Source of the DNA: a virus
Lineage: Duplodnaviria; Caudoviricetes
Length of the DNA stretch: 64,000 bases
Reading direction: 5' to 3' (one strand)
Virus record (IMG/VR): IMGVR_UViG_3300043754_000129
Coordinates: 160,001-224,000 of that record
This document shows, piece after piece, positions 1 to 64,000 of the stretch. Each line of letters starts with the position of its first letter. Within the stretch, counting starts at the first letter, position 1. The notes beneath the pieces are model-generated. The model saw only the letters and a list, made by a program, of their open reading frames with translations. It was not told the origin of the DNA and did no database searches. The translations under genes were made by a program, and so were the position numbers.

Positions 1-1
1 C

Positions 2-541
2 GAATGGCAAACGGCACGTACGACGTATGGTCAATCCGCAGGGCTCTTGTACTGCGAGTTCACGATCAATCGTCTCACGGGTGCGGTGGGCTTCGGTATC
101 TGTAACCAGCTGGAAGCACCGAACGGTGAACTGGGTGCCGATGCGAACGGCATCATGATGTACACGAATTTGGCCAACGCCACGTCGGGTATCTTCTATC
201 TGGGTGGCACGATCGGGGCGATTGGTTCGCAAGCACCAAGCCAAGGCAGCACGGTTGGTATCGCCGTCAACATCCCGCTCGGTCTGATCTGGTTCTACAA
301 CCCGATCACCCAACAGTGGAATGGCGATGTCCCGTCCAAGCAGAATCCGTCGGGCAACATCGGAGGCATCAGCATCTCGAGCATCACCAAGCAAAACGAC
401 TTGGCCGCTCAAGTGTTCCCGGCTGCTTCGCTCTGGCAGGTGGCCGATGCGGTCACGTTCAACGCAGGCGCTACCGCTTTCGTGAATACGATCCCGGCTG
501 GCTACCAAGCCTGGAATACGGAGCAAACCTCGACTACGTAA
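2..541 (+). CDS. 5'-truncated virion/tail protein ending in a SPRY/B30.2-like domain
   Basis: Frame is open from base 2 (EWQTARTTYGQSAGLLYCEFT...). It resembles the C-terminal domain of 7536..10415 (GSTVGIAVN/GSTVGVAVD, IWFYNP, GGISI, FVNTIPAGY/FVNAIPSGF). Confidence 0.6.
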   Translation, partial: EWQTARTTYGQSAGLLYCEFTINRLTGAVGFGICNQLEAPNGELGADANGIMMYTNLANATSGIFYLGGTIGAIGSQAPSQGSTVGIAVNIPLGLIWFYNPITQQWNGDVPSKQNPSGNIGGISISSITKQNDLAAQVFPAASLWQVADAVTFNAGATAFVNTIPAGYQAWNTEQTSTT

Positions 542-545
542 GTAG

Positions 546-587
546 GCGGCATAAAGGCCCGGCATTGCGCCGGGCTCATATGCCGTC
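546..587. terminator. GCGGCATA-hairpin-TATGCCGTC intergenic element
   Basis: Inverted repeat between convergent genes; member of a family of at least 12 copies. Confidence 0.7.
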
Positions 588-590
588 AGG

Positions 591-749
591 TTACTTCTTG
601 AACATGTTCCATGCCGCAGCCCCAAGAGCAGCCAGCATGAGGACCAGCCCCGCGATCAGAATCCAGAGCGTGACTTCCAGATCACCCTGACTCATACCCG
701 AGGTCGTGATCGCATGGGGCAGAAGCACCACAGGTGCCGCCATGACCAT
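591..749 (-). CDS. small single-TM membrane protein
   Basis: ATG just after the upstream stop, with GGAG RBS; hydrophobic stretch LWILIAGLVLMLAALGAAAW followed by KK. Confidence 0.6.
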   Translation of the reverse strand: MVMAAPVVLLPHAITTSGMSQGDLEVTLWILIAGLVLMLAALGAAAWNMFKK

Positions 750-750
750 C

Positions 751-1296
751 TTACTCTCCGATGTATTGCGTGAGCATCTTGAACCCGTCATTCAGATCGC
801 CGAGGATTTCCGCTTTGATCTGATGCGGCGTGATGTCAAATGAGCGCAGACCCAACTGATCACCGTAGTAATCGATCATGATCTTGCCCTCGTTATCCGG
901 CAGGCCTTCATAAAGAATGGCACCCACGCCCAGGTTCAGGAACAGCTGCTCTTGGCCACCCTTACCGAAGTTGTAGAAGCCGCTCTTGATTTCACCGATC
1001 GGCATGTACTTCGCAAACCGGTGGAAGTCATCCTCGAAGGTCGGCAGGTAGTCCTTGTTCGGACGCACCACACCCTTACCCCCCAAGATCATCTTGCTGT
1101 CCAGATAACGACAGAAGATGCCCCACTCACCAAAGAAGGGCAGCTTCAGATTCGTCTGCGGCTGCACCTCAGGCGCTTGCTGATTCATCGGAACGAACTG
1201 TGCATCGGGGACTTCCGACACCGGCTTGAACGCAATCGTGCCATCCGGCTCACGGGTGTACATCTTCATCTGCCCCATGGCCGGCGGCGGCGTCAA
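751..1296 (-). CDS. hypothetical protein, paralogue of the C-terminal domain of 1308..2402
   Basis: Protein-like ORF in a co-oriented run; shared FExD..GFY..QL..LP..YG pattern. Confidence 0.7.
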   Translation of the reverse strand: MTPPPAMGQMKMYTREPDGTIAFKPVSEVPDAQFVPMNQQAPEVQPQTNLKLPFFGEWGIFCRYLDSKMILGGKGVVRPNKDYLPTFEDDFHRFAKYMPIGEIKSGFYNFGKGGQEQLFLNLGVGAILYEGLPDNEGKIMIDYYGDQLGLRSFDITPHQIKAEILGDLNDGFKMLTQYIGE

Positions 1297-1307
1297 ATCA
1301 ACCGGCG

Positions 1308-2402
1308 TTACTTTTTTTTTAGTCCCACCAGCGTGTCGGAGGTCTTGGCGTGGATGAGCTTCTGCTCGTTGAGCGAGTAGTCACCGATGTCCTTCCAGCC
1401 GTCCATGCCGTAGAAGATCACCTTGACGGGCGAGACTTCCGAAGGCAGGGCCGTGAGGAGCAGTGCGAACTGATCCGTGTTCACGAGGAACTGGAGTTGC
1501 TTGGTGTCGCGATCCAGGTAGAAGCCCACCGGCCACTTGCGCAGGTTGCGCTCTTCCGTCCAGTACGCGTCGTTCTCGAAGCGCTTCAGTGGCTTGCCAT
1601 CGGGCAGCTCGTAGCCAGCCTGGAGTTCGCCGCACGCACCGAAGAGCATACTCGAATGCAGGTGGTCCATGAAGATGCTGCCGCGACCGATGAACGCCGA
1701 CAGAATGCCTTGGGCGACTTCCGCTTCAGCCTGCGCTTCCGTGGGTTGCGTCGGAGCGGCTTCCGTCGGTTGCTCGATCTTGCGATCGGCTTCCGGCACG
1801 ACGAAGTCTGCACCCGAGACCGTCGGGGCTTTCTTCGACAGATGGTCGACCGTCACCTGATCGATCAGGGCAATCGTCGCTTCCGGCAGCCCAGCGTTGG
1901 TCATCGCTTGCTTGAGCAGGCTTTGTGCCGAGGCGAGGGCTGCTTCGATCGGCGACTTGGGAGCCGGCGTTTCCGGAGCAGCATGCGAGAGTTGCCAGAC
2001 GTGGGCGACCTTCGGCTGGGTCGTGTGACCATCGACGAGCACACCGTCGTTCGGATGCGGTGCCGCCACGCGTGCTTGCGCGATGGCTGCGGAGACAGCT
2101 TGTTCGGGATTCTCGCCCTCCGGCACCACTACTTTCAGCAACGTGCGTTCGGCTGGCAACTGCATGCCTTGCTTTTGCATCGTGGCTTCGATAGCCGCCA
2201 GTCCTTCGCCATTTCCCCCGACCTTCGTCGCGAGCGCGTGAGCCGCAAGCAGCTCCTGCGACGTGAACTCGCCCCGCATCGGCGGGACGTCTTGCATGTT
2301 CTGCACCTTGAGCGTGAGCGCGAGCATCTTGCGCGTCATGTCGTTCTGTTGCTGGTGAAGTTCACGCAGCTCGTTCAGAAGGTCTTGTTTCGTGATAGCC
2401 AT
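1308..2402 (-). CDS. hypothetical protein
   Basis: 364 aa with typical codon bias, abutting its neighbours. Confidence 0.75.
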   Translation of the reverse strand: MAITKQDLLNELRELHQQQNDMTRKMLALTLKVQNMQDVPPMRGEFTSQELLAAHALATKVGGNGEGLAAIEATMQKQGMQLPAERTLLKVVVPEGENPEQAVSAAIAQARVAAPHPNDGVLVDGHTTQPKVAHVWQLSHAAPETPAPKSPIEAALASAQSLLKQAMTNAGLPEATIALIDQVTVDHLSKKAPTVSGADFVVPEADRKIEQPTEAAPTQPTEAQAEAEVAQGILSAFIGRGSIFMDHLHSSMLFGACGELQAGYELPDGKPLKRFENDAYWTEERNLRKWPVGFYLDRDTKQLQFLVNTDQFALLLTALPSEVSPVKVIFYGMDGWKDIGDYSLNEQKLIHAKTSDTLVGLKKK

Positions 2403-2415
2403 TTGTTCTGCCTAC

Positions 2416-4944
2416 TTAGTTGGTGATGACAACGTGTTGGTTATACACCTTGGGGGTGGCGATGTTGCGCGCATCCAGTACACAGACCTGCGCATTCGTA
2501 AAGGCACCGTAGTGACTCTCGTAGTGCGAGATCATGTAAAGTTGCGTAAAGGGCTTGGTTTCCATTAGCGTCTTGATTGCCATGACCGCTGCGGTCCGGT
2601 GTTCCAAGTCCAGGGTCTTACCAAACTCGTCGAGCTTGAGCACGCCGTGTTCCAGATGCAGATACTTCAGGGACACAACCTTCCATGCCAGGTCAACGAT
2701 TTCCTGCATGCCGCTTGAGCCACGCGAGACGTCTGGCACGATGTTATCGCGGGTGCCGACCATCATCGGGAACTTGTAATCCAGCTCCGCTCCCTTTTCA
2801 TTGGCGACGCCACACGGCTGCACTTCCAGTTTGTACGCCCAGATCTTGCGAATGAGTTGGTTCATCTCCATCGTGAAATGGCGAATGAAACCGAACATGC
2901 CTTCCGCGATCAATCCATCCTTGGGCGACAGGGCCTTCAGCGTAGCCTTGAGGGCTTGCTCTTCTTTCTGACGCGCCGCAATCGTCGTCTTCAAATGCTC
3001 AACGATCGCCTTTTGCTGGCGCAGTTGACTGAGCGTCTCTTCCTTACGAGCCAGAGAGCTCTGCACGTGCTGGATACACTGTTGGATCATCTGCAAACGC
3101 ATGGTTTCCACCACGTCGTTTGTGAGCATATCAAGACGCTCGATGTATTCCTTTACTCGTGCCTCCAAGCTGATCGCCGTTTCCAGTTGCTTGCGATACA
3201 CGTAGAACTCATTCAAGTCCTTACGGGCATTCGTGAGCGCCTTGGTCATCTGCTCGATCTCAACGGTGCAGTAGTTCAGCTTCTCCACTGCGTCGTTGAT
3301 GTTCTGGTCCCCGAGTTGCTCTGACTGAGCCAAGAGCTTCTTGAGGTCCTCGATCTCTGCATCGCCGATCTTCGCTTTCACCTCACAGCCCAGATCGTGT
3401 TCAAAGACCTGGAGGGCGGAAAGAATGGAACGCGGCGCTTCGACAACGGCGTTGCGATCCGTGATGTGATCCCAGAACGCAAAGAGAGAAGGCGTGGCCC
3501 GAGTGATCTGGATGAACTGACGGAAAAGCGCACCGTAGCTTTCCTGCTCGGCAATCTTGGCTTCCACTGCCTTCAGGTTCGCTTCCTGCGTTGCGATCTC
3601 TTGCTCGGCCTGCTTGATGAAGTTCTTGAGCGCTTCGTACTGCTGGTCGCTCAAGCCCATGTGGAACTTGTGGTTACACTTGGGGCAGGTGACAGAGCCG
3701 TTCTCCCGGTGTTCGTCGGCGTGTTGCTTGCGTGCTTGGGCCTGAGCCAAATCCCGCGTCTTCTGCTGGATGAGTTCTCGCACCTTCTGGTGATTAGCCT
3801 TGAGCTCTTGCAAGACCGCTGAACCAAAGTACTTGCTTTCGTTGCTCGGGAGTTCTGACAGCACAGCCGTCAAGTCGTGACGAATCGACTCGACCGTGCG
3901 AAGCGCATCCGTCGGATCAGCACTCACCAGTTCCAGCTTCAGCCGGCGTTCCTTCAGATGGTTCAGGCGCGTCTCAGCAGTCGCCGCAATCTTCTTGCGC
4001 ACCGACTCGATCCCGTCTGCCCCTTGCTTCTTCAGGATGTCCACGGTCTCTTTCAACTTCCCATGGTCGCCCACCATCTTCGCAAGCACTGCCTCTTGCG
4101 CCGTGATGTGTTCCTTGATGTCTTCGATGTAGTTCTGCACATCGTCAATCGAGTTAAACGTCACGTGTTGCAGCTGACCCCAGTCATCGCGATAGAGGTG
4201 CGCCGGCGACTCGATCTTCATGTGCAACAGTTGCTCAGAGATCGACTTCAGTTGCGTTTCTGTGCGTTCCCGTTCCGACTGCACTTCTTGCAACGGCCGC
4301 TTAATGGGAGCGCGCATCTCGAAGAGGCTCGAGAGTTCCGTATGCAGTTGCTTGACTTCAGCGATGAGGATGTGCTGCTCTTCTTCCGTGATGATCTTGT
4401 TCTGCTCAATCACCAGCGAACGCTTATCCAGATCGAGCGCCCCCACGACACTGCGATGCTCTTTGCTGAGCTTATCGAATACACTGATCGCGTAGTCAAA
4501 GGAGACGTCGTTGAGCAGCGTGAACCATTCGCGGCGCGCGCCCGGTCCCAGATCCGTCAGTCGCACGAGCCCCAGTTCCAGCTCATGGATGTCCGGCGTG
4601 ATACCGAAGTGCTGACGCACCAGTTCCTTTTGCACCGCAGCCGTGCCACCCGGGTTCAGTTCCTCGCCGTCCTTCTGGAAGCTATGGATCTGCTTGCGGG
4701 AGAAGTCGCTGGTCAAAATGTAGGTAAAACCGCGATCAACAATATGAATCTCTTTGCAGCCGTCTTTGAGGTAATCGGCCGGATTCGCAGGTAGGGGCGT
4801 CAACTCCTGCAACAAGGAGGACTTCCCGCTACCGTTGGTGCCCAGAACCATCTGAATCTGTTCTGTGGGCCGAATTTCAAAGCGCAACACTTGGTTCAAT
4901 GCGAACCGCTTAAAGCCTTTCAAAATCAGGGCAGTGTAGCGCAT
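2416..4944 (-). CDS. sbcC: SbcC/Rad50-like SMC ATPase (phiKZ gp165-like)
   Basis: Walker A GTNGSGKS, long coiled coil with central zinc hook CPKC, signature SSGMQ, Walker B LKLDEFGKTLD, H-loop ISH. Confidence 0.9.
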   Translation of the reverse strand: MRYTALILKGFKRFALNQVLRFEIRPTEQIQMVLGTNGSGKSSLLQELTPLPANPADYLKDGCKEIHIVDRGFTYILTSDFSRKQIHSFQKDGEELNPGGTAAVQKELVRQHFGITPDIHELELGLVRLTDLGPGARREWFTLLNDVSFDYAISVFDKLSKEHRSVVGALDLDKRSLVIEQNKIITEEEQHILIAEVKQLHTELSSLFEMRAPIKRPLQEVQSERERTETQLKSISEQLLHMKIESPAHLYRDDWGQLQHVTFNSIDDVQNYIEDIKEHITAQEAVLAKMVGDHGKLKETVDILKKQGADGIESVRKKIAATAETRLNHLKERRLKLELVSADPTDALRTVESIRHDLTAVLSELPSNESKYFGSAVLQELKANHQKVRELIQQKTRDLAQAQARKQHADEHRENGSVTCPKCNHKFHMGLSDQQYEALKNFIKQAEQEIATQEANLKAVEAKIAEQESYGALFRQFIQITRATPSLFAFWDHITDRNAVVEAPRSILSALQVFEHDLGCEVKAKIGDAEIEDLKKLLAQSEQLGDQNINDAVEKLNYCTVEIEQMTKALTNARKDLNEFYVYRKQLETAISLEARVKEYIERLDMLTNDVVETMRLQMIQQCIQHVQSSLARKEETLSQLRQQKAIVEHLKTTIAARQKEEQALKATLKALSPKDGLIAEGMFGFIRHFTMEMNQLIRKIWAYKLEVQPCGVANEKGAELDYKFPMMVGTRDNIVPDVSRGSSGMQEIVDLAWKVVSLKYLHLEHGVLKLDEFGKTLDLEHRTAAVMAIKTLMETKPFTQLYMISHYESHYGAFTNAQVCVLDARNIATPKVYNQHVVITN

Positions 4945-5011
4945 GTTAGTATCCTGGTAGTATCTTCACAAACCATTCCGGTGCGTGATATCTTTTTTCA
5001 CGAGCGAACGA

Positions 5012-6028
5012 ATGTCGACAAAACCCAACAGTTCGCCGCATCCACAGAGCTCTATGCTGCGCTTTTACAGCATGGGGATTGTGGCGGCCAACAAGGCGCT
5101 CTCCAGCAAAATCATTGAAGTGACGCCCATTGAGCACCTGCCGTTTGTCAACGGTCAGCTCACCAACACTGGGACCACGGTAACCGCGCAAGGCACCGAT
5201 GCAAACGGGGCTTCTTACAGCACGCAGGTGGCCACCAGTGTAACCATTCAAGCCGAGTGGACCCCAGAGGGAGAGAGCAATCGCCAAACGGCACCGGATG
5301 TCCGGCGCGGCGAGTACGTCAAGCTCTACCAGTTTGCCGATGCGGACAAGTACTACTGGACGACCAGTGGCCTGCCTGCCCAGCGCAAGCTCGAAACCGT
5401 CGTGCATGCCTACAGTGGCACGGCCGATGAAAGCGCGGACATGGACCACACGAATTCCTATTACAAGGAAATCTCCACGCACCAGGGTCTCGTTCACTGG
5501 CACACCTCCGCCGCTAACGGCGAGTTCACCGAATACGACATCCAGCTCAACGCCAAGGACGGTTACTTCCGCTTCCAAGACGGCAAGGGCAACGTGATGA
5601 TCATCGATTCAACGCAGAACATGTTCCAGTACACGAATGCGACTGGCTCCATGTTGCAAATCCTGCAAGACACGATGAGCTTCGTGATCCCGAAGTCGAT
5701 CTCCATGAAGACGAAGGACATGACGATCGAAGCGTCCAACTCGTTGTCGATCACGACGCAAACGAACACGCTCAAGGCGACGACCAACAACATGACGGCG
5801 CAGACTACCCACAATGGGAACTTCACCGAGAACGGGGCGTTCGGTCTGAATGGCGACATGACGACGGCTTCGGGTGGCGGTGGCTCGTCCGGTGGTACGG
5901 CAGGTACGGGTAAGATCACAATCGCTGGCAACATGCACCTCGAAGGCAGCGCGCAGATCGATGGGGACATGCAGGCCAACACGATCGAGGGCCAGAACAT
6001 CACGGCTCCCAATCTGAAATACAACTAA
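5012..6028 (+). CDS. putative baseplate central spike/tail tip protein (phiKZ gp164-like)
   Basis: N-terminal OB-like region (APDVRRGEYVKLYQFAD) followed by a beta-helix-like T/N/G-rich C-terminus; divergent from SbcC as in phiKZ. Confidence 0.6.
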   Translation: MSTKPNSSPHPQSSMLRFYSMGIVAANKALSSKIIEVTPIEHLPFVNGQLTNTGTTVTAQGTDANGASYSTQVATSVTIQAEWTPEGESNRQTAPDVRRGEYVKLYQFADADKYYWTTSGLPAQRKLETVVHAYSGTADESADMDHTNSYYKEISTHQGLVHWHTSAANGEFTEYDIQLNAKDGYFRFQDGKGNVMIIDSTQNMFQYTNATGSMLQILQDTMSFVIPKSISMKTKDMTIEASNSLSITTQTNTLKATTNNMTAQTTHNGNFTENGAFGLNGDMTTASGGGGSSGGTAGTGKITIAGNMHLEGSAQIDGDMQANTIEGQNITAPNLKYN

Positions 6029-6068
6029 ACGGCATAAGGGGAGGGCGCAATGCCCTCCCGTCTGTGCC
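6029..6068. terminator. CGGCATA-hairpin element
   Basis: GGGAGGGC-GCAAT-GCCCTCCC between convergent genes. Confidence 0.7.
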
Positions 6069-6185
6069 TTAGTGCCACATGTGCAGACAGAACTTCTGAA
6101 CCATCAGCGTTGCTTCGATGCCGACAACAATGCCAGCAATGAAGAGCATCAGGCGTTGGATTTCTTCACCACGCATGTTCACCTC

Positions 6186-7442
6186 TTAAGAGAAGACGAT
6201 GTCCGAGCGGATCTGCATGTAGTAGCCAGCGCTGATGTTGCGCGGGTTCATCGGATCGGCTTGGTTCGTGACCGTCGGTTGAGTCCGCGGATTGGGGACC
6301 GTGTTGAAGATGTAGTTGTCCTTGAGGTTGTCCGCACACTTCAGGGCGTAGCGCGGCTTCTCGTAGACCCACCAGTATTCGTTCAGCTTGCCATAGCCCG
6401 TGATGAGTGGGTAGACGGGCGTGACGTAACTGGCGTAGCAACCCGGCCAGCGCATCTGTTCGAGTTGCACGAAGTCCACCGAGACATCGGTGTTATTGAG
6501 CAGCACAATAAACGACTGGCTGAGTGTGAGCAGCGCCGTGATCGCTGCATCGCTCGTGATCTCTTCGACCGAGATGGCATCGGTGTTCGTCGACATCACC
6601 GACAGGTTCAGATTCGACAGATCGATGTAGTCCTTCGACTCGTAGTAGCGCTCCAGCAGCGGGTAGTTGTTGAAGTCGATCATCAGCGACTGCGTACCCA
6701 CGAGCTTGAAGGTCTTCGTGTCGAGCAGATGCAAGTAGCCGCCAATCACCACCATCACGGTCGTGTTGGTCAAGTCCTGTCCCACGTTGATGTAGGCGTG
6801 GTTCGACAGGGACTGCTTGGTGTTCTGCTTGTAGATCATGTCCGCGGTAATCGGGATGATCGTGAGCGTGCCGATATCCTGGAAGTCCAGAATACCGATC
6901 TTGTTCTTCTTCGAGTGGATGCACGACTTCATGCCGTTCACCACCCACACGCCCGTTTCCTTATCGGTGTCGGTCATGTGGATAAAGCCGTTGATGCTCA
7001 CCAGACAGTTCTGGTAGAACGACTCGTAGTCCGTGTTGGCGCGCTGGAGCACCACGTGCGGCTTATCCGCAATCGGCAGCTTGCTGTCGAGGGCTGCGAT
7101 GGAGGCGATCGGTGTGACACTGTAGCCCGCTTGGAACGCGTTCATGTAGCGGCAGTACGACGGCTGCACCGAAGGCAGGCTGCTCGATGTGGGCAGCGCC
7201 GTATTACCCAAAGACGCCAGATACGCATTGAACGTCAGCGACTGGCTGTTAAAGATGTTGGGCAGAATCGTCGAGAGATCGAGACTCACCTGACCCGTGA
7301 TGAACGGGTTCGTCAAGATCGCGTAGACCTTGGAATAGTTGTCGATCACTTGGGCAAACGTCATGTTACCCAGGTCAATCGAACTCCATTCCTGCCCGCC
7401 CGTGAGGCTCTTACCCAGAGCCGAGACTAGCGTGTAAGCCAT
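6186..7442 (-). CDS. conserved jumbo-phage virion structural protein
   Basis: 418 aa, N/T-rich, CLVSINGFIH and VVIGGYLH motifs; lies in the structural region. Confidence 0.6.
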   Translation of the reverse strand: MAYTLVSALGKSLTGGQEWSSIDLGNMTFAQVIDNYSKVYAILTNPFITGQVSLDLSTILPNIFNSQSLTFNAYLASLGNTALPTSSSLPSVQPSYCRYMNAFQAGYSVTPIASIAALDSKLPIADKPHVVLQRANTDYESFYQNCLVSINGFIHMTDTDKETGVWVVNGMKSCIHSKKNKIGILDFQDIGTLTIIPITADMIYKQNTKQSLSNHAYINVGQDLTNTTVMVVIGGYLHLLDTKTFKLVGTQSLMIDFNNYPLLERYYESKDYIDLSNLNLSVMSTNTDAISVEEITSDAAITALLTLSQSFIVLLNNTDVSVDFVQLEQMRWPGCYASYVTPVYPLITGYGKLNEYWWVYEKPRYALKCADNLKDNYIFNTVPNPRTQPTVTNQADPMNPRNISAGYYMQIRSDIVFS

Positions 7443-7535
7443 GATTTAGTCGCCTTTTTGATCGTACATCGTATAGTCAGATTCGATTTACTCAATCGTC
7501 TATACGATGAACTTGCCGGTTAACCGGGAGCATTT

Positions 7536-10415
7536 ATGTCCACAACTTGCACCACACTGACGTACCCGTTTGACCCGACGGGTTCGTTGGTGTCGAACCT
7601 GATTCAAGGGGAGCAGCAGCAACTGGTTGCGCAGAACTTCCGTAACCAGCACTTCATCGTTCCGAAGGCAGCGCCGTTCTTCGCCGATACGCTGACCATC
7701 TCCTATCAGGATACCTCGGGTACGATTTCCACGCTCCAGGAAGGCGTGGATTACTACGTCACGCATTGGTTCATCAGCGCAAGCCGTGCTTGTGCCATGC
7801 GCGTGTACGGTTCGATCAGCTTCATCAATACCGCCTTGGCCGGTATCGTCTCGCTCTCCTACCAAACGGTCGGTGGCGAATGGACGGTGTCCGCCCAGCA
7901 GATCGCCACGATCATGGCGGATGTGGTGGACAACCCGCGCATCACGTCGTGGGAAGAAGTCAGTGGTACGCCCTATGCGTTCCCGCCCGAAGCACACGCT
8001 TGGGATGTGAACGACATGGTCGGTATGGATAGCGTGGTGACCGCCATCGGCGCCGTGACGTCTGCTCTGCAATCGAGTGGCAGCACGGGTCTGGCAGCGC
8101 ACATTGCAAACCATAACAACCCACACGTGGTGACCGCTGCGCAAGTCGGGCTGGGCAATGTCCAGAACTATGCGATGGCGCAGAATTCGGATGCTGTGGC
8201 CGGTACGTCGACGACGCTCTATATGTCGCCGGCTACGACCGCTGCGGCCATCCAGTCGCTCTCGCTCGCGCCGCTCACGGCTCACATTGCCAATCACAAC
8301 AACCCGCACGTTGTCACCGCGGCCCAAGTGGGTCTCGGCAACGTCGCCAATTACGCGCCGGCCCAGAACACCGATGCGCAAGCGGGTACGAGCACCACGC
8401 TGTACATGACCCCGGCCACCACCATGGTCGCGATCAACAGCACGGTTGGCTCGGCGTTGAACGCTCACATCTTGAACACCAACAACCCGCACCAAACCAG
8501 TGCGGCACAGGTCGGTCTCGGGAACGTGGCAAACTTCGGTGTCGCACAAAACAGCGACGCTATCGCCGGTACGGCTAACAACCTGTACATGACGCCGGCA
8601 GCCACGGCTGCGGCCATCGCCAACCAAGGTTCGAATGCGGTCCTCCAGGCTCACATTACGAACTACAGCAACCCTCACCAAGTGACGGCAGCTCAGGTTG
8701 GTGCGTACACCACGACGCAGGTCAATAACCTGCTCACGGGTTACGTGACGACGACGGGTACGGCAGCCAACTCGACCGAACTGGCAGGCTTGACGGTGGC
8801 GCAGCTCACTGCGCAAATCCTGCAAGGTACGGCGGCGAACGCAACGGAGTTTGGTGGCCTGACGCCGGCTCAGTGGCAAGCAGCGTTGCAAGGTGGTACG
8901 GCAAGTGACTCGCAGATGTTCGGTGGCATGACCCCGACGCAGTGGGACCAGTACATCGCCAACGCCACGGTCGCGAACGCGCTCGAACTGAATGGCCTCA
9001 CGGTCTGCCAGTTGACGGCTCAGATCCTCTCGGGCACCGCAGCCAATGCGACGCTGGCATACGGTGAAACGAAAGCGCAGCTGACCGCTGACATCCTGGC
9101 GGGTACGGCAGCCAACGCTACGCTCGCTTATGGACTGACGCAGGCACAGCTGACCACGGCGATTCTCGCTGGGACGGCATCGAACGCCAGCGCAGTCTAC
9201 GGCATGACGCAAGCGCAGTTGACGACGGCCATCACGACCGCAGTCAACAACCAGTTGCAGGGCAGTGAACTCGTGCTCGCGCAGGAGAACATTCCGGCCG
9301 CGACTGACACGACGGATCCGACGCTCTGGACGCCGATTGCCCAGATGTTCTTGCCGGGTACGACGGGGCTGTCGACCTTCCCGGACATGCAGCTGATTGT
9401 CACGGGTGGTGATGCAACGACGGGTACCGATTCCGGCACGTGGTTCATCCGCATGACGGCACGGGAAACGGGTCAAGCGCACAACGTGAGTGTGCAGGTC
9501 ATCAGCTTCACGGGTGAGCTCGTGGGCACGACGCAGTTTGGCTGGACGGTCGACACGACCACCTTTGCCAATGCGCCGTTTGCAACGCTCTGGGCAGAAA
9601 CGCCGGGCGCTGCGAACCAGATGTCGGTCAATGTGCTCTCGGGCTACAACGACAACTTCATCACGGCCATCGCAGTGCAGAACACCGCACCGGCTGGCAT
9701 TACGTACGCTACGGCTGACACCTTCGCCACGGTGTCGGAGATGAACAACATGGTCAGCCAACTGACCACGGCGTTCCAGGCAGTGGTGAATGCAGTCCAG
9801 GGTGCCGCCGGTACGTCGTTCAATGCGAACGCCGCTCCGAGCCAACTCACGCTCTCGAACAGCAACTTGACGCTGACGGGTACGGCCACGGGCTGGTACG
9901 ACGACACGGCCAACATCGGTCTCACGTCCGGTAAGGGTTACTTCGAAGTCACGGCCAACACGCTCGCCCATGGCGCAGCGATCGGTATCGCGAATTCGAC
10001 GGAAGCACTGACGGCGGAAATCGGTAGCGACACCAACGGCATCGCGCTCGTGAACAACATCACGGCCGGCACGAAGGGCATCTACTACAACGGTGCTTAC
10101 GTGAAGACGTCGGCTTCGGGCTTCGCTCAGGGCTCGACGGTGGGCGTGGCAGTGGACATGACCAACAAGCTGATCTGGTTCTACAACCCGACGACGGGCA
10201 AGTGGAACGAAGACGTGATCGCCAACCAGAACCCGGCAACGGGCACGGGCGGTATCTCGATCGCGACGATCATGACCTCCGGTAGCAATACGGTGGACGT
10301 GTATCCGGCAGCTGGTGTGGACGCAAGCGGTGAATCGCTCACCTTGAACGGTGGTGCTTCGACGTTCGTCAACGCGATCCCCTCGGGCTTCTCGAGCTGG
10401 AACTCGCTGGCATAA
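7536..10415 (+). CDS. tail fibre-like protein with NPH repeats and C-terminal SPRY-like domain
   Basis: N-terminal YPFDPTG..N.I.GE module; 4 HxxNxxNPHxxTAAQVG-type repeats; GTAANAT repeats; C-terminal GKGYFEV..AIGIA..IGSD. Confidence 0.75.
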   Translation: MSTTCTTLTYPFDPTGSLVSNLIQGEQQQLVAQNFRNQHFIVPKAAPFFADTLTISYQDTSGTISTLQEGVDYYVTHWFISASRACAMRVYGSISFINTALAGIVSLSYQTVGGEWTVSAQQIATIMADVVDNPRITSWEEVSGTPYAFPPEAHAWDVNDMVGMDSVVTAIGAVTSALQSSGSTGLAAHIANHNNPHVVTAAQVGLGNVQNYAMAQNSDAVAGTSTTLYMSPATTAAAIQSLSLAPLTAHIANHNNPHVVTAAQVGLGNVANYAPAQNTDAQAGTSTTLYMTPATTMVAINSTVGSALNAHILNTNNPHQTSAAQVGLGNVANFGVAQNSDAIAGTANNLYMTPAATAAAIANQGSNAVLQAHITNYSNPHQVTAAQVGAYTTTQVNNLLTGYVTTTGTAANSTELAGLTVAQLTAQILQGTAANATEFGGLTPAQWQAALQGGTASDSQMFGGMTPTQWDQYIANATVANALELNGLTVCQLTAQILSGTAANATLAYGETKAQLTADILAGTAANATLAYGLTQAQLTTAILAGTASNASAVYGMTQAQLTTAITTAVNNQLQGSELVLAQENIPAATDTTDPTLWTPIAQMFLPGTTGLSTFPDMQLIVTGGDATTGTDSGTWFIRMTARETGQAHNVSVQVISFTGELVGTTQFGWTVDTTTFANAPFATLWAETPGAANQMSVNVLSGYNDNFITAIAVQNTAPAGITYATADTFATVSEMNNMVSQLTTAFQAVVNAVQGAAGTSFNANAAPSQLTLSNSNLTLTGTATGWYDDTANIGLTSGKGYFEVTANTLAHGAAIGIANSTEALTAEIGSDTNGIALVNNITAGTKGIYYNGAYVKTSASGFAQGSTVGVAVDMTNKLIWFYNPTTGKWNEDVIANQNPATGTGGISIATIMTSGSNTVDVYPAAGVDASGESLTLNGGASTFVNAIPSGFSSWNSLA

Positions 10416-10440
10416 CAACAAGTAGTTGACTTCCTTTTAG

Positions 10441-10497
10441 AGGCCCAAGGCTATCCGCTAAGCAATTTTATGCTTAGTGGGGCCTTGGGCCTCTTTT
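10441..10497 (+). terminator. long intergenic hairpin between tail-fibre genes
   Basis: AGGCCCAAGGC/GCCTTGGGCCT outer stem plus CCGCTAAGCA/TGCTTAGTGG inner stem, followed by CTTTT. Confidence 0.6.
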
Positions 10498-10519
10498 GCT
10501 GGTTACTCAGGAATTAACA

Positions 10520-11992
10520 ATGAGCACATCGAACTTAACGCTTCCGCTGGATCCGACGGGTTCGGCGTCTGCGAACTTGATTCAAAACGAAGCCCATGCA
10601 ATCGGGGCGACGGGCACGCGGGCATTCCCCGTGCATTACGGTCTGTTCTTCCGCGACTCGGTGTCCGTGGTCGACGTGGCAACAGGCAAGACCCTCACGG
10701 AAGGTACGCAGTACTACCCGACTCAGATGGACCTGGCAGCGTCCCTCCAGTACGGGCAAGAGTTGGATTCGGTCATCATCATCACCGACACCACGGTCTC
10801 GGCCAATGTGACGGTTTCGTACCAAGCGCTTGGTGGTGTGAACAGTCTGAACTCGCAAGAAGCGCAGACTGAGATCAACGCGCTGAATATCGACGACGCC
10901 GTCGTGGCGTGGGCGGACGTGACGAATAAGCCCAAGGACTATCCGCCGGGCGCGCACTATCACCAAGCCGGTGACGTGTTTGGCCTCGAGTACATCGTGG
11001 CGGCTATCAATCGCTTGGCGGCTGCAATCACGGAAGGCCAGGGCGCTGCACAAAACGCACTGATGCAGTATGCGGAAGATGTCGTGGCGGAGATGGCAGG
11101 GATCGTGGCAACGGGGCAGGCAACGCTGAATGCCCACTTCACGGACTACACGAATCCGCACAAGACCACCGCAGCTCAGATCGGAGCATACACGACTGAG
11201 CAAACGACGGCAGCGATCTCCGCGGAAACGCTGAGCCGTCAGCAAGCGGACACGGCGATTACGTCCACGCTCAATACGCACATCGCCAACCACAACAACC
11301 CTCACCAGCTCACGCCAGCTCAGGTGGGTGGGATGACGCAGGCTCAGTCCGATGCGGCAATGGCTGCAATGTCGGCGGCACTGGAAGTGAACATCCAGGC
11401 CAACGAGACGACTCAGAACGCGCACATCACGAACTACAGTAACCCGCACCAGGTGACTGCTGCCCAAATCGGCACGTGGACGGTCTCGCAGATTACCGCG
11501 GCGATCTCGAACTCGGTCGGCACCATCCAGAACCAGGTCAATGCGTACGAAGCGCTGCTCGACTCGCACCTGGCCAACACGAGTAATCCCCACAAGGATA
11601 CCGTGACCAACATTGGTACCTGGACGCAGACGGCCATCCAGTCGGGGATCGTGAATCCGTACACGGCACACGTGACGAATACGGCCAACCCGCACCAGGA
11701 CGTGTACTCGAACATCGTGACGTCGAACGTGGATAGCTCGGGCGTCTATAGCGCCACGACCATGAGTACGGCGATTACGAACGCGTACAACAGCATCATC
11801 GCGCAGATCTCCTCGCTGAACAGCACGGTGTCAAGCCACACGGGTAACTTCAATAACCCGCACGGCGATAACGTCTCGAACACGGGTGGTGCCTACACGG
11901 CCGGCCAGCTGGCTTACGCGATCAGTCTCTTGCAGGGTCCGGGTGGGAGCGCGGCGAACGCGATCAACTACCTGGCGAGCATCCACAACTAA
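10520..11992 (+). CDS. tail fibre-like paralogue with NPH repeats
   Basis: LPLDPTG N-terminal module; 6 Hxx(N/D)xxNPH repeats. Confidence 0.75.
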   Translation: MSTSNLTLPLDPTGSASANLIQNEAHAIGATGTRAFPVHYGLFFRDSVSVVDVATGKTLTEGTQYYPTQMDLAASLQYGQELDSVIIITDTTVSANVTVSYQALGGVNSLNSQEAQTEINALNIDDAVVAWADVTNKPKDYPPGAHYHQAGDVFGLEYIVAAINRLAAAITEGQGAAQNALMQYAEDVVAEMAGIVATGQATLNAHFTDYTNPHKTTAAQIGAYTTEQTTAAISAETLSRQQADTAITSTLNTHIANHNNPHQLTPAQVGGMTQAQSDAAMAAMSAALEVNIQANETTQNAHITNYSNPHQVTAAQIGTWTVSQITAAISNSVGTIQNQVNAYEALLDSHLANTSNPHKDTVTNIGTWTQTAIQSGIVNPYTAHVTNTANPHQDVYSNIVTSNVDSSGVYSATTMSTAITNAYNSIIAQISSLNSTVSSHTGNFNNPHGDNVSNTGGAYTAGQLAYAISLLQGPGGSAANAINYLASIHN

Positions 11993-12003
11993 GAGTAGCT
12001 GAC

Positions 12004-13410
12004 ATGATTCCAAACATCTATCGTTACCCGCTGGATTTGACGGGTACCAGTCGGAGCAATTACGTCACCGGGGAGAACCAGAGCATCGGCACGTCCACGG
12101 TGCGCGCAATTGCGCCGAACGCAGGTGCCTTCTTCGGGAAGTCGATTCAGATTCTGGATCGGGCCTCGAACCTGACGCTGAACGATACGCAGTACTCGTT
12201 CCAGTTTCTGCATGAAGAGCTTACCATCAAGTCGGGTCTGGAAGTGTGGGGCATCTTGCTCATCACGGATCCGTCGGTGTCGGCCAATATCTCGCTGTCT
12301 TATCAGGCCGTGGGTGGACCGATCGCGGGCAACTACTCGACGATGGCGGCTGAGATTGCCACGCTCCAGTTGGATTCGCGTGCGGTGGCGTTTCGCAACA
12401 TCACGGGCTTTCCGGATACGGTCAAGCCGGTGCCGCACATGCACTGGGTGGGCGACACGTACGACTGGGACTACATCGTCAATGCGCTGGAGCTCTGCCT
12501 GAACGCGATGACGCTCTCGGAAGCCGCGTCGTACGACACGGTGCTCACGTACATCGATCAGCAGAAGGGTCTGTACACGACCCAGATCGCAGGCTTGGCG
12601 GCGCAGCTTGCCGCGCACATTGCCAACTACAACAATCCGCACCAGACGACGCTTCTTCAGGTCGACGCGTATTCGAGCAGCCAGGTCGATAGCCTGATTG
12701 CCACCGAGACGACGAACCGGATTGCGGCAGATGCGGTGGTGAACAATGCAATCCAGGCGCATGCAACGTGTTACCACAACCCGCACGTGGATACGGCTGA
12801 CGACATCGGCGGCTACAGCACGAGCGAAACGGACGCGAACCTGAATGCAGTGAAGGCCGCACTCAATGCGCAGATGACGTCGGATGCCAATGCGATGGCG
12901 GCCCACATCGGCAACACGAACAACCCGCACAAGGTCACGCTCGATCAGCTGAATGGTTACACCACGCAGCAGATCAACACCGCGATCTCGAACGGCGTGT
13001 CGCCTGTGGCTACGCAGCTGGCCAATGACACCACGCAGATGAACGCGCACATTGCCAATACGAACAATCCTCACCAAACGACGATTGCCCAGATTGGTGC
13101 ATGGGACAATGCGAGCATCAACACGCTCAACACGAACGTGGCGAATCACATCGTGAACACGAGCAACCCACACGGCGTAACGGCCGCGCAGGCGAGCACG
13201 TGGACGTCGGCCCAGATCTCGGCCCAGATCGCCAACGCGTACACCACGCCGGTGACGACTGCGCTCAATAGCCAAGCCAACGTGATCAACGGCCACATCG
13301 GCAACCGGAGCAATCCGCACAATGTGACCGTGGCACAAATCGGTGGGTGGACGTATGCGCAGTGGCTGGCCACGGGTCAGGCTCAGCAGAACGCGAACTC
13401 GTACCACTAA
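12004..13410 (+). CDS. tail fibre-like paralogue with NPH repeats
   Basis: YPLDLTG..N.V.GE module; 6 NPH repeats. Confidence 0.75.
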   Translation: MIPNIYRYPLDLTGTSRSNYVTGENQSIGTSTVRAIAPNAGAFFGKSIQILDRASNLTLNDTQYSFQFLHEELTIKSGLEVWGILLITDPSVSANISLSYQAVGGPIAGNYSTMAAEIATLQLDSRAVAFRNITGFPDTVKPVPHMHWVGDTYDWDYIVNALELCLNAMTLSEAASYDTVLTYIDQQKGLYTTQIAGLAAQLAAHIANYNNPHQTTLLQVDAYSSSQVDSLIATETTNRIAADAVVNNAIQAHATCYHNPHVDTADDIGGYSTSETDANLNAVKAALNAQMTSDANAMAAHIGNTNNPHKVTLDQLNGYTTQQINTAISNGVSPVATQLANDTTQMNAHIANTNNPHQTTIAQIGAWDNASINTLNTNVANHIVNTSNPHGVTAAQASTWTSAQISAQIANAYTTPVTTALNSQANVINGHIGNRSNPHNVTVAQIGGWTYAQWLATGQAQQNANSYH

Positions 13411-13425
13411 AGGAAGAAGAGAAAC

Positions 13426-15912
13426 ATGTCAACCTTGACTTTGCCGCTTGACCCCACAGGGAAGGCGACAACGAACGACATCACGGGGGAGCTCCAGAAC
13501 ATCGGAACCAACCCGGTACGAGCGTTTGCCACGAACTATGGCGCGTTCTTCGCCTCGAGCCTGGTCCTGGTGGATACGGCTTCGGGGAAGACCCTGACGT
13601 CGAGCCAGTACTTCACGGCGGTGGTCTATGACTTGGCGACGGCAAAGTACGGCGTCGCAGTCAACGACACGATCGTGGGGATTGTGGTCATCACCGATGC
13701 AACGGTCGGCAATACGATCCGCGCCAGCTATCAGGCGTTGGGTGGTGGCTATCAGACGTCGCTCAGCGCGCTCGCCAATGACCTGATTGGTTATGAGCCG
13801 GCATCGCGTCCGACGGCGTGGCCGAGTGTGATCGACGCACTCTCGACGACCCCGGCTTCGCAGGCCCTGCACGACGCGGGTCAGGCAGGCATGATCACGT
13901 TTGAATACGTGGTGCATGCGATCGACCGGCTCATGCAGTTGGCGATCATGGGCGACCCGATCTCGCAGATGGCGGTGCAGGCCTACGCGAATGCGATGGA
14001 GACGAATCAGCTGGCAGGTTTGAACGCCGTGCTGGCCAATCTCTACACGCACGAAGCGAACCAGGCCAATCCGCACCGGGTGACGGCAGCGCAACTGGGT
14101 GCTTATACCACGGCCCAGCAAGATGCCGCGATCCAGGTCGAAGCCACCAATCGCACGACGGAAGACAACCAGCTGACGGCGACGCTTACCGCCCACACGA
14201 CGAACTACAACAACCCCCACCAGGTCACACTGGCGGAGCTGGGGATGTACTCGTCGGCGACGGTGAACAGCAACATCACGGCCGCGCAAACCGCGCTTCA
14301 GGCGACGTTGGCGACCAATGCTGCTGCGGTCGGTACGCACATCAACAACTTCAACAATCCCCACAACGACACCACGACGAACCTGGGGACGTTGACGGTT
14401 TCGCAGATCCAGACGGCCATCGCTAATGCCACCACGGCGGTTGCGAATAACGCCACGACTGCGAACACGACGTTGAGCTCGCACACGGGCAACTTCAACA
14501 ATCCGCATGCGGTCACGCCGGCGCAGATTGGTACGTGGACGGCGAGTGCTCTGACGACGTTGCAGACGACGCTCACCAACCACATCTCGAATTACAGCAA
14601 TCCGCACCATGTGAACATCTCGCAGATTGCGGGCCTGACGGTGAACCAGTTCAACGCAGCTTTGTCGGCAGCCCAGACGAGCATGCAGAACTACTACAAC
14701 AGCAACTACAGCGCCATTGTCAACCACATCAACAACGGGAATAACCCTCACGGGGATTCCGCGCAGGCGATGGGGGCACTGGGGCCGTGGAACCTGGGGA
14801 CACTCGAAAACGATTTGAACTCGTGGCAGACGTCGATCAACAACTCGGGCTATCCGTACTCCGAGCGCGGTACGCAGTACTTCGACGTGAACTACACGGG
14901 CGCGATTCAGGCGAACTTCCAGCGCGACGTCTTGATCTATCGGGGCACCTCCCCAACGATCACGGGCGGGTGCTACACCTGTACCGGTGCCTTCCAGCAA
15001 GCCGGTGCACCTGGTGGTGGGGTGATCATCGGCTTCTTCCGTTCGGGCAATGTGCTCACGCTCATTATCCACAACGGCTCGCTCGATGGCACGACCTTCT
15101 CGACGAGTAACGGCGATAACGTCACGCTCTCGAATGGTTGGTCGGACAGTTGGTTTGGTTCGGCAGGCAACCTGTACACGGCGTACGGGGCCAACAGTCA
15201 GTTGGGCCAGGCATCACGTGATGGTTACTGGCACGCCACGGGCTTCTCGGGTCAGGGTCAACCGCCGGCCGGTTACGTGAACGGCGCGGCTCCGCCTCCG
15301 CCGACTTCGGGCGGTGGTCAAACTTGCCACAACATCAGCTGCTTCATTGCGGGCACCAAGGTCCTGATGGCGGACTACAGCTGGAAGGAAATCCAGTTGC
15401 TCGAACCGGGTGACATGCTCATGTCGCCGACGGGTCCGGCGAAGATGCTGCGCCTGCACCAGGCTATCCTGGGTACGGGTCGCGCGATGCTGACCATGAA
15501 GGAAGATCCGTCCACGCAGTGGGTGGCCGATCACCCACTCTGGTCGCGTAACGCAGAAGGCAAGCAATGGTGGTGGTCGGGTGACGCACCGTACATGCGT
15601 TCGGAAGTCGATCAGGGCTTGACCGCGGGTCTGAAGGACATCCACTCGGTGTTCGAAGACGAAGTGGAATACGCTCACCTCGATGGCTTCGTGAAGCGTA
15701 CGATCGTCGAGACGCCAGCCGATCCGAACACACCGGTGTACATTCCGGTGCTCGAAGGTCCGCCGTGTATCGTCAACGGCTATGTGGCTGCGGCGTTCTT
15801 CAACGAGTGGGAGTACGACTACACCCAACTCGATTGGCTCAAGCACGCTCAGGCTCACAAGGCTGGTGCGCTCATTGCCAACGCAGAACTCCGGGCGATT
15901 GCGCCTAAGTAA
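13426..15912 (+). CDS. tail fibre-like paralogue with C-terminal Hint (hedgehog/intein-like) domain
   Basis: LPLDPTG module and 6 NPH repeats; from codon 639 reads CFIAGTKVLMADYSWKEIQLLEPGDMLMS...ADHPLW...VYIPVLEG..CIVNGY. Confidence 0.75.
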   Translation: MSTLTLPLDPTGKATTNDITGELQNIGTNPVRAFATNYGAFFASSLVLVDTASGKTLTSSQYFTAVVYDLATAKYGVAVNDTIVGIVVITDATVGNTIRASYQALGGGYQTSLSALANDLIGYEPASRPTAWPSVIDALSTTPASQALHDAGQAGMITFEYVVHAIDRLMQLAIMGDPISQMAVQAYANAMETNQLAGLNAVLANLYTHEANQANPHRVTAAQLGAYTTAQQDAAIQVEATNRTTEDNQLTATLTAHTTNYNNPHQVTLAELGMYSSATVNSNITAAQTALQATLATNAAAVGTHINNFNNPHNDTTTNLGTLTVSQIQTAIANATTAVANNATTANTTLSSHTGNFNNPHAVTPAQIGTWTASALTTLQTTLTNHISNYSNPHHVNISQIAGLTVNQFNAALSAAQTSMQNYYNSNYSAIVNHINNGNNPHGDSAQAMGALGPWNLGTLENDLNSWQTSINNSGYPYSERGTQYFDVNYTGAIQANFQRDVLIYRGTSPTITGGCYTCTGAFQQAGAPGGGVIIGFFRSGNVLTLIIHNGSLDGTTFSTSNGDNVTLSNGWSDSWFGSAGNLYTAYGANSQLGQASRDGYWHATGFSGQGQPPAGYVNGAAPPPPTSGGGQTCHNISCFIAGTKVLMADYSWKEIQLLEPGDMLMSPTGPAKMLRLHQAILGTGRAMLTMKEDPSTQWVADHPLWSRNAEGKQWWWSGDAPYMRSEVDQGLTAGLKDIHSVFEDEVEYAHLDGFVKRTIVETPADPNTPVYIPVLEGPPCIVNGYVAAAFFNEWEYDYTQLDWLKHAQAHKAGALIANAELRAIAPK

Positions 15913-15914
15913 GT

Positions 15915-15946
15915 TGAGCCAGGGGGCAACCCCTGGCTTTTATTTT
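15915..15946 (+). terminator. intrinsic terminator after the Hint-fibre gene
   Basis: AGCCAGGGG-GCAA-CCCCTGGCT then TTTATTTT. Confidence 0.75.
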
Positions 15947-15955
15947 GGACACGCC

Positions 15956-16723
15956 ATGAGCTCCCCAACCATCGAAGAGATTCGCATGACCTTCTTCAAT
16001 TACGATAAGCCCTCGAAGCAGATCCTGAGCGATCTGATCTTTGCCTCGAATGGCTTTCGACTTCCCAGCACGGGAGTCACTTACGGTACGCCTGTCGCAG
16101 TCCCGGGTCCCTCGGGCTACTACAGCTACCTGAATACCGGGATCGAGGTGTCGATTCCCTACGCTCCGGGCGTGCAGAACTACGGCAAGCAGACATTCTT
16201 CTACAGCCGGCTGAACCTGGGTAATGCGGCACCCGTGGCGAACGCGGTTCCGATTGTGGTGACAGCCTACCCGACGGACACCTACACGCTGCTCCCCCAG
16301 ATCAATGCCTACTACGGCTTGCAACTGGGTCAGGACGATGTGGTCAATGTCACGTATGCGGACAACACGGCGGACTTCCTCGTGACCGCTGCGGCAGGAT
16401 CGCTTGTCTGGACGCCAGCAACGGCCTTGGACGTCACGACGGTGGTCAGTGGTGCCACAGGTGCTGGTGGTCACGGCACAGGCACACAGGTCGGCTGGAC
16501 GGGTCTGGGACAGGGTTCCAGTGGCGTCGCACCGAGCGATGGAACCTCGGGCGGCGGCAGTGGCTCCGACGGTACGGGTTCCGGTGGCTCGGGCAGTGGG
16601 GGTTCTGGCTCCGGCTCGGGTGGCTCGGGTTCGGACGGCACCGATCCCATCCTCGGCGTGGAGTGGATTCCCAACGGCGAGTCGGGTGTGCAAGACCTCT
16701 CGATTACCACCGACGGCAGTTAA
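15956..16723 (+). CDS. putative virion structural protein with Gly/Ser-rich C-terminal linker
   Basis: FFYSRLNL..LLPQINAYYGLQL..DDVVN motif region, then GSGGSG low-complexity sequence. Confidence 0.6.
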   Translation: MSSPTIEEIRMTFFNYDKPSKQILSDLIFASNGFRLPSTGVTYGTPVAVPGPSGYYSYLNTGIEVSIPYAPGVQNYGKQTFFYSRLNLGNAAPVANAVPIVVTAYPTDTYTLLPQINAYYGLQLGQDDVVNVTYADNTADFLVTAAAGSLVWTPATALDVTTVVSGATGAGGHGTGTQVGWTGLGQGSSGVAPSDGTSGGGSGSDGTGSGGSGSGGSGSGSGGSGSDGTDPILGVEWIPNGESGVQDLSITTDGS

Positions 16724-16727
16724 GCAC

Positions 16728-16768
16728 GCGGCATAAAGGCCCGGGGTGACCCGGGCTCCTATGCCGTC
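16728..16768. terminator. GCGGCATA-hairpin-TATGCCGTC element
   Basis: Between convergent genes. Confidence 0.7.
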
Positions 16769-16944
16769 AACTTCAGTGGCAGTACGTTACGTCGAACCAG
16801 CAGTACAACACGATCGAGATAACCGAAAGGATCACTGTCATTTCAGCGAACTCCTCGGCCGAGATAGCGCGATGGGAAAACGGATCCTCAGGATTCTCTT
16901 TCGCCATCCACCAGTCACAAAAACGTACGTAGGCTTTCCACATG

Positions 16945-18150
16945 TCAGAAGGTTACCTGGTCAGGACAGATCACGGGATGCGTGAACTGGAAGCCCATGC
17001 CCATGATGTTCGAGCCTTGAGCCGGGTTGTTCACGAAGTAGTACTGGGAGCCATACGGGCCACCCTGTGCAATCGGAATCATCTTCGGGGACTTCTCACC
17101 AGCAGCCGCGAGTTGGTTGAGTTCCGCACCGGTCAGGTAGCCGCGACCAATCGAGAGGTGCAGAAGGCGCACACCCATCGTCTTAGCCAACTGCTCGACC
17201 TTGGAGTTAAACTCCTGGATCTCTTCCACACCTACCACCAGCTTGCTCTCGTCCGGTTCACTGCGCACTTCCCCGTCCTTCGTGGGTGCGTAGATCTCGT
17301 CCGAGGGCACCATGTCCGGATGGAGTGGCACGCCACCCAATTCCGGCCACGCAGCCGTCCACTCCTTGTTGCTCTCGGTAGCAGGCTTCGTACCCGTCAC
17401 GTCGCCATCCGGCTTCGCCCCGTCGACCTTCTGTTCGGGATCCGGCTTCTGCGAGTCACGGATGTCGTCTTTCGCTGCACCCGAAGTCTTCATCGTGTTC
17501 ACGGCACCCGGGTTCTTGGTGAGGAACATCGTCTCGTACAGTTCACGCAGCTTCGCTTCTTCAGCGGGCAGGCGCTCTCCGTTCTGAGCCTTGATCCATT
17601 CTTCACCTTCGATCGGGAATTCCGGAATGCCGATGTCACGCGGAGCATCAGCAGGGATTTCCAAATCGAGCTTGACCCATGGATGGTAGCCACCACCGGG
17701 TTTCAAGAACGCGTCCACTTCCCACTTCAGGTCAGAGCCCGGAATGGAATACGTGTAGCGGTCCTTAATCATGCCGCTTTCAGCCAAGCGCTTGAAGTGC
17801 TCGAACTGATCGGCCGACGACGGGATAGGCACTTCATCATCGCCCTCGCCATCGTTACGCACCTTGGTGGTGAGCACGTACTCGGTCTGACCCAAGTCAC
17901 CGTGATCAAACAGATCCGTCTTGCGAACCCGGATGTCCCCGCGCGCAGCGTTGTTATCCGACTTCGCAATCTTGATCGTCCACTGCTCCTGCCGTTCCTT
18001 GTTATCGGTAGGCGGGAACTCGTAGCCCTCTTTGATACGAGCGTAGAACACGAACTCGCGTTCTTTCAGCGCGGCACCGTCGCTACGTTCTTCGAGAGCG
18101 GGACTCAGTGTCCGGTTCTCGAGTGCCATTGAAAGCAAACAAGGTTCCAT
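16945..18150 (-). CDS. CYTH-like (triphosphate tunnel) domain protein with low-complexity C-terminus
   Basis: N-terminal ExE motif (KEREFVF), IRVRK, YVLTTKV, KDRY, WEVDAF, KLDLEI. Start may be at 18129. Confidence 0.6.
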   Translation of the reverse strand: MEPCLLSMALENRTLSPALEERSDGAALKEREFVFYARIKEGYEFPPTDNKERQEQWTIKIAKSDNNAARGDIRVRKTDLFDHGDLGQTEYVLTTKVRNDGEGDDEVPIPSSADQFEHFKRLAESGMIKDRYTYSIPGSDLKWEVDAFLKPGGGYHPWVKLDLEIPADAPRDIGIPEFPIEGEEWIKAQNGERLPAEEAKLRELYETMFLTKNPGAVNTMKTSGAAKDDIRDSQKPDPEQKVDGAKPDGDVTGTKPATESNKEWTAAWPELGGVPLHPDMVPSDEIYAPTKDGEVRSEPDESKLVVGVEEIQEFNSKVEQLAKTMGVRLLHLSIGRGYLTGAELNQLAAAGEKSPKMIPIAQGGPYGSQYYFVNNPAQGSNIMGMGFQFTHPVICPDQVTF

Positions 18151-18153
18151 GTC

Positions 18154-18651
18154 CTAACCTGTTTCGATGTTGATAAACGCCTCGACACAATCCTTCGCGG
18201 TCTCCAGCAGATTGTGAATCGCTTCGCCTTCCGTGATGACGTTCATGTGGACGGCGGTGACGATAATCACGCCCACGAGAACTGCCAGCATAAAAAACAG
18301 TACGAAGCCCACGAGCCAATAGACCCCAGTGACAAGACTCTTGCTCTGCGTCTTGAGCACGTCGGGATCGTACTCGGTTGGGCTGTCTAAATCTTTGGTC
18401 GCATGCGCGTACCGATTAAGCAGAGAAACCTGCATGACTGGATCGAGTAAAGCGATCGCATCTTTCAGTTCTCGGCCCGTGCTGTCATTGTTGACTTTGG
18501 GGAGGCGATCATCTCGTCCACACTGAAACTGATAGGCTTTCAGCAGTTCGTTGAACGGAGACGGCCCAGCAGGATGCGCACCCATGGTTAGAGTATCGCT
18601 AATTCCCGCCAGAACCGCCTCTAAGAGGTCGCCGTGTTTCGGACGACTCAT
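18154..18651 (-). CDS. membrane protein adjacent to the spanins
   Basis: One long hydrophobic segment VYWLVGFVLFFMLAVLVGVIIVTAV; overlaps the o-spanin stop by 4 nt. Confidence 0.6.
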   Translation of the reverse strand: MSRPKHGDLLEAVLAGISDTLTMGAHPAGPSPFNELLKAYQFQCGRDDRLPKVNNDSTGRELKDAIALLDPVMQVSLLNRYAHATKDLDSPTEYDPDVLKTQSKSLVTGVYWLVGFVLFFMLAVLVGVIIVTAVHMNVITEGEAIHNLLETAKDCVEAFINIETG

Positions 18652-19007
18652 TGCTTAGCCTGTGCTCCGGAAGCCGCCACAGGCGCGCTAGCGCCGTTGG
18701 CTGCGGCAACAGCCGCGGATTGCTGTTCGTACCAGCCGTTGATGTTGTCCTTGTCGATGTTGCAGGTCAACACGTTCTGGGTCTGTTGCTGCCATGCCTG
18801 ACGCCACATGGTCTTTTGCTGGTCGCTGGAAGCGGCCATATAAGTGTCTTTGTCCGGAGGCGGGGACACCGTGGTGTGCGCGGTCAGAAGGCTCGGGAAA
18901 ACCGGCAGGTACATCTGATCGTGATTCACGACCTGGGGCGCGGTTCCGCAAGCGGACAAAGCAAGAGCGGCGCCGGCCAGCACCGCCAAACGAATTACTT
19001 GTTTCAT
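18648..19007 (-). CDS. putative o-spanin (outer-membrane lipoprotein)
   Basis: Signal peptide with lipobox LSAC; Pro-rich periplasmic part; directly downstream of the i-spanin-like gene. Confidence 0.7.
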   Translation of the reverse strand: MKQVIRLAVLAGAALALSACGTAPQVVNHDQMYLPVFPSLLTAHTTVSPPPDKDTYMAASSDQQKTMWRQAWQQQTQNVLTCNIDKDNINGWYEQQSAAVAAANGASAPVAASGAQAKQ

Positions 19008-19056
19008 GATTGTTTCCCCGAGGTCTTCGTTCGTCTTATTCGTAGACTTAAGAAGC

Positions 19057-19626
19057 CTAGTTGTTGGACGCTACCGGGCCGACCACAGCGTCGGTCGACG
19101 AGGCAGCCTTTGCAGGTGCTGCTTTGGCCGGCACTTGCGCGCAGGCTTTCTCGGTCGGAACAGCTGCGCAGAAGGTTTGCCATGCGCCGTCGATATTGGC
19201 TTCATCGAGGTCACGGCTTTCTTGCGTCTGTTGCGCCGGGGTAATCACTTGCGAAGGACCTTGCGGCTGGTACTTCTTGATGATCGTGTTCACGGTATTG
19301 TCGGTGGACGTGGCAATCGCATTGGTCGCATTGGTCGCGTCTTGCTTTTGCTGGACGTCGGTACTCGACACCGTGTTGTTAATCTGCCCCGACTTTTGCA
19401 GCAGATCGTTTTGCTTCTGCAACTTGTCGTTGGCGTCTTTCAGGCCTTGGATCTGCGTGGCGTCACTACCCACGGTTTGTTCCAGGCTGGCGATGTGCTT
19501 GTACTCGAGGTAGGCAGCGGTGCCCAACCCTGCAAAAGCCAAAGCCGCCACGATCCAGATTACGGCTGTCATCGACAGCTTGATCTGGCCGAGACCCGGG
19601 ATCAAATCAACGAGCTTAGACCACAT
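19057..19626 (-). CDS. putative i-spanin
   Basis: N-terminal TM (AVIWIVAALAFAGLGTAAYL), coiled coil, and C-terminal Cys pair (FCAAVPTEKAC). Confidence 0.7.
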   Translation of the reverse strand: MWSKLVDLIPGLGQIKLSMTAVIWIVAALAFAGLGTAAYLEYKHIASLEQTVGSDATQIQGLKDANDKLQKQNDLLQKSGQINNTVSSTDVQQKQDATNATNAIATSTDNTVNTIIKKYQPQGPSQVITPAQQTQESRDLDEANIDGAWQTFCAAVPTEKACAQVPAKAAPAKAASSTDAVVGPVASNN

Positions 19627-20206
19627 AGTTCATTTCCTCCAGATAAGCACGCCACTTACCGTACGCTACGGCAAGTGCGTCTACGCTGTGTTCGTCCAAC
19701 ATTGCCAGAGGAACTTCCCCCTGGTAATTCAAATCAGGCAGACGCAAAAGCGCTTGCTTCACCATGTTCTTGTCGGCATTGCCGGGAGCGCCCACCTTCT
19801 TTTTGACAGTCGGCGGGTCAACACGGTAAAGCGGTTTCCATGGATCGTACGCGAGCATTGCTTCCATGATGCCGCACATGACTTCTGTGAGTGCACCGTA
19901 CGCTTGCGGTTGACGCATGCTGATAAAAGGGGCTTCGCTTACGACCATGAACGGTTGCACGCGGTGGAACAAGTCCACCAATGCGCCCGAGATGGCCGCA
20001 ATGCGTGAGAACCGGTCGCCGTGAAGCTGCCCCAGCCAGGACTCCCCATCTTGGAGTCGATCACCGCGGAACGTCTTGGCATAAGACGAAACAATCCGCA
20101 TGGTGTTTAAGTCAATCCAGAGCACGGATGTCCCGAGGGTCGTCGTGCCTGGATCGATGCCTACTATCGAGATGAGGTGTCCAGCATCTGCTGGGAGCCT
20201 TAGCAT
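19616..20206 (-). CDS. ruvC: RuvC-like Holliday junction resolvase
   Basis: IVGIDPG, VVSEAPF, ADKNMVK, HSVDALAV catalytic motifs. Confidence 0.85.
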   Translation of the reverse strand: MLRLPADAGHLISIVGIDPGTTTLGTSVLWIDLNTMRIVSSYAKTFRGDRLQDGESWLGQLHGDRFSRIAAISGALVDLFHRVQPFMVVSEAPFISMRQPQAYGALTEVMCGIMEAMLAYDPWKPLYRVDPPTVKKKVGAPGNADKNMVKQALLRLPDLNYQGEVPLAMLDEHSVDALAVAYGKWRAYLEEMNYVV

Positions 20207-20224
20207 CTCACCTCCAGTTCGTTG

Positions 20225-21097
20225 TTATTGCGTCGTACCGTTCGACGAGCTGCCCGAGCTCGAAAGCTGGAAGAGCGGTTCGGTCGAACCGACGTTCAGG
20301 TTGATGTCGGTACCGTCGTTCATGTAGTTCATCGGAATGAACGTGTTGATGAACGAGTTGATCTGTGCTGCGATCACTTCATTCATGTTGAACGAACCAG
20401 ACGTAGCCGGCACGTTCACCACTTGATCGACGCCCGAGACGAGGCCGATCTCCGAGATGATGGCGTAGCGCGGATCACCATAGATGATGTTCGCGCAGTT
20501 CACCAGTTCGGTGGCGTCTTGCTCGCTGAACGAGAGCGCCAAGACGGCAGCGGCCGTGATGTAGTCGCCCGAAACCGTCGAAGCCGAGGAGCTCGACGTC
20601 GCAGGCGGCGTCGGATTCAGGTTCGCAGCATTCGCCACGTACGGCGTGGTCGTGGTCGTGCCGTTCGCCACCGTGTTCATCTGGATCTGTGCGGCGACGT
20701 TCGTGAAGTCGATGCGGCGCAGGTAGTAGCAGGCGTAGGACACGCCATTGAACTGCTGCACCACACGCATTGCGTACTGCGCCATCTGGCTAGCCGACAG
20801 GTCGCTCGACACCGGCCGCATGATGAAGGGCAGGTGGTTGAACAGTGCCGCGTCGGTGGCCAAGTGTTGCAGGGGCGAGGGTGCCGTGAGGCCGTCTGCG
20901 CCGACGGTCATCGTGTGGCCGCCGTTGCCGATGCAGTAATAACGCTGCGTCGGGATCACGTTGGCTGCGGGATTGACGCCCGCGTTCACGTTGAATTTCT
21001 CGTTGAGCGTGGTGTCGGTCATCATCGCGTACGTCAGATCGAGCAGCAGGCAAGTCTGAAGATACGAGCCCCACGCGGTGCGAGTTGTTTGTTCCAT
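20225..21097 (-). CDS. conserved jumbo-phage virion structural protein
   Basis: TTLNEKF..YYCIGNGGH..LPF..YYLRRID..ISEIGLVSG pattern; co-oriented with the next gene. Confidence 0.6.
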   Translation of the reverse strand: MEQTTRTAWGSYLQTCLLLDLTYAMMTDTTLNEKFNVNAGVNPAANVIPTQRYYCIGNGGHTMTVGADGLTAPSPLQHLATDAALFNHLPFIMRPVSSDLSASQMAQYAMRVVQQFNGVSYACYYLRRIDFTNVAAQIQMNTVANGTTTTTPYVANAANLNPTPPATSSSSASTVSGDYITAAAVLALSFSEQDATELVNCANIIYGDPRYAIISEIGLVSGVDQVVNVPATSGSFNMNEVIAAQINSFINTFIPMNYMNDGTDINLNVGSTEPLFQLSSSGSSSNGTTQ

Positions 21098-21145
21098 TTC
21101 TCGTCCTAATCCAAAAGAAGTCTACACAGGATAAAAAAATACAGC

Positions 21146-23455
21146 TTAACTAGCAGGCGGCGTGTACGTCAGGTCCGGAAGAACGGTCACTTTCCACACG
21201 CTGTTCATCTGCGGAATCGGAGCACTCGGCGAGTTGTTCCAGTTTTCCGTGTAGATGCTTACCAGCGATTCGTCTTGCAGGCTCGGCGACATCGCCAGCC
21301 AATCGTCGAGACCAATCACCGGAATGATGCCCCGGCTGTTTTCCGTCAGCGGCGTGGCAGAGGTCGGCTTCGTGCTCGCCACCTTCACGTCCTTACGGAT
21401 CACCATCGCGTGATTACCCAACCACGTCTTGGTGCTCACCTTCTCATGCTTCTTGATCTCGCAGTGCGCATCGATGACTTCGGTGAAGGGTGCGCCCACA
21501 TCGAACTCGGTGGATGTGCTGCCCGAGACGTTCTCGTTAAAGACGCCCAGATTCTCTTCGTCGTAGATACTCGACGCCGCGTCCATGGTAATCTGCCCCA
21601 CGCGCACTGCCGGCCAGTCGATGTCCTTAATCTCCCCATCGTTGATTTCATACAGATACTGGACCGAGTAGCTCGAGAGCTTCTCCATGATGCCAATCAT
21701 GGCCTTCTGGAGATTCGCCATCGACTGCGTGTTCGTCAGGTTCAGACCGGTTGCCGCTTGCACGAGCGACGTGTACATCAGACCGTAGTCGTCCGCCGAG
21801 AAGTTGCTGATGTCGATGTTGCGCGAGTTAAACCACTGGGCAAAGGTCTGCCCCGTGTAATCGCCCAGCTGGATCATGTTGTCCGACCAGATCCGCTCGA
21901 CCATCCCGTAGGTCATGCCCCGCACGAGGTAATCCTCTTGCATCGAGACGTAACCGCGCTGGTAGTTCGCTGCCTGCCAGAGGGCCGTGCCTGTGGCGTT
22001 AAATGCCGTGATCGAAATCATCGGTGCAATCGCCGGCATGTAGCTGAGCACGTCATTGGCCATCTGCGTGGTGACTTGCTTCGTGTCGACCACACTCATG
22101 ATGTCCGCTACACTCGGCTGCGGAAAACGCACCACACGGGTCGCTTGCACGGCCGGAATCGCCACTTGCGTGAGATCGATCCCAATGCTCATCGAGTAGC
22201 AGTACCACATGAAGACGAAGCCATCCTTGGCATTCATCGGCACGATCGGCTCACCCGTCACCGGATTGTCCACGACCAAGAAGGCCGTGTAGTAATCCAT
22301 CTGGCCAAAGTACAGCCAGTGATTGACGAGGATGTTCTCAAGTGTGTAAGGCGTCGAGTCCGTCTCATCGATCATGGCACTGTTCAGTACCTTGGTCAGC
22401 AACGTATTGGAGAGCGAATTCTCCATCGCTTGCGTGATGTCCGCTTCCACGTCCGGCTGGATCTCAGCGTTCATGGTGGCGAGCGGCTGCTCGGTGTTGA
22501 GCATCGTGTCCATCGTCCACGAGGTCGACGCCACCAGGTTCTCACCCAGGTTCAGCGGATCGGACTCGAAGAAGACCGTGGGCGACGTTTGCAGCGGCAT
22601 GCCCGACACATCGTGGCGCATGGTGTATGCAGCCAGCGGAATGTCACGCACCGTCAAGATGTTCGCAATCAGCGTCTCGAACGTCGACTTCTTACCAACG
22701 TTGCGCTGAATGTAGTTGATGTTGCGACACAACCAGATGATCTGCGGCAGACTCAGCTGAGTCATGTACTGATCCAGTCCCTGGTGCGAGGCCAGAAACT
22801 GCTGCTGGTGGAAGCTATGCATCTCGTTGCCTCGGCTCGCTTCCTCACGAAACGACACAATTGCCTGGAAGATGGCGAGATACATATTGGCCAGTTGCAC
22901 CATGAAGTACAACTCGTCGCTGATCCCGTATTGCGGGTTAAACCAGCGCTGCTTAAAGCCGTAGATGAAGTCCTGCAACTTCTCGATGAGCGTGTACTCA
23001 TTGTCCTCGACGTACTTTTGCGGGTAGCCGAGAATCTGTCCGTCCTTGGCCGCAATGGCCTTGGTCATGTCGACCGGATACAGGATCCCGAGGATGAGAT
23101 TGACCTGCTTCGGATACTGATCGACGAGCGCCTGGTAGTACGAAGTCCCGAATACATATGCAGCAGCGGTTGCCGTGTGGACCTGAAGGTTCGCCACGGT
23201 GAACTCGATTTGCTCCATGGTATCCAGGGAGATGACCGTCATCATCGTGTCCGTGAAATGGTACTGACCGGACAGGTTCATGTAGTACTTCCAGGTCGTC
23301 GGATCCGTTTCGTCGACCTTTGAAGCACCGTAGTTATCGATGACGTACTGGTTGAGACCTTGCTCGGTCTCCTGGCTTTTTACGACAATCGTTTGAGCAA
23401 GAGCTACGCACGACTGTAAGTACAGTGTGAAGTAGTTGTTTGAATTTGTGGACAC
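21146..23455 (-). CDS. conserved virion structural protein (divergent from portal)
   Basis: 769 aa, GTG start; WKYYMNLSGQYH, NYIQRNVGK motifs; position as in the phiKZ gp128 region. Confidence 0.6.
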   Translation of the reverse strand: MSTNSNNYFTLYLQSCVALAQTIVVKSQETEQGLNQYVIDNYGASKVDETDPTTWKYYMNLSGQYHFTDTMMTVISLDTMEQIEFTVANLQVHTATAAAYVFGTSYYQALVDQYPKQVNLILGILYPVDMTKAIAAKDGQILGYPQKYVEDNEYTLIEKLQDFIYGFKQRWFNPQYGISDELYFMVQLANMYLAIFQAIVSFREEASRGNEMHSFHQQQFLASHQGLDQYMTQLSLPQIIWLCRNINYIQRNVGKKSTFETLIANILTVRDIPLAAYTMRHDVSGMPLQTSPTVFFESDPLNLGENLVASTSWTMDTMLNTEQPLATMNAEIQPDVEADITQAMENSLSNTLLTKVLNSAMIDETDSTPYTLENILVNHWLYFGQMDYYTAFLVVDNPVTGEPIVPMNAKDGFVFMWYCYSMSIGIDLTQVAIPAVQATRVVRFPQPSVADIMSVVDTKQVTTQMANDVLSYMPAIAPMISITAFNATGTALWQAANYQRGYVSMQEDYLVRGMTYGMVERIWSDNMIQLGDYTGQTFAQWFNSRNIDISNFSADDYGLMYTSLVQAATGLNLTNTQSMANLQKAMIGIMEKLSSYSVQYLYEINDGEIKDIDWPAVRVGQITMDAASSIYDEENLGVFNENVSGSTSTEFDVGAPFTEVIDAHCEIKKHEKVSTKTWLGNHAMVIRKDVKVASTKPTSATPLTENSRGIIPVIGLDDWLAMSPSLQDESLVSIYTENWNNSPSAPIPQMNSVWKVTVLPDLTYTPPAS

Positions 23456-23487
23456 GGGTTAATCCCCAATAAAACAAAGAGGCATCA

Positions 23488-26400
23488 ATGTCAAGTGGAT
23501 ATCAGAAAGCCATTGAGCTGGCCGGTAGTGGCAAGAAGTTTCCCGTCATGCAGCTGGTCCGTCAGGACCCCACGATGGCGGCCACCCTGGCTAAGCTGAT
23601 TCCATCTCAGCACCCTGTGGAACATGGGGACGATGGTAATCGCAAACCGGCGACTCCGAATCTGTACAGCTTCCGGAACGCCGCTGAGCAGACAGCACAA
23701 AATGTCAATGACGCCGAAACCGTGATGCAGCTGCTGCCAGACATGGAGCTGGCACAGCAGATCTTGGTCTCGTCGGTGGGTTCGCCCAAGGACATGATGT
23801 CGCTGGAGCTGACCTACACAGCTCCCGAAGGACTCACAGCGCCTGACGTCAGTAGCGCCATGATTGACCGGTATCGTCAGCATTTCGAACAGGTCCATAA
23901 GATTAAACCGCTCATCCCCAAGATCTTGCGGGATATGCTGTTCCGGACTGGCTCCTATTCGCTGGCCGTCATCCCGGAAAACTCCGTGGACGAGGTGATC
24001 AACGGGCAAGTGCGTCCGTCGATGGAAAACCTCTCCGAGCACATCAATCCGGATGGCAGTGTGCGTCCGATTGGTATTCTCGGACCGTCAAGCCGCACCA
24101 TGCCGACGGAAGAATCGTCGCGCCGCCCCGGTCTCGCGGTCGAGTCGTTTAACGACTACAACTTCAATGCGGATCCGACCCAGGGTCTCATGCGCTTTGA
24201 GCACGGTCTGTCGAAGGCTCTCGAAGCGGACGACGTGTTCGTCACGGTGACGGACAACCCGACCGTTCTGAAGATCCCTCAGATCAATCAGAAGCTGCGT
24301 GAACAACGCATCTTCAGCGCCATGGGCAGCCGCGCCATGGAGTCGCTCGGCATGACGGATAAGAATCCGCTGCACGCGATGAACGACCGTGAGCTCACGG
24401 GTCAACTCTACCGCAACCGCAAGTACGGCTACCAGCCGGTGGCGTCGCTTAAGACGCAAGACCAGCTGAACCGTCGCACCGTCGGTAACCCGATGGTCAT
24501 GCACATTCCGTCGGAGTCGGTGATTCCGGTGCACGTGCCGGGTACGCCGCAAAACCAGATCGGCTTCTTTGTCCTCCTGGATGAAGACGGTCACCCGATC
24601 GTGCGTCAGCAGATCACGGACCACTACCAGCAAATGGCGCAGCGCATGTCGACGTCGGGCAACTTCCCGTCGGCCATGCTGAACAAGGTGAAGACCCAGA
24701 TGAACGGGTTCGACATCTATAACCGCGACCACCTGGACTACAGTGCCCGTGTGTACGGCGACATGGTCGAGCAGGATCTGCTCTCCCGTCTGCGCAATGG
24801 CGCCTACGGTAACAGCGTCGAGATTGGCAAGAACGAAGAGATCTACCGCATCATGTTCTCGCGTGCTCTGGCACGTCAGCACACGCAGCTGCTCTTCATC
24901 CCCGCAGAGTTCATGACGTACTTTGCGATGCGCTACAACCAAGACGGTATTGGTGAGTCGCTGCTCGACGAGATGAAGATCCTGAACAGCCTGCGCTCGA
25001 TGCTGCTGTTCGCCAACGTGATGGCCGGTATCAAGAACTCGATCGGCCGCACGGAAGTGAAGGTGAAGTTCGACGAAGATGATCCGAACCCGGAGAAGAC
25101 GCTCGAAACGTCGATCCACGAGATCATCCGTAGCCGCCAGAACTTCTTGCCGCTGGGTGTGAATTCGCCGGCTGAAGTGATGGACTTTATCACGCGCGCG
25201 GGTTACGAGTTCACCTACGAAGGTCACCCGGGTATGCCGGACGTGGCCATCGACTTCGGTGAGAAGAACAGCAACTACACGAAGCCGGACACGGAACTGG
25301 AAGACAACCTGCGCAAGCGGGCGATCATGAAGACGGGTGTCCCGCCGGAAACGATCGATGCTGCCTACCAGCCGGAACTGGCGACGTCGGTGGTGACGAA
25401 CAACATCCTGCTCAGCAAGCGCGTCATGCAGATTCAGGATGAGTTCCACCCGCTCCTGGCCCAGCACATGCGTCAGCACGCCATGAATTCGCAAGACCTC
25501 ATGGGCGACCTGCGTGACATCCTGCGCGAGAACTTCAAGAAGATTGTGCTCGAGAAGGAAGACAAGCAGGACGCGCGCATCAACGAAACGTCGCACCGCG
25601 CACGCTACATGCGTGACGGCACGCCGATTCTCGATGAAAGCATGCCGGCACATGGCAAGGGCAAGGGCAAGGATGACTCGTCGTCCAAGCTCAGCGAGCA
25701 GGAGAAGGAATACATCATCAACCAGGTGCTTATCGACTTCATCATGAACATCGAAGTGAGCTTGCCGCGTCCGAATTCCTCGACGCTTGCAAACCAGTTC
25801 GAAGCCATGAAGAACTATTCGGAAGCGCTGGACCAGGGTCTCGAAGCCTGGGTGAGCGACACGTTCTTCACGCCGGATACGGCGGGTGACGTGGCCGAGA
25901 AGATCAACACGATGAAGGGGGTGGCCAAGGCCTACTTCCTGCGTAAGTGGATGGCCGACAACGGCATGCTCAACGAGCTCGCACAGCTCACCACGACCGA
26001 CGAAGAAGGTAAGCCGGTTATCGACATCTTCAAGCTGCAAGCCGACCACATCGAAACGCTTCAGAAGACCTTTAACGAGTTCTTCAAGGGTCTCGTATCG
26101 ATCACCAATAAGGAGAACGATACGTACCAGGCCACGATGAAGGAAAGCAACACGCAGGCTGAAGGCAGCAACACGAGCTTTGGTGACAATGGCTCGAGCG
26201 ATCTGGGCGGCGGTGGTATGGGCGACCTGGGTGGTGGCGGTGGTGATAGCGGTGGCCTGGGTGACTTGGGCGGACCTGACTTGGGCGGTGCTCCGGACCT
26301 CGGGACGGGCGGCGGTGAAGGCGGTTCTGACTTGAGCAGCTTGGGTGGCACGAGCAACGGCAGCACGCAAGAACTCGATCAAATGGGTGAAGGCCCGGAT

Positions 26401-26700
26401 CTGAGCGAAGGTGCACAAGCCGTGGACGACGTGGGTAAGAACGGTCTGGGTGGATCGGGTCCGACGGAGAACGCAGTGGAAGCTCCGGAAGGTCCTGACG
26501 AAGCCGAGCATCCCGATCTGGCTCCGCGGCCGGGTCCGGACGAGATGACTCATGCTGGTGACATCACGGGCGACACGCCTCAAGCCCCGAAGGAAACGCA
26601 GGGTGAGAGCGCCAACGCCAATGAGAAGAAGGAAGGCGAAAAGAAGGACGAAGAGGATAAGGACAAGAAGGATAAGTCTGCACCCTCGGGCGGCTTCTAA
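23488..26700 (+). CDS. portal protein (phiKZ gp129-like) with Gly/acidic C-terminal extension
   Basis: LLPDMELAQQILVSS..SPKDM, LFRTGSY..AVIPE, GIGESLL..LNSLR..LLFAN motifs; synteny. Confidence 0.75.
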   Translation: MSSGYQKAIELAGSGKKFPVMQLVRQDPTMAATLAKLIPSQHPVEHGDDGNRKPATPNLYSFRNAAEQTAQNVNDAETVMQLLPDMELAQQILVSSVGSPKDMMSLELTYTAPEGLTAPDVSSAMIDRYRQHFEQVHKIKPLIPKILRDMLFRTGSYSLAVIPENSVDEVINGQVRPSMENLSEHINPDGSVRPIGILGPSSRTMPTEESSRRPGLAVESFNDYNFNADPTQGLMRFEHGLSKALEADDVFVTVTDNPTVLKIPQINQKLREQRIFSAMGSRAMESLGMTDKNPLHAMNDRELTGQLYRNRKYGYQPVASLKTQDQLNRRTVGNPMVMHIPSESVIPVHVPGTPQNQIGFFVLLDEDGHPIVRQQITDHYQQMAQRMSTSGNFPSAMLNKVKTQMNGFDIYNRDHLDYSARVYGDMVEQDLLSRLRNGAYGNSVEIGKNEEIYRIMFSRALARQHTQLLFIPAEFMTYFAMRYNQDGIGESLLDEMKILNSLRSMLLFANVMAGIKNSIGRTEVKVKFDEDDPNPEKTLETSIHEIIRSRQNFLPLGVNSPAEVMDFITRAGYEFTYEGHPGMPDVAIDFGEKNSNYTKPDTELEDNLRKRAIMKTGVPPETIDAAYQPELATSVVTNNILLSKRVMQIQDEFHPLLAQHMRQHAMNSQDLMGDLRDILRENFKKIVLEKEDKQDARINETSHRARYMRDGTPILDESMPAHGKGKGKDDSSSKLSEQEKEYIINQVLIDFIMNIEVSLPRPNSSTLANQFEAMKNYSEALDQGLEAWVSDTFFTPDTAGDVAEKINTMKGVAKAYFLRKWMADNGMLNELAQLTTTDEEGKPVIDIFKLQADHIETLQKTFNEFFKGLVSITNKENDTYQATMKESNTQAEGSNTSFGDNGSSDLGGGGMGDLGGGGGDSGGLGDLGGPDLGGAPDLGTGGGEGGSDLSSLGGTSNGSTQELDQMGEGPDLSEGAQAVDDVGKNGLGGSGPTENAVEAPEGPDEAEHPDLAPRPGPDEMTHAGDITGDTPQAPKETQGESANANEKKEGEKKDEEDKDKKDKSAPSGGF

Positions 26701-26757
26701 AGCAAAAAAGAAGTAAGCGGCATACGGCCCCGGGGAGACCCGGGGCTTTATGCTGTC
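26701..26757. terminator. GCGGCATA-hairpin-TATGCTGTC element with A-tract
   Basis: Between convergent portal and MCP-domain genes; its AAAAAAGAAGTAAGCG flank is shared with 47155. Confidence 0.7.
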
Positions 26758-26762
26758 AGCTT

Positions 26763-27341
26763 TTACGCCTTGTCGTGCGGATGCTGGCGCAGCTCTTCAC
26801 GCGGCCGACGGTTGTAGTTCACGCGGTAAGCGTTCAGATCGTAGCCGACGACCTTGATCTCGTAGTCGGTGTCGCCATCGGCGATGACCGTGAAGTAGGC
26901 TTCCGTGTCACCCAGTTCGAGATTGACGGAGCCGCCTGCCTGAATGCCGATCGATAGTGCCTTACCACCGAGGCTCAGGTCCAGCTGCGTGCGGTAGTTC
27001 AGCTGGATCACGCGGTAGTTGCCTTCGGGCTTGGCCACGAAGTTCGCCAGCGGCGTCGCTTCGGTATCGTGGTAATACAGCAGACCGGTTTCGCCTTCCT
27101 TCGAGAAGCGCAGGAGCATGCCCGCGAGGCTCACGTTCGGGTCGATCGCATCCGTGCAATCGAGCAGACCGGTCTCCAGCAGCGCTTCCGTCTGGCTGAT
27201 GCCCAGCAGGCTGAAGCGCTTGCCCGGACGCAGCTGCGTCGTATTGAACGAGGTGAAGCCAGCGCGCACGAGCGTCGGGAAACCGTGCTCGCTGAAGTAG
27301 TGCTTGCTTTCGTCACGCAAAACGGGAATGATTTTCTTCAT
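26763..27341 (-). CDS. stand-alone copy of an internal major-capsid-protein domain
   Basis: FSLLGISQTEALLETGLLDCTDAID and GSVNLELGDTE are nearly identical to segments of 33319..35541. Confidence 0.8.
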   Translation of the reverse strand: MKKIIPVLRDESKHYFSEHGFPTLVRAGFTSFNTTQLRPGKRFSLLGISQTEALLETGLLDCTDAIDPNVSLAGMLLRFSKEGETGLLYYHDTEATPLANFVAKPEGNYRVIQLNYRTQLDLSLGGKALSIGIQAGGSVNLELGDTEAYFTVIADGDTDYEIKVVGYDLNAYRVNYNRRPREELRQHPHDKA

Positions 27342-27400
27342 TAGTTATCTCTGTTGGTTATGGGCAGATATTTATTGCACCATAAGACAACGAGCAGAAA

Positions 27401-27457
27401 TAAAAAAAGAAAGCATGCGGCATATAGCCCGGGCACGTGCCCGGGCCTTATGTTGTC
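27401..27457 (-). terminator. GCGGCATA-hairpin element with A-tract
   Basis: GCCCGGGC-ACGT-GCCCGGGC. Confidence 0.7.
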
Positions 27458-27472
27458 GCCTACTTGAGTAGG

Positions 27473-27880
27473 TTAGTAGGGTGCGTCTTCTTCGAGTTCG
27501 GCGGGAACGTCGTCGCTCTCGATGTAGACCGCTGCGGCTTCGGCCACCACAGCTTCGTCGAGTGCACCGCTGAACACGGTATTGGCAATGGCTGCTGCCA
27601 CCGAGTCGCCGTTCGCGAGATTGGCGATCTGGTCCGCCGAGGCCACTTGCGTGATCTTGATCGGCGTATCGAACATGCTCGGGTTCTTCGCACGCACGAG
27701 GTCGAGCAAGGTCGGCACTTGGGCGGTGTCGACCGAAGCATCGCCATGCACCGAACTCACGGAGAGATCCGTGAAGCCGGCTTCATCGAGCGCATTTTGC
27801 ACGACGCCGTAGACGAGCGTATTGACTTCTGCGCTGCCGCCGGCAACCGTGACTTCAAGCGGATCGTAAACGAGTGACAT
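27473..27880 (-). CDS. hypothetical acidic protein
   Basis: ATG with GGAAG RBS; protein-like composition. Confidence 0.7.
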   Translation of the reverse strand: MSLVYDPLEVTVAGGSAEVNTLVYGVVQNALDEAGFTDLSVSSVHGDASVDTAQVPTLLDLVRAKNPSMFDTPIKITQVASADQIANLANGDSVAAAIANTVFSGALDEAVVAEAAAVYIESDDVPAELEEDAPY

Positions 27881-28063
27881 TGCTGTCTTCCTTGGATTTA
27901 GAATAACACACAGGCGGCATTGGGGAAACCGCCCTCTCACAACAAGACTAGGGAATCAAGCCTTCCATGGGAATCCGCGCGACCAGTTCCCACTTCTCGA
28001 CTCTCCTCCCCAATCCAATCCTTCACTCTAGGCGAGCGGCAAGAGTGCCCGCCTACAGCTGAT

Positions 28064-30094
28064 TTACTTCACGAGCCGGATGAGATACGATTCTTCGCCG
28101 AGGAAGCCCGTATCGATTTCCAGGATCTTCCCATCGAGGGTCTGGATGTAGTGGTTCGCGAACGTGGTCTCCTGAACCGCATTCGTTTCCTCGATGATGC
28201 CCTTGGCGATGTCGTACATCACCGGCGTCAAGGCTTGCGTGAGCAGTGCGCCCGCCGTCCCGTTCATTTCCAGACGCAGTTCATGCGACAGGCAATTCAG
28301 GAACGTGAAGGACGCGGCCTTGATGAGGTGCGTGAACACCGGCTTGACCTTTTCCGGATCGTGCTCGGCGTTCGGATCGTCTTCCGTGAGGAACAGGCTT
28401 TCAAGCGACGCGATTTCATCGTCAGCCAGCACCGTTTCGAACACGGAGTGGATCAGATAGCTTTCGTTGTTCTTGAATGCCTTCAGGATGACTTCGCCGT
28501 ACTTCTCGCGCAGCACGTTGATCAGGTCCGGCAGATCGTCCGCGTAGCTGTCGATCGTCGTCGTGAGCGACAGGTTGAAGGTCAGCACACGGTTCACGAG
28601 TTCCGTCATGCGCTGGTTGATGCGGATCCACAGCGGCACCGACATCGTGGCCTTGAGCTCGTTGAGCACCTTCCAGAACCCTTCCCACGTACGCGTTTCG
28701 CGCAGCGTTTCGATCAGGTTGTCTTCCGAGATCTGGCCGACGATGAGTTCCACCACGTAGCCGTAGCGACGATAGATGTCCGCCTTCTTGCCGTTCTTGG
28801 TCGACTCGAGCCAGCCGCAGCCCGCCTTGATCCAGACCAGTTCTTCCATCAGGTCCACCGCGAACACCGGATTGACGTGCGTCGGGAATGCCGGTTGCGG
28901 ATTGTCCTGACCATCGACTGCCTTGTCGCGGAATTCTGCTTCGGCTTCGATGTTGGCCAGACCGATCTGAATTGCTTCGACACGGTCCTTGACTTGTGCG
29001 ACGTCCAGTGCGCGGTAAGGCGCGCCGAAGACGCTCTGGATTTTGTGACGTTCGTAGTCCACGGTGCTCTTTTCGGGGTTCTTGACCTGGACGATGACAG
29101 TGCCATCAGCCAGTTCTTGGAGGAAGAGGTTCTGCTTGTCCGGGTTCCAAGCCGGGAAGAACGGCTGCTTCTCGCTGCGCTTCCACTTCAGGCGAGTCGA
29201 ATAGATCGGCTCGAGTTCACCGTGTTGCACTTGTTGAGTTTGCACGGGCATCTCCTGGGCTTGTTGGACTTCTTGTTGTTGCGCCGAGACCATCGTGGGC
29301 ACCGGCGAGCTGGGAGCGACGTTGACCGACGTGGTCTTCACGCCACCCGTGTTGCTGCCACCGATCTTCACGACGTGGGGAGCCGGCTGATCGTCCGAGA
29401 CGAGCTTTGCACTGCCCCAGCGCGTTGCCATGCTGTTGCCTTGCGAAGTCATCGGGGCGTTGCCTTGCGGCGGCTGATGCGTGAGGAACGACGGCTGATT
29501 GCCACCGGCGAGCGAAACGCCAGCGCCACCCAGACGCGGATCAACACGGCTTTGGAAACCCTGCTGTTGCGCCGGGTAACCATAGCCACCACCTTGCGGC
29601 ATGCGCGAACGCAGTTGCTGGATCTGCTGCTTCACGCCATCGAACACTTGAATCTGCTGCCAGACGATCCCTTGCGTCTGCTGATTCAGATAACCACCGA
29701 GCGGCGGGAACAGGCGCACGAGGTTCGAGACGAACATCTCGATGGTCTGCACCACGGCCTTTTCCATCAGTTGCTGCGGAGCCGCATTGGGGTTTTGGCT
29801 CCAGACCAGTTCCAGATAGTCGGCGATGGCTTGCACGAGCGACGCGAACTCTTCATTCGCGAAGTTGTTCATGCCATACATGTTGAAGAAGAAACGACGC
29901 AGGGGATTTGTCTCTGCCTGTTGCTGGATTTCCGCCGCAGCCCAGCCAGCAAGACCCGGCACGAGCTGCATGACCTGGGGATGGCCCTGAATGCCCTGCG
30001 GCACGAACGGCGGATTGTTCGCGTTGATGTTGGGCAGATAGGGCCGCTGCACTTGATCCGGGCTGAAGGGCAGCTGGTTCTGGTTCGGGTACAT
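28064..30094 (-). CDS. conserved hypothetical protein (Q/P-rich N-terminus)
   Basis: 676 aa; follows the RNAP subunit gene in the same orientation. Confidence 0.75.
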   Translation of the reverse strand: MYPNQNQLPFSPDQVQRPYLPNINANNPPFVPQGIQGHPQVMQLVPGLAGWAAAEIQQQAETNPLRRFFFNMYGMNNFANEEFASLVQAIADYLELVWSQNPNAAPQQLMEKAVVQTIEMFVSNLVRLFPPLGGYLNQQTQGIVWQQIQVFDGVKQQIQQLRSRMPQGGGYGYPAQQQGFQSRVDPRLGGAGVSLAGGNQPSFLTHQPPQGNAPMTSQGNSMATRWGSAKLVSDDQPAPHVVKIGGSNTGGVKTTSVNVAPSSPVPTMVSAQQQEVQQAQEMPVQTQQVQHGELEPIYSTRLKWKRSEKQPFFPAWNPDKQNLFLQELADGTVIVQVKNPEKSTVDYERHKIQSVFGAPYRALDVAQVKDRVEAIQIGLANIEAEAEFRDKAVDGQDNPQPAFPTHVNPVFAVDLMEELVWIKAGCGWLESTKNGKKADIYRRYGYVVELIVGQISEDNLIETLRETRTWEGFWKVLNELKATMSVPLWIRINQRMTELVNRVLTFNLSLTTTIDSYADDLPDLINVLREKYGEVILKAFKNNESYLIHSVFETVLADDEIASLESLFLTEDDPNAEHDPEKVKPVFTHLIKAASFTFLNCLSHELRLEMNGTAGALLTQALTPVMYDIAKGIIEETNAVQETTFANHYIQTLDGKILEIDTGFLGEESYLIRLVK

Positions 30095-30160
30095 GTTCTT
30101 TCGTTTCCTTGGTTATTAGAATGGGCGCATCGCTGCGCCCGATTTGGACAATTATCCTTG

Positions 30161-31816
30161 TTACTGCCGCTGGACCTTCGCCTGGAAGTCTTCCATGAGA
30201 TCGTAGAAGCGCGGATCGCGCAACACAAGCCCATTCGGATTCGTTTTCACCCAGGGGTTGATCCGTGCATGGCCGATCGGATCAGACTTCGGCTGGTTGG
30301 AGTAACCGCCGATTTCCACGAACGAGGCGTGCAGGAAGATCGCGGGATCGTCCACCACCACCTGATCGCGAGAGCGCGTCTGCTTCGAGCTGCCGGACTG
30401 CGGAATCAGACTGATCGTCATCTTGAGCGCCATGTTGTCGCCCGAGCTGGAAACCGTCGTGACTTCGGGGTGCTGCCGGGTAATGCTGAAGATCTTCCCC
30501 GAGCTGATGGTTTTATTCATCCGCTCGTTGATGTCATTCTTCGTGAGCTCCTTCTTGCTCGCGGCCTTCAGCTTGAAGTACATCTTGAAGATCTCGCTCG
30601 TGATATCCTTCATCACGAAGTAGATCACCGACAGTTCCTTGTCGTACATGCTGTTGACGCGACCCTTCGCCTTGAACAGCATATCGCTGATGTTCTCAAC
30701 GATGTATGCCATGATCTGGTAGATGTCGGTCATCGGCAGGTTGATTTCCTGCAACTTCTTGAGCACGATGTTATCCACGTACTCGTCGAGGCTTCGCAGA
30801 TGCGACTCGATCTTGTCACGCAGCACGCCTTCGTGGATATGATCCCCAAAGAGTGCGGTGCCCATCAACGAGATCCACGTCGAGCGGTTCTCCATATACC
30901 GCTTGTCCGTATCGTTGATGTACTCGGGCTTGATGAGGCCCGGGAAATGATCGACCACATAGAAGAAGCCGGCGATAAGATTTTTCACGATGCCACGCTC
31001 GTAATCGTCTTTTCGCACGATCAGCTTGATCTTGCTGGGCTCGTACAGGCCCTTGCCACAGCCCTTCGGCTTGAGTTGCGTCGAAGTACAGATCGTCCAC
31101 TGATCGGACGGATAGTCTTCATCACGCAGCTCCGGTCCGCCGATGATCGGCTTGCACGTCGCGAACTTCTCGAACGCCTTCATCAGGCCATAGCGGCAGA
31201 AGAGGTAGTGCGCCATGGTCGTCACCATCTTGACCGGCAGGCGCGCCTTCTTGTCCTTTGCGTCTTTGTGGTAGATGAGCGCGTGAGCCACGTTCAGCTG
31301 CTCACGACGGCCATTGGCCACGATGTTGTACATCAGGCGCTCGAACGTGATCACGTCACGTTGGAGACGCACGAAGACGCTGCTCATGCCGATGCTGATC
31401 ACCCGATCGGAGAGCACCGGCGAGATGTGGAAATGCGATCCACTCATCTTGATCGTCCCGCCCGGACCTACAAAGGGCAGATAGATGAAGCGGATGATTT
31501 CCTCGCCCTTGTACTTGAAGAGGTACTTCATCAGGAACACGTGCGACTCTGCCACATCCAGCGTGCGCTTGTTGTTCCCTTTCTTCTTGGTGGCTTCGTT
31601 GAATTCTTCCAGTGGCGTACAGGGGCGGCATCCCTCGTACGTCAGGCCTTCCGGAAAGTCTGCGGCTGCCGAACGGAACACGCGATCGATATATCGCGCA
31701 GCTTCGCCATCCTGGGTCGAATTAGCACCCATTTGGTACGAGGCATATCCGTTACAGATGTCCGGATTCAGTTTCGGTTGATTCGCGTCAATGACGCGAC
31801 ACAATTCTGCGTCCAC
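30161..31816 (-). CDS. non-virion RNA polymerase beta subunit, N-terminal part (phiKZ gp123-like)
   Basis: YIDRVF..FPEGL.Y.GCRPCTPLEEF, YLPFV..IKMSGS.F.ISPVL.DRVIS, HASFVE.GG, RINP motifs; size and synteny with the capsid gene. Confidence 0.75.
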   Translation of the reverse strand: MDAELCRVIDANQPKLNPDICNGYASYQMGANSTQDGEAARYIDRVFRSAAADFPEGLTYEGCRPCTPLEEFNEATKKKGNNKRTLDVAESHVFLMKYLFKYKGEEIIRFIYLPFVGPGGTIKMSGSHFHISPVLSDRVISIGMSSVFVRLQRDVITFERLMYNIVANGRREQLNVAHALIYHKDAKDKKARLPVKMVTTMAHYLFCRYGLMKAFEKFATCKPIIGGPELRDEDYPSDQWTICTSTQLKPKGCGKGLYEPSKIKLIVRKDDYERGIVKNLIAGFFYVVDHFPGLIKPEYINDTDKRYMENRSTWISLMGTALFGDHIHEGVLRDKIESHLRSLDEYVDNIVLKKLQEINLPMTDIYQIMAYIVENISDMLFKAKGRVNSMYDKELSVIYFVMKDITSEIFKMYFKLKAASKKELTKNDINERMNKTISSGKIFSITRQHPEVTTVSSSGDNMALKMTISLIPQSGSSKQTRSRDQVVVDDPAIFLHASFVEIGGYSNQPKSDPIGHARINPWVKTNPNGLVLRDPRFYDLMEDFQAKVQRQ

Positions 31817-31849
31817 TGGTTCTTACTCCTTGGTTCGAGTTAGTTCTCT

Positions 31850-33025
31850 TTACTTGTCACGCTTACTAGCATACTTGGCGGTCTGATAACTCAACCACGC
31901 TACGCCCAAAGCACCGAGGATCGCTGGAATCTGTTTCATCCACTCGGAGGTTTCCTTTCGGCGTTCCGATGACGACTTCATATCAAGCATCTGTCGCTCG
32001 TACATGTGCTTGACTCGGTCCAACTCCATCTTCGCTCGGAACTGCTCTTCAGCATACGCTGCCTGCTGCCGCTCGAAGTTGGTCTGAAGTCTCGCCTTCT
32101 CGGCTTCCCAAGTTTGCTGTTCACGCTGGTGTCGCAGCTTTTGTTCGTTCAGTTCGTAACGCTCGCGGGCCAATCCTGTCTCGGCCTCAAGCATTGCTTC
32201 CTTACGTTTATGTTCCGCGTCACCACAATGTAGCGCCTCTACGTAAGTTTTGTACAGCTCCAGCAAGTCGTCCGCTTCTTCGAACGTATAGCGACGCCAT
32301 CCCATTTGGCTCGGGAGCCGGGTATTCTCAAACGGCTTATTGCGAATAACCCAAACCCCATCTTCCCGTGTGAGATCTTGCACCGCATCGATCCGATACA
32401 CCATCTTGTTCCGATTGATGAACCGGTCACCGAACTTGCCTTCGTTGTCGACGATTTGTATCGTCTCACAAAACGCATTGGCTTCCCCCAGCCGCTCTAC
32501 ATTGTTGAGCAAGGCAAGCGCTCGCCCTTCTGAGCTATACGGATGTGGACCCGCGTCTTTGCCCATGAAGGTACTCACGACCACGTCATGCTCGTGATCG
32601 TAAATCTCCCCACGGTGACGCTCCAGATCCGCTAGCCCAATCTTCTCCTCCGTTCTAAGATACAGATAGTTGTCATGAAACGTTGGCTGATACTTGGTGA
32701 GCAGCTCACGCAGCTTCAAGATCAGCTTCGTTTCGTTTTCCCGTTCCTGCTTGATGAAGTCCACAAACGCCGGATGAAAGTTTCTGTGGATCTTCCAATC
32801 GGTGACGATCACAAAGCTCGACTGGTGATAGCTGTGCTGCGAGTCGAACCGGTGACGAAACCCATTCCTTTCGATAACGGTAATCGGCTTACCCGAATAA
32901 TTCAAATACCGTCGTGTACAACTGAACCTTTCGCCATTGACCAGATCCGCCACTGCCGCTGGCGTGATCTGATTAAGCTCAGGCTCGCCGAAGATGGCAT
33001 CAGGGAGGAAGTGATTAAGTGACAT
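31850..33025 (-). CDS. conserved hypothetical protein (phiKZ gp122-like position) with C-terminal coiled coil and hydrophobic tail
   Basis: YLNYSGKPITVIERNG motif; coiled coil; IPAILGALGVAWL near the C-terminus. Confidence 0.65.
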   Translation of the reverse strand: MSLNHFLPDAIFGEPELNQITPAAVADLVNGERFSCTRRYLNYSGKPITVIERNGFRHRFDSQHSYHQSSFVIVTDWKIHRNFHPAFVDFIKQERENETKLILKLRELLTKYQPTFHDNYLYLRTEEKIGLADLERHRGEIYDHEHDVVVSTFMGKDAGPHPYSSEGRALALLNNVERLGEANAFCETIQIVDNEGKFGDRFINRNKMVYRIDAVQDLTREDGVWVIRNKPFENTRLPSQMGWRRYTFEEADDLLELYKTYVEALHCGDAEHKRKEAMLEAETGLARERYELNEQKLRHQREQQTWEAEKARLQTNFERQQAAYAEEQFRAKMELDRVKHMYERQMLDMKSSSERRKETSEWMKQIPAILGALGVAWLSYQTAKYASKRDK

Positions 33026-33100
33026 GATACATTCCTAGAACACTTGCCGGTCGGGCGTACTCACAAACCCAGCAAGACCTACTCTTTACTGCTCAAGGAT

Positions 33101-33110
33101 GTAATATATC
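33101..33110 (-). promoter_or_regulatory. putative early (virion RNAP) promoter GATATATTAC
   Basis: The minus strand contains TATATTAC, the phiKZ early consensus, ~75 nt upstream of the operon encoding the nvRNAP subunit. Confidence 0.55.
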
Positions 33111-33318
33111 ATCGAAATCCCGTTGAATCAGAGGGTTGGAAAAAATGACGGCATAAGGGAATGAGATGCTCCGAACTGAGTTGACGGCATAGAAGCCTCC
33201 CACGACCCCGAAGAGCCGCAGGAGGCTTAGCCCCAGTGAATCAGTCCGTTTCCAACATGGGGAAGCAGCAACTCTAGTGCACCGAGTCACTACGGATCAC
33301 TCACTCCCCCATCCAGAA

Positions 33319-35541
33319 TTACGGCAGCTGCGTCACCGTGTCGAACTCGACCGGCACCTTGCTGTACGCAATGGCGCTGATACCCGACACGTTGATCACA
33401 CCCAGAACCGGCAGGTTGCAGATGTGCAGGAACGACGGCTGGACCGTGAGTTCCTTCGACTGTGCGCCGTTGCGGATCATCGGCAGGACGACCGTGACTT
33501 CCGGCTTCCATGCCATGTTACCGAAGTGCAGCGGGTTCGGCGTGCCAGCCTTCGCGCTCGATTCGTCGCCGAAGGACATGACGATCTTGCCAGCCATGCG
33601 CTCGTTCAGCGTCGACACGATCTTGACGTCGAACTGACCGCCCAGCGTGCGAAGGTCGCCCGTCACCATCAGGTAACGTGCGATGTACGGATCCGTACCG
33701 ATGATGACCGTCGGCACCGGGCCAACGCCACCAGCGAGCGCATCCGAGGCTGCCTTGTAGCCCGACTGGACGTACAGCGTGTACGCGATGTCGCGCAGGC
33801 AGTTGACCAGCGTCGCCTGGATGTCGGCCGCGCGTTGATGCGCGCTCAGCGAGTCCGTCGACGAGTCGATCTCGAGGTTCTTCTCGATGTAAGCCGGCTG
33901 AACGATGAAGCGCGAGACGCCCAGGATTTCCGGCGTATCGGCAGCGCTGTTCGGCGTGGCCGTCGTGTTCAGGGCGCTGGTCGTTTCAGCGAGCAGGTCC
34001 TGAATGCGGAGCAGTTCGTCCACGGCTGCGTTCGACGTGCGGATGCGCGTTGCCGTGATGAGTGCTGCCAGATCCGACGAGTCGTTCGCGTCGCCGACTT
34101 GCATCGGACGCGGGATCGTGATCGGGGCCAGGAGCGGCACCGTGTAGATCTGGTTGTAGAAGTTCGTGTTCAGCAGCTGACCACGTTGACGACGGTTCGA
34201 GTTCGTGCGACGAGCGTCGAGGTCGTAACCGATAACGGTCGCGCCCGTGAAGATCGCTGCCAGCGTTGCACCCGTGCCCGAGCCGAGACCCAGAGCGACG
34301 TCGCTCGAGTTCTTGATCGAGGTCAGGCCGACCGACGACGTGTTGATTTCCGTGTCGCCGAGTTCGAGGTTCACCGAACCGAACATCGAGAAGCCGAAGC
34401 GTGCTTCGTAGTTGCCCGAGACCAGCGGTGCGAGCAGTTGCGATGCGCCGCCGTCAGCCAGCGTCGTGTTCGCGTTGATCAGCAGCGTTTCCGTCTTGAA
34501 CTGGAGGTTCATCTGACGGTAGACGTTCTGCGGAGCGTAGTTGAACACAGCCAGCGGCAGCTGACGCGTGTTGAACTTCACGACTTCGGTCGTCGGCGTG
34601 CCGCCAACCGTGCCCGTGAACTGCACGTACACTGCGTCGAGCGCGAGTTGCGTGTCGATCGCGTCGGTGATGTCGAGGATACCCGTTTCGAGCAGGGCTT
34701 CCGTCTGCGACAGACCGAGCAGCGAGAACTTCTGGCCGACTGCGAGCGGCGCCGTCGTGATCTGCGTGTTGTCCGTCAGCTGCACTGCGTACGGCGCGAC
34801 TTGCGCGTTCGTGACGAAGTAGCCTTCGCTTTCCGTGCGGTAGACCGGGACGATCTTCGTCTGGTCGTTGCGCAGGATGGTCGGGTCGATCACCGCTTGC
34901 ACGATGTTGCGACGGCCGAAGTTCTGCGACGGAGCACCCGAGATCGGACGCTTCGGTTCGTTGTACACTTCGATCAGGCGGATCGAGACCGTGTAGCCGA
35001 CTTGGTCGGGGGTCACGACGACGGTCGGGAAGAACGCTTCACCGAACTCGTCTTGGCGCGCAGCTTGAAGGTTGTACGCGACCGAGTACACGACCGCGTT
35101 CTTGTTTTCCTTCTCGTCGTACGCTTCCAGCGCCGGCTTGATACGATCGAACATGCGATCTTCGCCGCCCGGCACGATGAACTTCATCGACTCGGTCGAA
35201 ACCTGGTCGTGCTTGATGCCCGCGTGCAGGAAGCCAGCCATGTCGCCCGTGAGCGCCATCGCAGCCAGACCAGCGTTGCGCTGCGCGGCCGTCAGGTCGT
35301 GCATGCCGTGTTCTTTCAGGATGCTCTCGAGCGAAGCGTTCAGGCCTTCGAGGCTGTCGTTCAGTTCGCGCGTGAGCGACGAATCGATCGCTTCCATCGA
35401 GATGGCGGCTTGCGAGATTTGACGCGACGCGAATGCAGCGCCGCTGTGGTTCATTTCTTGGCGCAGGGCGCCCACCAGGGTGTCGACCGGCGAAGCGACC
35501 GAAGTGCCGATGCGACCCTTGTTTGCAAACAGAGCGGTCAT
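33319..35541 (-). CDS. major capsid protein (phiKZ gp120-like)
   Basis: 740 aa; YNLQAARQDEFGEAFFPTVVV, RTSNAAVDELL, VIIGTDPYIARYL, HFGNMAWKPE, QPSFLHICNLPV; very strong codon bias; N-terminal SME/SLE/ALE maturation motifs. Confidence 0.9.
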   Translation of the reverse strand: MTALFANKGRIGTSVASPVDTLVGALRQEMNHSGAAFASRQISQAAISMEAIDSSLTRELNDSLEGLNASLESILKEHGMHDLTAAQRNAGLAAMALTGDMAGFLHAGIKHDQVSTESMKFIVPGGEDRMFDRIKPALEAYDEKENKNAVVYSVAYNLQAARQDEFGEAFFPTVVVTPDQVGYTVSIRLIEVYNEPKRPISGAPSQNFGRRNIVQAVIDPTILRNDQTKIVPVYRTESEGYFVTNAQVAPYAVQLTDNTQITTAPLAVGQKFSLLGLSQTEALLETGILDITDAIDTQLALDAVYVQFTGTVGGTPTTEVVKFNTRQLPLAVFNYAPQNVYRQMNLQFKTETLLINANTTLADGGASQLLAPLVSGNYEARFGFSMFGSVNLELGDTEINTSSVGLTSIKNSSDVALGLGSGTGATLAAIFTGATVIGYDLDARRTNSNRRQRGQLLNTNFYNQIYTVPLLAPITIPRPMQVGDANDSSDLAALITATRIRTSNAAVDELLRIQDLLAETTSALNTTATPNSAADTPEILGVSRFIVQPAYIEKNLEIDSSTDSLSAHQRAADIQATLVNCLRDIAYTLYVQSGYKAASDALAGGVGPVPTVIIGTDPYIARYLMVTGDLRTLGGQFDVKIVSTLNERMAGKIVMSFGDESSAKAGTPNPLHFGNMAWKPEVTVVLPMIRNGAQSKELTVQPSFLHICNLPVLGVINVSGISAIAYSKVPVEFDTVTQLP

Positions 35542-35596
35542 GAGTGATCCCTAACCTTTTAGTTAAAAAGAAGACTACTACTGGGGCTTGTTGACC

Positions 35597-36181
35597 TTAA
35601 ACCGTCAGCTCTTTCTTAGCCAACAATTCAAGATAACGCTTGAACAGAGGGGTGTGAGCCACCTCGTGGTACGCGTTGTACGCATACAATACTTTTAACA
35701 CTGCGACGATGAGTGCCGCACGATGCCCGTCAGAGCCGGCTTCTTCGGTGAAGAACCCCGGATTAATGACGATGCAGGCAGCATCATGAGTGCTGTCATA
35801 TACATTAAAGGCATTTTCGTGGTGCGGCAGTCGGTCACACACAGAATTCTGCGAGAACAACCGGTCGCTGACGTCTTCCAAGTACTCCGGGTTGTGAGCC
35901 AGCGGAATAATAGTTTGCGTCAAAAGTGTTTTGGAACTGTCCGAACAAGCGGATTCGTTCCACTTGGTTTCGAGGACGTTGCCGTGCACCTCGTAACCAG
36001 CGAGCTCCAGGAGGTAATCCTGAAGCGAGAGATATCCAATCAAATCATTGGTGTTAATAAAGCGCACCAGTTGATCGAAGTTCAGCGCGTCTTGCAGACC
36101 GCAGTGGTGCCGAGCGAGGGCTTCCTGCACCCAGTACGGGACCAGGACAACCTTCTTGATCGGTCGGGCAGGTGTCATCAT
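35597..36181 (-). CDS. hypothetical protein upstream of the capsid gene
   Basis: ORF between MCP and helicase; start codon uncertain. Confidence 0.6.
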   Translation of the reverse strand: MMTPARPIKKVVLVPYWVQEALARHHCGLQDALNFDQLVRFINTNDLIGYLSLQDYLLELAGYEVHGNVLETKWNESACSDSSKTLLTQTIIPLAHNPEYLEDVSDRLFSQNSVCDRLPHHENAFNVYDSTHDAACIVINPGFFTEEAGSDGHRAALIVAVLKVLYAYNAYHEVAHTPLFKRYLELLAKKELTV

Positions 36182-36276
36182 CGCTCCCGAAGAAAGAACA
36201 CGTGGTAAGAAAAAACACCCGGGGACAACTCTATGTCCCGGAAAAATCAGTCTCACATTATTTATAACTAATCAAC

Positions 36277-37866
36277 ATGAACCCGAATGCCAAGCTCCTC
36301 CTGGTGAAGTGCATCACCTTGTTGTATCGTGAGTCACAACTCCTGGGGAGTCACGAGAACAGTAGCGCTTTGGTGCGCAGCATTCTCGGGTTGATCAAAG
36401 ATCCACAAGTACAGATGGGTCTGGACAACGAACGAGATATCATCACCGGTCTGAAGAAGACCGCTCTGACGATGTGCGAGCAGCCGCTCGACCATGAGTA
36501 CGAGCCGATCGAACTGTTGCAGCAGCTGAAGGTGGATTGCAATACCGACGAAGCGCTGTTTGGTTCGCTCCAGGAAGGCATCGACAAAGAGCTCGCAGAT
36601 AACAAGATCAAGCGCACCGCAGTCAACCTGCGCCGCTCGCTGCATGACGTGCTGCAAGAACAGAAAGCACAAGAGATCGTCAACAACGCCTCGACCGCGA
36701 TTCGCTTCAAGCGTGGCGAGATCGTCAACATGAAGCAGTTCCTCTCGCAACTCGTGACGGACCTGGAACCCTTCACCGTTGACAGCGAACGGCGTGACCC
36801 TGCGATCGTCTCGTCGGTGAACTTCGCACACATCGAAGAAGTCGTCAAGGTCTTTAAGGAAGTGCAGAAGGCCGAAGAAGGTGGTAGTGTCCTGAAGACT
36901 CCCTGGCAGGGTATTAACCGCATGCTGCGCGGCGGCTACCGTCGCGGCCAGGAAACCGTGATCGGCGCACTCCAGCATAACTTTAAGACGGGGTTCTCCC
37001 TCGGAACCTTTATTGGCGTTGCCCTCTTCAACACTCCGGAGACAGCGTTCCCGGAAGTTGTGCCCGTGAAGAAGCCTTTGCTTTACCGTGTTAGCTTCGA
37101 AGACGATCTGGAACTGAATCTCCAGTACGCCTACGAAGTCATCATGAACTACGATGGTCGTGCCGACGAGATCGTGGTGAAGACGAAGGAAGACTTCAAG
37201 GTCATGACGCAGGAAGAGAAGGACGAGTTCGTGCTGGTGATGTCGAAGTACGTGGCCGAGCGTCTGCGCGTCAATGGCTTCGAAGTCATCATGGAGCGGG
37301 TCAATCCTTCGGACTGGACCTACAAGCATCTGTGCAACCGCATGCTCGAACTCGAAGCCGATGGTTACGAGATCTTCATGTGCATGGCCGACTACCTCCC
37401 GATGCTGCCGACGACCGGTTGCGCACAAGGGCCGACGGGCACCGACGTGCAAGACATGTATCGCCGGGTGCGTAACTTCATGAGCGCCAAGAAGATTGCG
37501 TTCGTGACGCCGCACCAGCTCTCGACCGATGCCAAGCAGATGATCCGTGACGGTAAAGCGGACTTCGTGCAGGAACTGCCCGGCAAGGGCTATTATCGGG
37601 GCTGTAAGCAGATCGACCAGGAAGTTGACCTGGAGATCTTCATCCACATCGAGAAGGTCAATGGCGAGTCGTTCCTGACCTGCCAGCGCGGTAAGCACCG
37701 GATCATCGGTCAGACGAACCCCAAGGATCTGTACACGGTCCTCAAGTTCGAGAAGTACGGGATTCCCTTCGACGAAGGACGCAAAGATCTCTCGCGTCGT
37801 GCTGTCGGCGGTGGTCCAATCGGTAGTAAGGATGAGAAGCCGTTCTTCGATTTTTCGCCGGTGTAA
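36277..37866 (+). CDS. dnaB: DnaB-like replicative helicase (phiKZ gp118-like)
   Basis: TPWQGINRMLRGG, variant Walker A GALQHNFKT, MADYL, TPHQLSTDAK, DQEVDLE, RGKHR. Confidence 0.85.
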   Translation: MNPNAKLLLVKCITLLYRESQLLGSHENSSALVRSILGLIKDPQVQMGLDNERDIITGLKKTALTMCEQPLDHEYEPIELLQQLKVDCNTDEALFGSLQEGIDKELADNKIKRTAVNLRRSLHDVLQEQKAQEIVNNASTAIRFKRGEIVNMKQFLSQLVTDLEPFTVDSERRDPAIVSSVNFAHIEEVVKVFKEVQKAEEGGSVLKTPWQGINRMLRGGYRRGQETVIGALQHNFKTGFSLGTFIGVALFNTPETAFPEVVPVKKPLLYRVSFEDDLELNLQYAYEVIMNYDGRADEIVVKTKEDFKVMTQEEKDEFVLVMSKYVAERLRVNGFEVIMERVNPSDWTYKHLCNRMLELEADGYEIFMCMADYLPMLPTTGCAQGPTGTDVQDMYRRVRNFMSAKKIAFVTPHQLSTDAKQMIRDGKADFVQELPGKGYYRGCKQIDQEVDLEIFIHIEKVNGESFLTCQRGKHRIIGQTNPKDLYTVLKFEKYGIPFDEGRKDLSRRAVGGGPIGSKDEKPFFDFSPV

Positions 37867-38001
37867 TTATGTGAACAGTAGTACTCGTTCATGGAATCGA
37901 CTCCAGGCCGCCCTGCAATCCCTGGGGTGGCTTGGGTCGGTTCCGTTGTTATGCCGGGTACTGAACTGGTGCAATATTTATTCCACCGTGGAAGACAAAA
38001 A

Positions 38002-39120
38002 ATGGACGACATCGAAATCCTGAATCAGCCAGCCGATCAGCATCCAGACCATCTGGAGATCGAGCACTACATCCTCGACCACAACACGATCTGTGACAGC
38101 GTGAGCATGCTCGACGAGATCCGTGAACACCTGATCGGTCTGCAAGGCCTGAACGTCGCGATGGAAGGCATCGCACTCGAAAGCCTGGGGGAGACCCTCA
38201 AGGCGTACTGGCAACAGTTCCTGGCCTTCCTGAAGAAGATCTGGGAAAAGATCGTCGCGTTCTTCGAAGCGCACTTCACGGTGCTCGGTCGTCGACGTCT
38301 GCACATCAAGCGCATGATGACGAAGGTCAAGTCGCTCAGCACGAACCCGGAAGTCTACCGCAAGCTCAAGGACTCGCACAAAGACATCGTGATCGCCCAC
38401 GCCAACGTGCAAGCCTTCATGATCGGCGGCAAGGCCATCACGGGCGCTGAAGAGCTCCTGGGTGCCCTCACGCGCACACGCGCCGCTGTCACGGTGGTGA
38501 CTGATGACTACGCGAAGTACATCGTCGATCAGCGGATCGTGAAGATCAGCAAGACGCTCGAAGCCGCGACGGTGGAAAACGCAGCTGGCCTCTACGAGCG
38601 CATCGTCCAGGAAATGGAGCACAATGCGTTCCACGTCGGTCAGCAAGAGATGCTGGGCAACGTGAGCGTGACGTACGGTGGCGGTGGCAGCGATCTGGAC
38701 GCGCACCGTCTGGTGCTCGCGGAAAAGCAAGTCGGTCACCAAGACATCCTCTTCACGCCCATGACGATCGAGGACCTCGCCAAGGTCTACGCGAACATGG
38801 AAGGCGTGCTCGACGAGATGGACAACTTCAAGAACGGCGAGTACAAGCAACTCGTCTCGGCCGCTCAAGGCATGATGCGCCTCACGGACACGATGGTCAA
38901 GAAGTTGAGCACCGGTGCTCAAGACGGTAGCGCCGAAGCCGTCAAGCAGCTTCTGGGCCTGAACAAACACTACGTGAACTGGATCAAGGCACCGATGACT
39001 GATCTGGTGCGCCACATCACGACGAGCTTCTTCTACATCGGCCACGAGATGGAAGAGAACATCTCGTTGTATGAGCAGCACGAAGCGCTCAATTTCTTCA
39101 AAGTCATCGGCATGTGCTAA
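38002..39120 (+). CDS. internal head protein-like (acidic propeptide, AME/ALE sites)
   Basis: VAMEGIALESLGETLKAYWQQFLAFLKKIWEKIVAFF is the typical post-cleavage amphipathic helix of phiKZ-family head paralogues. Confidence 0.7.
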   Translation: MDDIEILNQPADQHPDHLEIEHYILDHNTICDSVSMLDEIREHLIGLQGLNVAMEGIALESLGETLKAYWQQFLAFLKKIWEKIVAFFEAHFTVLGRRRLHIKRMMTKVKSLSTNPEVYRKLKDSHKDIVIAHANVQAFMIGGKAITGAEELLGALTRTRAAVTVVTDDYAKYIVDQRIVKISKTLEAATVENAAGLYERIVQEMEHNAFHVGQQEMLGNVSVTYGGGGSDLDAHRLVLAEKQVGHQDILFTPMTIEDLAKVYANMEGVLDEMDNFKNGEYKQLVSAAQGMMRLTDTMVKKLSTGAQDGSAEAVKQLLGLNKHYVNWIKAPMTDLVRHITTSFFYIGHEMEENISLYEQHEALNFFKVIGMC

Positions 39121-39134
39121 GTGAGCAGACAATC

Positions 39135-40208
39135 ATGAAAAGCTTTGTTTCACAACTCTGGTCGCTCGGCCTCGAACCGAACCTCCGTCCCGCGCTCGAA
39201 GCGGAAATGATCAACAAGCGTCACGTCGAGTTGCTCCTCACTGACGACCCCGTGCTCGCGGGCATGGGTGGTGCCTGTGTGTTCGTCTTTGCGCGCCCCA
39301 TGCTGGAGAAGGCCAAAGACTTCCTGCGGGCTGTCGAGGGCGGCTACGTGGACGCAACGACCACGAACAACCCATCGCTCCTGCCGGAGATCAAGAAGGT
39401 CGTCGAGTACCCGCCTGATGTGTACCTCGCGCTCTTTAGCTCGAAGCTGAAGGCGTCGATGTCGCAAGGTGAATTCGACGCCGTGGTGCAGCACGAGTAC
39501 GGTCACGTCAATCACCGCCACCTCGAACAGCAACGATGGGGCGGCTACCACGAATTTATCACGCACGAGAAGGAAGCCGACAACTACGCGGTGACCGCTG
39601 GTGGCGCGAAGGTCGAGGACATGATCACGGGTCTGGAGAAGGCCATGCACTTCGGTGCCGAGCAAGCCGTGCTCTGGCAACAGGGTGCGTCGAACTCGTT
39701 CATTCGCAAGCTGCTCGATAGCGACATCATCGATGCGGCCACGGTGAAGTTCGCCGTCCGTCAAGCACGCATGATGCACGGCGCGCGTTTCACGACGCTC
39801 AAGAAGCTGAAGGCGCAGCGCGATGCTGGCAAGGCCGAGACGCCGATCGTGTCGTCGGGTAAGAACGTGCCGGATAACACGCTCGCCAAGCACAAGCTCC
39901 AGATGTCGAAGATCCATGGGGACTCGCCGGAACGCCAGGCTGAGATCCAGGAAGAGATCGACGCGCTGAACCGTGGCGAGACGCCGACCACCCACATCAA
40001 GAAGCCGACGCCGGCTCCGGCGCCGACGCAGAAAGGTGCGGACATGAACGGTCGCCTCGATCGGTTCCAGGAACGGATGAATAAGCTGGGTCGCAGCGTC
40101 GGGGGCGGTGAAGGTAGTTCGGACACCGAAACCCTCAAGGATCGCATGCGTGCGCAAAGCGACGCGACGCAGGAGCGCCTGAACAAGCTGAACAAGCAAG
40201 ACGCGTAA
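39135..40208 (+). CDS. putative Zn metallopeptidase (M48-like HExxH) with low-complexity C-terminus
   Basis: AVVQHEYGH followed by EKEADNYA; N-terminal PALE motif. Confidence 0.6.
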   Translation: MKSFVSQLWSLGLEPNLRPALEAEMINKRHVELLLTDDPVLAGMGGACVFVFARPMLEKAKDFLRAVEGGYVDATTTNNPSLLPEIKKVVEYPPDVYLALFSSKLKASMSQGEFDAVVQHEYGHVNHRHLEQQRWGGYHEFITHEKEADNYAVTAGGAKVEDMITGLEKAMHFGAEQAVLWQQGASNSFIRKLLDSDIIDAATVKFAVRQARMMHGARFTTLKKLKAQRDAGKAETPIVSSGKNVPDNTLAKHKLQMSKIHGDSPERQAEIQEEIDALNRGETPTTHIKKPTPAPAPTQKGADMNGRLDRFQERMNKLGRSVGGGEGSSDTETLKDRMRAQSDATQERLNKLNKQDA

Positions 40209-40275
40209 CACTACACTGTGATTGGGGGTGCGGGCAACCGCACTCCTATCACGCCCTAAGGAAAGAGAATAGACT

Positions 40276-42393
40276 ATGTTTGCGGCGTTGCGTCGAGTCC
40301 TCGGTCTGATCGAGGTCCAGGAAAGCGGGGATCTTATCCGCATTACTGGCTTACCCGGCGATAGCGTAATGAAGACGATCTACGAGGTGTGGGGAACCAG
40401 TAAGATCGCGGAGAACTTGTTCTCCAGAATTACGCCGTCGGAAGTATCATTCAATCGTTTTTTTGCCGTGGACGTCGTCTATGCTTTCACGCGCATCATC
40501 AACGAAAAGCGCAAGGGTGCCCCGATCCGCGCGCTCAAGAAGATCGTGGCGCTCATGTACGAGCACACGTGGCTCAAAGACACGCTCGTACGGCATCCCG
40601 ACATCCTGGATCGCCAACAGCTGAACCAACTGAAGTGGGGTCCGCTGGAACACCAGGACGGCTTCTTCGATTGGTTTAACGAGATGATCCCACGCTTCAA
40701 ATTGCGTGGGGCACTCCTCGGTGCAGGTCCGGGCACGGGCAAGACCTTCATGGGTCTGTCGCTCTCCCTGATGCTGCACGCGGATGTGACCATCATCGTC
40801 TGTCCGCCACGGGCTGTGAAGAAGGTCTGGGAAGACACGATCGTCGAGCAGTTCAAGCGTCCGGTGGGTTACTGGCACTCCCAGATGGGTACGGCCATTC
40901 CCCGGGGCAAGAAGTACTACATCATCCACTACGACTTCCTGCCGAAGTTCATGGAGTTCGTCCGCCAGAACCACTGGAGCAAACCAGTGATCCTGTTGGA
41001 TGAGTCGCACGGGATGAATGAAATGGAAGCGTTGCGTACGCAGCTCTTTATTGAGCTCTGTAACGTCACGCGCTGTCAGTATGTACTGTGGGAGTCGGGC
41101 ACGCCTGTGAAGGCCATAGGCGGCGAAATGGCGCCTCTGTTCCGTACGATCGATCCGATGTTCGATGAAGACGCGCAAATGCGCTTCAAGGCGATCTACG
41201 GCAAGAACACGAGTCGCGCCAATGACGTGCTTGCGCACCGTCTCGGCAAGGTCACCTACAAGGTTGACTCCAACAGCGTGGTGGATGTGAAGGTCACGCA
41301 CCACAAGGTCAAGGTGGTGATCCCGAACGCGAAGGACTACACACTGACCGCCATTCGCGCTGAGATGAAAGCCTTCATCCAGGAACGGGTGGAGCATTAC
41401 CAGTCCAACATGCGGATGTACGAGCGCATGTATGACCAGGCGATCTATCAGTTTGAACGCACGCTGATTACGCCTGAGCAGAAGGACAACTTCAAGACGT
41501 ACATGCGGTACATGAAACAGATCCGCCGGGGCTATGACCCGAAGATGCATCAGGAGATGGCCGTCTGGTGCAACAAGTACGAACAGAAGATCATCATGCC
41601 AGCGCTGCCTAAGCAGCTGCGCGATAACCTCAAGCAATCGAAGTCGGTGGTCAAGTACTACAAACTGAAGGTGCAAGGGGAAGCGTTGGGCAACGTGCTG
41701 GGCCGCAAGCGTGGCCAGTGTATTGCCGACATGGTGCCGCACATGGGGCTGGAGAACATCATCGATAGCGCCTTGAAGAAGACGCTCATCTTTACCAGCT
41801 ATGTGGGTGCAGTGGATGCAGCAGGGGATTACCTGAAGGCGCGCGGCTATCATCCGTTGCGGGTCTATGGGGAAACCAACAACGAACTCGCTGGCATGGT
41901 GAACGAGTTTAAGAATTCGGAAGACGCCAACCCGATGATTGCGACCTATCAGTCGCTCTCGTCCGCGGTCCCGCTCGTGATGGCGAATGTGGAGATCATG
42001 ATGAACTCCCCGTTCCGCTCGTTTGAATACGACCAGGCCGTCGCTCGGGTGAAGCGTCTGGGGCAGGATGAAGACGTCGACATCTACGACGTGGTGTTGG
42101 ATACGGGCAACGAGGTGAACATCTCGAGCCGCACGATCGACATCATGAACTGGAGTCGTGAGCAGGTCAATGAGATCATGGGCTTTGAGAATTCGCCGCT
42201 GGTGGGTGCGATCTCGCGTGAGAGCTACATGACCATGGACCCGGAACTGAACACGGCCGGCGAAACCCCGATGGACCTGAGCCCGATCCTCTTGCAAGAG
42301 TTCTCGGACAACATGGTGCTGAACGGCTACGCCATGGAAGGCTTCCACGTCGAGGAAGAACCGATGTGGGCACAATGGGCCACGTTGCCATAA
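40276..42393 (+). CDS. SF2 (SNF2/DEAD-like) helicase
   Basis: GAGPGTGKT, IVCP, LLDESH, SGTP, C-terminal QAVARVKRLGQ. Confidence 0.85.
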   Translation: MFAALRRVLGLIEVQESGDLIRITGLPGDSVMKTIYEVWGTSKIAENLFSRITPSEVSFNRFFAVDVVYAFTRIINEKRKGAPIRALKKIVALMYEHTWLKDTLVRHPDILDRQQLNQLKWGPLEHQDGFFDWFNEMIPRFKLRGALLGAGPGTGKTFMGLSLSLMLHADVTIIVCPPRAVKKVWEDTIVEQFKRPVGYWHSQMGTAIPRGKKYYIIHYDFLPKFMEFVRQNHWSKPVILLDESHGMNEMEALRTQLFIELCNVTRCQYVLWESGTPVKAIGGEMAPLFRTIDPMFDEDAQMRFKAIYGKNTSRANDVLAHRLGKVTYKVDSNSVVDVKVTHHKVKVVIPNAKDYTLTAIRAEMKAFIQERVEHYQSNMRMYERMYDQAIYQFERTLITPEQKDNFKTYMRYMKQIRRGYDPKMHQEMAVWCNKYEQKIIMPALPKQLRDNLKQSKSVVKYYKLKVQGEALGNVLGRKRGQCIADMVPHMGLENIIDSALKKTLIFTSYVGAVDAAGDYLKARGYHPLRVYGETNNELAGMVNEFKNSEDANPMIATYQSLSSAVPLVMANVEIMMNSPFRSFEYDQAVARVKRLGQDEDVDIYDVVLDTGNEVNISSRTIDIMNWSREQVNEIMGFENSPLVGAISRESYMTMDPELNTAGETPMDLSPILLQEFSDNMVLNGYAMEGFHVEEEPMWAQWATLP

Positions 42394-42467
42394 GACAGGC
42401 ATAAATCATTTGATGAATAGCTGTTTCATCTGTAGCTATCTATTATCCATGAAACAGGAAAAGGACA

Positions 42468-44912
42468 ATGGACCTGAATACCCTCATCCATAAGGCGGCG
42501 TTTGGTGACCGCGGCCTCACGCTCGAGAACCTGGACGACTCCCTGCCCGAAGGTGGGGATTCGGAGCTGGGCAGCTACGCTGACAGCGCTGATGCATGGG
42601 CGGACTACGGCAATGCGATGAATGTCGCCGCTGAAGCCATCCGTGACTACAGCATCCAGCTCGAAGGTCTGATCGAGCGCAAGGAACTGAACGCGGTCAC
42701 GCTCGGCCTCATCCGTGACGCCGCGCAACGCTGCGCGACGACCGTCGGCTACGAAATCAATCTGCCGTCGATGGAAAGCGTCGAGACGCAATCGATCGAA
42801 GAACAGGGCGCGGTGGCGCTCGAAGGTTTCCGTCAGGTGATCTTCAATCTGTTCCAAGATTACGTGCTGCACTTCAAGCACCACAAGGACGTGATCGGCG
42901 ACTTCTTCCGCTCGACCTCGGGCATTCTCAACAAGTACGAGAAGAAGACGCTCCAGAACAAGGCCGAGTACAACTCGAAGAAGAACAAGATCGGCAATCA
43001 GGAAATCGCCGTGGCCTTCGTCGGCCTCGACTACTTCCTGTCGAACACGAAGGCGATGAAGGAATACCGCTTCAGCGACTTCATGGGCCTGCTGCGTCAA
43101 GATCGCCAGATGTCGAACTTCGCGCTCAAGGAATACCCGAAGCGCGTGCTCGCCGAAATCGATGCACTCGCGAAGCTGCTGCGCGGCTCGAGCCTGAAGA
43201 CCGACGCGGACGTGCAAAAGCTCGCGAAGGCTGTCGAGCAACTGAAGTCGCCCTCGGAACTGTTCGACGAGCACCTCCTGGACGTGGAGGGCTTCGGCTC
43301 GTCCAAGTTTGTCGCTGTCAAGCGCGGCGGCAAGAATCGTCTGGACGTGCTCGCGGCCGCCAAGCCGGTCACGCTGTCCAAGCCCATCGGTGCTACGGTC
43401 GGTAACGCCATCATGGCGGGTGTGCAGTCGTTCGGTGGTCGCGTGGTGGCGTCGGCTCTGCCGGTGGTGGGTGCCACGACGGGCGGTATGGCTCACGCGG
43501 TTGCTGCGCCGGTCATGGCTGCTCGCGCCATCTACGAAGGCGTGGGCGACGACAAGGGCAAGATCATGCTCAACGGCAGCGACATCGGTCGCGTGCTGGA
43601 AGCCGCGGAAGGCTACATCAACGACGTGCGTTACTTCCTGTCGACTGAGCGTGAAGTGGCGCGCATGATCGACGAGATGGAAGGCGCGGTCAAGGCTGCG
43701 GAAGCCAAGGGTCAAGCCGACGCGAAGGCCGAAGACGCAGGCGAACACGCCATGGGTTCGGTGCATCTGTACGAGAAGATCCTCGCGGTCTCGCGCGTGC
43801 TGATGCGTGCCGTGCAAACGCCGGCACAGCAAGAAGTCGCTCGTGCGCTGAAGGCCAGCAAGTACCTGAACTACCTGGCCCTGCGCGCCATCTTCAATGC
43901 GAAGAACCACGCCATGGAAGGCATGGACAATCCGGAATCGGGCGCGTTCGCACGCGGCGAAGGCGACGCCAACCTGCACAAGGAAAGCACGCCGGCAGTC
44001 AACCCGGGCCTGGCAGCGCAAGCCAAGCAGATCAATGGCGACAAGCCGATCAACACGGACGACCTCGATGCCCCGATGCATGCAGCAACGGAAGGCAAGA
44101 AGGACGAAGCCACGGACATGGTGCATGGTGCAGCGGTCGACCCGAGCAAGTCGACGTGCGACATCGAAGGCCACGCCGTGGATCCGACGAAGACGGGCGA
44201 AACGCCGGAAATCGAAGGCGCGGAACTGAAGCCGGCCAAGGAAGCCTACACCGAAGTTGAAGAAGGCGCCGTGGGCGAACATCACGCTGCGATCATCGAC
44301 AAGATCTACGACAAAGCCGAAGTGATTCCGAGCGAAGGCATTCGCATTCACATCGTGCACGACGTGTGTCAAATCGAGGCCGAGTTCGACAAGAAGATCA
44401 AGGCACATCCGGAACAACGCGAAGCTCTCCTGAAGGAAGCGGGCGAACGTCTGGACGCTGTCCTCGAGCGCGTAGACGCCACGTTCGAACATCACGGCTG
44501 GGATGTCGACGGCAAGAAGGTCGCTCTCGAAGGCCTGATGGAAACCGCCAAGTCGAAGAAGGCGAAGTTCAAGGGCGCCAACGATGAAGAAATCGCGGCA
44601 CTCGAGAAGGCCATCGGCTTCAAGCTTCCGGTCGCGTACCGCAAGTACCTGAAGGACTTCGGCTACATTGCTTGCGGCGGCAATGAAGTTTACGGCGCAG
44701 CGCGCGGTCACCTGAGCGCGGTCGAGATGTACGAAGACCTGAGCCGTAGCGATACGTTCCCGAAGCAAGCCATCCCCCTGATGGAAATCGGTGACGGCCA
44801 CTACTACATCCTGAACGCTGGCAAGGTGGTCGAATGGGCCAACGGCGGGATCGTCAAGAGCGGCAGCATGAGCTTCACCGACTTCCTCGAGAAGAAGGTG
44901 TTCGAAGATTAA
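42468..44912 (+). CDS. internal head protein-like fused to a C-terminal SMI1/KNR4 (SUKH) domain
   Basis: SME/ALE/AME motifs; C-terminal GANDEEIAALEKAIGFKLPVAYRKYLKDFG..IPLMEIGDGHYY..SFTDFLE. Confidence 0.75.
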   Translation: MDLNTLIHKAAFGDRGLTLENLDDSLPEGGDSELGSYADSADAWADYGNAMNVAAEAIRDYSIQLEGLIERKELNAVTLGLIRDAAQRCATTVGYEINLPSMESVETQSIEEQGAVALEGFRQVIFNLFQDYVLHFKHHKDVIGDFFRSTSGILNKYEKKTLQNKAEYNSKKNKIGNQEIAVAFVGLDYFLSNTKAMKEYRFSDFMGLLRQDRQMSNFALKEYPKRVLAEIDALAKLLRGSSLKTDADVQKLAKAVEQLKSPSELFDEHLLDVEGFGSSKFVAVKRGGKNRLDVLAAAKPVTLSKPIGATVGNAIMAGVQSFGGRVVASALPVVGATTGGMAHAVAAPVMAARAIYEGVGDDKGKIMLNGSDIGRVLEAAEGYINDVRYFLSTEREVARMIDEMEGAVKAAEAKGQADAKAEDAGEHAMGSVHLYEKILAVSRVLMRAVQTPAQQEVARALKASKYLNYLALRAIFNAKNHAMEGMDNPESGAFARGEGDANLHKESTPAVNPGLAAQAKQINGDKPINTDDLDAPMHAATEGKKDEATDMVHGAAVDPSKSTCDIEGHAVDPTKTGETPEIEGAELKPAKEAYTEVEEGAVGEHHAAIIDKIYDKAEVIPSEGIRIHIVHDVCQIEAEFDKKIKAHPEQREALLKEAGERLDAVLERVDATFEHHGWDVDGKKVALEGLMETAKSKKAKFKGANDEEIAALEKAIGFKLPVAYRKYLKDFGYIACGGNEVYGAARGHLSAVEMYEDLSRSDTFPKQAIPLMEIGDGHYYILNAGKVVEWANGGIVKSGSMSFTDFLEKKVFED

Positions 44913-44933
44913 GCTAGAAGTTTCTAGTTGACC

Positions 44934-44960
44934 GGAGGGGCTTCGGCCCCTCCTTTATTT
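44934..44960 (+). terminator. intrinsic terminator after the SUKH-fusion gene
   Basis: GGAGGGGC-TTCG-GCCCCTCC then TTTATTTT. Confidence 0.75.
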
Positions 44961-44977
44961 TGCTAGGTGACAAGGAA

Positions 44978-47149
44978 ATGGATTACACGGTACGACGCGC
45001 CGAGGTCGACCTGATTGCACTGGAGGGGCATCTTGCCTCGCTGGATGCAGTACGCGCACAACTCGAAACGCGCAATATCACCCAGGGTCTCGCACTCGAA
45101 TGCGATGCTCTCATGCACGCCAACCGGGGTCAAGGTTCCCTGTTGGCACTGGCCTATGACCGTAGCGCTACGAGCAAAGACTACCAAGTCGCACTCGAAG
45201 GCGTGATCAATACGGTCTGGGAAACGATCAAGCTCGTGGTCCGCAAGATCATCGAGTACGTCAAGAAATTCTGGTTGTGGATCACGGGCAAGAGCAACAC
45301 CGTCACGCCGGAGAAAGCGGAAGCGGCTGAACAGGCGGCCAGCGGCTTCGAGAAAGCATTCCGCGACTGGCTGGAGCAGCTGCCCCATGTTGAGGTCGAC
45401 TTGCAGTTCACCAAGGACGGCAAGACGACTACCTTCACCAACAAGAAGGATGGGGGTGCAACGGATCCGGAAGTCGAGCGTCTGAACAAGCAAGCGGAAG
45501 CTTCGCATGCGGAAGCCGATCGGCTGCGCAGTCAGATTCCGGAGATTCAGCGCCGCGGTGACGAAGCGGTCAAGCTGGTGAAGGAGCATGGTCCCGAGAA
45601 AGCTGCACAGATGATCCGCGATGGTCATCTCGTGAATGAGCTGAAGGATCACGTGAGTGAAGCCGCGAAGGATGCAGAGCACACGCAGAATTTGACGGAC
45701 AAGCTCAAGCAGCCTCACGAGGCCATCAAGCCGCTCGATCCCTCCAGCATTAAGGTTACGCGCCGGGAAGGCGCCACCGATCCGAAGACCCAGTTCCATG
45801 TCAATCAGGTCAATGAAACGGCCGCCCGCGTTCGCGAGCAGAATGACAAAGTGAACGAGATGCTGGATGGTCATCCCAGCAAGACGTTCGATCTGGACGC
45901 TGGGACTGTGCGCGGCCAAGGTGGTCCGGTTACGGATGCACTGAATGCCCGCAAGCCCAAGATCGGTCAGACCAGTGCCAAACTGGATCCGGAAAAGCAC
46001 AAGGCAGAATCTTCGGCCCATGCCCAGCAGATTCAGTCGCAGATCGACGACGAACAGGGTCTCCTCGATGCCGCTAACGAGCGTCTGTCGGATACCCGCC
46101 GCCGCAAGCAGAACGGTCAGCCGATGCACTCGATGTATGGTGGCGGCAACGACCATGACCACTGGATCGGCAGCGACGAAGACTTCGTCAAGAAGTCCCA
46201 AGCCAAGATCGACGGTCTGCGTGCCAAGCTCGGCAAGCCGGCAACCGAAAGCATTGCCACGGAAGACGCGGGCATCGGTCATCTGAAGCCTGTCGATGCA
46301 CTGAACGCCACGGCTGAAAGCATGAAGAGTCAGTTCCTCTCGGGTCTGCCGCGTCCCGAGGCATTGATTCTCTTCTCGCAAAGCTACGGCAGCAACTTGG
46401 AACAGCTCGCTCGTGAGTTCTCTCACTTGAAGCCGATCGAGGCGCTCGCGCGTCGCTACGAGCAGCTCAATGAACTGTTGCCCAAGTTCATCGCCGAAGC
46501 CGCTCAGATTGACACCATCAAGGATGCGTCGGAGCGTCAGCAGCGGATCGCGGACTTCCAGCACCGCGTCGAGAAGACCCTCGAGAGCGCCCTGGATCGT
46601 GAGGGTGGCAAGACGGATGACGCCGATCAACTGGCCAGCGATATCAAGCGCTTCCAGGCAGCCCGGGAGAGCCATGGTACCGGTGACTTCGAGATCGACA
46701 CGCCGGCCACGGGTGATCGGCTCATGCACGTGGCAGCCATCACGGATACGACCTTCCGTACGGTGCGTGCGGTGATCGCAGAAGTGCAGTCGGCAGCTAC
46801 GGAACTCAAGACGCTGGAGACGGCGCTCGAAGGGTTGAGCAGCAAGATCGTAGCGATCTCGGCAGGTAGCAGCGCATCGGCCACCGACTACGTGGCGCAT
46901 GCGCTCAACAGTGAAGTGCGGTTCGTGTCCATGCGTGTGCGCACCATCACGCAAGGCATGGCGGTCTTCACCAACTATTACACGGACGCACATCGCGCGG
47001 TCTCGCGTTATCAGAAGTTTGTGATCAAGGTCGTGGATACCGCACTCAAGCAGATGAATGGTGAGCACGAGTTCCAGGAAGATCGCGTTCGCAGTGCGCT
47101 TGCACACATGCGAGATGCATCGCGCTCGTTTGATCGCTTGGCTGCTTAA
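44978..47149 (+). CDS. internal head protein-like, coiled-coil rich
   Basis: IALEG, VALEGVINTVWETIKLVVRKIIEYVKKFWLW helix, ATE motifs. Confidence 0.7.
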   Translation: MDYTVRRAEVDLIALEGHLASLDAVRAQLETRNITQGLALECDALMHANRGQGSLLALAYDRSATSKDYQVALEGVINTVWETIKLVVRKIIEYVKKFWLWITGKSNTVTPEKAEAAEQAASGFEKAFRDWLEQLPHVEVDLQFTKDGKTTTFTNKKDGGATDPEVERLNKQAEASHAEADRLRSQIPEIQRRGDEAVKLVKEHGPEKAAQMIRDGHLVNELKDHVSEAAKDAEHTQNLTDKLKQPHEAIKPLDPSSIKVTRREGATDPKTQFHVNQVNETAARVREQNDKVNEMLDGHPSKTFDLDAGTVRGQGGPVTDALNARKPKIGQTSAKLDPEKHKAESSAHAQQIQSQIDDEQGLLDAANERLSDTRRRKQNGQPMHSMYGGGNDHDHWIGSDEDFVKKSQAKIDGLRAKLGKPATESIATEDAGIGHLKPVDALNATAESMKSQFLSGLPRPEALILFSQSYGSNLEQLAREFSHLKPIEALARRYEQLNELLPKFIAEAAQIDTIKDASERQQRIADFQHRVEKTLESALDREGGKTDDADQLASDIKRFQAARESHGTGDFEIDTPATGDRLMHVAAITDTTFRTVRAVIAEVQSAATELKTLETALEGLSSKIVAISAGSSASATDYVAHALNSEVRFVSMRVRTITQGMAVFTNYYTDAHRAVSRYQKFVIKVVDTALKQMNGEHEFQEDRVRSALAHMRDASRSFDRLAA

Positions 47150-47154
47150 AACAG

Positions 47155-47213
47155 CCAAAAAAAGAAGTAAGCGACATAGACCCCCTCCCGGTTGGGAGGG
47201 GGCTTATGCCGTC
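47155..47213. terminator. GCGACATA-hairpin-TATGCCGTC element with A-tract
   Basis: CCCCCTCCC-GGTT-GGGAGGGGG between convergent genes. Confidence 0.7.
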
Positions 47214-47217
47214 AGGT

Positions 47218-47469
47218 TTAATGCACCGGAGTGCCGTCGCGATGGACGTAGATGAAGCCTTCCTTCTCGTCCTTCTTGTAGACACCTTCCACACGCTGCA
47301 TGTTCACGTTGTCGTGCTTCTTCACTTCTTCCGCGAGTTCTTCCTGTGAGCAGTGCACCGGATAGTTCTCGTAGTCGAAGGTGTCGCACACATCGATGAA
47401 GAAAGGCTTCTCCGGCTGCTCAGAAGCCCACAAGCGCAGTTCTGCTTCGTGACGCGAGGTGTAGGTCAT
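47218..47469 (-). CDS. hypothetical protein
   Basis: 83 aa; DVCDTFDYENYPV..NMQRV; overlapping GGAG/ATGA junction with the upstream gene. Confidence 0.65.
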   Translation of the reverse strand: MTYTSRHEAELRLWASEQPEKPFFIDVCDTFDYENYPVHCSQEELAEEVKKHDNVNMQRVEGVYKKDEKEGFIYVHRDGTPVH

Positions 47470-47885
47470 ACCGGACCTCCGAGACCCACCTTGCCCGTAC
47501 TGGACATGGGAATACCGCCGCCCTGTTCGCTGAGCGTGAGTTCGACATTCATGCTCTCGAAGCCGAGGATCTGAAGACCCAGCGCAAACGTCTTCATATC
47601 CATGTCGACCGTCCCCATCACGAAGAGTTCACCGGCGAGCCGGATCGCATGCTTTTCGAGCATGTCCGGATCATACAGCGGAACGCGCGCTTCGAGAAAC
47701 GCCTTCGTCTTCTCCAGCATGCCGCCGTAGCCACCGACACGTGCCTGAATCAGTTCACGCATGCGGCAGCCCAGGAAGGACGAGGCATCGATCAGGGTTT
47801 GCTCGCCCAAGAGGTGGTCGACGTTCGGCTTGGTGCGCTCGGGCGGGCGACCATAGGCGTGGCGTTCAAACAGGGGTTCGTTCAT
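47466..47885 (-). CDS. hypothetical protein, paralogue of 48778..49143
   Basis: TAATG coupling to the upstream ORF; C-terminal MKTFALGLQILGFESMNVELTL. Confidence 0.65.
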   Translation of the reverse strand: MNEPLFERHAYGRPPERTKPNVDHLLGEQTLIDASSFLGCRMRELIQARVGGYGGMLEKTKAFLEARVPLYDPDMLEKHAIRLAGELFVMGTVDMDMKTFALGLQILGFESMNVELTLSEQGGGIPMSSTGKVGLGGPV

Positions 47886-48151
47886 TACGCTGCCTTCTTT
47901 TGCTTGCCGCGAATCTGATACACGCGTTGGTTGGAGAGTTCGAAGATCTGGCAGATCGCCGTCACGGGCAGGCCGCTCACGCGGATGTACTCGTTGCGCA
48001 GATCGACCATGAGGCGCGTGGCGTCCGTGACGATCTTCATCTCGTCTGCCGTGAGCTTCTTGTTGCCCTGCTCTTTCGAGCGTGCCTCGACGTCCGCGAT
48101 CAGTGTCTTGATCGTGGCGAAGGCTTCCAGGATACGTATCGTGTTCTTCAC
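47885..48151 (-). CDS. small protein with C-terminal HTH-like motif
   Basis: GLPVTAICQIFELSNQRVYQIR. Confidence 0.6.
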   Translation of the reverse strand: MKNTIRILEAFATIKTLIADVEARSKEQGNKKLTADEMKIVTDATRLMVDLRNEYIRVSGLPVTAICQIFELSNQRVYQIRGKQKKAA

Positions 48152-48165
48152 AGCGTTCTCCTTGG

Positions 48166-48711
48166 TTAGGCCGCCTGTTGCATGCGCACGCTCGCGAGCG
48201 TCTTATCGGTCGGCTTCTCGGTGTAGAGGAACTGCACGATGTCAACGATGACTTGATCGAGCAACTCGACGTTGATGCGCGTCGTGTTCTTCGGTGTCGG
48301 GGTGAGGCTCGTGACTTCCTTGGCGCTCACCATCCGGCTGATCTCCTGCCCGGTCATGCTGATGAGTTCTTCGAAGAAGCAGTAGGTGAAGCCCATGCCG
48401 GCTAGCTGCGGCGTGAAGAGCACCTCGCGGCGCTGCTTGTAGCTTTCCGTGCCGGTGAGGTTGGCCATGTATTCCGAGCCCTTCGAGATGATCAGTCCGT
48501 CGATGCTCGTGCGGAACGAGAACTCCACGGCATTGGAGTCCGCGATGTAGCGCGAGAGACCACGCTTCTTGGGCGCGTCCTTGCGCATCTTGTCATACAC
48601 CATCGAGTGGGCGAGGACGCCCTGCATCAGGTACTGGCGTGCGAACGCGACCGGGGTACCGCCAGCGAAGTGAGCAGCCGCCAGTTTGGCCATGTCTTGG
48701 TACTTTGCCAT
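48166..48711 (-). CDS. hypothetical protein
   Basis: 181 aa with AGGA RBS. Confidence 0.7.
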   Translation of the reverse strand: MAKYQDMAKLAAAHFAGGTPVAFARQYLMQGVLAHSMVYDKMRKDAPKKRGLSRYIADSNAVEFSFRTSIDGLIISKGSEYMANLTGTESYKQRREVLFTPQLAGMGFTYCFFEELISMTGQEISRMVSAKEVTSLTPTPKNTTRINVELLDQVIVDIVQFLYTEKPTDKTLASVRMQQAA

Positions 48712-48777
48712 GATTCGTTCTTCCTTGGTTCTAGATTGGTTGTAGACTGGGCGCTTGGGTAACGCCCAGGGTCGTGC

Positions 48778-49143
48778 TTAGTGGGTGGTGTGATGCTCGC
48801 CGTAGCCCACGTTGATGGTGTCCGACACCGTGATACTCGGCGCGTTGTGGAACTCCACGTCCAGCGTGAGCTTGAACGACTTCACGCGCAGAAAGCGCAT
48901 CGCCGGGATGAAGTTGCGCACCGAGATGTTCGGCTTGGCCAGGTTCTCACCGAGGCGGCGCTTGGAATCGTTCTCTTGCTTGCGCGTCATGCCGGGCTCG
49001 TGGTAGACACCCATGAGCTCCTTCCACTTCGACGGACCCACGTGCATCTCGATCAGTAGCTTGCGAAAGAGACGACCGAGAAAGAAGCTCGGCACGCGAC
49101 CCACATCGCCCGTATCCAGCGCCTTTTGCAAAGACTCTTTCAT
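48778..49143 (-). CDS. hypothetical protein
   Basis: LGRLFRKLL..W..L..Y..NL.KPNISVRNF..MRFL motif region. Confidence 0.7.
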   Translation of the reverse strand: MKESLQKALDTGDVGRVPSFFLGRLFRKLLIEMHVGPSKWKELMGVYHEPGMTRKQENDSKRRLGENLAKPNISVRNFIPAMRFLRVKSFKLTLDVEFHNAPSITVSDTINVGYGEHHTTH

Positions 49144-49182
49144 GACTTGTTTCCTTGGTTTGATGTTGTTACGAGTTGGGGA

Positions 49183-49584
49183 TTACTCGAGTGCGTCAGC
49201 CATGTCAAACAGGTTGACGATCTTGCCTTCATCCATGCCGAGAATGCAGTCGTACTGGATGAAGTAGTTGCGACGCTCTTCTTCCGGGATGCTCGCGATG
49301 TCGATGCCTTCCACGCGCAACACCACCGTCAACACCTTCGAGGCCTTGATCTGGCCGCCCGTGAGTTGGGTGATCAAATCCGGCACCGGGTTGTCGTAGA
49401 TGATCGCGCTGACACCGGTGTACTTCGGGTCGCCGTTGACCTTGGTCTTCATCCACTTACCCAGCTCGATCTTCACTTCATCGGAGTCACCGTTCGTGCC
49501 GATGTAGACGAGGACGTCTTCCACGCCATTCGCGTCGAGTTTGCCGTGCGGCATGCCGCCGATGCTGGTAATCAGTTCAGACAT
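49183..49584 (-). CDS. hypothetical protein
   Basis: 133 aa with AGGA RBS. Confidence 0.7.
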   Translation of the reverse strand: MSELITSIGGMPHGKLDANGVEDVLVYIGTNGDSDEVKIELGKWMKTKVNGDPKYTGVSAIIYDNPVPDLITQLTGGQIKASKVLTVVLRVEGIDIASIPEEERRNYFIQYDCILGMDEGKIVNLFDMADALE

Positions 49585-49595
49585 GTTTCTGTTCC

Positions 49596-51089
49596 TTATT
49601 TGTTGCGGTTATGAAGTTCTTTGAATGCGTTCGCAAACGCGGGATCGTGACTCGTGAGGGTGATGCGGGGCCGCTCGTCGGGATCTGCAAAGTCCGGCTG
49701 GCGTTCGTCTTCCGGGATCGTGTCGATCGAATCCTCATTGTCTTGCTCGTCTCGCGCTTCCTTGAGCTTGAGCTTGACGATGCGGACGATCTTCTCGTTC
49801 TCGGTAATGAGACCAATGCCTGCCCGGTGATCGAGCACCAGCAACACGACGCCATACTTGCGGCGGATGAACTGCGCCCAGCGTTGTGGCTTACCCCCTG
49901 CCATCTCGCCAATGACGCGCTCCAACTCCTGATCAATCTCAGGCGTCGCACACCAGGGCTTGAGCTTCAGATACGCCGTCATCGCGTTGAACTTCTCATC
50001 CTTGAGCATCGCTGAGCGGATGTGGAAGAACAGGCGCGTTTCTTTCTGCTCGACGTTGCGCGGCTTAAAGCTCGGCGGGAAGACCTTCGCGATCAGGTAC
50101 GGCGTGAGATCATCCACGCTATCCATCTCGAAGAAGCGCTTCACGGCAATCGCCTTCAACTCGTCCTTGTCGCCAACCAAGCGCGGCGTGCGATACATGG
50201 CCACGTAGTCGTTCAGGAGTTCGTTGATCTGCCCCGAGTTGAACTTACCGGCCAGCTGCGTGCCGTTGTAGACTTCCGTCTGGTCCCGGCGCAAGCGTCC
50301 CTTCGTGGCAATGCCCGCGTTCTTCTTGCGCAACACTTCAGCCGCATCCTTCACCTGCAAGAGTTCCTTCTCCTCCAGGAAGACGAGCTCCTGCTCAAAG
50401 CGCAGGTTCTTCACCTTGTTGCGGTTCACCAGAGACGCCGCCTTCATGTCGGCAAAGCTCCAGTAGCCGATCAGGTTCGCCACCAGTGTCTGACCGATGC
50501 CCGGCACAATGACATCCCATTCCTTGGCGGTCTTGGTGAGGTCAAAGAGGCGCTTGACATAGAGCTCCAGCTTATCCAGATAGAACTCTTGACGGCTGTG
50601 GATCTCCTCCAGAATCTCCACGAGGATCGTCTTGTTGCGCGTGAGTTCAATACAGCGCTTGTGACGCCGCAAGAACGTATCGAGTGCCGCCTCGGTGCCC
50701 GTGAGTGTGGGATTCAGGGGCGGAATGCGGCCCAGACGCTCCTGCTCCTTGAGCGCCGCTGCCTGCTTGCGTTGGAGCTTCTTCTGCTCCTTTTGCTCAC
50801 GGCGTTGACGCTTTGCTTCACGGGCTGCTTCGGCGTGCTCGGGGCGGATGAGGGACTTCGGAAGAAAGAGGTTGACAGGTGGGCGCTCAGCGAGTGAGCC
50901 CTCGGGGACGAGATCTTCCAGAAGCAACGCCGGCTGCTCGACATCCTTCTCAGGAATCTTGTTGTCGTAGTAGCTCGGATCGTGCTTGGGTTTCCAACCG
51001 GTGACACGTTGAATCGGTTCAGGCTGCTGGGGAGGCTCGCCTTCCGGACTCAGGGGTTTGCTGTTAAAGAAATCGTTAAGGGTGAACAT
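49596..51089 (-). CDS. hypothetical protein with basic coiled-coil segment
   Basis: 497 aa; GAGG RBS; K/R/Q/E-rich helix. Confidence 0.7.
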   Translation of the reverse strand: MFTLNDFFNSKPLSPEGEPPQQPEPIQRVTGWKPKHDPSYYDNKIPEKDVEQPALLLEDLVPEGSLAERPPVNLFLPKSLIRPEHAEAAREAKRQRREQKEQKKLQRKQAAALKEQERLGRIPPLNPTLTGTEAALDTFLRRHKRCIELTRNKTILVEILEEIHSRQEFYLDKLELYVKRLFDLTKTAKEWDVIVPGIGQTLVANLIGYWSFADMKAASLVNRNKVKNLRFEQELVFLEEKELLQVKDAAEVLRKKNAGIATKGRLRRDQTEVYNGTQLAGKFNSGQINELLNDYVAMYRTPRLVGDKDELKAIAVKRFFEMDSVDDLTPYLIAKVFPPSFKPRNVEQKETRLFFHIRSAMLKDEKFNAMTAYLKLKPWCATPEIDQELERVIGEMAGGKPQRWAQFIRRKYGVVLLVLDHRAGIGLITENEKIVRIVKLKLKEARDEQDNEDSIDTIPEDERQPDFADPDERPRITLTSHDPAFANAFKELHNRNK

Positions 51090-51179
51090 ACTTCCTCACT
51101 ATACAGTGGATGGGTGGGGTACGGCATAAGACCCAGGGCTGACTGCTCCCCGGGTCCAAAGGGTACTGCTATCTAGTTA

Positions 51180-53423
51180 TTAGGAAGGGTACTGCGGCGT
51201 TGGTGCGGGACCTGCAACGCGCTCGATCAGAACTGTAATCGGCGTCATGATTGCACCAACAAAACCAGCCGGGTTACCTGCCAGACCACCTTCAGTCGGC
51301 TGCCAGCCAGCAACACCTGCAACCGTATCGTTGCCATAACTGGCCACGCTTGTCCAGCCAGAGCCAGAATACGTTTGCGTGGCCCACAGCGGCATCGGAA
51401 TCACCTGATTGGGGCCGCTATAGACCCCACAGGCGCTTGCGGCGCTCGTGCAGTTGCCCCACATAGCGTCTTCATTTGCAAAGGCGCCAGAGACCGTATT
51501 GATGAAGTCCGTCACACTAGCAAAGACCCCATCAACAGCCGCATGGGCGGTCACCGTGTTACCGATGCTGAAGCCCGTTGTCTCGGTGCCGCTGTAGTTC
51601 ACCAGTTGCGTGCCCACAGCCACAGGACCATTAGCACCAAAAGCATTCGTCCACAGCGAGTCGATGTCGCTGTCCGTGTTGATCGGCACGGCCGTCGGCA
51701 GCGAGGCCTTGAACGCCGGCAAGAAGTCCAGAGCCGGTGAGAGCGAACTGGAACCCACACCACCCGGGTAGTTGTAACCCGGTGCATTCTCATTGCCACC
51801 CGGGGTCGTGCCCGCAGGCATTTCCTGGTTAGCAATCGACATGAAGCCCGTCGCGTCGCTGTAGTTCGTGACGCCATTGATGCTCGTCGAGCTCGTGTAG
51901 TTCGGTTGTTCGAGGATGAAGTTCACCCCCAGCCAGCCAAACTCCGTCGCCTCGTTGAAGTTGTAGATCAGCGGCTGAACTTCCATCTCCAACGCTTGAC
52001 CCGCATGCGCGAACTGATACGTGTAGGTCGGCGCGTACGGCACGTAGTACAGATTGATCGACGCGGTGATCTGCGTGTTGTCTGCAAACACACCCTGCAC
52101 CGTCAACGTGAAGACCGTATCAGAGACATTGCCGCCATCGACGTGCAGCTGCCAAGCAGCGGCTGCGTACACCGATTGCCCGCTCAGGTTGTTCGGGCTC
52201 GTGAAGCTCGATCCACTCGGATCCACCACGGTGGCCGACATCACATTCCACTGGACTGGCTGGATGCTCTCCGGTTGATTGTTCGCCGGATTGATGAGCG
52301 TCAAGTCCAGATAGCAATCTGCGGTGCCGCCTGTGAAGGCCACCTTGGCGTTGTTCGCGGGCTGCCAGCCGGCTGTACCGTCGACGGTGTCGTACATCGT
52401 GCCGTTGAGTTGCAGCGGCAGCATCTCGGGACCACCTTCAGCCCAGTTCTGTTGCCAGCTGGGGCGCACACCTACGACACCCGGATTGCTGGTCGTCGGA
52501 TAGCTGAAGGCCGAAACCTTCGTCAGCGTCACCGTGCCCACAATCGTCGAGTTATCCCCGTACGTGCCGGTGAGGGTCAGGGTCGTGACTTCATCCATCA
52601 CGAGGTTATCGCCATCTTGCGGCAGATACGACAGATACCATTCGGCATCCGAATACACCGACGTGCCATTACCACCAGGTGCTGAGACAGACGAGTTGCC
52701 CATCGTGATGTTGCTGCTGACCGCCGTGATCGCCCACGACGTTGGCTGTTCCGTTTCCAGTTGCAGGGTGCTGGAGTTGATGACGGCGATTTCCAGATCC
52801 GCCTCACCCGAACCATTTTCCGCATACTGAATCGGATTGGTGGCCGCATTCGCCCAAGGCGCGGTGCCATCCACGTTGAAATACATCGTGGAGCCGATCT
52901 TGGTGACTTCCCCATACTGACTCGGCGAGCCCCAACCTTGGAACCAGGCAGGACGCACGCCCAGCACCGGCGTAGGCGGTGTGACGCCATCGGACGAGCC
53001 ACCATCACTCGACCCAGTGCCATCGCCACTCGTGCCGTCTGAGCCCGTCGGAATGATGTCGCCAATCGAAGAGCCCGTGACGTTGGTGATCACTGTCGCG
53101 GTACTCAGGTCCGCGTAGTAGCCACCATTGGTCGCACGCATCGGGAACTCAACAGCCGTCACCCAATGCGTCGTCACCGCCGCCGTGTTGTAACACACGC
53201 AGATTTGTCGCACCCAACCACTTTCATCATTGTTGGGGTCATCCGAGAACGTCACAAAGAACAGTGTCGCATTCGGATACTTCGCCTGCGCGATTGTGGT
53301 CGCCTGCTGAACCAGAGCATGCAGCGTGTTGTAGTCCGTCTGGTTCAGTGTGATCTGTTGGATCACGGCGTCCGCAAGTTGCGCCAGAGTCCGAAAACCC
53401 TGACGCCCGAAAATCAGAGACAT
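51180..53423 (-). CDS. putative surface/receptor-binding structural protein with tandem duplicated beta-rich domain
   Basis: T/S/G/N-rich; two ~150-aa repeats beginning GVRPAWFQGW and GVRPSWQQNW, each with M.Y..VDGTA.W and SVY..A.W.L. Confidence 0.6.
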   Translation of the reverse strand: MSLIFGRQGFRTLAQLADAVIQQITLNQTDYNTLHALVQQATTIAQAKYPNATLFFVTFSDDPNNDESGWVRQICVCYNTAAVTTHWVTAVEFPMRATNGGYYADLSTATVITNVTGSSIGDIIPTGSDGTSGDGTGSSDGGSSDGVTPPTPVLGVRPAWFQGWGSPSQYGEVTKIGSTMYFNVDGTAPWANAATNPIQYAENGSGEADLEIAVINSSTLQLETEQPTSWAITAVSSNITMGNSSVSAPGGNGTSVYSDAEWYLSYLPQDGDNLVMDEVTTLTLTGTYGDNSTIVGTVTLTKVSAFSYPTTSNPGVVGVRPSWQQNWAEGGPEMLPLQLNGTMYDTVDGTAGWQPANNAKVAFTGGTADCYLDLTLINPANNQPESIQPVQWNVMSATVVDPSGSSFTSPNNLSGQSVYAAAAWQLHVDGGNVSDTVFTLTVQGVFADNTQITASINLYYVPYAPTYTYQFAHAGQALEMEVQPLIYNFNEATEFGWLGVNFILEQPNYTSSTSINGVTNYSDATGFMSIANQEMPAGTTPGGNENAPGYNYPGGVGSSSLSPALDFLPAFKASLPTAVPINTDSDIDSLWTNAFGANGPVAVGTQLVNYSGTETTGFSIGNTVTAHAAVDGVFASVTDFINTVSGAFANEDAMWGNCTSAASACGVYSGPNQVIPMPLWATQTYSGSGWTSVASYGNDTVAGVAGWQPTEGGLAGNPAGFVGAIMTPITVLIERVAGPAPTPQYPS

Positions 53424-53444
53424 CCTCGTCTCCTAGAAGGATGG

Positions 53445-54017
53445 TTATCCAGCCATAGCCAGACGAACGGCTCGCATCGGATCGTTGTAGTGAGCGTTCA
53501 AGCTCAGCCCATTACTGTCGATCTGTACGGCCACCGGGAAGTTGTGATTGCCAAGCGCCTGGAGTGCACGCGCAGCCTTGATCACATTGTCAAGCGCTTC
53601 GAGCTCTTCTTTGCTTACTTTCCACTTGTTCTCGCGCGCCAGCTTCTCGGCTTCGCTTTCTTCCGGCAGACTGAACGTCACTGCACCGTAATCGTGCAGG
53701 TTCAGGGTCAACTGCATCTCGCCGATCACTTCCGCGTTGTGGAAATGGTTGCCCGGCAGACTGACTTGAAACACGATCTTGGGTTTGACCGTGTCCGCAT
53801 CGACGAGACGGCTAAACTTGTACTTCGGATTGAACGTACGACCCGCGTTCTTCACCTTACCTTCTTCGGCGATGGCTTCAGCACGCTTGACCAGTTGCGT
53901 GATGTCGTCATTCACCATGAAGTCTTGCAGCTCGTTGCGCAGGAAGAAGATCCCGCTGATTTCCTTGTTCAGAATCGCGTCGAGCGTTTTGATGTGTTTT
54001 TCTTGCAGCATAGCCAT
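53445..54017 (-). CDS. hypothetical protein
   Basis: 190 aa; protein-like composition. Confidence 0.7.
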   Translation of the reverse strand: MAMLQEKHIKTLDAILNKEISGIFFLRNELQDFMVNDDITQLVKRAEAIAEEGKVKNAGRTFNPKYKFSRLVDADTVKPKIVFQVSLPGNHFHNAEVIGEMQLTLNLHDYGAVTFSLPEESEAEKLARENKWKVSKEELEALDNVIKAARALQALGNHNFPVAVQIDSNGLSLNAHYNDPMRAVRLAMAG

Positions 54018-54088
54018 GATTGGTTCTCGGTGGTTGTAGGTTGACTAGCCTCATACGATCCCGAGGCGTGTAAGTTTCTACTCGTACT

Positions 54089-54547
54089 TTACAGTGCCTG
54101 GATCGCGCGGATGCGGATGGCGTTGAAGGGATCCGGCTTCGCTTCCATGCGCAGGATGGCACCTTCGGGGCGTTCCCAGGTGAAGGGCATCTCATCGCCT
54201 TCGCTGTTCAGCTGGCTCTTGTCATAGCGCACGAAGTCAGCCACGTAGTAGTGGTTATCCGTGCCGCGAAAGAGGTGCTCGCGTTTCTTGCCCATCGGAT
54301 GTTCGGCGGGTAGGTTCACTCCGAGCGGGCGGATGTTGGTAATCACCACCCCGACTTCTTCCAGGCTTTCCTTGGCGACCGTTTCTTCTGCCGTGTGGTT
54401 CTCTTCCACCCCGCCGCCGGGGAAGTTGTAGCAGACCGTCATACCGTTCACCCGCACCTGACCGAGCAGGATGCGACCTTCCTTCTTGATGATCACGCGC
54501 GCCACCATGCGCAGGGGAAGATGCGAACGATCGATGTTTTGTTCCAT
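54089..54547 (-). CDS. Nudix hydrolase
   Basis: Nudix box FPGGGVEENHTAEETVAKESLEEVG. Confidence 0.85.
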   Translation of the reverse strand: MEQNIDRSHLPLRMVARVIIKKEGRILLGQVRVNGMTVCYNFPGGGVEENHTAEETVAKESLEEVGVVITNIRPLGVNLPAEHPMGKKREHLFRGTDNHYYVADFVRYDKSQLNSEGDEMPFTWERPEGAILRMEAKPDPFNAIRIRAIQAL

Positions 54548-54661
54548 TGCTTTGCTCCGTTTGGTTTGTTGTTGTGACCTTGATTGGTAGGTCAGTGGCA
54601 TTATATCTGTCTGACTTTTCTTTCATTGCGGCATAAGGGGCGGGACTAGCCCGCCAGCCTT

Positions 54662-55159
54662 TTACCACATCAGGTAGTTGGGCGGTGTGTCACCCTTGCC
54701 CCCACCGAGGAGCGTGACTTGCTTATTCGCGAGCCACTTCACGAGATCGACCTTTTCCTTATTCAGGATGTTCTTGTCGATCGTAGCCTGAGTCTTCCAC
54801 TCAGTCTTGATCTGGTTGTGCTCGTTGGCGTTCTTCTGCCACCCGTCTTCTTCCGCCAAGCGGATCGTGTACAAGAAGAGTTCGAGTTGCTTGAGCTCGG
54901 CGAGCGTCGGCGCCACTTCCATCGGGAAGCGCACCCGGATATGGTTGCCCCGGCGCTCATACTCGGTCGACTGGAACTTCTTCTCGATCATCGAGGCGAA
55001 TGCCATTGCAATGGCTTCATCCCGACTGGAGGTCGTATAGAGCCACTCGTTCGATTCGGTCTCGTCCCATTTGACGATCTCACCGCTGCGCAGGTAACCC
55101 GGCATCAGTTCGTTCTGGTCGAACCCCGAGCCGTGATACAGCAATTTCTCAATAGCCAT
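54662..55159 (-). CDS. putative ADP-ribosyltransferase-fold protein
   Basis: N-terminal LYHGS, central WLYTTSSRDEAIAMA, LYTI strand and late EW, matching the H-Y-E ART pattern. Confidence 0.4.
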   Translation of the reverse strand: MAIEKLLYHGSGFDQNELMPGYLRSGEIVKWDETESNEWLYTTSSRDEAIAMAFASMIEKKFQSTEYERRGNHIRVRFPMEVAPTLAELKQLELFLYTIRLAEEDGWQKNANEHNQIKTEWKTQATIDKNILNKEKVDLVKWLANKQVTLLGGGKGDTPPNYLMW

Positions 55160-55171
55160 TATTAGTTCTCG

Positions 55172-55198
55172 GAATAAGAGGGGAGCCGAAGCTCCCCC
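55172..55198 (-). terminator. intrinsic terminator-like hairpin ending the oxygenase operon
   Basis: GGGGAGC-UUCG-GCUCCCC followed by UCUUAUU. Confidence 0.7.
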
Positions 55199-55203
55199 GG
55201 CGT

Positions 55204-55758
55204 TTAACGCGTGATACCGTGCTTGTACATGAAGCGGCGCATGTCGTCCATGGCAGTCTTCGTCAGGAGCGTGTTGTACATCGAACGATCCCAGACCTTC
55301 GCTACCAACTCCGCACCCATGTCCTGCTCCATATGGTTCGCGACTTCGATAGCGATCAGCTCATGGATTTCCACATTGGTCACCATGTGGCTATGAAAGC
55401 CAAAGCGATTGTGGATGCTATTGTCTTCGAACGCATCGAAGAACGCCTTCGGACGCTTGGCCACGCAGAACAAATACGCAAGCCACTCCGCCTTCGTGCC
55501 AATCAGGGCCTGGAGCAGATCCCGATCGGTAAACGAGGCACTGGGCGTCGTGAAGATGTTCGTGCCATAGATCGAGTGGAACAACCCCGCGACCTGGACG
55601 TGCTCGGGCATCCCCCACTTCTTCAGGAGGTCTCGCGTACCCTTCAGGTGTTCGAAAAGAGTCCGGCCCGTATGACTGGTCGTGTCCGTATGGAACTGCT
55701 TGAGACAGTCCTCATACGGATCGTAGTCGTGCGCCACTACCGCGATGGGAAACCCCAT
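55204..55758 (-). CDS. HD-like protein resembling DUF6817
   Basis: HTGRTLFEHLKGTRDLLKKWG..AGLFHSIYGT motif; TGATG coupling to the oxygenase gene. Confidence 0.7.
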   Translation of the reverse strand: MGFPIAVVAHDYDPYEDCLKQFHTDTTSHTGRTLFEHLKGTRDLLKKWGMPEHVQVAGLFHSIYGTNIFTTPSASFTDRDLLQALIGTKAEWLAYLFCVAKRPKAFFDAFEDNSIHNRFGFHSHMVTNVEIHELIAIEVANHMEQDMGAELVAKVWDRSMYNTLLTKTAMDDMRRFMYKHGITR

Positions 55759-56387
55759 CACGCAGCTTCCGTCGGCATGACGGGCTTGGCACCCACGTGC
55801 GACTTGAACACGAGTGCCGTACGCAGATGCGGACAGTCGCGCGCCGGCGCATTCGCCTTGTGCGGGATGTGGCCCGGGAACGTCACGATACGGAACGGCA
55901 CGGCCGCTGCGGCCTTGATGATGTCCTTCTCGTCGAGCGAGTAGAACAGCGTCTCGCCGCCCCAGGGTGCCTTCCAGTCCGGGTTCGTGTAGATGATCGT
56001 CGAGAAGTAGTTCTCGGTGTCGCGGTTGTCGACGTGGATGTAGCCTTCCGTGCCGAACGTGTGGGCGTTGCCATACGCGCGCAGCGGCTCGTGGCCTTGC
56101 AGGATCGTCTTGCTCAGCAGATCCCACACTTGATACACGGAGAAGTTCTCCGGCTTTTGGCGCAGCTGGTCCGCACAGTTCACGCGGCTATTGAGGTCGC
56201 CACCTGCGAAGTGCGTGTGCCAGAAGCTGTACTTGTCCTTCTCGGCGTTGCTCTTCCAGCCATAGGCCCAACGCGGCTGCTTCATGAGCGCGGCGATGGC
56301 GTTCTGGAGCTCAGCCGGGATCAGTCCGTCATGGATCTGAATGCGGGCGATGAGGTCAGCGTGCTTCGTTTGAATTGCTTGGTTCAT
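55758..56387 (-). CDS. 2OG-Fe(II) oxygenase (prolyl-4-hydroxylase-like), copy 3
   Basis: HVD, IIY..W...WGGETLFY, FPGHIPH, LRTALVFK. Confidence 0.85.
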   Translation of the reverse strand: MNQAIQTKHADLIARIQIHDGLIPAELQNAIAALMKQPRWAYGWKSNAEKDKYSFWHTHFAGGDLNSRVNCADQLRQKPENFSVYQVWDLLSKTILQGHEPLRAYGNAHTFGTEGYIHVDNRDTENYFSTIIYTNPDWKAPWGGETLFYSLDEKDIIKAAAAVPFRIVTFPGHIPHKANAPARDCPHLRTALVFKSHVGAKPVMPTEAA

Positions 56388-56397
56388 GGTTCTCTTC

Positions 56398-57021
56398 TTA
56401 CATGCGGAGGATCTGCTTCGAGCGGAACGAGAGCAGCGGAAGGTATTGCGGAGCTTCACGGGTCGGCCCGTTCGGCTTGTGGGGCAACAGTCCCGGGAAC
56501 GTGATCACGCGGAACGGTTTCGGTTCCACCGCGCAGATGATGTCATTCATCTCACGATCGTAGAAGACCATCTCGCCACCCCAATGAGCTTGCCACTCAT
56601 CGAAGGCAAAGATAATCGTCGAACGATAGTTCGTCAGGTTCAGGCCATTGCCCATCTTACCCTGATCCTCAGGATCAGTGTTGTCACCGTGCGCATAGCC
56701 TTCGCAGCCGTGATGAAACCCAATCACGAAGGCGCGCATGAGACTGTGGCCTTTCAGGAAGGTACTCGTAAAGAGCTTCCAGATTTCAGCCGAGTCGATC
56801 TGGTGACCGTCACGCATGAGGTTCTCTTCTGCGTTTTGGTTGCCGCGCAACGGATTCGCCACGCTGCGGCCCCAGACGGGATACTCGTCCCAGGGCGCGG
56901 TCTGCCAGCTATAGGTCCAGAGTTCCTTCTTCACCGTAGCGGCGAGTCGGTCCTGAATGTCTTTCGGGATGATGTCGTCATAGACGTGCACCTCATCCAT
57001 CAAACTACCCATTGCTTTCAT
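56398..57021 (-). CDS. 2OG-Fe(II) oxygenase, copy 2
   Basis: HGD, WQAHWGGEMVFY, FPGLLPH; the usual 2OG-binding Arg position reads LPLLSF. Confidence 0.8.
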   Translation of the reverse strand: MKAMGSLMDEVHVYDDIIPKDIQDRLAATVKKELWTYSWQTAPWDEYPVWGRSVANPLRGNQNAEENLMRDGHQIDSAEIWKLFTSTFLKGHSLMRAFVIGFHHGCEGYAHGDNTDPEDQGKMGNGLNLTNYRSTIIFAFDEWQAHWGGEMVFYDREMNDIICAVEPKPFRVITFPGLLPHKPNGPTREAPQYLPLLSFRSKQILRM

Positions 57022-57602
57022 GTTTCTCTTCTTTTCCTCGAACGAAAACCGAGCACACCACGCATCTTGTCAGTCTCTCGTGTTGGGGGGCTGATGCGGT
57101 GAGGGATGTGGCCGGGCGAGATGATGACGCGAAGCGGCTTAGGCTCAATCACCTTGATGATATCCGACTCATCTTGCGTGAAGTACATGAGCTCCCCGCC
57201 CCAATGAGCTTGCCACTCACTGTGGATATAGAGAAGCGTCGTGTAGTAATCCTCTTCTTTGCCATCGATGTGGACGTGACCATCCATGCCTTGCGTGAAG
57301 CTCAGCGCCCAAAAGCGCAAGAGTTCATGCTCGGGCAAGTACTTCTGTTTGATGATCGCCCAGAACTTACCAAGGAGGTAGGTGCGCCGATCTGCGTAGA
57401 GTTCTGCTTCGCAGTTCCCCAAGTCAGTAGCGTCCGAGCCTCCCATAAACAACGCGCCCCAGTTCTTATACGCGTAGTTATTGGTGGTCCAGTTGTTAGC
57501 CCAAATGGGCTGTTGCGTCAGACGTTGCAACTCCCCGCGCAGCGCCTGAGGAATCGGTACATCGTCGTAGACTTGTACCAATGCTGCCAGGTCTTGTGTC
57601 AT
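57018..57602 (-). CDS. 2OG-Fe(II) oxygenase, copy 1
   Basis: HID, WQAHWGGELMYF, SPGHIPH, MRGVLGFRS. Confidence 0.85.
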   Translation of the reverse strand: MTQDLAALVQVYDDVPIPQALRGELQRLTQQPIWANNWTTNNYAYKNWGALFMGGSDATDLGNCEAELYADRRTYLLGKFWAIIKQKYLPEHELLRFWALSFTQGMDGHVHIDGKEEDYYTTLLYIHSEWQAHWGGELMYFTQDESDIIKVIEPKPLRVIISPGHIPHRISPPTRETDKMRGVLGFRSRKRRET

Positions 57603-57619
57603 TTGTTTAAGCTAGCAAA

Positions 57620-58180
57620 ATAAAAAAAGGGGTAATGCCACAGCCCACTGAGGACGGCCGTGGTACAGCGTTCATCTATCTCATCCGGGGAGACGACCGT
57701 TTCAATAGACTTCTACTGTACCCAAACGCACACTAGCGTTGACGCTCGCACCGATACACTGATGCGCCGAACGGATAATCCTCAGCAGGCTGCGTTCTAG
57801 GAGCAAAGCTCAACCAGAGTACAACTTCCCAGATCCACTGGGCGTACCGAATAGGCAGTCGGGCCAGCAAGAAACCCTTTGCGTGTGGGCAAACACACGT
57901 GGTCTTTTAATCGGTATCAGACCATAGACTGTGAGAACAGCTAAAGAGGAAGCAGTGTATCTGGTACCCCCACGGCACCCTGTGGGCTCTAGGCTGTCTC
58001 ACGACAGTCTGTTGTCAAGCCCATCACACCAACAACCACCACCGAGATAAGGATCTCGTGCCGCACTTTCGCAGGCGTTTCACCTGAGCGTTCCCCGACC
58101 GTGGTAAAGACCACAATCAGAGGCACTGGAGACTTGCACTCCTCTTCAGACAGTATCAACGGTACTACCAGGGATTTCTC
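57620..58180 (-). ncRNA. large structured non-coding RNA of unknown class (~550 nt)
   Basis: No credible ORF. Terminal helix 58160-69/57631-40 is followed by a U-tract. A 14-bp helix (57779-92/57641-54) contains G-U pairs only on the minus strand. A 9-nt loop-mediated pairing links 57953-61 and 57753-61. Many short hairpins, some with GNRA loops. Confidence 0.7.
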
Positions 58181-58208
58181 CCCGCATAGAATAGCCGTCG
58201 TGCGGTTT

Positions 58209-58643
58209 TTACTTATCCATGGCCCCATTGACCGCGCCTTGCACCACGCGGCGCACCAGCGACTTGGGCTTGCGTGCACCGAGGTGCTGATGGTCGTCCG
58301 GGGTCATCGGGATTTCCGAGCTCTGCTTCAGACGCACACCACCGGCCGCTGCCACGAATTGGGCACCGAGCGACACCGCCCCAGCACTGAACGCCATGCT
58401 GTTAAACGAGTGATGCCAGATCGTGTCAAGGTAGGTGAACCACAGGAAGAACACGCCGAACAGTCCGCACAGCAGGTACGGGATCAGACGGGCCGGGTCG
58501 ACGTCACCGTTCCAGCTGGTGAACATGTCACCGCAGACTTTGGCGATGAACGCGAAGACCATCGAGAGTTCTTCCTGGATGAACTTCACCAGGACTTGCA
58601 GGGTCACATACGGGCCAATGCGGGCCCAGAGCTTTTGCCACAT
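58209..58643 (-). CDS. two-TM membrane protein, possibly holin-like
   Basis: GGAG RBS; DMFT..D..RL, two TM segments, AAGG..K..E.P ending reminiscent of small proteobacterial-phage holins. Confidence 0.45.
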   Translation of the reverse strand: MWQKLWARIGPYVTLQVLVKFIQEELSMVFAFIAKVCGDMFTSWNGDVDPARLIPYLLCGLFGVFFLWFTYLDTIWHHSFNSMAFSAGAVSLGAQFVAAAGGVRLKQSSEIPMTPDDHQHLGARKPKSLVRRVVQGAVNGAMDK

Positions 58644-58767
58644 GTTGTTGGTTCTCCAAAAGGTTATACAACACACAATAGAAATCAACAAGAAAAAAAG
58701 ACAGCAAAAAAAGAGGGACCCGAAGGTCCCCCATAAAAGAGTGCGTTCGGCACTCGGAGCAATTCGT

Positions 58768-58995
58768 TCACATGTCCCAGTCCCAAGTCGGCCGAGCAGA
58801 CTGCTCAGCCGCATAGAGGTCCCGGGCACGCTGGGAGATCTGAACAATCGACGAAGGCACGACAGGCGTGGGGACCGGCGCAGCGTTAGGCTTGTAAGGC
58901 CTGCTCTGCCGCTCACGTCTGTCGCGTTCTTGGGCTTCTCGCATAAGCTCCGAGAAGGGTACGAATCCAGTAACTGCATTGACTGCGTCTACCAT
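58768..58995 (-). CDS. small hypothetical protein
   Basis: GGTGAG upstream of ATG; 75 aa. Confidence 0.55.
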   Translation of the reverse strand: MVDAVNAVTGFVPFSELMREAQERDRRERQSRPYKPNAAPVPTPVVPSSIVQISQRARDLYAAEQSARPTWDWDM

Positions 58996-59031
58996 GACTC
59001 ACCTCTGGAGGCTATGCGATGCTTGGGTTAG

Positions 59032-59301
59032 TTAGACGGGTTCCGGTTGGAGATGAAGACGGCTTTTCGCGCCGTTGGTCGTGACCTTGTTGAAGAGGCC
59101 TTCGATACAGAATTCCACAAAGCCAGGTTCAACCGTGCGCACTTCACCCGTGAGCAGGTTGACGTAGGCGCACGTCTTGTGGCAGGGTGCGACTTCCTTC
59201 GGTGCCGTCGAAGCGACGTCAGCGAAGTGCAGCTTCAAGATGACGCCGATGAAGACTGCGAGCAGCAGGACAGCGAAGATTGCGTGGGCGTAGTGATGCA
59301 T
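59032..59301 (-). CDS. small N-terminal-TM protein
   Basis: AGGAG RBS; AIFAVLLLAVFIGVIL. Confidence 0.65.
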   Translation of the reverse strand: MHHYAHAIFAVLLLAVFIGVILKLHFADVASTAPKEVAPCHKTCAYVNLLTGEVRTVEPGFVEFCIEGLFNKVTTNGAKSRLHLQPEPV

Positions 59302-59318
59302 GTTCTTTCTCCTGACAG

Positions 59319-59678
59319 TTAAGCGAAGATGCTCAGGTCCTGGGCGCTCTTGAGGATCTTGCGATCCTTCGAGACCTTGGCCATGAGGCGCATTTGATGG
59401 GCGAACTGAATCGACGAGACGATCAGCGTGAAGACCGCAGCCACGTTCCAGCCGAGCAGCAGCGGGATGTAGCAGCTGATCAGGATGATACTCACACCGA
59501 AGAAGCCGTGCATGACGCGACCGTACTTCAGGTACTGGTTCGCTGCGTTGTAGAGCTGCACGTCGCGGATGATCTTCGCGTAGCTACCCTTACCGAACAC
59601 GCCGTAGAGCGTAGCCGAGGAAAGGACCAGTGCACCGAAGACGATGAAGCTGACGTAGATCGATTGAGCCAGGGACAT
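59319..59678 (-). CDS. three-TM membrane protein
   Basis: GGAG RBS; three hydrophobic segments. Confidence 0.7.
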   Translation of the reverse strand: MSLAQSIYVSFIVFGALVLSSATLYGVFGKGSYAKIIRDVQLYNAANQYLKYGRVMHGFFGVSIILISCYIPLLLGWNVAAVFTLIVSSIQFAHQMRLMAKVSKDRKILKSAQDLSIFA

Positions 59679-59777
59679 GATAACTCCAGATAGGAAATGG
59701 GTAAAGCCCCGCCAGACGTTAGCCCGGCGGGGTACTACAGTGCCACTCCCACTATTGCGTGGGAGGTAGCGGGTGGC

Positions 59778-60035
59778 TTAGTAGCCTTCGCACAGACCCG
59801 GCTGATTATGCCAGGGCGCTTCTGCACGAATGCCGTCCGACGAGAGGCTGAAGAACGCGAGTGCGTCATCGATGCGTTCGCTCAAATCGTTCAGGCGGCG
59901 AATTGCACCGGCGTACTCGTGTTGCATCTCGTCAGCCATGACTTCCGCGATTTCATGCGGCACTGCGTGGTCATGGGCCAGGGCGATGCGGACTGCCAGG
60001 GGCAGGGTACGACGGGCTTGCTTGTTCTTGCTCAT
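59778..60035 (-). CDS. small hypothetical protein
   Basis: TAATG coupling with the upstream ORF. Confidence 0.6.
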   Translation of the reverse strand: MSKNKQARRTLPLAVRIALAHDHAVPHEIAEVMADEMQHEYAGAIRRLNDLSERIDDALAFFSLSSDGIRAEAPWHNQPGLCEGY

Positions 60036-60226
60036 TACTGTTTGCTCCAACTTGGTTTAGAATTATCCGCTGCCTTGCTGAACAGCGTGGTACTACTGTA
60101 CTGCAACTGCTTTTTCTTGTCAAGCGTTTTTATTGCTTCACGACGTTCGACTTCAATGAAGCCATATCCAATCGCGATGCCGGCCGTCACTACTGCTACT
60201 CCAATCTTCACATGACGGCTGTTCAT
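60035..60226 (-). CDS. small single-TM protein
   Basis: GAGGAG RBS; IGVAVVTAGIAIGYGF. Confidence 0.6.
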   Translation of the reverse strand: MNSRHVKIGVAVVTAGIAIGYGFIEVERREAIKTLDKKKQLQYSSTTLFSKAADNSKPSWSKQ

Positions 60227-60236
60227 GCCTGTCTCC

Positions 60237-60554
60237 TCAGAGCGTCTCGATGACTTCCGCGCGCCGGTAGTATTCACTCACGCGCTTCAGTCCACCGATG
60301 AGTTCATCGGGAATCGGGGCGTATGCGATTTCCATGGCTCGGGCGAACTTCTCAGTGCCCGAGTGTTTTTCTATTGCGTCGTTCAGATAAACCAGGGCTT
60401 CATCAGCCAGGTCCATCGCTGCAACTTCTTTATCAGCCAGTTGAGCGCGGCCCTCCAAGTCGTCCTCTTGCAACGGCTTGAGCATCAACTCCACATCTTG
60501 CAGCAGCGCCTTCGTGCTGAAGAAGATGTTCAGTTCATGGGTACTAACGGACAT
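60237..60554 (-). CDS. small hypothetical protein
   Basis: AAGGAG RBS before MSVSTHE. Confidence 0.65.
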   Translation of the reverse strand: MSVSTHELNIFFSTKALLQDVELMLKPLQEDDLEGRAQLADKEVAAMDLADEALVYLNDAIEKHSGTEKFARAMEIAYAPIPDELIGGLKRVSEYYRRAEVIETL

Positions 60555-60750
60555 GATGGCGCTCCTTTGATGTACGGGATTGTGACAATTGCTGTATTGC
60601 TTGCTGGACTTTTTCATGGTCCACGCGTTTAGGCAACTTCAGCCGAATGACGCTTGCGACCATGAAGAAAACCAGCAGTCCTGCCAGGGTGAGGACTTCG
60701 TACTGATAGTAGAGTGCCTCAAAGCTCCACCATTGTTGAAGCGCAGCCAT
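60544..60750 (-). CDS. small single-TM protein
   Basis: TAATG coupling; VLTLAGLLVFFMVASVI. Confidence 0.55.
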   Translation of the reverse strand: MAALQQWWSFEALYYQYEVLTLAGLLVFFMVASVIRLKLPKRVDHEKVQQAIQQLSQSRTSKERHHVR

Positions 60751-60887
60751 TAGTTGCGCTTCTTTTGCCACGTGCTGTAGCCTTTGTAGCAGGTCTTCTT
60801 GGCATGGGCGCCGGTCAACGAGATGGCGACGACGGCGATGACGGCACCCATGATGTCCCAAGCGATGCAGTGGAGCGTGTGCAGCAT
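60750..60887 (-). CDS. 45-aa single-TM peptide (not in ORF track)
   Basis: AAAGGAAACATCATG start; MLHTLHCIAWDIMGAVIAVVAISLTGAHAKKTCYKGYSTWQKKRN. Confidence 0.55.
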   Translation of the reverse strand: MLHTLHCIAWDIMGAVIAVVAISLTGAHAKKTCYKGYSTWQKKRN

Positions 60888-60905
60888 GATGTTTCCTTTA
60901 CGAAA
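60885..60905 (-). repeat. 21-nt exact repeat of a translation-initiation region, copy 1
   Basis: TTTCGTAAAGGAAACATCATG is identical at 62088..62108. Confidence 0.85.
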
Positions 60906-61044
60906 TGACTTGCGGTTGGAGGATGTCTTGCGGGCGATCGGGCGTGCCGGGCTGAGCGGGCTTTTCTTCCTTTTGCTCAGCGTGCACTTGCTTGACGATC
61001 GTGTTCACCTTGCGGTGAGCGAACAGCGTAAAGATCAGACTCAT
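60898..61044 (-). CDS. 48-aa hypothetical peptide (not in ORF track)
   Basis: ATGA overlap with the upstream stop; MSLIFTLFAHRKVNTIVKQV...; fills the gap exactly. Confidence 0.45.
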   Translation of the reverse strand: MSLIFTLFAHRKVNTIVKQVHAEQKEEKPAQPGTPDRPQDILQPQVIS

Positions 61045-61229
61045 ACGGGCCTCTGGATATGGTTGACGGCGTCGAGCGTAGCTTTGAGCTCGCGTTCGCC
61101 TTTCAGGTTGAAGTGGATGACGACGCCCACGAGGAGAATCATCAGACCGATTACGAGTTCCGCCGGCGACACGGCTTGAGCTTTAGCGTCACCGAGGAAC
61201 CACATGCAGAACATCGTGAAAAAGTCCAC
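61041..61229 (-). CDS. small TM protein
   Basis: AAGGAG RBS and GTG start; LVIGLMILLVGVVIHF. Confidence 0.6.
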   Translation of the reverse strand: MDFFTMFCMWFLGDAKAQAVSPAELVIGLMILLVGVVIHFNLKGERELKATLDAVNHIQRPV

Positions 61230-61240
61230 AGCGGACTCCT

Positions 61241-61573
61241 TTAGTGGGTGTACTTCTTTTTGGCGTTATGGATCTGGAAGATCCGCTTGCGCAACTCGAT
61301 GATGAGGTTCTCGACCGAGCTCGTCGGTGCGATGCGCTCATAAGCGATGTTGCGTACACGATTGTGATACGGCGTGCCGTACGATTCGTCGACCTTGCGA
61401 TCGATGTACTGAAGCAGGGCACGGGTGACTTTGCTGCGGAAAATCAGGCGCTGCTCTTCGTCGCTCGGGCGCAGCTCACGCTGCTGAATACGAGTGACGT
61501 GGTCGAACAACGAGATGAGCGGATTAACGCTCGTCAGCTTGAAAGCTGCGGGTGAGACTTGTTGCGTTTGCAT
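61241..61573 (-). CDS. hypothetical protein
   Basis: 110 aa; GAGAG upstream of ATG. Confidence 0.6.
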   Translation of the reverse strand: MQTQQVSPAAFKLTSVNPLISLFDHVTRIQQRELRPSDEEQRLIFRSKVTRALLQYIDRKVDESYGTPYHNRVRNIAYERIAPTSSVENLIIELRKRIFQIHNAKKKYTH

Positions 61574-61641
61574 GGTAGTGCTCTCGATGTGACAGGGTTT
61601 GACTGGGGCCCCACGTCAGAGCCCCCGCCGATTGTCCCGCT

Positions 61642-61788
61642 TTACTTCGCGGGGGTTTCTTCCGGCTTCTCGAACTTCTTCAGGCCGATTTCCGCGGCGT
61701 CGATCAGGCGAGCGGCGAGGTAGGTGCCACCGATGAGTGCCGATGCCACTGCTGCGCCAACGCCGAAGCTCTTGAGGATGTCTTTCAT
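61642..61788 (-). CDS. 48-aa single-TM peptide (not in ORF track)
   Basis: AGGAG RBS; MKDILKSFGVGAAVASALIGGTYLAARLIDAAEIGLKKFEKPEETPAK. Confidence 0.65.
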   Translation of the reverse strand: MKDILKSFGVGAAVASALIGGTYLAARLIDAAEIGLKKFEKPEETPAK

Positions 61789-61865
61789 GGTGCTACTCCT
61801 AAAACGATTGAAGGGATGTGGGTTTGTAAAGCGGTGCTTCTACTTCTCGAAGGGATAGGTGTTGC

Positions 61866-62090
61866 TTACAGCGGGGCTGCGGGCAGCGGACCGCCGTGCG
61901 AAGCCGAGGACGACTTGTTCATGTCGTCGAGCGTCGAGCGACCCGAGGTGCGGATCTCGACTTCCAGCGGGTTGTTCTGCATCGGGAACTTCTTCTCGAT
62001 GATCTTGACGACCTTGCAGGCACCGTAGGTACCGACGGCGAAGCCCATTGCGTAGGCACCGATGCAAGCGATTTGTTTGATGATGCTCAT
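61866..62090 (-). CDS. small single-TM protein
   Basis: AAAGGAAACATCATG start; IACIGAYAMGFAVGTYGAC. Confidence 0.65.
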   Translation of the reverse strand: MSIIKQIACIGAYAMGFAVGTYGACKVVKIIEKKFPMQNNPLEVEIRTSGRSTLDDMNKSSSASHGGPLPAAPL

Positions 62091-62108
62091 GATGTTTCCT
62101 TTACGAAA
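62088..62108 (-). repeat. 21-nt exact repeat of a translation-initiation region, copy 2
   Basis: Identical to 60885..60905. Confidence 0.85.
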
Positions 62109-62156
62109 GTTGAGAGAGGGAATGCGTGAGGGTACTGCGGGAGAAAAGCGGTTGTG

Positions 62157-62375
62157 TTACGCGGCAGCCGGAGTGCTGGTGCCGTGCTCGATCGTGCGGC
62201 TGCCTTCGCGGCGCGCTTGTTCGAGCTGTTCTTCCATGGCCTTCTCGCGAGCGAACTCGCGCTTAGCCTGTGCATAGCCAATGAACTCAATGGCCCTGAA
62301 GCCTGCGTACAGGCCAAGGATGACGCCACAGGTAGCGCCTAAGCCAAAGATGAAACCTTTGAATCCGTCGCCCAT
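62157..62375 (-). CDS. small single-TM protein
   Basis: GGAG RBS; GFIFGLGATCGVILGLYAGF then a charged helix. Confidence 0.65.
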   Translation of the reverse strand: MGDGFKGFIFGLGATCGVILGLYAGFRAIEFIGYAQAKREFAREKAMEEQLEQARREGSRTIEHGTSTPAAA

Positions 62376-62449
62376 GATCATCTCCATTGAGTTAAGTGGC
62401 GGCATAAAGCCCGGGACCGAAGCCCCGGGCGCTTGTACTACTTGACTGC

Positions 62450-62851
62450 TTAGGCAGCCTTAGCCGTTTCCGGCGTGGCGACCTTCGCGGCCTTCATCTT
62501 GCTTTCGGCTGCGGTCAGCAGTTCGCGGGCCTTGTCCACCATCTGCTCGGTGGTCAGTTCCGGTTCTGCGTTGGCGGCCGGCGCCGGAGCCGGCGTAGCT
62601 GCCGGCTTGTCGTCCGACTTCATGTAGCGGTAGACGCCGTAGCCCACAGCGGCAGCTGCTGCTGCCACGAGGCCGCCGATGACGAACTTGTTGCTCAGCG
62701 TGTCGAGCACCTTGTCGCCCAGCGACTTCGTTGCTTCGCCGTCCGTGACCGTGTCGACGATGTTGTCGGCGTTCTCGATGACGGTGTCAGCGACTTGTTC
62801 GCCGAGTTCAGCAGCACGGGTAGCGACGAGGCGGAGGTTGATTGCGTTCAT
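62450..62851 (-). CDS. single-TM protein, Ala-rich
   Basis: AAGGAG RBS; FVIGGLVAAAAAAVGYGVY; first gene behind the AT-rich promoter region. Confidence 0.75.
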   Translation of the reverse strand: MNAINLRLVATRAAELGEQVADTVIENADNIVDTVTDGEATKSLGDKVLDTLSNKFVIGGLVAAAAAAVGYGVYRYMKSDDKPAATPAPAPAANAEPELTTEQMVDKARELLTAAESKMKAAKVATPETAKAA

Positions 62852-62920
62852 GGTGAAGCTCCTTTTCAGGTTGGTTTAGGATAGATCGACGAACATTCTT
62901 GTGGTATTCGTCAGGCGCGG

Positions 62921-62940
62921 GATATATATCTGAAAAAAAA
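62921..62940 (-). promoter_or_regulatory. putative early promoter (TTTTCAGATATATATC)
   Basis: AT-rich element resembling the GATATATTAC at 33101, upstream of the small-gene array. Confidence 0.45.
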
Positions 62941-63017
62941 TAGAATCGTTATTTTCAGCTTAAATACAAGTATTTAGGTAGACGGCATAAAGGCCGGAGG
63001 GTGTCCTCCGGCTTTCT

Positions 63018-63545
63018 TTATGCAATCCATTGCCAATCTGGGTAGTTCGGACTACGACAACGACAGTAGATGGTGGAATAACTTAGTCCAAGGATCTGAA
63101 CCGCTTCCCAGACGCCAGCGTATTCGATGCCGTCCGCAATTAGACGACGCGCTTTAGCTTTATGCGTCTCGACCTTCTTCTCTATCGCTTCCTTCGTCAT
63201 GGGTCCAAACTTCAAACCCTTCGTCGGAAGGCGAACGTCATCCCCGCCTTGATTGAAGACGTTATCTCCTCGCTCCCGACACCAGTTAATGAACTCGGCT
63301 TCCTTCTGAAACAGAAGATGAGCATCAGTGGCATAGATCTTGAAGGAAATCCGTGGATCCTTGTTGTAGGCTTCTTGCAAAGGCGCGCAGTGATGCTGCC
63401 CTAACTTCAGCTTACTGCGATTCACGTTCTGACGCTGATACATGTCAGTACTGCTACCGATGTAGACACCGTCGGCGTGCTGGAGGATATAGACAGCACA
63501 GATCTTTATCCTCTTCGAAGTGAGTTTCTCTACATAGTCTTCCAT
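63018..63545 (-). CDS. free-standing GIY-YIG (Seg-like) homing endonuclease
   Basis: AVYIL..VYIGSS..YQR, LQEAYNK, conserved E..FIN, C-terminal NUMOD-like IEYAGVWEAVQILGLSYSTI; lower GC. Confidence 0.8.
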   Translation of the reverse strand: MEDYVEKLTSKRIKICAVYILQHADGVYIGSSTDMYQRQNVNRSKLKLGQHHCAPLQEAYNKDPRISFKIYATDAHLLFQKEAEFINWCRERGDNVFNQGGDDVRLPTKGLKFGPMTKEAIEKKVETHKAKARRLIADGIEYAGVWEAVQILGLSYSTIYCRCRSPNYPDWQWIA

Positions 63546-63587
63546 GTTGCTAAAGGCATAGAGCCAGGGACAAAGCCCTGGCTCAGG

Positions 63588-63962
63588 TCAATCGCTTTGT
63601 TGCATCCAGTTCTGGATACGTTCTTGGTACTTCTTCAACAGCTCTTCATACCCCGGCAAATTGCGGTCGAACACTACGTAATACCCGTCCTGAGCCTGCC
63701 CCATGTCCTTATGCGTCGCCAGATCCAAACAGTGGTTATTGCGACACAGCACTACACTACCACCATCGGCGGTGGCATCTTTCACAATTGCATCAATGGT
63801 GTCACGCGGGCCAACATTGCCAGTGTGACGGATGAGGGGGTTGGGGAAATACGCCAGATCGGTAATGGACGGTACTTCGTTTGTGCTCGGCCAGTTACCA
63901 TATACAAGCGTGCTCATGCAGAGTGCGACAAAGACGCCGCAAGCTGCGCGGACAGGTTTCAT
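63588..63962 (-). CDS. hypothetical secreted/membrane-anchored protein
   Basis: N-terminal hydrophobic signal-like segment. Confidence 0.6.
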   Translation of the reverse strand: MKPVRAACGVFVALCMSTLVYGNWPSTNEVPSITDLAYFPNPLIRHTGNVGPRDTIDAIVKDATADGGSVVLCRNNHCLDLATHKDMGQAQDGYYVVFDRNLPGYEELLKKYQERIQNWMQQSD

Positions 63963-64000
63963 ACTTGCCTCAACGAGTGTTGGGAGGGTTAAGGGGGTTT

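Follow-up and report, generated by a model that had tools for sequence, protein, structure and literature searches.

Why should the gene of an apparent head-internal protein of a giant phage end in an immunity domain, of the family that accompanies nuclease toxins in bacteria? The question is raised by open reading frame P0001 (42468..44912, + strand) in a window of 64,000 nucleotides, the whole stretch of DNA analysed here, which spans positions 160,001 to 224,000 of IMG/VR virus record IMGVR_UViG_3300043754_000129. The genome is that of a phiKZ-like jumbo phage of soil, known from metagenomes only. The frame runs uninterrupted for 814 amino acids, has the top coding score when set against overlapping frames and matches the genome average in base composition; translation and a motif check bear out its initial annotation and the motif positions given there, with V-A-L-E at 44520-44531 exactly.

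Read from its N-terminus, P0001 is an internal head protein (IP)-type scaffold with a C-terminal SUKH (SMI1/KNR4) cargo, all on the + strand. An acidic propeptide-like region (residues 1-119, 42468..42824; pI 4.06) closes with S-M-E↓S (S-M-E at residues 101-103, 42768-42776), S-I-E (109-111) and V-A-L-E↓G (116-120, 42813-42824), the arrows marking predicted cuts; its length resembles that of SPN3US head-protein propeptides, which are 111-254 residues long (PMC10052503). A basic helix-rich core follows (residues 120-484, 42825..43919; pI 9.35), ending in A-M-E (43911-43919) of an A-M-E↓G at residues 482-485, and then an acidic disordered linker of 116 amino acids (residues 485-600, 43920..44267; pI 4.39; pLDDT 23-33 over residues 482-606), which holds further x-x-E↓G sites, such as A-T-E↓G at 540-543. 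An orphan three-helix element of 84 residues (601-684, 44268..44519) leads to a predicted prohead-protease site, V-A-L-E (685-688, 44520..44531) with G689 at P1', and to the SUKH domain (689-814, 44532..44909; 13.9 kDa if released). The full-length AlphaFold2 model (11 sequences, pLDDT 52.8) serves solely as an order/disorder map, and the long helices that it draws in the core are of low confidence; in a separate model of residues 600-814 the three helices lie at model residues 2-19, 24-47 and 49-77, with pLDDT 82-96. The three-helix element was absent from the initial annotation. It has no homologue among 1.84 billion representatives, an Atlas structure search with residues 598-688 returns generic helical hairpins only, and among long proteins a word-based search with residues 600-814 finds none besides P0001.

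Profile and fold agree that the C-terminal domain is a true SUKH domain. Pfam SUKH_5 (PF14567) is matched by residues 692-809 with E 2.8e-17 and 63.3 bits (cut-off, 27), and the same domain matches SUKH_6 (44.9 bits) and SMI1_KNR4 (PF09346, 44 bits), both over their cut-offs. The AlphaFold2 model of residues 600-814 (pTM 0.81) gives the domain a pLDDT of 92.9, and the top Foldseek matches are YobK of B. subtilis (2prv, E 1.7e-6), the best of them, 2icg, 2pag, 3d5p, Knr4 and FBXO3, with target-normalised TM-scores of up to 0.83 (2pag). No other SUKH domain is encoded in this phage genome. The assignment first made by eye, of an SMI1/KNR4 domain that structure modelling should recover, has accordingly held on every one of these counts.

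Ten homologues share the first ~485 amino acids with P0001, and PF12699 (phiKZ_IP) is matched by 8 of these 11 family members at E <= 0.01 (best, 6e-7). P0001 itself reaches only 15.8 bits (E 1e-3; cut-off, 27) with PF12699; it also matches phrog_5750, 'internal head protein', at E 4.5e-5. Alignment by hhalign with the phage's own IP paralogues gives E values of 0.006-0.008, and the P-A-M-E-S propeptide motif of P0001 aligns with the equal motif in those paralogues, one of which (409 aa; 37891..39120, + strand) matches PF12699 at E 5.4e-21 and has V-A-M-E↓G at residues 89-93. Across the 11 members M102, E103, S104, A117, E119 and G120 are invariant. P0001 shows the layout of an IP: an N-terminal propeptide with A/S-M-E↓S and A-L-E↓G (residues 101-120) and then a helix-rich part. 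A profile of the family finds no match in phiKZ. The assignment of the N-terminal part to a phiKZ_IP-type family, which the initial annotation had recognised as a phiKZ-like internal-head N-terminus, is supported at the level of the family, by PF12699 in 8 of 11 members, and for P0001 by the phrog_5750 match. Scans of IMG/VR and of metagenomes for further members give just one and two loci, respectively. Cultured jumbo phages have homologues of the P0001 scaffold without the SUKH part. No match to the gene, its protein, the SUKH part or P0019 (another SUKH protein, considered below) came from DNA and protein searches of 50,697 GenBank phage records, among which the phage's own record may be masked.

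The phage also encodes the enzyme that such a protein would need. A gp175-type head protease lies at 124483-125241 of the genome record (- strand; 40% identity to phiKZ gp175, E 4.3e-38; phiKZ gp175 belongs to phrog_3014), syntenic with homologues of gp176, gp177 and gp178. A known cleavage site is conserved: the cut G-L-E163↓N in the phiKZ major capsid protein gp120 (PMC11297242) aligns with A-L-E↓A in its homologue, the phage's own major capsid protein (33319..35541, - strand; PF25620, E 4e-190). Immediately upstream of P0001 lies an SNF2-type helicase gene (40276..42393, + strand) orthologous to phiKZ gp203 (35% identity, E 4e-138 to phiKZ 210794-212761); Pfam and PHROG matches support the helicase, and the phiKZ record annotates gp203 as a structural protein.

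The cleavage motifs given in two sources are S/A-X-E and A-X-E (PMC9026906, PMC10052503). The looser [SAG]-x-E occurs about once per 35 residues by chance and is uninformative alone. Its enrichment ahead of SUKH domains was considered as evidence and dropped, because 7 of 8 fusions with a site is not significant when 0.6-1.3 sites are expected per 35 residues. The longer motifs are more telling. Among 305 predicted proteins VALEG is seen 3 times against 0.2 expected (15x), twice in P0001 and once in the next gene; ALEG is seen 11 times where 2.8 are expected, and AMEG 4 times where 0.9 are; all are concentrated in IP-type proteins. At the junction of core and extension A-x-E↓[GS] is present in 9 of 9 extended family members, with G in 8 and S in P0008. 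The site at residues 685-689 repeats, letter for letter, the invariant pentapeptide of the propeptide (116-120). In the confident model it falls in a loop that joins the helical element to the first helix of the SUKH domain, and in alignments the N-termini (initiator-Met region) of free-standing SUKH proteins coincide with A686. Its P4 (V) and P3 (A) residues agree with the protease logo of SPN3US (PMC10052503). The pTM of 0.81 for residues 600-814 suggests that the helical element may pack on the SUKH domain, and this could shield the predicted site. Moreover, 13 of 14 mapped SPN3US cuts take off N-terminal propeptides (PMC10052503), so that an internal cut freeing C-terminal cargo would be the rarer pattern.

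Orthologues at the same position share the core up to A-x-E↓G and then have no cargo or a different cargo. One of them, in a 320-kb contig, keeps the gene order and has other C-terminal modules; three relatives end just before the junction of core and extension. Variable C-terminal cargo in orthologues, which the initial annotation had singled out as a check on its proposal, is therefore what is found, as other modules or as the core only. The architecture of P0001 also recurs on unrelated IP scaffolds, a point absent from that annotation: P0013, P0050, P0070 and P0072 each match phiKZ_IP and have SUKH as their C-terminal domain, P0013 being fourth in an array of IP genes on a 295-kb contig, and P0019, a SUKH protein with no canonical site ahead of its SUKH domain, adjoins a phiKZ_IP gene.

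A lead to the target comes from free-standing relatives. The nearest stand-alone SUKH proteins (P0012, P0014, P0018 and P0023) are each encoded directly downstream of an LHH (HNH/EndoVII) nuclease toxin, and P0001 falls with these LHH-paired relatives in one group of the SUKH tree, in which deep support is weak and which does not separate one from several origins of the IP fusions. This LHH-paired subgroup had likewise gone unmentioned in the initial annotation. The identity of the P0001 domain to these relatives is only 34-41%, and SUKH specificity varies widely (PMC3482391). P0001 itself is not paired with a toxin gene; its neighbours are the helicase gene and a conserved head-type gene, and PADLOC has no match for P0001 or the neighbouring genes. 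The phage genome has no LHH nuclease at E <= 1, and a pattern scan of IMG/VR, of limited sensitivity, gave none.

A SUKH domain placed behind an expected protease site on a head protein argues that the phage probably injects a ready-made nuclease inhibitor with its DNA, and on balance we favour the reading in which P0001 is a phiKZ-type internal head (inner-body/ejection) protein that serves as the vehicle for this domain, to be packaged, cleaved, ejected and put to use in blocking a nuclease. The acidic propeptide and basic helical core would bring P0001 into the prohead; the gp175-type protease would strip the propeptide at A/S-M-E↓S and V-A-L-E↓G and sever the C-terminal extension from the core at A-M-E↓G; and a cut at the second V-A-L-E↓G would free a SUKH protein of 126 residues. 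This cargo would exit the capsid with the DNA and, ahead of phage gene expression, bind and block a nuclease, the LHH (HNH/EndoVII) type being the likeliest; the enzyme might be an effector of host defence or a toxin that the cell already contains. Packaging, each cleavage, ejection and target are here inferred from sequence and from analogy. The packaged-inhibitor reading of the initial annotation has gained the SUKH and IP family assignments, the gp175-type protease gene, the conserved capsid cut, the variable cargo and a site at the domain boundary; its later steps stand as predictions. One complication is that material ejected by phiKZ enters an early infection vesicle (PMC13282480), and the SUKH cargo may thus never reach cytoplasmic targets. 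A broader proposition, that phiKZ-like IPs are a modular platform, in which a conserved scaffold brings exchangeable cargo into the capsid for the head protease to cut free at A-x-E↓G, with SUKH as a time-zero LHH/HNH inhibitor, we put forward tentatively, as possible rather than probable.

Could the fusion be an artefact of assembly or gene calling? The protein cluster on record comes from a single contig. However, a 17.3-kb contig from an independent soil study (strain X2) spans 43700-45100 without indels at 98.4% identity, fragments from a third study match the fusion region at 100%, both flanks carry conserved genes and the frame is uninterrupted; the idea has next to no probability left and is refuted for practical purposes. 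No RNA data set is listed among the sequencing runs that hold the sequence. The differences between the strains are informative in their own right: 19 synonymous changes and 1 non-synonymous change in the fusion, with 7 and 0, respectively, in the linker, which puts dN/dS at ~0.015 over the last 340 residues. The fusion is genuine, and purifying selection acts on it. Such constraint is hard to reconcile with a SUKH domain that is a passenger, having a structural or assembly role or, as a fortuitous and harmless fusion, none. That close orthologues manage without SUKH, and that the domain has no known target, would suit a passenger; the recurrence of phiKZ_IP with SUKH in four other proteins on unrelated scaffolds, together with the P0019 neighbourhood, would not, nor would a composition equal to the genome average, which indicates that the SUKH part is not a raw recent insertion. 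We judge a passenger improbable.

A more serious competitor is that the SUKH domain is packaged and ejected and is never released, working instead while still joined to the helical element, to the linker or to the IP as a whole, with the second V-A-L-E↓G unused. The pTM of 0.81 suggests a fixed arrangement of helical element and domain, the preponderance of N-terminal cuts in SPN3US (PMC10052503) and the site-less P0019 point the same way, and purifying selection on the linker hints at a function there. Against tethering, the exact pentapeptide of the invariant propeptide site recurs in a loop at the natural N-terminus of the domain, VALEG is 15-fold over-represented, and strain X2 has three silent changes inside the site, one in each of the codons for V685, A686 and G689; we consider tethering unlikely. 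Nor need the partner be foreign to the phage. The domain could hold a toxin-like enzyme that the phage itself makes, silencing a co-packaged nuclease until ejection or acting as an adaptor that carries a partner without a capsid-targeting sequence into the head. SUKH domains do bind toxins (PMC3113570, PMC3482391), toxins are among the known or predicted contents of phage heads, e.g. polymorphic toxins fused to MuF (PMC3482391), and orthologues of P0001 carry other cargo modules of unknown function. The phage genome is nonetheless devoid of LHH nucleases at the threshold given above, the IMG/VR pattern scan gave no LHH relatives within its limited sensitivity, and no toxin-like gene lies beside P0001, where the helicase and head-type neighbours are present with or without SUKH; a phage-made partner appears decidedly doubtful.

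The notion of a packaged, protease-processed anti-defence protein is not new, and P0001 would be a variant of it, as judged by sequence and analogy. In the classic case, T4 IPI* is a head-internal protein with an N-terminal propeptide that the prohead protease trims after Glu; it is ejected with the DNA and inhibits a host nuclease before phage genes are expressed (PMC9026906). The steps predicted for P0001 are of the same kind. IPI differs in being small, with one domain and a targeting peptide of 10-19 residues, whereas the inhibitor-like SUKH of P0001 is a C-terminal cargo on a scaffold of ~485 residues and would need an internal cut. Inner-body and minor capsid proteins of phiKZ, as described in PMC11297242 and PMC9026906, share with P0001 the PF12699-like helix-rich type, the protease family and the S/A-X-E motif of cleavage, and gp93 and gp162 are precursors whose cleavage products remain in the capsid and differ in role (PMC11297242); unlike P0001, no phiKZ IP is reported to have a domain recognisable as an enzyme or immunity protein. 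The SUKH immunity proteins that bacteria pair with LHH toxins have the same domain family and fold, yet P0001 has no adjacent toxin gene and is fused to a virion-type protein of a lytic-type jumbo phage. Capsid-internal delivery of conflict cargo, as proposed for P0001, also has parallels in the MuF-fused toxins of temperate phages and the Dar proteins of phage P1 (PMC3482391, PMC12810830); the former carry toxins rather than immunity domains, and the latter are unrelated in sequence and guard DNA from restriction by other means. In the literature searched, no paper links SUKH or SMI1/KNR4 to jumbo phages or virions, and the SUKH-on-IP form was not found there.

The functions of most proteins packed in jumbo-phage heads are unknown, and a recurring, exchangeable immunity domain offers a testable one, injected counter-defence, with a concrete candidate class of targets in the LHH/HNH nucleases. 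P0001 is predicted to extend the reach of polymorphic-toxin immunity domains into the virions of lytic phages. If the modular-platform proposition is true, it would supply the first concrete function for some of the enigmatic inner-body proteins, and immunity proteins from the toxin systems of bacteria would have been re-used as injected phage counter-defence. IP scaffolds could also load chosen proteins into jumbo-phage capsids, as T4 IPIII fusions did (PMC9026906).

The gene downstream of P0001 (44960..47149, + strand; a frame of 729 aa that probably starts at its 7th codon) has no Pfam, PHROG or PADLOC match. phiKZ gp201, which occupies the analogous position after the gp203 helicase, was considered as a counterpart and is not homologous to P0001 or to this gene. 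The gene is conserved, being 47% identical to the same-position gene in contig L005, and its product, which has I-A-L-E↓G (residue 20) and V-A-L-E↓G (residue 77), is likely another processed head protein.

The open reading frame at window positions 42468..44912 (+) runs for 814 codons without a stop, and of the long shadow frames in this DNA (57% G+C) it is the one that a codon-usage model trained on the genome identifies as coding. In its translation, the motifs listed in the initial annotation all lie where they had been placed: S-M-E (residues 101-103), S-I-E (109-111), V-A-L-E|G (116-120), A-M-E|G (482-485) and a second V-A-L-E|G (685-689, with VALE encoded by nt 44520-44531). The protein (P0001) begins with an acidic propeptide-like region (residues 1-119, pI 4.06), which is followed by a basic helix-rich core (120-484, pI 9.35), an acidic linker predicted to be disordered (485-600, window 43920-44267, pI 4.39, pLDDT 23-33), three long helices (601-684; pI 5.29 for 601-688) for which no homologue was found anywhere, and the SUKH domain (689-814, pI 6.18).

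The proposal that the C-terminal segment is a SUKH (SMI1/KNR4) domain is borne out: profile, model and fold are all SUKH, and the segment does therefore model as such. Residues 692-809 match Pfam SUKH_5 (E 2.8e-17; score 63.3 bits, cut-off 27), and the domain also exceeds the cut-offs for SUKH_6 and SMI1_KNR4. An AlphaFold2 model of residues 600-814, made with an alignment of 50 SUKH sequences, has a mean pLDDT of 92.9 and a pTM of 0.81; compared with the PDB by Foldseek, it comes closest to B. subtilis YobK (2prv), 2icg, 2pag (TM-score by target 0.83), the SMI1/KNR4 protein 3d5p, yeast Knr4 and FBXO3. The SUKH fusion is genuine, and selection acts on it. In a different study, a 17.3-kb soil-metagenome contig covers positions 43700-45100 without indels and is 98.4% identical there, which excludes an artefact; fragments from a third study are identical to the region. 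Within the ORF the 17.3-kb contig differs at 20 positions, 19 synonymous and one non-synonymous (A646T), for a dN/dS of ~0.015; the codons for V685, A686 and G689 are each altered between the strains with the residue unchanged, and the linker has 7 synonymous and 0 non-synonymous differences. The linker seems to be more than a spacer.

Gene content places this phage, whose virus record is 323,678 bp long and contains the window at 160001-224000, among the phiKZ-like jumbo phages: it encodes a gp120-type major capsid protein (window 33319-35541 (-), PF25620 E 4e-190), three PF12699 internal-head-protein (IP) genes besides P0001, a gp203 orthologue (gp203 is the phiKZ virion helicase; 40276-42393) immediately upstream of the P0001 gene, and a gp175 homologue (40% identity, E 4.3e-38). 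Gp175 is the head maturation protease, and the neighbours of its homologue correspond in position and length to phiKZ gp176, gp177 and gp178, the last of these a subunit of the virion RNA polymerase. The phiKZ protease prefers S/A/G-x-E (PMC9026906), and that of SPN3US prefers A-x-E with V at P4 (PMC10052503). The phiKZ capsid protein is cut between Glu163 and Asn164 (PMC11297242); because this cut, G-L-E|N, aligns with A-L-E|A in the capsid protein of the phage studied here, its protease has probably kept the S/A/G-x-E preference.

Taken alone, P0001 matches phrog_5750 ('internal head protein') weakly (E 4.5e-5) and scores 15.8 bits, below threshold, against PF12699. Ten homologues (487-884 aa) resemble it over the first ~485 residues at 49-68% identity, and PF12699 is matched by 8 of the 11 members of the family so formed, in whose alignment M102, E103, S104, A117, E119 and G120 are invariant. 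In profile comparisons P-A-M-E-S of P0001 aligns with T-P-A-M-E-S and V-A-M-E-G of the phage's clear IP paralogues. The profile matches of most family members and the common propeptide motif support the suggestion that P0001 starts like an IP, and its N-terminal part is, by these comparisons, probably an IP-type scaffold.

The C-terminal cargo of the family is exchangeable; a check of orthologues for variable cargo had been proposed, and both the family alignment and the contig of P0008 gave a positive answer. The alignment is conserved through ...N-A-K-x-x-A-M-E-G and divergent beyond; P0009 and P0010, like a more distant 448-aa relative (on contig L012), stop just short of the A-M-E-G site, and the core/extension junction is A-x-E|[GS] in all nine extended members (G in eight, S in P0008). 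A Cys/His-rich module is found in three members and a repeated insert in P0004 and four others (these four with a second module too); the helical element and SUKH occur in P0001 only. P0008, on a 320-kb contig (L005), is the positional orthologue of P0001: the order capsid protein, DnaB-like helicase, IP, small gene, SNF2 helicase, orthologue, downstream gene is the same, and the downstream genes are 47% identical. The modules of P0002-P0008 and P0011 (columns ~520-948 of the family alignment), none of which matches a Pfam family, are a Cys/His-rich one of ~100 aa, a second Cys/His-rich one and a repeated ~60-aa unit starting Q-E-N-I-R-K-M-D; they are frequently flanked by A/T-T-E|G or A-T-E|S. 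The linker stretches A-V-D-P-S-K and T-P-x-x-E-G are common to P0001 and its orthologues.

Loose [SAG]-x-E motifs, present within 35 residues upstream of SUKH in seven of eight fusions with about one site expected by chance, were rejected as site evidence because they are too common. Counts of specific motifs over the phage's 305 predicted proteins are 3 observed against 0.2 expected for VALEG (two of them in P0001, the third at residue 77 of the protein encoded downstream), 11 against 2.8 for ALEG (four at residues 20-26 of their proteins), 4 against 0.9 for AMEG (three in IP-type proteins) and 52 against 31 for A-x-E-G. The second VALE|G of P0001 lies, in the AlphaFold2 model, in the loop that leads from the helical element into the first helix of SUKH, and in alignments it coincides with the start methionines of free-standing SUKH proteins; a cut there would give a SUKH protein of natural limits (126 aa, 13.9 kDa).

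SUKH also rides on other IP scaffolds. In an exhaustive profile search, residues 600-814 matched 89 proteins, every one through the SUKH part, including P0013 (926 aa; phiKZ_IP, SUKH, Hva1_TUDOR; contig L007 8001-10781), P0050 (602 aa; phiKZ_IP, SUKH), P0070 and P0072 (phiKZ_IP, SUKH) and P0019 (792 aa; C-terminal SUKH domain). Comparison of these five scaffolds with that of P0001 found no similarity. The P0013 gene is fourth in an IP array behind a gp91 homologue on a 295-kb contig, and the P0019 gene adjoins an IP gene. P0013 has V-S-A-E|S before SUKH and S-M-E|A before the Tudor domain; it is therefore a two-cargo version, with a protease-type motif preceding each cargo. Cultured jumbo phages of Pseudomonas, Burkholderia and Ralstonia have homologues of the P0070 and P0067 scaffolds, with matches that end before SUKH, and GenBank phage records hold no relative of the P0001 SUKH domain at E <= 0.01.

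Genomic neighbours were looked up for the seven nearest stand-alone SUKH relatives. Four of these (P0012, P0014, P0018 and P0023; 34-41% identical) each lie immediately downstream of an LHH domain (PF14411, E 1e-23 to 1e-28), a nuclease of the HNH/EndoVII superfamily; the neighbour of P0021 is truncated, and those of P0017 and P0020 have no Pfam match. In a maximum-likelihood tree P0001 and P0013 form a pair (95/67) inside a group (86/82) whose members include all four LHH-paired proteins and five IP fusions; the tree does not unite the IP fusions in one clade, and its deep branches are weakly supported. Since these nearest relatives are LHH-paired, and neither an LHH domain nor a second SUKH was found in the phage genome, the best-supported candidate target is an LHH/HNH-type nuclease not made by the phage, an assignment that rests on 34-41% identity; the SUKH superfamily is one of shifting specificities (PMC3482391). 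An LHH toxin and a SUKH immunity protein form a clean pair at 3272-4402 of a 185-kb replicon (NCBI record CP181058.1), behind a DUF87 ATPase gene and adjoining several transposase genes; this natural pair would be convenient for testing the phage domain.

The SUKH domain of P0001 is most likely a packaged, protease-processed and ejected nuclease inhibitor: the phiKZ IP scaffold would carry it into the capsid, the head protease would process the precursor, and the ejected domain would inhibit a nuclease. The logic would be that of T4 IPI* (PMC9026906), built instead on a phiKZ IP scaffold, with processing akin to what phiKZ gp93 and gp162 undergo, in which pieces of one precursor have separate roles (PMC11297242). 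Several points count against this reading: the majority of mapped cuts in SPN3US are N-terminal (PMC10052503), the SUKH domain may have the helical element packed against it, and material ejected by phiKZ is first inside a membrane vesicle (PMC13282480). Also considered were a SUKH domain that works while still tethered, one that holds or imports a toxin made by the phage, and one that is a passenger; processing and ejection of an inhibitor is nonetheless the reading preferred. The founding SUKH papers (PMC3113570, PMC3482391) do not mention phage SUKH proteins, literature on SUKH or SMI1/KNR4 combined with jumbo phages or virions yielded nothing relevant, and packaged proteins are, in a 2026 jumbo-phage review, mostly without assigned function.

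The conserved gene downstream of P0001 (44960-47149 (+)) has no Pfam, PHROG or PADLOC match; to judge by its orthologue in L005, translation probably begins at codon 7 of the ORF. Its product carries I-A-L-E|G (residue 20), V-A-L-E|G (residue 77) and T-A-L-E|G (residue 622), and looks like another processed head protein. The gp203-type helicase has Y-A-M-E|G at residues 686-690 (window 42331-42345), 16 residues before its C-terminus, which could be a trimming site for the head protease. A-L-E-G also occurs at residues 20-26 in three further proteins of the whole phage genome (2755-3204 (-), 73382-74242 (-) and 106362-107279 (+)); likeness to the short propeptides of SPN3US gp45 and gp225 suggests short N-terminal capsid-targeting propeptides and makes these candidate packaged proteins. 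Between an IP paralogue and the helicase lies a 364-aa gene (39114-40208 (+); 276 aa in its L005 counterpart), whose product resembles peptidases only faintly (Peptidase_M48 E 0.009, PADLOC peptidase_U41 E 0.0075).

Follow-up and report, generated by a model that had tools for sequence, protein, structure and literature searches.

The closest described counterpart of the locus analysed here is the pair of SmaO and SmaX, which together turn a peptidyl aspartate into β-hydroxyaspartate and the latter into aminomalonate (Kim et al., J Am Chem Soc 2025, PMC12186529). The two enzymes act on a GDGDG core; SmaX is Fe-dependent, the family returned for it by HHpred is PF20680 (DUF6817), and mutations of residues H31, H39, H63, T68, R104, N143 and Q147 abolish or nearly abolish its activity (PMC12186529). 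In phages, each cyanophage genome encodes several 2OG-Fe(II) oxygenases, for which the proposals are limited to DNA repair or 2OG consumption, and the phrog_274-type oxygenases have no function assigned in the cyanophage literature (PMC3037559).

Organization of the oxygenase-DUF6817 operon

The window, a stretch of 64,000 nucleotides from a giant tailed soil phage, contains four tightly coupled minus-strand genes. Three of them encode paralogous Fe(II)/2OG oxygenases of the PHD/P4H fold, the fourth a DUF6817 protein. The four open reading frames lie on this strand exactly where an earlier, sequence-only reading of the DNA had placed them. The features of the locus are as follows.

57622..58205, minus strand: conserved structured RNA directly upstream of Ox1, with compensatory changes in alignment A4
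57018..57602, minus strand: Ox1, PHD/P4H-fold Fe(II)/2OG oxygenase, 194 aa
56398..57021, minus strand: Ox2, Fe(II)/2OG oxygenase paralogue, 207 aa
55758..56387, minus strand: Ox3, Fe(II)/2OG oxygenase, 209 aa
55204..55758, minus strand: DUF6817 protein, predicted SmaX-type atypical HD-domain oxygenase, 184 aa
55181..55198, minus strand: UUCG-loop hairpin past the DUF6817 stop, a weak terminator or stabiliser
54662..55159, minus strand: phrog_13483 protein, 165 aa, synteny partner of DUF6817
52986..53060, minus strand: S/D/G linker in a 747-aa protein (residues 122-146), with five x-D-G motifs

The ATG of Ox2 overlaps the TGA of Ox1 (ATGA), Ox2 and Ox3 are separated by a 10-nt gap, and Ox3 shares a TGATG overlap with the DUF6817 gene. 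The dN/dS values of all four genes range from 0.05 to 0.28. The operon had also been described as closed by a UUCG terminator. The hairpin does exist, reading GGGGAGC-UUCG-GCUCCCC at 55198-55181, but its U-tract is poor (CUCUUAUU), and the four terminator-like sites observed in the region are no excess over the 3.6 expected from shuffles. In the relatives L008, L010 and L015, the following gene starts within the end of the DUF6817 gene or immediately after its stop and leaves no gap for a hairpin, which is thus not conserved. Given these three points, a terminator-closed operon is only weakly supported. A scan of the region found no sigma-70 promoter, as expected for a phiKZ-type phage, since these phages use their own polymerases.

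The phrog_13483 protein comes after DUF6817 in every jumbo-clade relative and has an invariant LYHGS motif; it looks like an Arr-type ADP-ribosyltransferase and is treated here as a synteny partner. Megablast of the operon against phage records gave no match, and a search of sequencing runs revealed the DNA in soil metagenomes, with no RNA run among those listed.

Three paralogous Fe(II)/2OG oxygenases

The HxD...H iron-binding facial triad is intact in Ox1, Ox2 and Ox3, and the W..WGGE..F motif ascribed to all three is found in them as W..WGGE..F/Y. Against PF13640 they score 31.9, 21.5 and 23.1 bits, respectively, and only Ox1 exceeds the Pfam cut-off of 27. The AF2 model of Ox3 (pLDDT 95.1) adopts a double-stranded β-helix fold, in which Ox1 and Ox2 were placed by alignment at an identity of 34-35%. 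Structural similarity search using Foldseek matched the Ox3 model to PHD2 at an E-value of 1e-9, and also to PPHD and PolD. The triad of Ox3 consists of residues H118, D120 and H176, in addition to R183 and R189. Within alignment A5, all 80 sequences keep H118 and D120, and 79 keep H176. The position that binds the 2OG C5-carboxylate is occupied by an arginine in 74 of 80 family members. This 2OG-binding arginine, which is R189 at the start of strand 189-198 of Ox3, is kept in Ox1 and Ox3.

The matches of Ox3 by fold and by PDB profile are mostly protein hydroxylases, namely PHD2, PPHD/EF-Tu and OGFOD1. The nearest solved structures are prolyl, not aspartyl, hydroxylases, and Ox1 weakly matches the model of the Asp β-hydroxylase YhhC. 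The nearest named NCBIfam model is NF052475 (FlmC family 2OG-Fe(II) oxygenase), which serves as a neighbour only, at 43, 35 and 60 bits against a cut-off of 240; FlmC is regarded as a putative cytidylyltransferase (eLife 2020). The label "DNA endonuclease V", which RefSeq and PHROG attach to phrog_274, is a misnomer: in place of the pyrimidine-dimer glycosylase family of T4 endonuclease V, Pfam matches only 2OG-Fe(II) oxygenase families, and the structure is a double-stranded β-helix.

Divergence of Ox2 and origin of the three copies

The second copy had been singled out for lacking the usual 2OG-binding arginine, and this divergence is real. A leucine replaces the conserved arginine in Ox2 and in all four of its orthologues, which also share a phenylalanine in place of the family tyrosine and a 12-residue insert after HxD (alignments A2 and A5). 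Despite the loss of this arginine, Ox2 has a dN/dS of 0.05, a value that indicates purifying selection. It also carries a lineage-specific arginine in the motif NYRSTIIF, which, judged from the alignment, might stand in for the lost one.

Ox1 is a diverged paralogue that retains both the triad and the 2OG arginine; it is assigned to phrog_274, has a dN/dS of ~0.10, and is sister to Ox2 within the jumbo-clade oxygenases. In L015, a relative with a single copy, the sole oxygenase is of the Ox3 type. All three copies stem from duplications within the jumbo-phage clade, with Ox3, the conservative copy, as the ancestral partner of DUF6817.

The DUF6817 protein shares the essential residues of SmaX

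The fourth gene product is the only DUF6817 copy of the genome and matches PF20680 with 90.2 bits against a cut-off of 25.2. Its AF2 model has a pLDDT of 94.3, and the top Foldseek matches are all HD-domain folds. In alignment A3, which comprises 39 sequences, the columns of residues H29, H37, H61, T66, R102, N141 and Q145 are invariant or at least 90% conserved. Comparison of residue numbering and conserved columns paired all seven essential residues of SmaX with phage residues at a constant offset of -2. By spacing and conservation, the predicted Fe ligands H37, H61 and N141 correspond to H39, H63 and N143 of SmaX, and the predicted substrate residues H29, T66, R102 and Q145 to H31, T68, R104 and Q147. 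The aspartate of the HD motif is replaced by Ser62, which is invariant across the family, and SmaX likewise lacks the HD aspartate. On the strength of these correspondences, the DUF6817 partner is identifiable as a putative SmaX-type mono-iron HD-domain oxygenase.

Two other assignments of this protein were rejected. An HD-domain diiron oxygenase of the PhnZ, TmpB or MIOX type requires four histidines and two aspartates, but here the HD aspartate is a serine and H37, H61 and N141 are the only conserved ligand candidates. A small alarmone hydrolase of the Mesh1 type is suggested by the fold alone (TM ~0.55); PF13328 (HD_4) reaches 14.6 bits against a cut-off of 27.2, and the aspartate of the dyad is absent.

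Conserved pairing across phages and bacteria

Gene neighbourhoods were counted for the best 80 of 262 IMG/VR loci with a gene for a DUF6817 relative. In 73 of these 80 viral loci a phrog_274-type oxygenase lies directly upstream on the same strand, a proportion that becomes 70/75 among the loci with upstream room, and wherever both genes were called in this set they overlap or are separated by no more than 10 nt (51/51). In bacteria, the same oxygenase family is directly upstream in 12 of 80 DUF6817 loci. Searching 1.84 billion representatives with a profile of the phage oxygenases further revealed natural fusions in both orders, Ox-DUF6817 and DUF6817-Ox, among matches at E-values from 1e-57 to 1e-35. 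Bacterial relatives are fused or adjacent to GNAT acetyltransferases. Complex prediction of Ox3 with DUF6817 (alignments A5 and A3) gave a score of 0.02, which counts neither for nor against an interaction.

The pair is found in widely differing kinds of phage that share no neighbour gene. Such an operon had been called unusual for a phiKZ-type phage, and indeed tblastn with Ox3 and DUF6817 found nothing in 249 phage records whose major capsid protein is related. Only T4-like cyanophages gave matches to either protein among phage records. In the cultured cyanophage S-RIM50, two phrog_274 genes are followed by phrog_20220 in the same arrangement; ACG-2014g and P-TIM68 are further cultured carriers.

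The upstream structured RNA

The RNA at 57622..58205 has its own hairpin and T-run, which end ~20 nt before the ATG of Ox1. It precedes the operon in all five jumbo-clade genomes, and in four of the five it likewise has its own hairpin and T-run before Ox1. No match was found in Rfam over positions 54000-60000 at E-values up to 1, nor by blastn of the RNA against phage records. An nhmmer profile showed that the RNA is restricted to the jumbo clade, whereas ~70 other phage loci have the oxygenase-DUF6817 pair but not the RNA. The functional tie to the RNA that had been suggested is thus not borne out, and the RNA is linked to the operon by synteny only.

Candidate substrates

In a group of ~40-kb phages, the gene that directly precedes the pair terminates in tracts rich in aspartate and glycine, for example GDGDTGDGDTG and GGDGGDGGD. 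Such ends occur in 6 of 47 genes at position -1 compared with 0 of 369 elsewhere (Fisher p 1.5e-6), the loci being related and the counts therefore not independent. A frame-free test gave 10/73 against 1/68 (p 0.009), again for interrelated loci and events that are not independent. The tails are present in only ~12-14% of viral loci. From its sequence, the D/G-rich tail of the -1 gene product is a candidate substrate in the ~40-kb phages. In one of these, L035, the three genes span 2550-4361 (D/G-tailed product), 4358-4957 (oxygenase) and 4947-5432 (DUF6817).

In the phage studied here, a 747-aa protein encoded four genes downstream contains an S/D/G linker that unites a conserved 125-aa N-terminal domain with a lineage-specific extension. 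At least four DG dipeptides within 25 residues are found in only two of the 359 called genes of the genome, one of which encodes this protein; the linker is a weak candidate substrate. Neither the 747-aa protein nor the D/G-tailed upstream proteins belong to a family in PHROG, Pfam or Atlas. Under strict criteria, no D/G tract was detected in the jumbo relatives L006, L008, L010 and L015, and no conserved D/G-tract protein was found near the operon in the relatives of this clade. A small SmaA-like precursor ORF with GD/DG motifs was found neither in the window nor in those viral loci in which both genes of the pair had been called. Beside the operon there are none of the RiPP hallmarks (precursor peptide, leader, PCAT or class-defining enzymes), the neighbours being phage genes. 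Collagen-like GXY repeats, considered as a general prolyl-hydroxylase target, were set aside as just 4 of 64 viral loci have them and the window has none.

A proposed hydroxylation and cleavage cascade

With the family memberships, conserved catalytic residues, gene coupling, natural fusions and phage-wide co-occurrence established, we favour, by a modest balance of probability, the view that this operon is the phage counterpart of the SmaO/SmaX cascade, in which hydroxylation precedes cleavage. Since the DUF6817 partner appears to be of the SmaX type, the likely chemistry is hydroxylation adjacent to a carboxylate followed by oxidative C-C cleavage; we infer this chemistry, together with the targeted residue and the substrate, as follows. 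The Fe(II)/2OG oxygenases would hydroxylate a carbon beside a carboxylate, the likeliest site being Cβ of an aspartate that precedes a glycine in a protein or peptide. The DUF6817 enzyme, with a single iron on His37, His61 and Asn141, would then oxidatively cleave the resulting α-hydroxy acid. The product would be aminomalonate, corresponding to a net change of -14 Da per aspartate and prone to decarboxylation to glycine. Ox3 would be the original partner, Ox1 and Ox2 the in-lineage duplicates, probably serving other target sequences, and Ox2 would have to accommodate its co-substrate by a non-canonical mode of binding. Virion proteins or proteins of the host may be the targets, the D/G-rich tails in other phages being the best lead.

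Among the earlier proposals, a multi-step oxidative pathway of Fe/2OG hydroxylases and an HD-like partner agrees with the sequences, the partner now being recognizable as SmaX-type; this module is retained along with the divergence of Ox2 and the rarity among phiKZ-type phages, whereas the tie to the RNA and the modification of RNA or bases are not.

The same two-step chemistry might instead act on a small molecule, such as a free amino acid, a carboxylate, a phosphonate-like metabolite or a host signal, as an auxiliary metabolic or detoxifying pathway, which we regard as rather unlikely. PhnY/PhnZ and TmpA/TmpB, which each combine an Fe/2OG enzyme with an HD oxygenase, have small-molecule substrates (PMC12186529), the small-molecule enzyme PolD is among the oxygenase fold matches, and both the spread of the pair over diverse phage types with no shared neighbour and the GNAT acetyltransferases of the bacterial relatives would suit such a role. 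However, the DUF6817 site corresponds to the mono-iron set of SmaX rather than the six-ligand diiron set of PhnZ and TmpB, the oxygenases match mostly protein hydroxylases by fold and profile, and one phage group encodes D/G-tailed proteins directly upstream. It is improbable that the genes act independently, with the oxygenases as prolyl or other hydroxylases of host translation factors or virion proteins and the HD-like protein as a nucleotide or (p)ppGpp hydrolase of the Mesh1/SAH type. Although PHD2 and PPHD are the nearest oxygenase structures, and Mesh1, SpoT/Rel hydrolase domains and small alarmone hydrolases are the top Foldseek matches of the DUF6817 model (TM ~0.55), this explanation conflicts with the invariant serine in place of the HD aspartate, with the sub-threshold score to HD_4, and with SmaX, a characterised DUF6817-type enzyme, being an oxygenase; the natural fusions and the co-occurrence counted above point to a joint function.

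Oxidation of DNA or RNA bases, or maturation of the upstream RNA, has very little to recommend it. The operon does follow the RNA throughout the five jumbo-clade genomes, and the databases tag the oxygenase family as an endonuclease. Nevertheless, every other phage locus with the pair lacks the RNA, the RNA mostly has its own end before Ox1, the endonuclease label is unsupported by Pfam or fold, and both the PHD-like fold and the nearest solved relatives are those of protein hydroxylases, not of AlkB, TET or JBP. Least credible of all is that the oxygenases mainly burn 2-oxoglutarate to reshape host nitrogen or carbon signalling with no specific prime substrate. Sullivan et al. 2010 proposed 2OG-related functions as the reason for the many cyanophage 2OG-Fe(II) oxygenases (PMC3037559); yet the host here is of a soil betaproteobacterium type, not a cyanobacterium, and a sink leaves the obligate coupling or fusion with DUF6817, the three diverged copies and the loss of the arginine in Ox2 unexplained.

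Returning to the protein-directed cascade, a bolder and more tentative version, to which we give less than even weight, is that phages convert aspartates, located in D/G-rich tracts of virion proteins of their own or of host proteins, post-translationally into β-hydroxyaspartate and aminomalonate, the hydroxylase being triplicated in the jumbo clade into three specificities, one of which uses 2OG non-canonically. Like Gla, aminomalonate is a residue that chelates metal, and it breaks down easily to glycine. If true, this would be the first viral aminomalonate protein modification and would assign a first role to a large group of phage 2OG oxygenases. For phage 2OG-Fe(II) oxygenases a substrate has been lacking since at least 2010, and the SmaX-type partner gives phrog_274 a concrete hypothesis, for an enzyme pair spread over T4-like, roughly 40-kb and jumbo phages. 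The steps from Asp to hydroxy-Asp and aminomalonate have clear mass signatures and are testable in cultured phages such as S-RIM50. A cascade known in 2025 only from RiPP and NRP clusters would thereby extend to viruses, and possibly to full-length proteins, and the arginine-less Ox2 offers a natural experiment on co-substrate use within the PHD fold.

Comparison with known systems

The phage oxygenases resemble PHD2/EGLN1, Pseudomonas PPHD and OGFOD1, which are of the PF13640 type, in the double-stranded β-helix, the HxD...H motif and, Ox2 excepted, the arginine opening the last strand. They differ in sharing only 13-18% identity and in the absence of a HIF, EF-Tu or uS12 context at the phage locus; the partnership with DUF6817 argues for a carboxylate-adjacent target rather than the proline of these enzymes. 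PhnY/PhnZ and TmpA/TmpB also couple hydroxylation beside an acid group to a four-electron oxidative cleavage by a co-encoded HD-fold enzyme, and the DUF6817 model weakly matches the TmpB fold (rank 26). However, these pairs use a mixed-valent diiron set (four His, two Asp) that is absent from the phage protein, their hydroxylases belong to other 2OG families (PhyH, TauD-like), and the reaction is C-P cleavage of small phosphonates. The T4-like cyanophage S-RIM50 (gp205-gp206 and gp207) shares the phrog_274/phrog_20220 order and the overlapping stops and starts, but at 25-29% identity, with two oxygenase copies instead of three, and in another host and genome type.

SmaO/SmaX belongs to a graspetide-type RiPP cluster, whereas the phage module lacks a precursor, leader, PCAT and class-defining RiPP enzyme, has three diverged hydroxylase paralogues, one of them without the 2OG arginine, and has tails or linkers of large proteins as candidate substrates. 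The phage oxygenases are likened to SmaO by partner and gene coupling, not by the SmaO sequence. Both systems couple an Fe/2OG hydroxylase gene to a DUF6817 (PF20680) atypical HD-domain protein, with His/His/Asn iron ligands and His/Thr/Arg/Gln substrate residues at matching spacing and the HD aspartate missing. Natural two-domain fusions exist, and the D/G-rich candidate targets of some phages resemble the GDGDG core of SmaA.

Organization of the oxygenase-DUF6817 operon

The sequence-only reading had placed here an operon of three paralogous Fe(II)/2OG oxygenases (Ox1, Ox2 and Ox3) and a DUF6817 (PF20680) protein, and all four minus-strand ORFs were found exactly at the claimed positions. 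The features of the region are as follows.

Features of the operon and its surroundings (window positions)
57622-58205, minus strand: structured RNA, ~580 nt, gene-free, directly upstream of Ox1
57602-57018, minus strand: Ox1
57021-56398, minus strand: Ox2, ATGA overlap with Ox1
56387-55758, minus strand: Ox3, 10-nt gap after Ox2
55758-55204, minus strand: DUF6817 gene, TGATG overlap with Ox3
54662-55159, minus strand: ~165-aa protein, always next after DUF6817 in the jumbo clade
54089-54601, minus strand: Nudix hydrolase gene, after the 165-aa protein
51180-53423, minus strand: 747-aa protein, four genes downstream, with five x-D-G motifs at residues 122-146

The three oxygenases share 34-35% pairwise identity and the motifs HxD...H and W..WGGE. 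Their PF13640 scores are weak (Ox1 31.9, Ox2 21.5 and Ox3 23.1 bits; Pfam cut-off 27). The confident predicted model of Ox3 (pLDDT 95.1) gave PHD2, Pseudomonas PPHD and PolD as top Foldseek structural matches, and the profile of the oxygenase family matched the solved structures of OGFOD1, PolD and PHD2. The fourth protein clearly belongs to DUF6817 (90.2 bits, Pfam). As to the UUCG terminator proposed to close the operon, a hairpin is present 3' of the DUF6817 gene, but it has a poor U-tract, and three relatives leave no gap at that site, their following gene abutting or overlapping the DUF6817 stop. Phrog_274 and many RefSeq cyanophage genes (e.g. locus L004, NC_031242, 2831-4016) carry the label "DNA endonuclease V", which looks like a propagated annotation error, the genes so labelled being PHD-fold 2OG-Fe(II) oxygenases. 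No function for cyanophage 2OG oxygenases was found in the literature consulted.

Partnership of the two families in phages and bacteria

Searching 1.84 billion representative proteins with the phage oxygenase profile returned 2,592 matches; eight of the ten longer matches checked are natural DUF6817 fusions, in both domain orders. DUF6817 relatives are encoded at 262 IMG/VR and 255 bacterial-genome loci. The neighbourhood check proposed along with the operon revealed conserved co-occurrence: among the best 80 of the 262 viral loci, an oxygenase of this family lies directly upstream on the same strand in 73 (70/75 when restricted to loci with room upstream), whereas this holds for only 12 of the best 80 of the 255 bacterial loci. 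In some bacterial loci, TauD-type or 2OG-FeII_Oxy_5 oxygenases are found near DUF6817 instead, as also described previously (PMC12186529). The two genes overlap or lie ≤10 nt apart in all 51 viral loci where both were called, although the overlaps are exaggerated because the gene caller picks the longest ORF.

Three kinds of phages carry the pair. It is inserted between the clamp-loader genes gp44 and gp62 in T4-like marine phages, follows tail and unknown structural genes in ~40 kb phages, and occurs in the jumbo clade formed by the present phage and its relatives L006, L008, L010 and L015. Cyanophage S-RIM50, which is cultured, has gp205 and gp206 (both phrog_274) ahead of gp207 (phrog_20220), and their stop and start codons overlap. 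The T4-like marine contigs (L039, 1668-3101) encode, after the pair, regA and a RimK-like ATP-grasp protein bearing a Zn-protease domain, and in ~40-kb carriers (L013, 184-405; L014, 1-174) sponge proteins of the Acb2/Tad1-hairpin type (anti-CBASS/Thoeris) are encoded a few genes before the pair. One bacterial relative, 43% identical to Ox3 (L016, 6001-7067), shares an operon with a GNAT acetyltransferase, and another relative (P0112) is fused to a GNAT domain. This suggests that the downstream chemistry differs in some bacteria.

Divergence of the three oxygenases in the jumbo clade

The IMG/VR source record, which contributes bases 160001-224000 to the window, is 323,678 bp long and rated complete by CheckV. 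Its major head protein (740 aa, phrog_3231 match) shares 52% identity with that of Burkholderia phage FLC9 and 43% with those of Ralstonia phages RP12 and RP31, and DNA of this phage occurs in soil metagenomes. It is a phiKZ-type jumbo phage with a soil betaproteobacterium as host. The isolate assembly of Paraburkholderia sp. BCC1886 includes a related 286-kb phage contig (L015 / L098) of jumbo-phage size, which hints at the host and may be a source of phage that can be cultured. On this contig lie the upstream RNA, a single oxygenase gene, the DUF6817 gene, toxin-antitoxin genes and a gene of the PTS_2-RNA (Tpt1-like) type.

Three oxygenases, DUF6817 and the ~165-aa protein are kept in the jumbo contigs L006 (320 kb), L008 (177 kb) and L010 (285 kb); only one oxygenase is present in the Paraburkholderia-associated phage. 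A maximum-likelihood phylogeny of 116 members of the family groups all copies from the jumbo clade together (SH-aLRT 95). Within this group, Ox3 and the single-copy gene have short branches, and Ox1 is sister to Ox2 (SH-aLRT 94), both with long stems. By this topology and these branch lengths, Ox3 is the ancestral partner, and Ox1 and Ox2 are fast-diverging duplicates that arose within the lineage. All four operon genes are under purifying selection (dN/dS 0.05-0.28).

The Arg that starts the last strand (R189 in Ox3) is kept by 74/80 family members and aligns with the PolD Arg in a profile alignment. Copy 2 indeed lacks this Arg at the 2OG-binding position, as had been noticed earlier: every Ox2 orthologue has Leu there, and all of them also carry Phe instead of the family's Tyr133 and an insert of 12 residues following HxD. 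Ox2 retains the iron triad and R183, and its motif NYRSTIIF contains a lineage-specific Arg that might take over the role of R189. Ox2 is not a dead gene, but it must bind its co-substrate in a non-canonical way.

Upstream RNA and downstream neighbours

The upstream RNA is conserved across five jumbo phages with compensatory changes and contains the motifs CUGAUGAG and CGAAAC. In 4/5 genomes a hairpin and T-run belonging to the RNA itself lie ~20 nt ahead of the Ox1 ATG. It has no Rfam match and is absent from cultured phage records, and its nhmmer profile matched jumbo-clade loci only. An upstream gap of >300 nt was seen in none of the other viral loci carrying the pair. In the jumbo clade, the RNA and the operon are syntenic and may be transcribed together; the functional tie between them that had been suggested is not borne out, as the enzyme pair occurs in other viral loci and does not need the RNA. 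The 165-aa protein has an invariant LYHGS motif, and its language-model features resemble those of the rifampin ADP-ribosyltransferase Arr (score 0.94); together with the Nudix hydrolase, it may form an ADP-ribosylation module.

Candidate substrates with D/G-rich tracts

SmaO is an Fe/2OG oxygenase that β-hydroxylates the Asp of a GDGDG peptide core (Kim et al. 2025, PMC12186529). No SmaA-like small ORF was found near the pair. Proteins with at least four DG in 25 residues are encoded by 6/47 genes immediately upstream of the pair in viral loci, against 0/369 of the remaining genes up to six genes away (Fisher p 1.5e-6), and a frame-free test found DG tracts ≤500 nt upstream of the first oxygenase in 10/73 loci, against 1/68 in a five-fold larger control region (p 0.009); these counts are not independent events because the loci represent two related oxygenase clades and two are near-identical. 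The tracts form tails at the C terminus, for example GDGDTGDGDTG, DGFDGFDGFDD and GGDGGDGGD. Locus L035 (2550-4361) encodes a 603-aa low-complexity protein with a ~45-residue D/G tail, and the stop of this gene overlaps the oxygenase start. This protein and its equivalents in L019, L022, L024, L025, L027, L044, L062 and L076 are large, of low complexity and without a family assignment. They contain (GSPTQ)n and (GPQ)n repeats and extreme D/G-rich C-terminal tails, and their genes show translational coupling to that of the oxygenase.

A tract of at least four DG in 25 residues is encoded by only 2/359 called genes of the present genome, one of them being the gene for the 747-aa protein. An S/D/G linker in this protein joins a conserved 125-aa domain, which is a stand-alone ~127-aa protein in relatives, to a ~600-aa extension specific to this phage. 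The D/G tract of this linker is absent from jumbo relatives, and the linker is a weak substrate candidate in this phage.

Comparison of the DUF6817 protein with SmaX

Of the multi-step modification pathway proposed for the operon, the enzyme families, conserved catalytic residues, fusions and co-occurrence are observed. Weighing these, we lean slightly towards a phage version of the SmaO/SmaX cascade of hydroxylation followed by cleavage, in which the hydroxylase is triplicated; its chemistry and target are what we infer. The paper on this cascade does not mention phages (the word "phage" is absent from PMC12186529).

SmaX is a single-iron atypical HD-domain protein that cuts the Cβ-Cγ bond of hydroxy-Asp to yield aminomalonate; HHpred returned only DUF6817 and HD_4 for it, and mutagenesis identified seven important residues, the iron ligands H39, H63 and N143 and the substrate-binding H31, T68, R104 and Q147 (PMC12186529). 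In a 39-sequence DUF6817 alignment, the invariant or near-invariant columns are H29, H37, H61, S62, T66, R102, N141 and Q145. By residue numbering and conservation, all seven SmaX residues appear to be matched at a constant offset of -2. SmaX was described as the first HD protein without the metal-binding Asp (PMC12186529), and the phage DUF6817 family likewise has this Asp replaced, with Ser at that position. Nearly all Foldseek matches of the confident AF2 model of the phage protein (pLDDT 94.3) are HD-domain proteins, including Mesh1, SpoT/Rel and small alarmone hydrolases (TM ~0.55), with TmpB ranked lower; these predicted fold matches mirror those reported for SmaX (PMC12186529).

What the first reader, a model, noticed from the sequence alone, without database searches (positions are those of the whole stretch)
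57620..58180. Large (~550 nt) pseudoknotted non-coding RNA of no recognisable class
Seen in the sequence: this is the longest ORF-less gap in an otherwise tightly packed genome, and the minus strand is full of long-range complementarity. (1) A terminal helix GGUAGUACCG (58169-60) / UGGCAUUACC (57640-31) closes the whole element and is followed by a U-tract. (2) A 14-bp helix CAGCCUGCUGAGGA (57792-79) / UCCUCAGUGGGCUG (57654-41) has two G-U pairs that become C-A mismatches on the plus strand, which fixes the strand. (3) The hairpin loop AGUGUAUC (stem CGCAUC/GGUGCG, ~57747-66) is perfectly complementary to GAUACACU ~200 nt upstream (57961-54), a loop-mediated pseudoknot crossing helix 2. (4) A second H-type crossing involves GGUACAG/CUGUACC (57722-16/57668-62) and ACGGUCG/CGGCCGU (57700-694/57660-54). 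(5) There are many local hairpins (GUGGU-CUUU-ACCAC, CGAGAU-CCUU-AUCUCG, CUGUC-GUGA-GACAG, CAGGU-GAAAC-GCCUG). It lacks the hallmarks of tmRNA, RNase P, tRNA or group II domain V. Inference: an ornate jumbo-phage ncRNA (scaffold, ribozyme, anti-defence decoy, or giant leader of the oxygenase operon that starts ~20 nt downstream). A TATG, the phiKZ late-promoter core, at 58178-58175 could start it.
Basis: partly seen in the sequence, partly recalled or inferred. Interest (0 to 1): 0.88.

Follow-up and report, generated by a model that had tools for sequence, protein, structure and literature searches.

The report
Ornate hammerhead ribozyme RNA, jumbo phage
The 0.6-kb gene-free stretch encodes a real, conserved, heavily folded RNA of giant soil phages: its front half is a disguised self-cutting hammerhead ribozyme (a known class in an unusually elaborate form) and its back half is a well-supported folded domain whose job is still unknown.

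Summary
The minus strand of 57622-58188 encodes a ~564-nt structured RNA. I found homologues in 14 other sequences: IMG/VR jumbo phages, soil metagenome contigs, the cultured Burkholderia phage FLC9, and one phage-like contig.

The RNA does belong to a recognisable class. Its 5' half is a type I hammerhead ribozyme, hidden by large insertions. All 15 sequences keep CUGANGA, G10.1, C11.1-GAAA, U16.1 and H17 (never G). Stem I occurs in four fully paired versions, and pair 15.2/16.2 covaries (C-G, U-A, G-C).

Stem II is a single G-C pair closing three hairpins. Stem III carries a ~130-nt insert in the window clade but is a plain hairpin in FLC9. Predicted cleavage lies between 57933 and 57932, giving fragments of about 253 and 311 nt.

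The 3' domain is a long helix closing a three-way junction. It has 68 consensus pairs, 96% canonical, 28 with compensatory changes. It matches nothing in Rfam.

The most likely role is a self-processing module that releases a structured 5'-OH RNA or leader ahead of the next gene. No RNA-seq data exist. Earlier notes from this scan reported hammerheads heading large RNAs in other jumbo phages.

The parts
58185..58188 (-). Conserved TATG (inside CTATTYTATGC), a candidate phiKZ-type late promoter core. The G at 58185 would be the transcription start.
   Evidence: Present in 12 of 12 window-type homologues, including L036, which lacks the following hairpin. In phiKZ, TATG is the late promoter and its G is +1 (PMC4666361). 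The longer motif is not enriched elsewhere in the window. Promoter function is inferred.
58171..58183 (-). 5' leader hairpin P1 (GGGGAGAAAUCCC)
   Evidence: The stem sequence differs between homologues but always pairs, e.g. GGUAGGC/GCCUAC, GGAGCC/GCUCU, GGAGGU/ACCUCC.
58150..58154 (-). Hammerhead stem I, 5' strand (ACUGU)
   Evidence: Pairs with 57932-57928. The 15 sequences show four versions, all 5 of 5 paired: ACUGU/ACAGU, GCUGU/ACAGC, GCUCU/AGAGC, UCCCG/CGGGA. Dealing strands at random among sequences matches this in 77 of 200000 permutations.
58142..58149 (-). Hammerhead core C3-A9 (CUGAAGA) plus G10.1
   Evidence: CUGANGA followed by G is invariant in 15 of 15 sequences. N7 is A in 9 and U in 6.
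58072..58141 (-). Expanded stem II domain with three hairpins. A is GAG-UGCAAGU-CUC (58141-58129). B is variable (58124-58088) and includes GUGGU-CUUU-ACCAC. C is CAGGUGAAACGCCUG (58086-58072).
   Evidence: A covaries (GC, CG, AU). The base and body of B covary. C is conserved, with one G-C for A-U change. The same three-hairpin layout appears in the minimum-energy folds of the compact FLC9 and L063 versions.
58067..58071 (-). Hammerhead C11.1 and G12-A13-A14-A15.1 (CGAAA)
   Evidence: Invariant in 15 of 15 sequences.
58060..58066 (-). Hammerhead stem III, 5' strand (GUGCGGC)
   Evidence: Pairs with 57941-57935. Pair 15.2/16.2 is C-G in 10, U-A in 3 and G-C in 2, canonical in all 15. Only 2 of 200000 permutations match this. 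Stems reach 7-11 bp in L021, L007, L017, FLC9 and L063. The window copy has a U-U at the second pair.
57946..58059 (-). Lineage-specific insert inside stem III. It holds hairpin CGAGAU-CCUU-AUCUCG (58058-58043), the conserved GGUGGUG, the invariant hairpin CUGUC-GUGA-GACAG (58007-57994), and a hairpin with a conserved UGGG loop (57979-57963).
   Evidence: Conserved or covarying across 12 window-type sequences. Absent from FLC9 and L063, where stem III is a simple hairpin.
57933..57941 (-). Stem III 3' strand (GCUGUUC), U16.1 (57934) and C17 (57933). Predicted self-cleavage falls between 57933 and 57932.
   Evidence: U16.1 is invariant. H17 is C in 6, A in 5 and U in 4, never G.
57928..57932 (-). 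Hammerhead stem I, 3' strand (ACAGU). This would be the first nucleotides of the 3' cleavage product.
   Evidence: See stem I above. RNAalifold also predicts this long-range helix on its own.
57850..57927 (-). Insert after stem I: three hairpins (57923-57901, 57901-57882, 57877-57861) followed by the conserved GACUG (57860-57856).
   Evidence: The hairpins are conserved or covary in 12 sequences. GACUGU can pair with ACAGUC in the RNAalifold consensus, which would compete with stem I. That pairing is not in the window's own minimum-energy fold.
57821..57849 (-). Hairpin CGGUAC-GCCCAG...CUGGG-AAGUUGU, ending in the invariant AGUUGU (57826-57821).
   Evidence: AGUUGU is present in 15 of 15 sequences, 6 to 136 nt after the cleavage site. 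It may pair (UUGU) with GCAA in the hairpin A loop. The loop variants GCGA and GUAA keep wobble pairing. It may instead pair locally with CG(G/A)U. This is inferred.
57797..57817 (-). Hairpin Px (CUGG-UU-GAGC-UUU-GCUC-CUAG)
   Evidence: Two pairs show compensatory changes and 90-95% of cells are canonical.
57639..57794 (-). 3' domain. A long helix (57794-57778 with 57655-57639) and the helix CCGU/ACGG close a three-way junction of hairpins H1 (57766-57747), H2 (57741-57723) and H3 (57722-57662). H3 has a conserved internal loop and the tip CGG...CCG.
   Evidence: Together with the two hairpins at 57821-57849 and 57797-57817, the consensus has 68 pairs over 10 sequences, 96.2% canonical, against 32-43% when partners are slid by 1-3 columns. 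28 pairs have compensatory double changes, against 3-6 in the slid controls. The same fold is recovered in the single-sequence minimum-energy structure.
57622..57628 (-). U-tract after the 3' domain. It lies about 20 nt before the ATG (57602) of the first 2OG-Fe(II) oxygenase gene.
   Evidence: Seen. No canonical terminator stem precedes it. It is absent in L040, L041, L007, FLC9 and L017.

Best explanation
The gap encodes one transcript of about 564 nt on the minus strand, probably starting at the G of the conserved TATG (58185).

Its first ~250 nt fold into a type I hammerhead self-cleaving ribozyme with an unusually elaborate periphery. Stem I is 5 bp. Stem II is reduced to the G10.1-C11.1 pair closing three hairpins. 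Stem III carries a ~115-nt structured insert.

The ribozyme is predicted to cut its own chain between C57933 and A57932. That would leave a 2',3'-cyclic phosphate on a ~253-nt 5' piece and a 5'-OH on the downstream RNA.

The downstream RNA begins with several hairpins and a ~200-nt domain strongly supported by comparative analysis. In every homologue this domain ends 20-45 nt before the start codon of the next gene on the same strand. I therefore read the element as a self-processing module. It detaches upstream RNA and leaves a compact, 5'-OH-ended structured leader (or, where the U-tract terminates transcription, a free ~311-nt RNA) at the head of whatever gene follows.

Shown: conservation, the hammerhead core, and covariation of stems and of the 3' domain.

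Inferred: actual cleavage, the promoter, the hairpin A loop to UUGU tertiary contact, and the leader or stabiliser role. What the 3' domain itself does is not known.
For: Family: 15 distinct sequences of 66-88% identity or less were found.

Core:
- CUGANGA, G10.1, C11.1-GAAA and U16.1 are invariant, and H17 is never G.
- Stem I occurs in four fully paired versions. Pair 15.2/16.2 occurs in three canonical versions. Permutation tests give 77 and 2 of 200000.
- RNAalifold finds stem I unaided.

Compact versions:
- FLC9 and L063 fold by minimum energy into exactly stem I, three hairpins and stem III, at z -4.3 and -4.4.
- Rfam Hammerhead_1 aligns end to end on the L063 copy, weakly (12.4 bits).

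Precedent: one-base-pair stem II, stem I/II pseudoknots and phage locations are documented for natural hammerheads (PMC3088659).

3' domain: 96% canonical pairs and 28 compensatory pairs.

Context: the next gene is always close and co-oriented, but differs between genomes. It is an oxygenase here, a PhiKZ_MCP-like protein in FLC9, and a different ORF in L017. There is one copy per genome.
Against: - No experimental or RNA-seq evidence exists. No RNA run holds the sequence.
- Rfam hammerhead models do not reach threshold on any copy, and give no hit at all on the window.
- Stem II is not a normal helix.
- The window's own stem III has a U-U mismatch next to the core.
- The single-sequence minimum-energy fold pairs the core CUGAAGAGGAG with CUUCCUCUUUAG instead of forming the hammerhead.
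- The U-tract in 7 homologues could mean a free-standing RNA rather than a leader.
- The large, conserved 3' domain is far more than a processing site or stabiliser would need. Part of the function is therefore missing from this account.
Confidence: 0.72

Rival explanations
1. The functional product is a free-standing non-coding RNA (scaffold, decoy or protein partner), namely the ~311-nt 3' fragment ending at the U-tract. The hammerhead serves only to mature its 5' end. The downstream genes are incidental.
For: - The 3' domain is the most strongly covarying part.
- Seven homologues have a U-run right after it.
- The neighbours differ between genomes, as expected for an autonomous RNA gene.
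- The candidate TATG promoter lies directly upstream.
Against: - No canonical terminator stem precedes the U-tract.
- The U-tract is missing in L040, L041, L007, FLC9 and L017.
- In FLC9 the RNA runs straight into a ribosome-binding site and ATG.
Confidence: 0.3
2. This is a regulated (allosteric) ribozyme or riboswitch-like leader. The peripheral domains sense a ligand, protein or RNA and switch the hammerhead, or read-through at the U-tract, on or off, so controlling downstream genes.
For: - The periphery is large, conserved and far beyond what catalysis needs.
- ACAGUC at the cleavage site can alternatively pair with the conserved GACUGU.
- The 3' strand of the long helix overlaps the weak hairpin before the U-tract.
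- Perreault et al. speculate about regulated phage hammerheads.
Against: - No covariation distinguishes any alternative state.
- The candidate 'anti-core' pairing is lost in L037 and is weaker than the competing internal helix.
- The compact FLC9 and L063 versions lack these elements.
- No aptamer family matches.
Confidence: 0.15
3. The hammerhead-like junction is a structural relic or mimic that does not cleave. The whole 560-nt RNA acts intact.
For: - Stem II is non-canonical.
- The window copy has a weakened stem III.
- No Rfam hit reaches threshold.
Against: All 11 catalytic-core positions are invariant across sequences that otherwise diverge to below blastn detection. H17 follows the 'not G' rule while varying freely among C, A and U. 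That pattern is what selection for cleavage predicts.
Confidence: 0.1
4. The region is not an RNA gene. It is a decayed protein gene, or complementarity arising by chance in GC-rich DNA.
For: Spurious ORFs of 30-96 aa overlap the region.
Against: - No frame is conserved.
- No gene is called in any orthologous gap.
- There are dozens of compensatory base-pair changes.
- The fold is specific to one strand.
Confidence: 0.01

Closest known systems
Pseudoknot-stabilised hammerhead ribozymes of bacteria, prophages and phages (Perreault et al. 2011, PMC3088659; Rfam clan CL00010)
   Same: - The catalytic core is identical (CUGANGA, GAAA, A15.1-U16.1, NUH).
- The topology is type I.
- The location is an intergenic region of a phage.
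- Stem II can be as short as one pair.
- A tertiary contact between the stem II side and the flank of stem I is likely.
   Different: - Stem II here closes three hairpins, so the drawn junction is five-way.
- Stem III holds a ~115-nt conserved insert in most members.
- The candidate pseudoknot partner lies up to 136 nt from stem I.
- A ~200-nt conserved domain follows.
- No Rfam hammerhead model reaches threshold.
Discontinuous mouse hammerhead with a very large loop (cited in PMC3088659; details from my own knowledge of Martick et al. 2008)
   Same: The hammerhead strands are separated by a large insertion.
   Different: That ribozyme sits in a eukaryotic 3' UTR. Its insert is not a conserved folded domain. 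It has no branched stem II.
Large ornate bacterial and phage RNAs: GOLLD, ROOL, OLE (Rfam)
   Same: They have similar size (about 500-600 nt), many helices, an association with phages, and unknown function.
   Different: No sequence or structure match was found. None of these is known to contain a hammerhead.
Ribozyme-processed leaders: the glmS ribozyme and the synthetic RiboJ insulator (from my own knowledge)
   Same: A self-cleaving ribozyme in a 5' leader leaves a 5'-OH on the downstream message and uncouples it from upstream sequence.
   Different: glmS is a different fold and depends on a ligand. RiboJ is man-made and about 75 nt. Neither carries a 200-nt conserved downstream domain.
Hammerheads heading large conserved RNAs in other nucleus-forming jumbo phages
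   Same: A type I hammerhead sits at the front of a long, conserved, gene-free structured RNA in a phiKZ-like phage.
   Different: Those are described as canonical, compact hammerheads in Klebsiella phages. I could not locate them: RF00163 found nothing in three Klebsiella-host jumbo phages. I found no sequence relationship to this family.

Membership tests
Hammerhead ribozyme (type I) | Core strand C3-U4-G5-A6-N7-G8-A9 between stems I and II | tested here: met
   CUGANGA is invariant in 15 of 15 sequences. N7 is A or U. In the window it lies at 58149-58143.
Hammerhead ribozyme (type I) | G12-A13-A14 plus A15.1 between stems II and III | tested here: met
   CGAAA is invariant in 15 of 15 sequences. 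In the window it lies at 58071-58067.
Hammerhead ribozyme (type I) | Cleavage triplet N-U-H, with U16.1 paired to A15.1 and H17 not G | tested here: met
   U is invariant. H is C in 6, A in 5 and U in 4. N16.2 always pairs with 15.2.
Hammerhead ribozyme (type I) | Stems I and III flank the core in the correct strand order and are supported by covariation | tested here: met
   Stem I has four fully paired versions. Stem III is 7-11 bp with compensatory changes.
Hammerhead ribozyme (type I) | Stem II helix starting with G10.1-C11.1 | tested here: inconclusive
   G10.1 and C11.1 are invariant and can pair. Three hairpins lie between them instead of a continuous helix. A one-pair stem II has precedent.
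Hammerhead ribozyme (type I) | Tertiary contact between the stem I and stem II sides | tested here: inconclusive
   AGUUGU is invariant downstream of stem I. UUGU can pair with GCAA of the hairpin A loop, and the loop variants stay wobble-compatible. No double compensatory change is available to test it.
Hammerhead ribozyme (type I) | Rfam RF00163 gathering score (34 bits) | tested here: not met
   No hit on the window or on FLC9. The score on L063 is 12.4 bits, E 5.2, covering the full model. The insertions explain the penalty.
Hammerhead ribozyme (type I) | Site-specific self-cleavage | not testable with these tools
   No RNA data are available. This needs in vitro transcription.
RNase P RNA / tmRNA / tRNA | Match to the family covariance model, or ARAGORN detection | tested here: not met
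   cmscan up to E = 10 gives nothing relevant. ARAGORN finds none in the window.
GOLLD / ROOL / OLE / group I / group II introns | Match to the Rfam covariance model | tested here: not met
   No hit on the window or on eight homologous loci.
phiKZ-type late transcription unit | TATG with G as +1 | tested here: inconclusive
   TATG is conserved in 12 of 12 window-type homologues at the same place. The motif definition comes from PMC4666361. FLC9, L017 and L063 lack it, and no transcript data exist.

The most novel reading that the evidence does not exclude
The whole ~560-nt molecule is one integrated RNA machine: an 'ornate hammerhead'. Its conserved peripheral domains (branched stem II, stem III insert, 3' three-way-junction domain) would either gate cleavage in response to a phage or host signal, making it the first natural allosteric hammerhead, or make up a second, new functional RNA class (ribozyme, protein scaffold or anti-defence decoy) that nucleus-forming jumbo phages mature with a built-in ribozyme.
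Probability: 0.25. Interest if true: 0.85.

Novelty: new variant of a known kind. Interest (0 to 1): 0.64.

Why it matters
Hammerheads are abundant in phages, yet their biological role there is an old open question. Almost all known ones are small and simple.

This hammerhead core is embedded in, and apparently co-evolving with, about 450 nt of conserved extra structure in nucleus-forming jumbo phages. One member sits in a cultured phage, Burkholderia phage FLC9. Cleavage, ends, expression timing and deletion phenotype can therefore be tested directly.

It also shows that covariance-model libraries miss ribozymes whose helices carry large inserts. Other 'orphan' large RNAs may hide known catalytic cores.

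The 3' domain is a well-defined new structured RNA (68 supported base pairs) with no known relative.

Tried and rejected
- Rfam at gathering and at E up to 10, on the window, on eight homologous loci and on the compact FLC9 and L063 copies: only noise, plus one weak Hammerhead_1 alignment.
- RF00163 over five related genomes and three Klebsiella-host jumbo phages: nothing.
- ARAGORN: no tRNA or tmRNA.
- RNase P-like and permuted tmRNA-like readings of the UGCAAGU loop hairpin and of CAGGUGAAACGCCUG: rejected, because no model matches and the motifs sit inside the hammerhead stem II domain.
- A second hammerhead in the 3' domain (GAAAC ... GGAUGAG): rejected. U4 is G and the strand order is wrong.
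- An 'anti-core' switch, with the core GA(A/U)G pairing to C(U/A)UC before UUUAG: rejected. It is lost in L037 and is weaker than the insert's own helix.
- A link to RtcB ligase: RtcB is present only in FLC9.
- A link to the oxygenase operon: not general.
- My model R1 found no copy in Ralstonia RP12 or FLC1-1B, Xanthomonas RTH11 or LucasX, or phiKZ.
- blastn of the window RNA, the G001 copy and the FLC9 copy against 50,697 phage records found nothing beyond FLC9 itself.
- The extended motif CTATTNTATG is not enriched in the window.
- RNA-seq: no run is available.
- L016, L026 and L027 were chance pattern hits.

Full report
**Setting.** The window is bases 160001-224000 of a 323,678-bp IMG/VR virus record. 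A 1070-aa virion protein matches phrog_3004 strongly. By tblastn it is 50.6% identical to Burkholderia phage FLC9 and about 31% identical to phiKZ. The genome is therefore a phiKZ-like jumbo phage, and DNA runs holding it are soil metagenomes.

The finding lies between two minus-strand genes. Upstream is an ORF whose real product is about 144 aa. Downstream are three tandem 2OG-Fe(II) oxygenase paralogues.

**Is the RNA real?** The minus strand of 57620-58180 folds at -222 kcal/mol, z -4.2 against dinucleotide shuffles. The plus strand gives z -2.2. Rfam gives nothing at gathering thresholds over the whole window and only noise at E up to 10. ARAGORN finds nothing.

Homologues were collected in five ways:
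- a DNA search of three related IMG/VR jumbo phages found through the virion protein;
- exact-pattern scans of viral and metagenome contigs with a conserved 21-mer;
- contigs encoding homologues of the upstream 144-aa protein, each of which has an uncalled gap of 570-660 nt before an oxygenase gene;
- blastn against cultured phages, which hit an unannotated 507-nt gap of Burkholderia phage FLC9;
- a scan of prokaryotic genomes, which hit one phage-like contig carrying two DUF5131 genes.

This gives 15 distinct sequences. Many share only 66-80% identity, and some are alignable only in islands. No reading frame is conserved. There is one copy per genome.

**The hammerhead.** The alignment shows invariant blocks that spell the hammerhead consensus in type I order:
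- ACUGU, then CUGANGA, then G;
- about 45-90 nt;
- C-GAAA;
- a strand pairing with a distant strand that ends in N-U-H;
- ACAGU immediately after that.

Across all 15 sequences the core is unchanged. N7 is A or U. H17 is C, A or U and never G. Pair 15.2/16.2 is C-G in ten, U-A in three and G-C in two, always canonical. Only 2 of 200000 permutations of the column reach that.

Stem I exists as ACUGU/ACAGU, GCUGU/ACAGC, GCUCU/AGAGC and UCCCG/CGGGA (77 of 200000 permutations). RNAalifold predicts it unaided. Stem III reaches 7-11 bp with different sequences in L021, L007, L017, FLC9 and L063.

In FLC9 and L063 stem III is a plain hairpin. The minimum-energy fold of those compact versions is exactly stem I, three hairpins and stem III, at z -4.3 and -4.4. 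On L063 the Rfam Hammerhead_1 model aligns over its full length across precisely these boundaries, but at 12.4 bits against a 34-bit threshold. The insertions explain why no library model sees the family.

A loose hammerhead descriptor matches 0.2% of shuffles of the window RNA. The window itself fails the descriptor's strict stem III clause because of a U-U at the second pair. That is a caveat for the activity of this particular copy.

**What is unusual.**
- Between G10.1 and C11.1 lie three hairpins. A is a 3-4-bp covarying stem with loop UGCAAGU. B is variable and covarying. C is CAGGUGAAACGCCUG.
- Natural hammerheads with a one-pair stem II, stabilised by a pseudoknot between the stem I and stem II sides, are documented (PMC3088659).
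- A candidate for such a contact exists here. AGUUGU is invariant in all 15 sequences at 6-136 nt after the cut. Its UUGU can pair with GCAA of loop A, and the loop variants GCGA and GUAA remain wobble-compatible. A local pairing with CG(G/A)U is an alternative. This stays an inference.
- In the window clade stem III holds a conserved insert of about 115 nt.
- About 100 nt of hairpins separate stem I from AGUUGU.

**The 3' domain.**

The consensus has 68 pairs. Of all cells, 96.2% are canonical, against 32-43% when partners are slid by 1-3 columns. 28 pairs have compensatory double changes, against 3-6 in the slid controls. The single-sequence fold of the predicted 3' product reproduces it (z -4.0). 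FLC9 and L017 keep the AAGUUGU motif, CGCAGCCUG and its GGGNUGCG partner, but with different internal content. Nothing in Rfam resembles this domain.

I mapped each claimed helix through the 13-sequence alignment.
- Terminal helix (1) pairs at 2-6 of 10 positions in relatives.
- Loop pseudoknot (3) pairs at 1-5 of 8 positions. Both are peculiarities of this one sequence.
- Helix (4b) is mostly invariant, so it cannot be tested by covariation. Its 3' strand is better used in the nested CCGU/ACGG helix, which changes to GUGU/ACAC in L006.
- The TATG is conserved in all 12 window-type sequences, but lies at 58188-58185.
- In phiKZ, TATG is the late promoter and its G is the start site (PMC4666361). 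Here that would start the RNA at 58185. FLC9, L017 and L063 lack it, and there the hammerhead begins right after the upstream stop codon.
- The U-tract is not preceded by a canonical terminator stem and is missing from five homologues.

**Function.** The shown facts are:
- a catalytic core under strict purifying selection;
- a strongly covarying downstream domain;
- variable neighbours (oxygenases here, a PhiKZ_MCP-like gene and cyclophilin in FLC9, another ORF in L017);
- a co-oriented gene always starting 20-45 nt after the RNA.

The most economical reading is a self-processing module. Co-transcriptional cleavage between 57933 and 57932 separates upstream RNA from a compact 5'-OH-ended structured RNA. 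That RNA either heads the next message or, where the U-run terminates, is released as a ~311-nt RNA.

A 5'-OH structured end would be expected to resist 5'-end-dependent decay. This is inference from general knowledge, not tested here. The size and conservation of the periphery suggest that more is going on, such as regulation or a second activity. I could not find evidence for a specific switch: the ACAGUC/GACUGU alternative has no discriminating covariation, and an apparent anti-core pairing fails in L037. RtcB is not consistently present. No RNA-seq run holds the sequence.

**Distribution and novelty.** My model of the 5' half found one copy each in the window genome, two IMG/VR relatives and FLC9. 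It found none in Ralstonia, Xanthomonas or Pseudomonas phiKZ-like phages. Among 50,697 phage records only FLC9 has it.

Hammerheads in phages are known. No paper in the library links hammerheads with jumbo phages. Earlier notes of this scan report canonical hammerheads heading large RNAs in Klebsiella jumbo phages. I could not reproduce that on three Klebsiella-host phages with RF00163, so it remains an untested parallel.

I file this as a new variant of a known kind. It is a hammerhead with a branched stem II and large conserved peripheral domains, fused to a new structured 3' domain.

Noticed in passing
L018, L019, L022-L025, L028, L029 (metagenome contigs, around the pattern match): Eight near-identical metagenome sequences share GUCUGANGAGAYGUGCAAGUC inside a conserved stretch of about 130 nt, with GUGUUG...CAACAC flanks. 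They lack CGAAA and the rest of the hammerhead, so they are a different, unexplained conserved element.
   Followed up: partly
window 58209-58979 (minus): The 256-aa ORF is over-extended. The database cluster and seven homologues are 144-154 aa and match only its C-terminal 56%. The gene is probably about 58209-58643, and another small gene may lie upstream.
   Followed up: partly
window 55758-57602 (minus); L040, L041, L042: Three tandem 2OG-Fe(II) oxygenase-like paralogues follow the RNA. In relatives they are followed by a DUF6817 protein. PHROG labels the family 'DNA endonuclease V', which looks like a misnomer.
   Followed up: partly
window 58154-58149, 58008-58003, 57860-57856: ACUGUC-like words occur three times and their complement GACAG/ACAGUC twice (the GUGA hairpin and the cleavage site). 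Several mutually exclusive pairings of the substrate strand are therefore possible in the window clade. FLC9, L017 and L063 do not show this.
   Followed up: partly
L063 1245-1365 (DAHVLJ010000002.1, labelled a Thaumarchaeota MAG): A compact copy of the same branched hammerhead, with AGUUGU 6 nt after the cut, lies on a contig with two DUF5131 (phage Gp37/Gp68) genes. The ribozyme subtype is therefore not confined to jumbo phages, and the contig may be viral rather than archaeal.
   Followed up: partly
FLC9 LC667451.1 209549-210661: FLC9 encodes a full-length RtcB RNA ligase (433 bits). The window genome and three other carriers of the RNA do not.
   Followed up: yes
window 58195-58205 (minus): A small hairpin (CCG-CACGA-CGG) sits directly after the upstream stop codon and is followed by the U-rich CUAUUCUAUG. 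It could be a weak terminator of the upstream gene overlapping the candidate promoter.
   Followed up: no
My model of the 5' hammerhead half (R1) did not match there. I did not examine it further.
   Followed up: no
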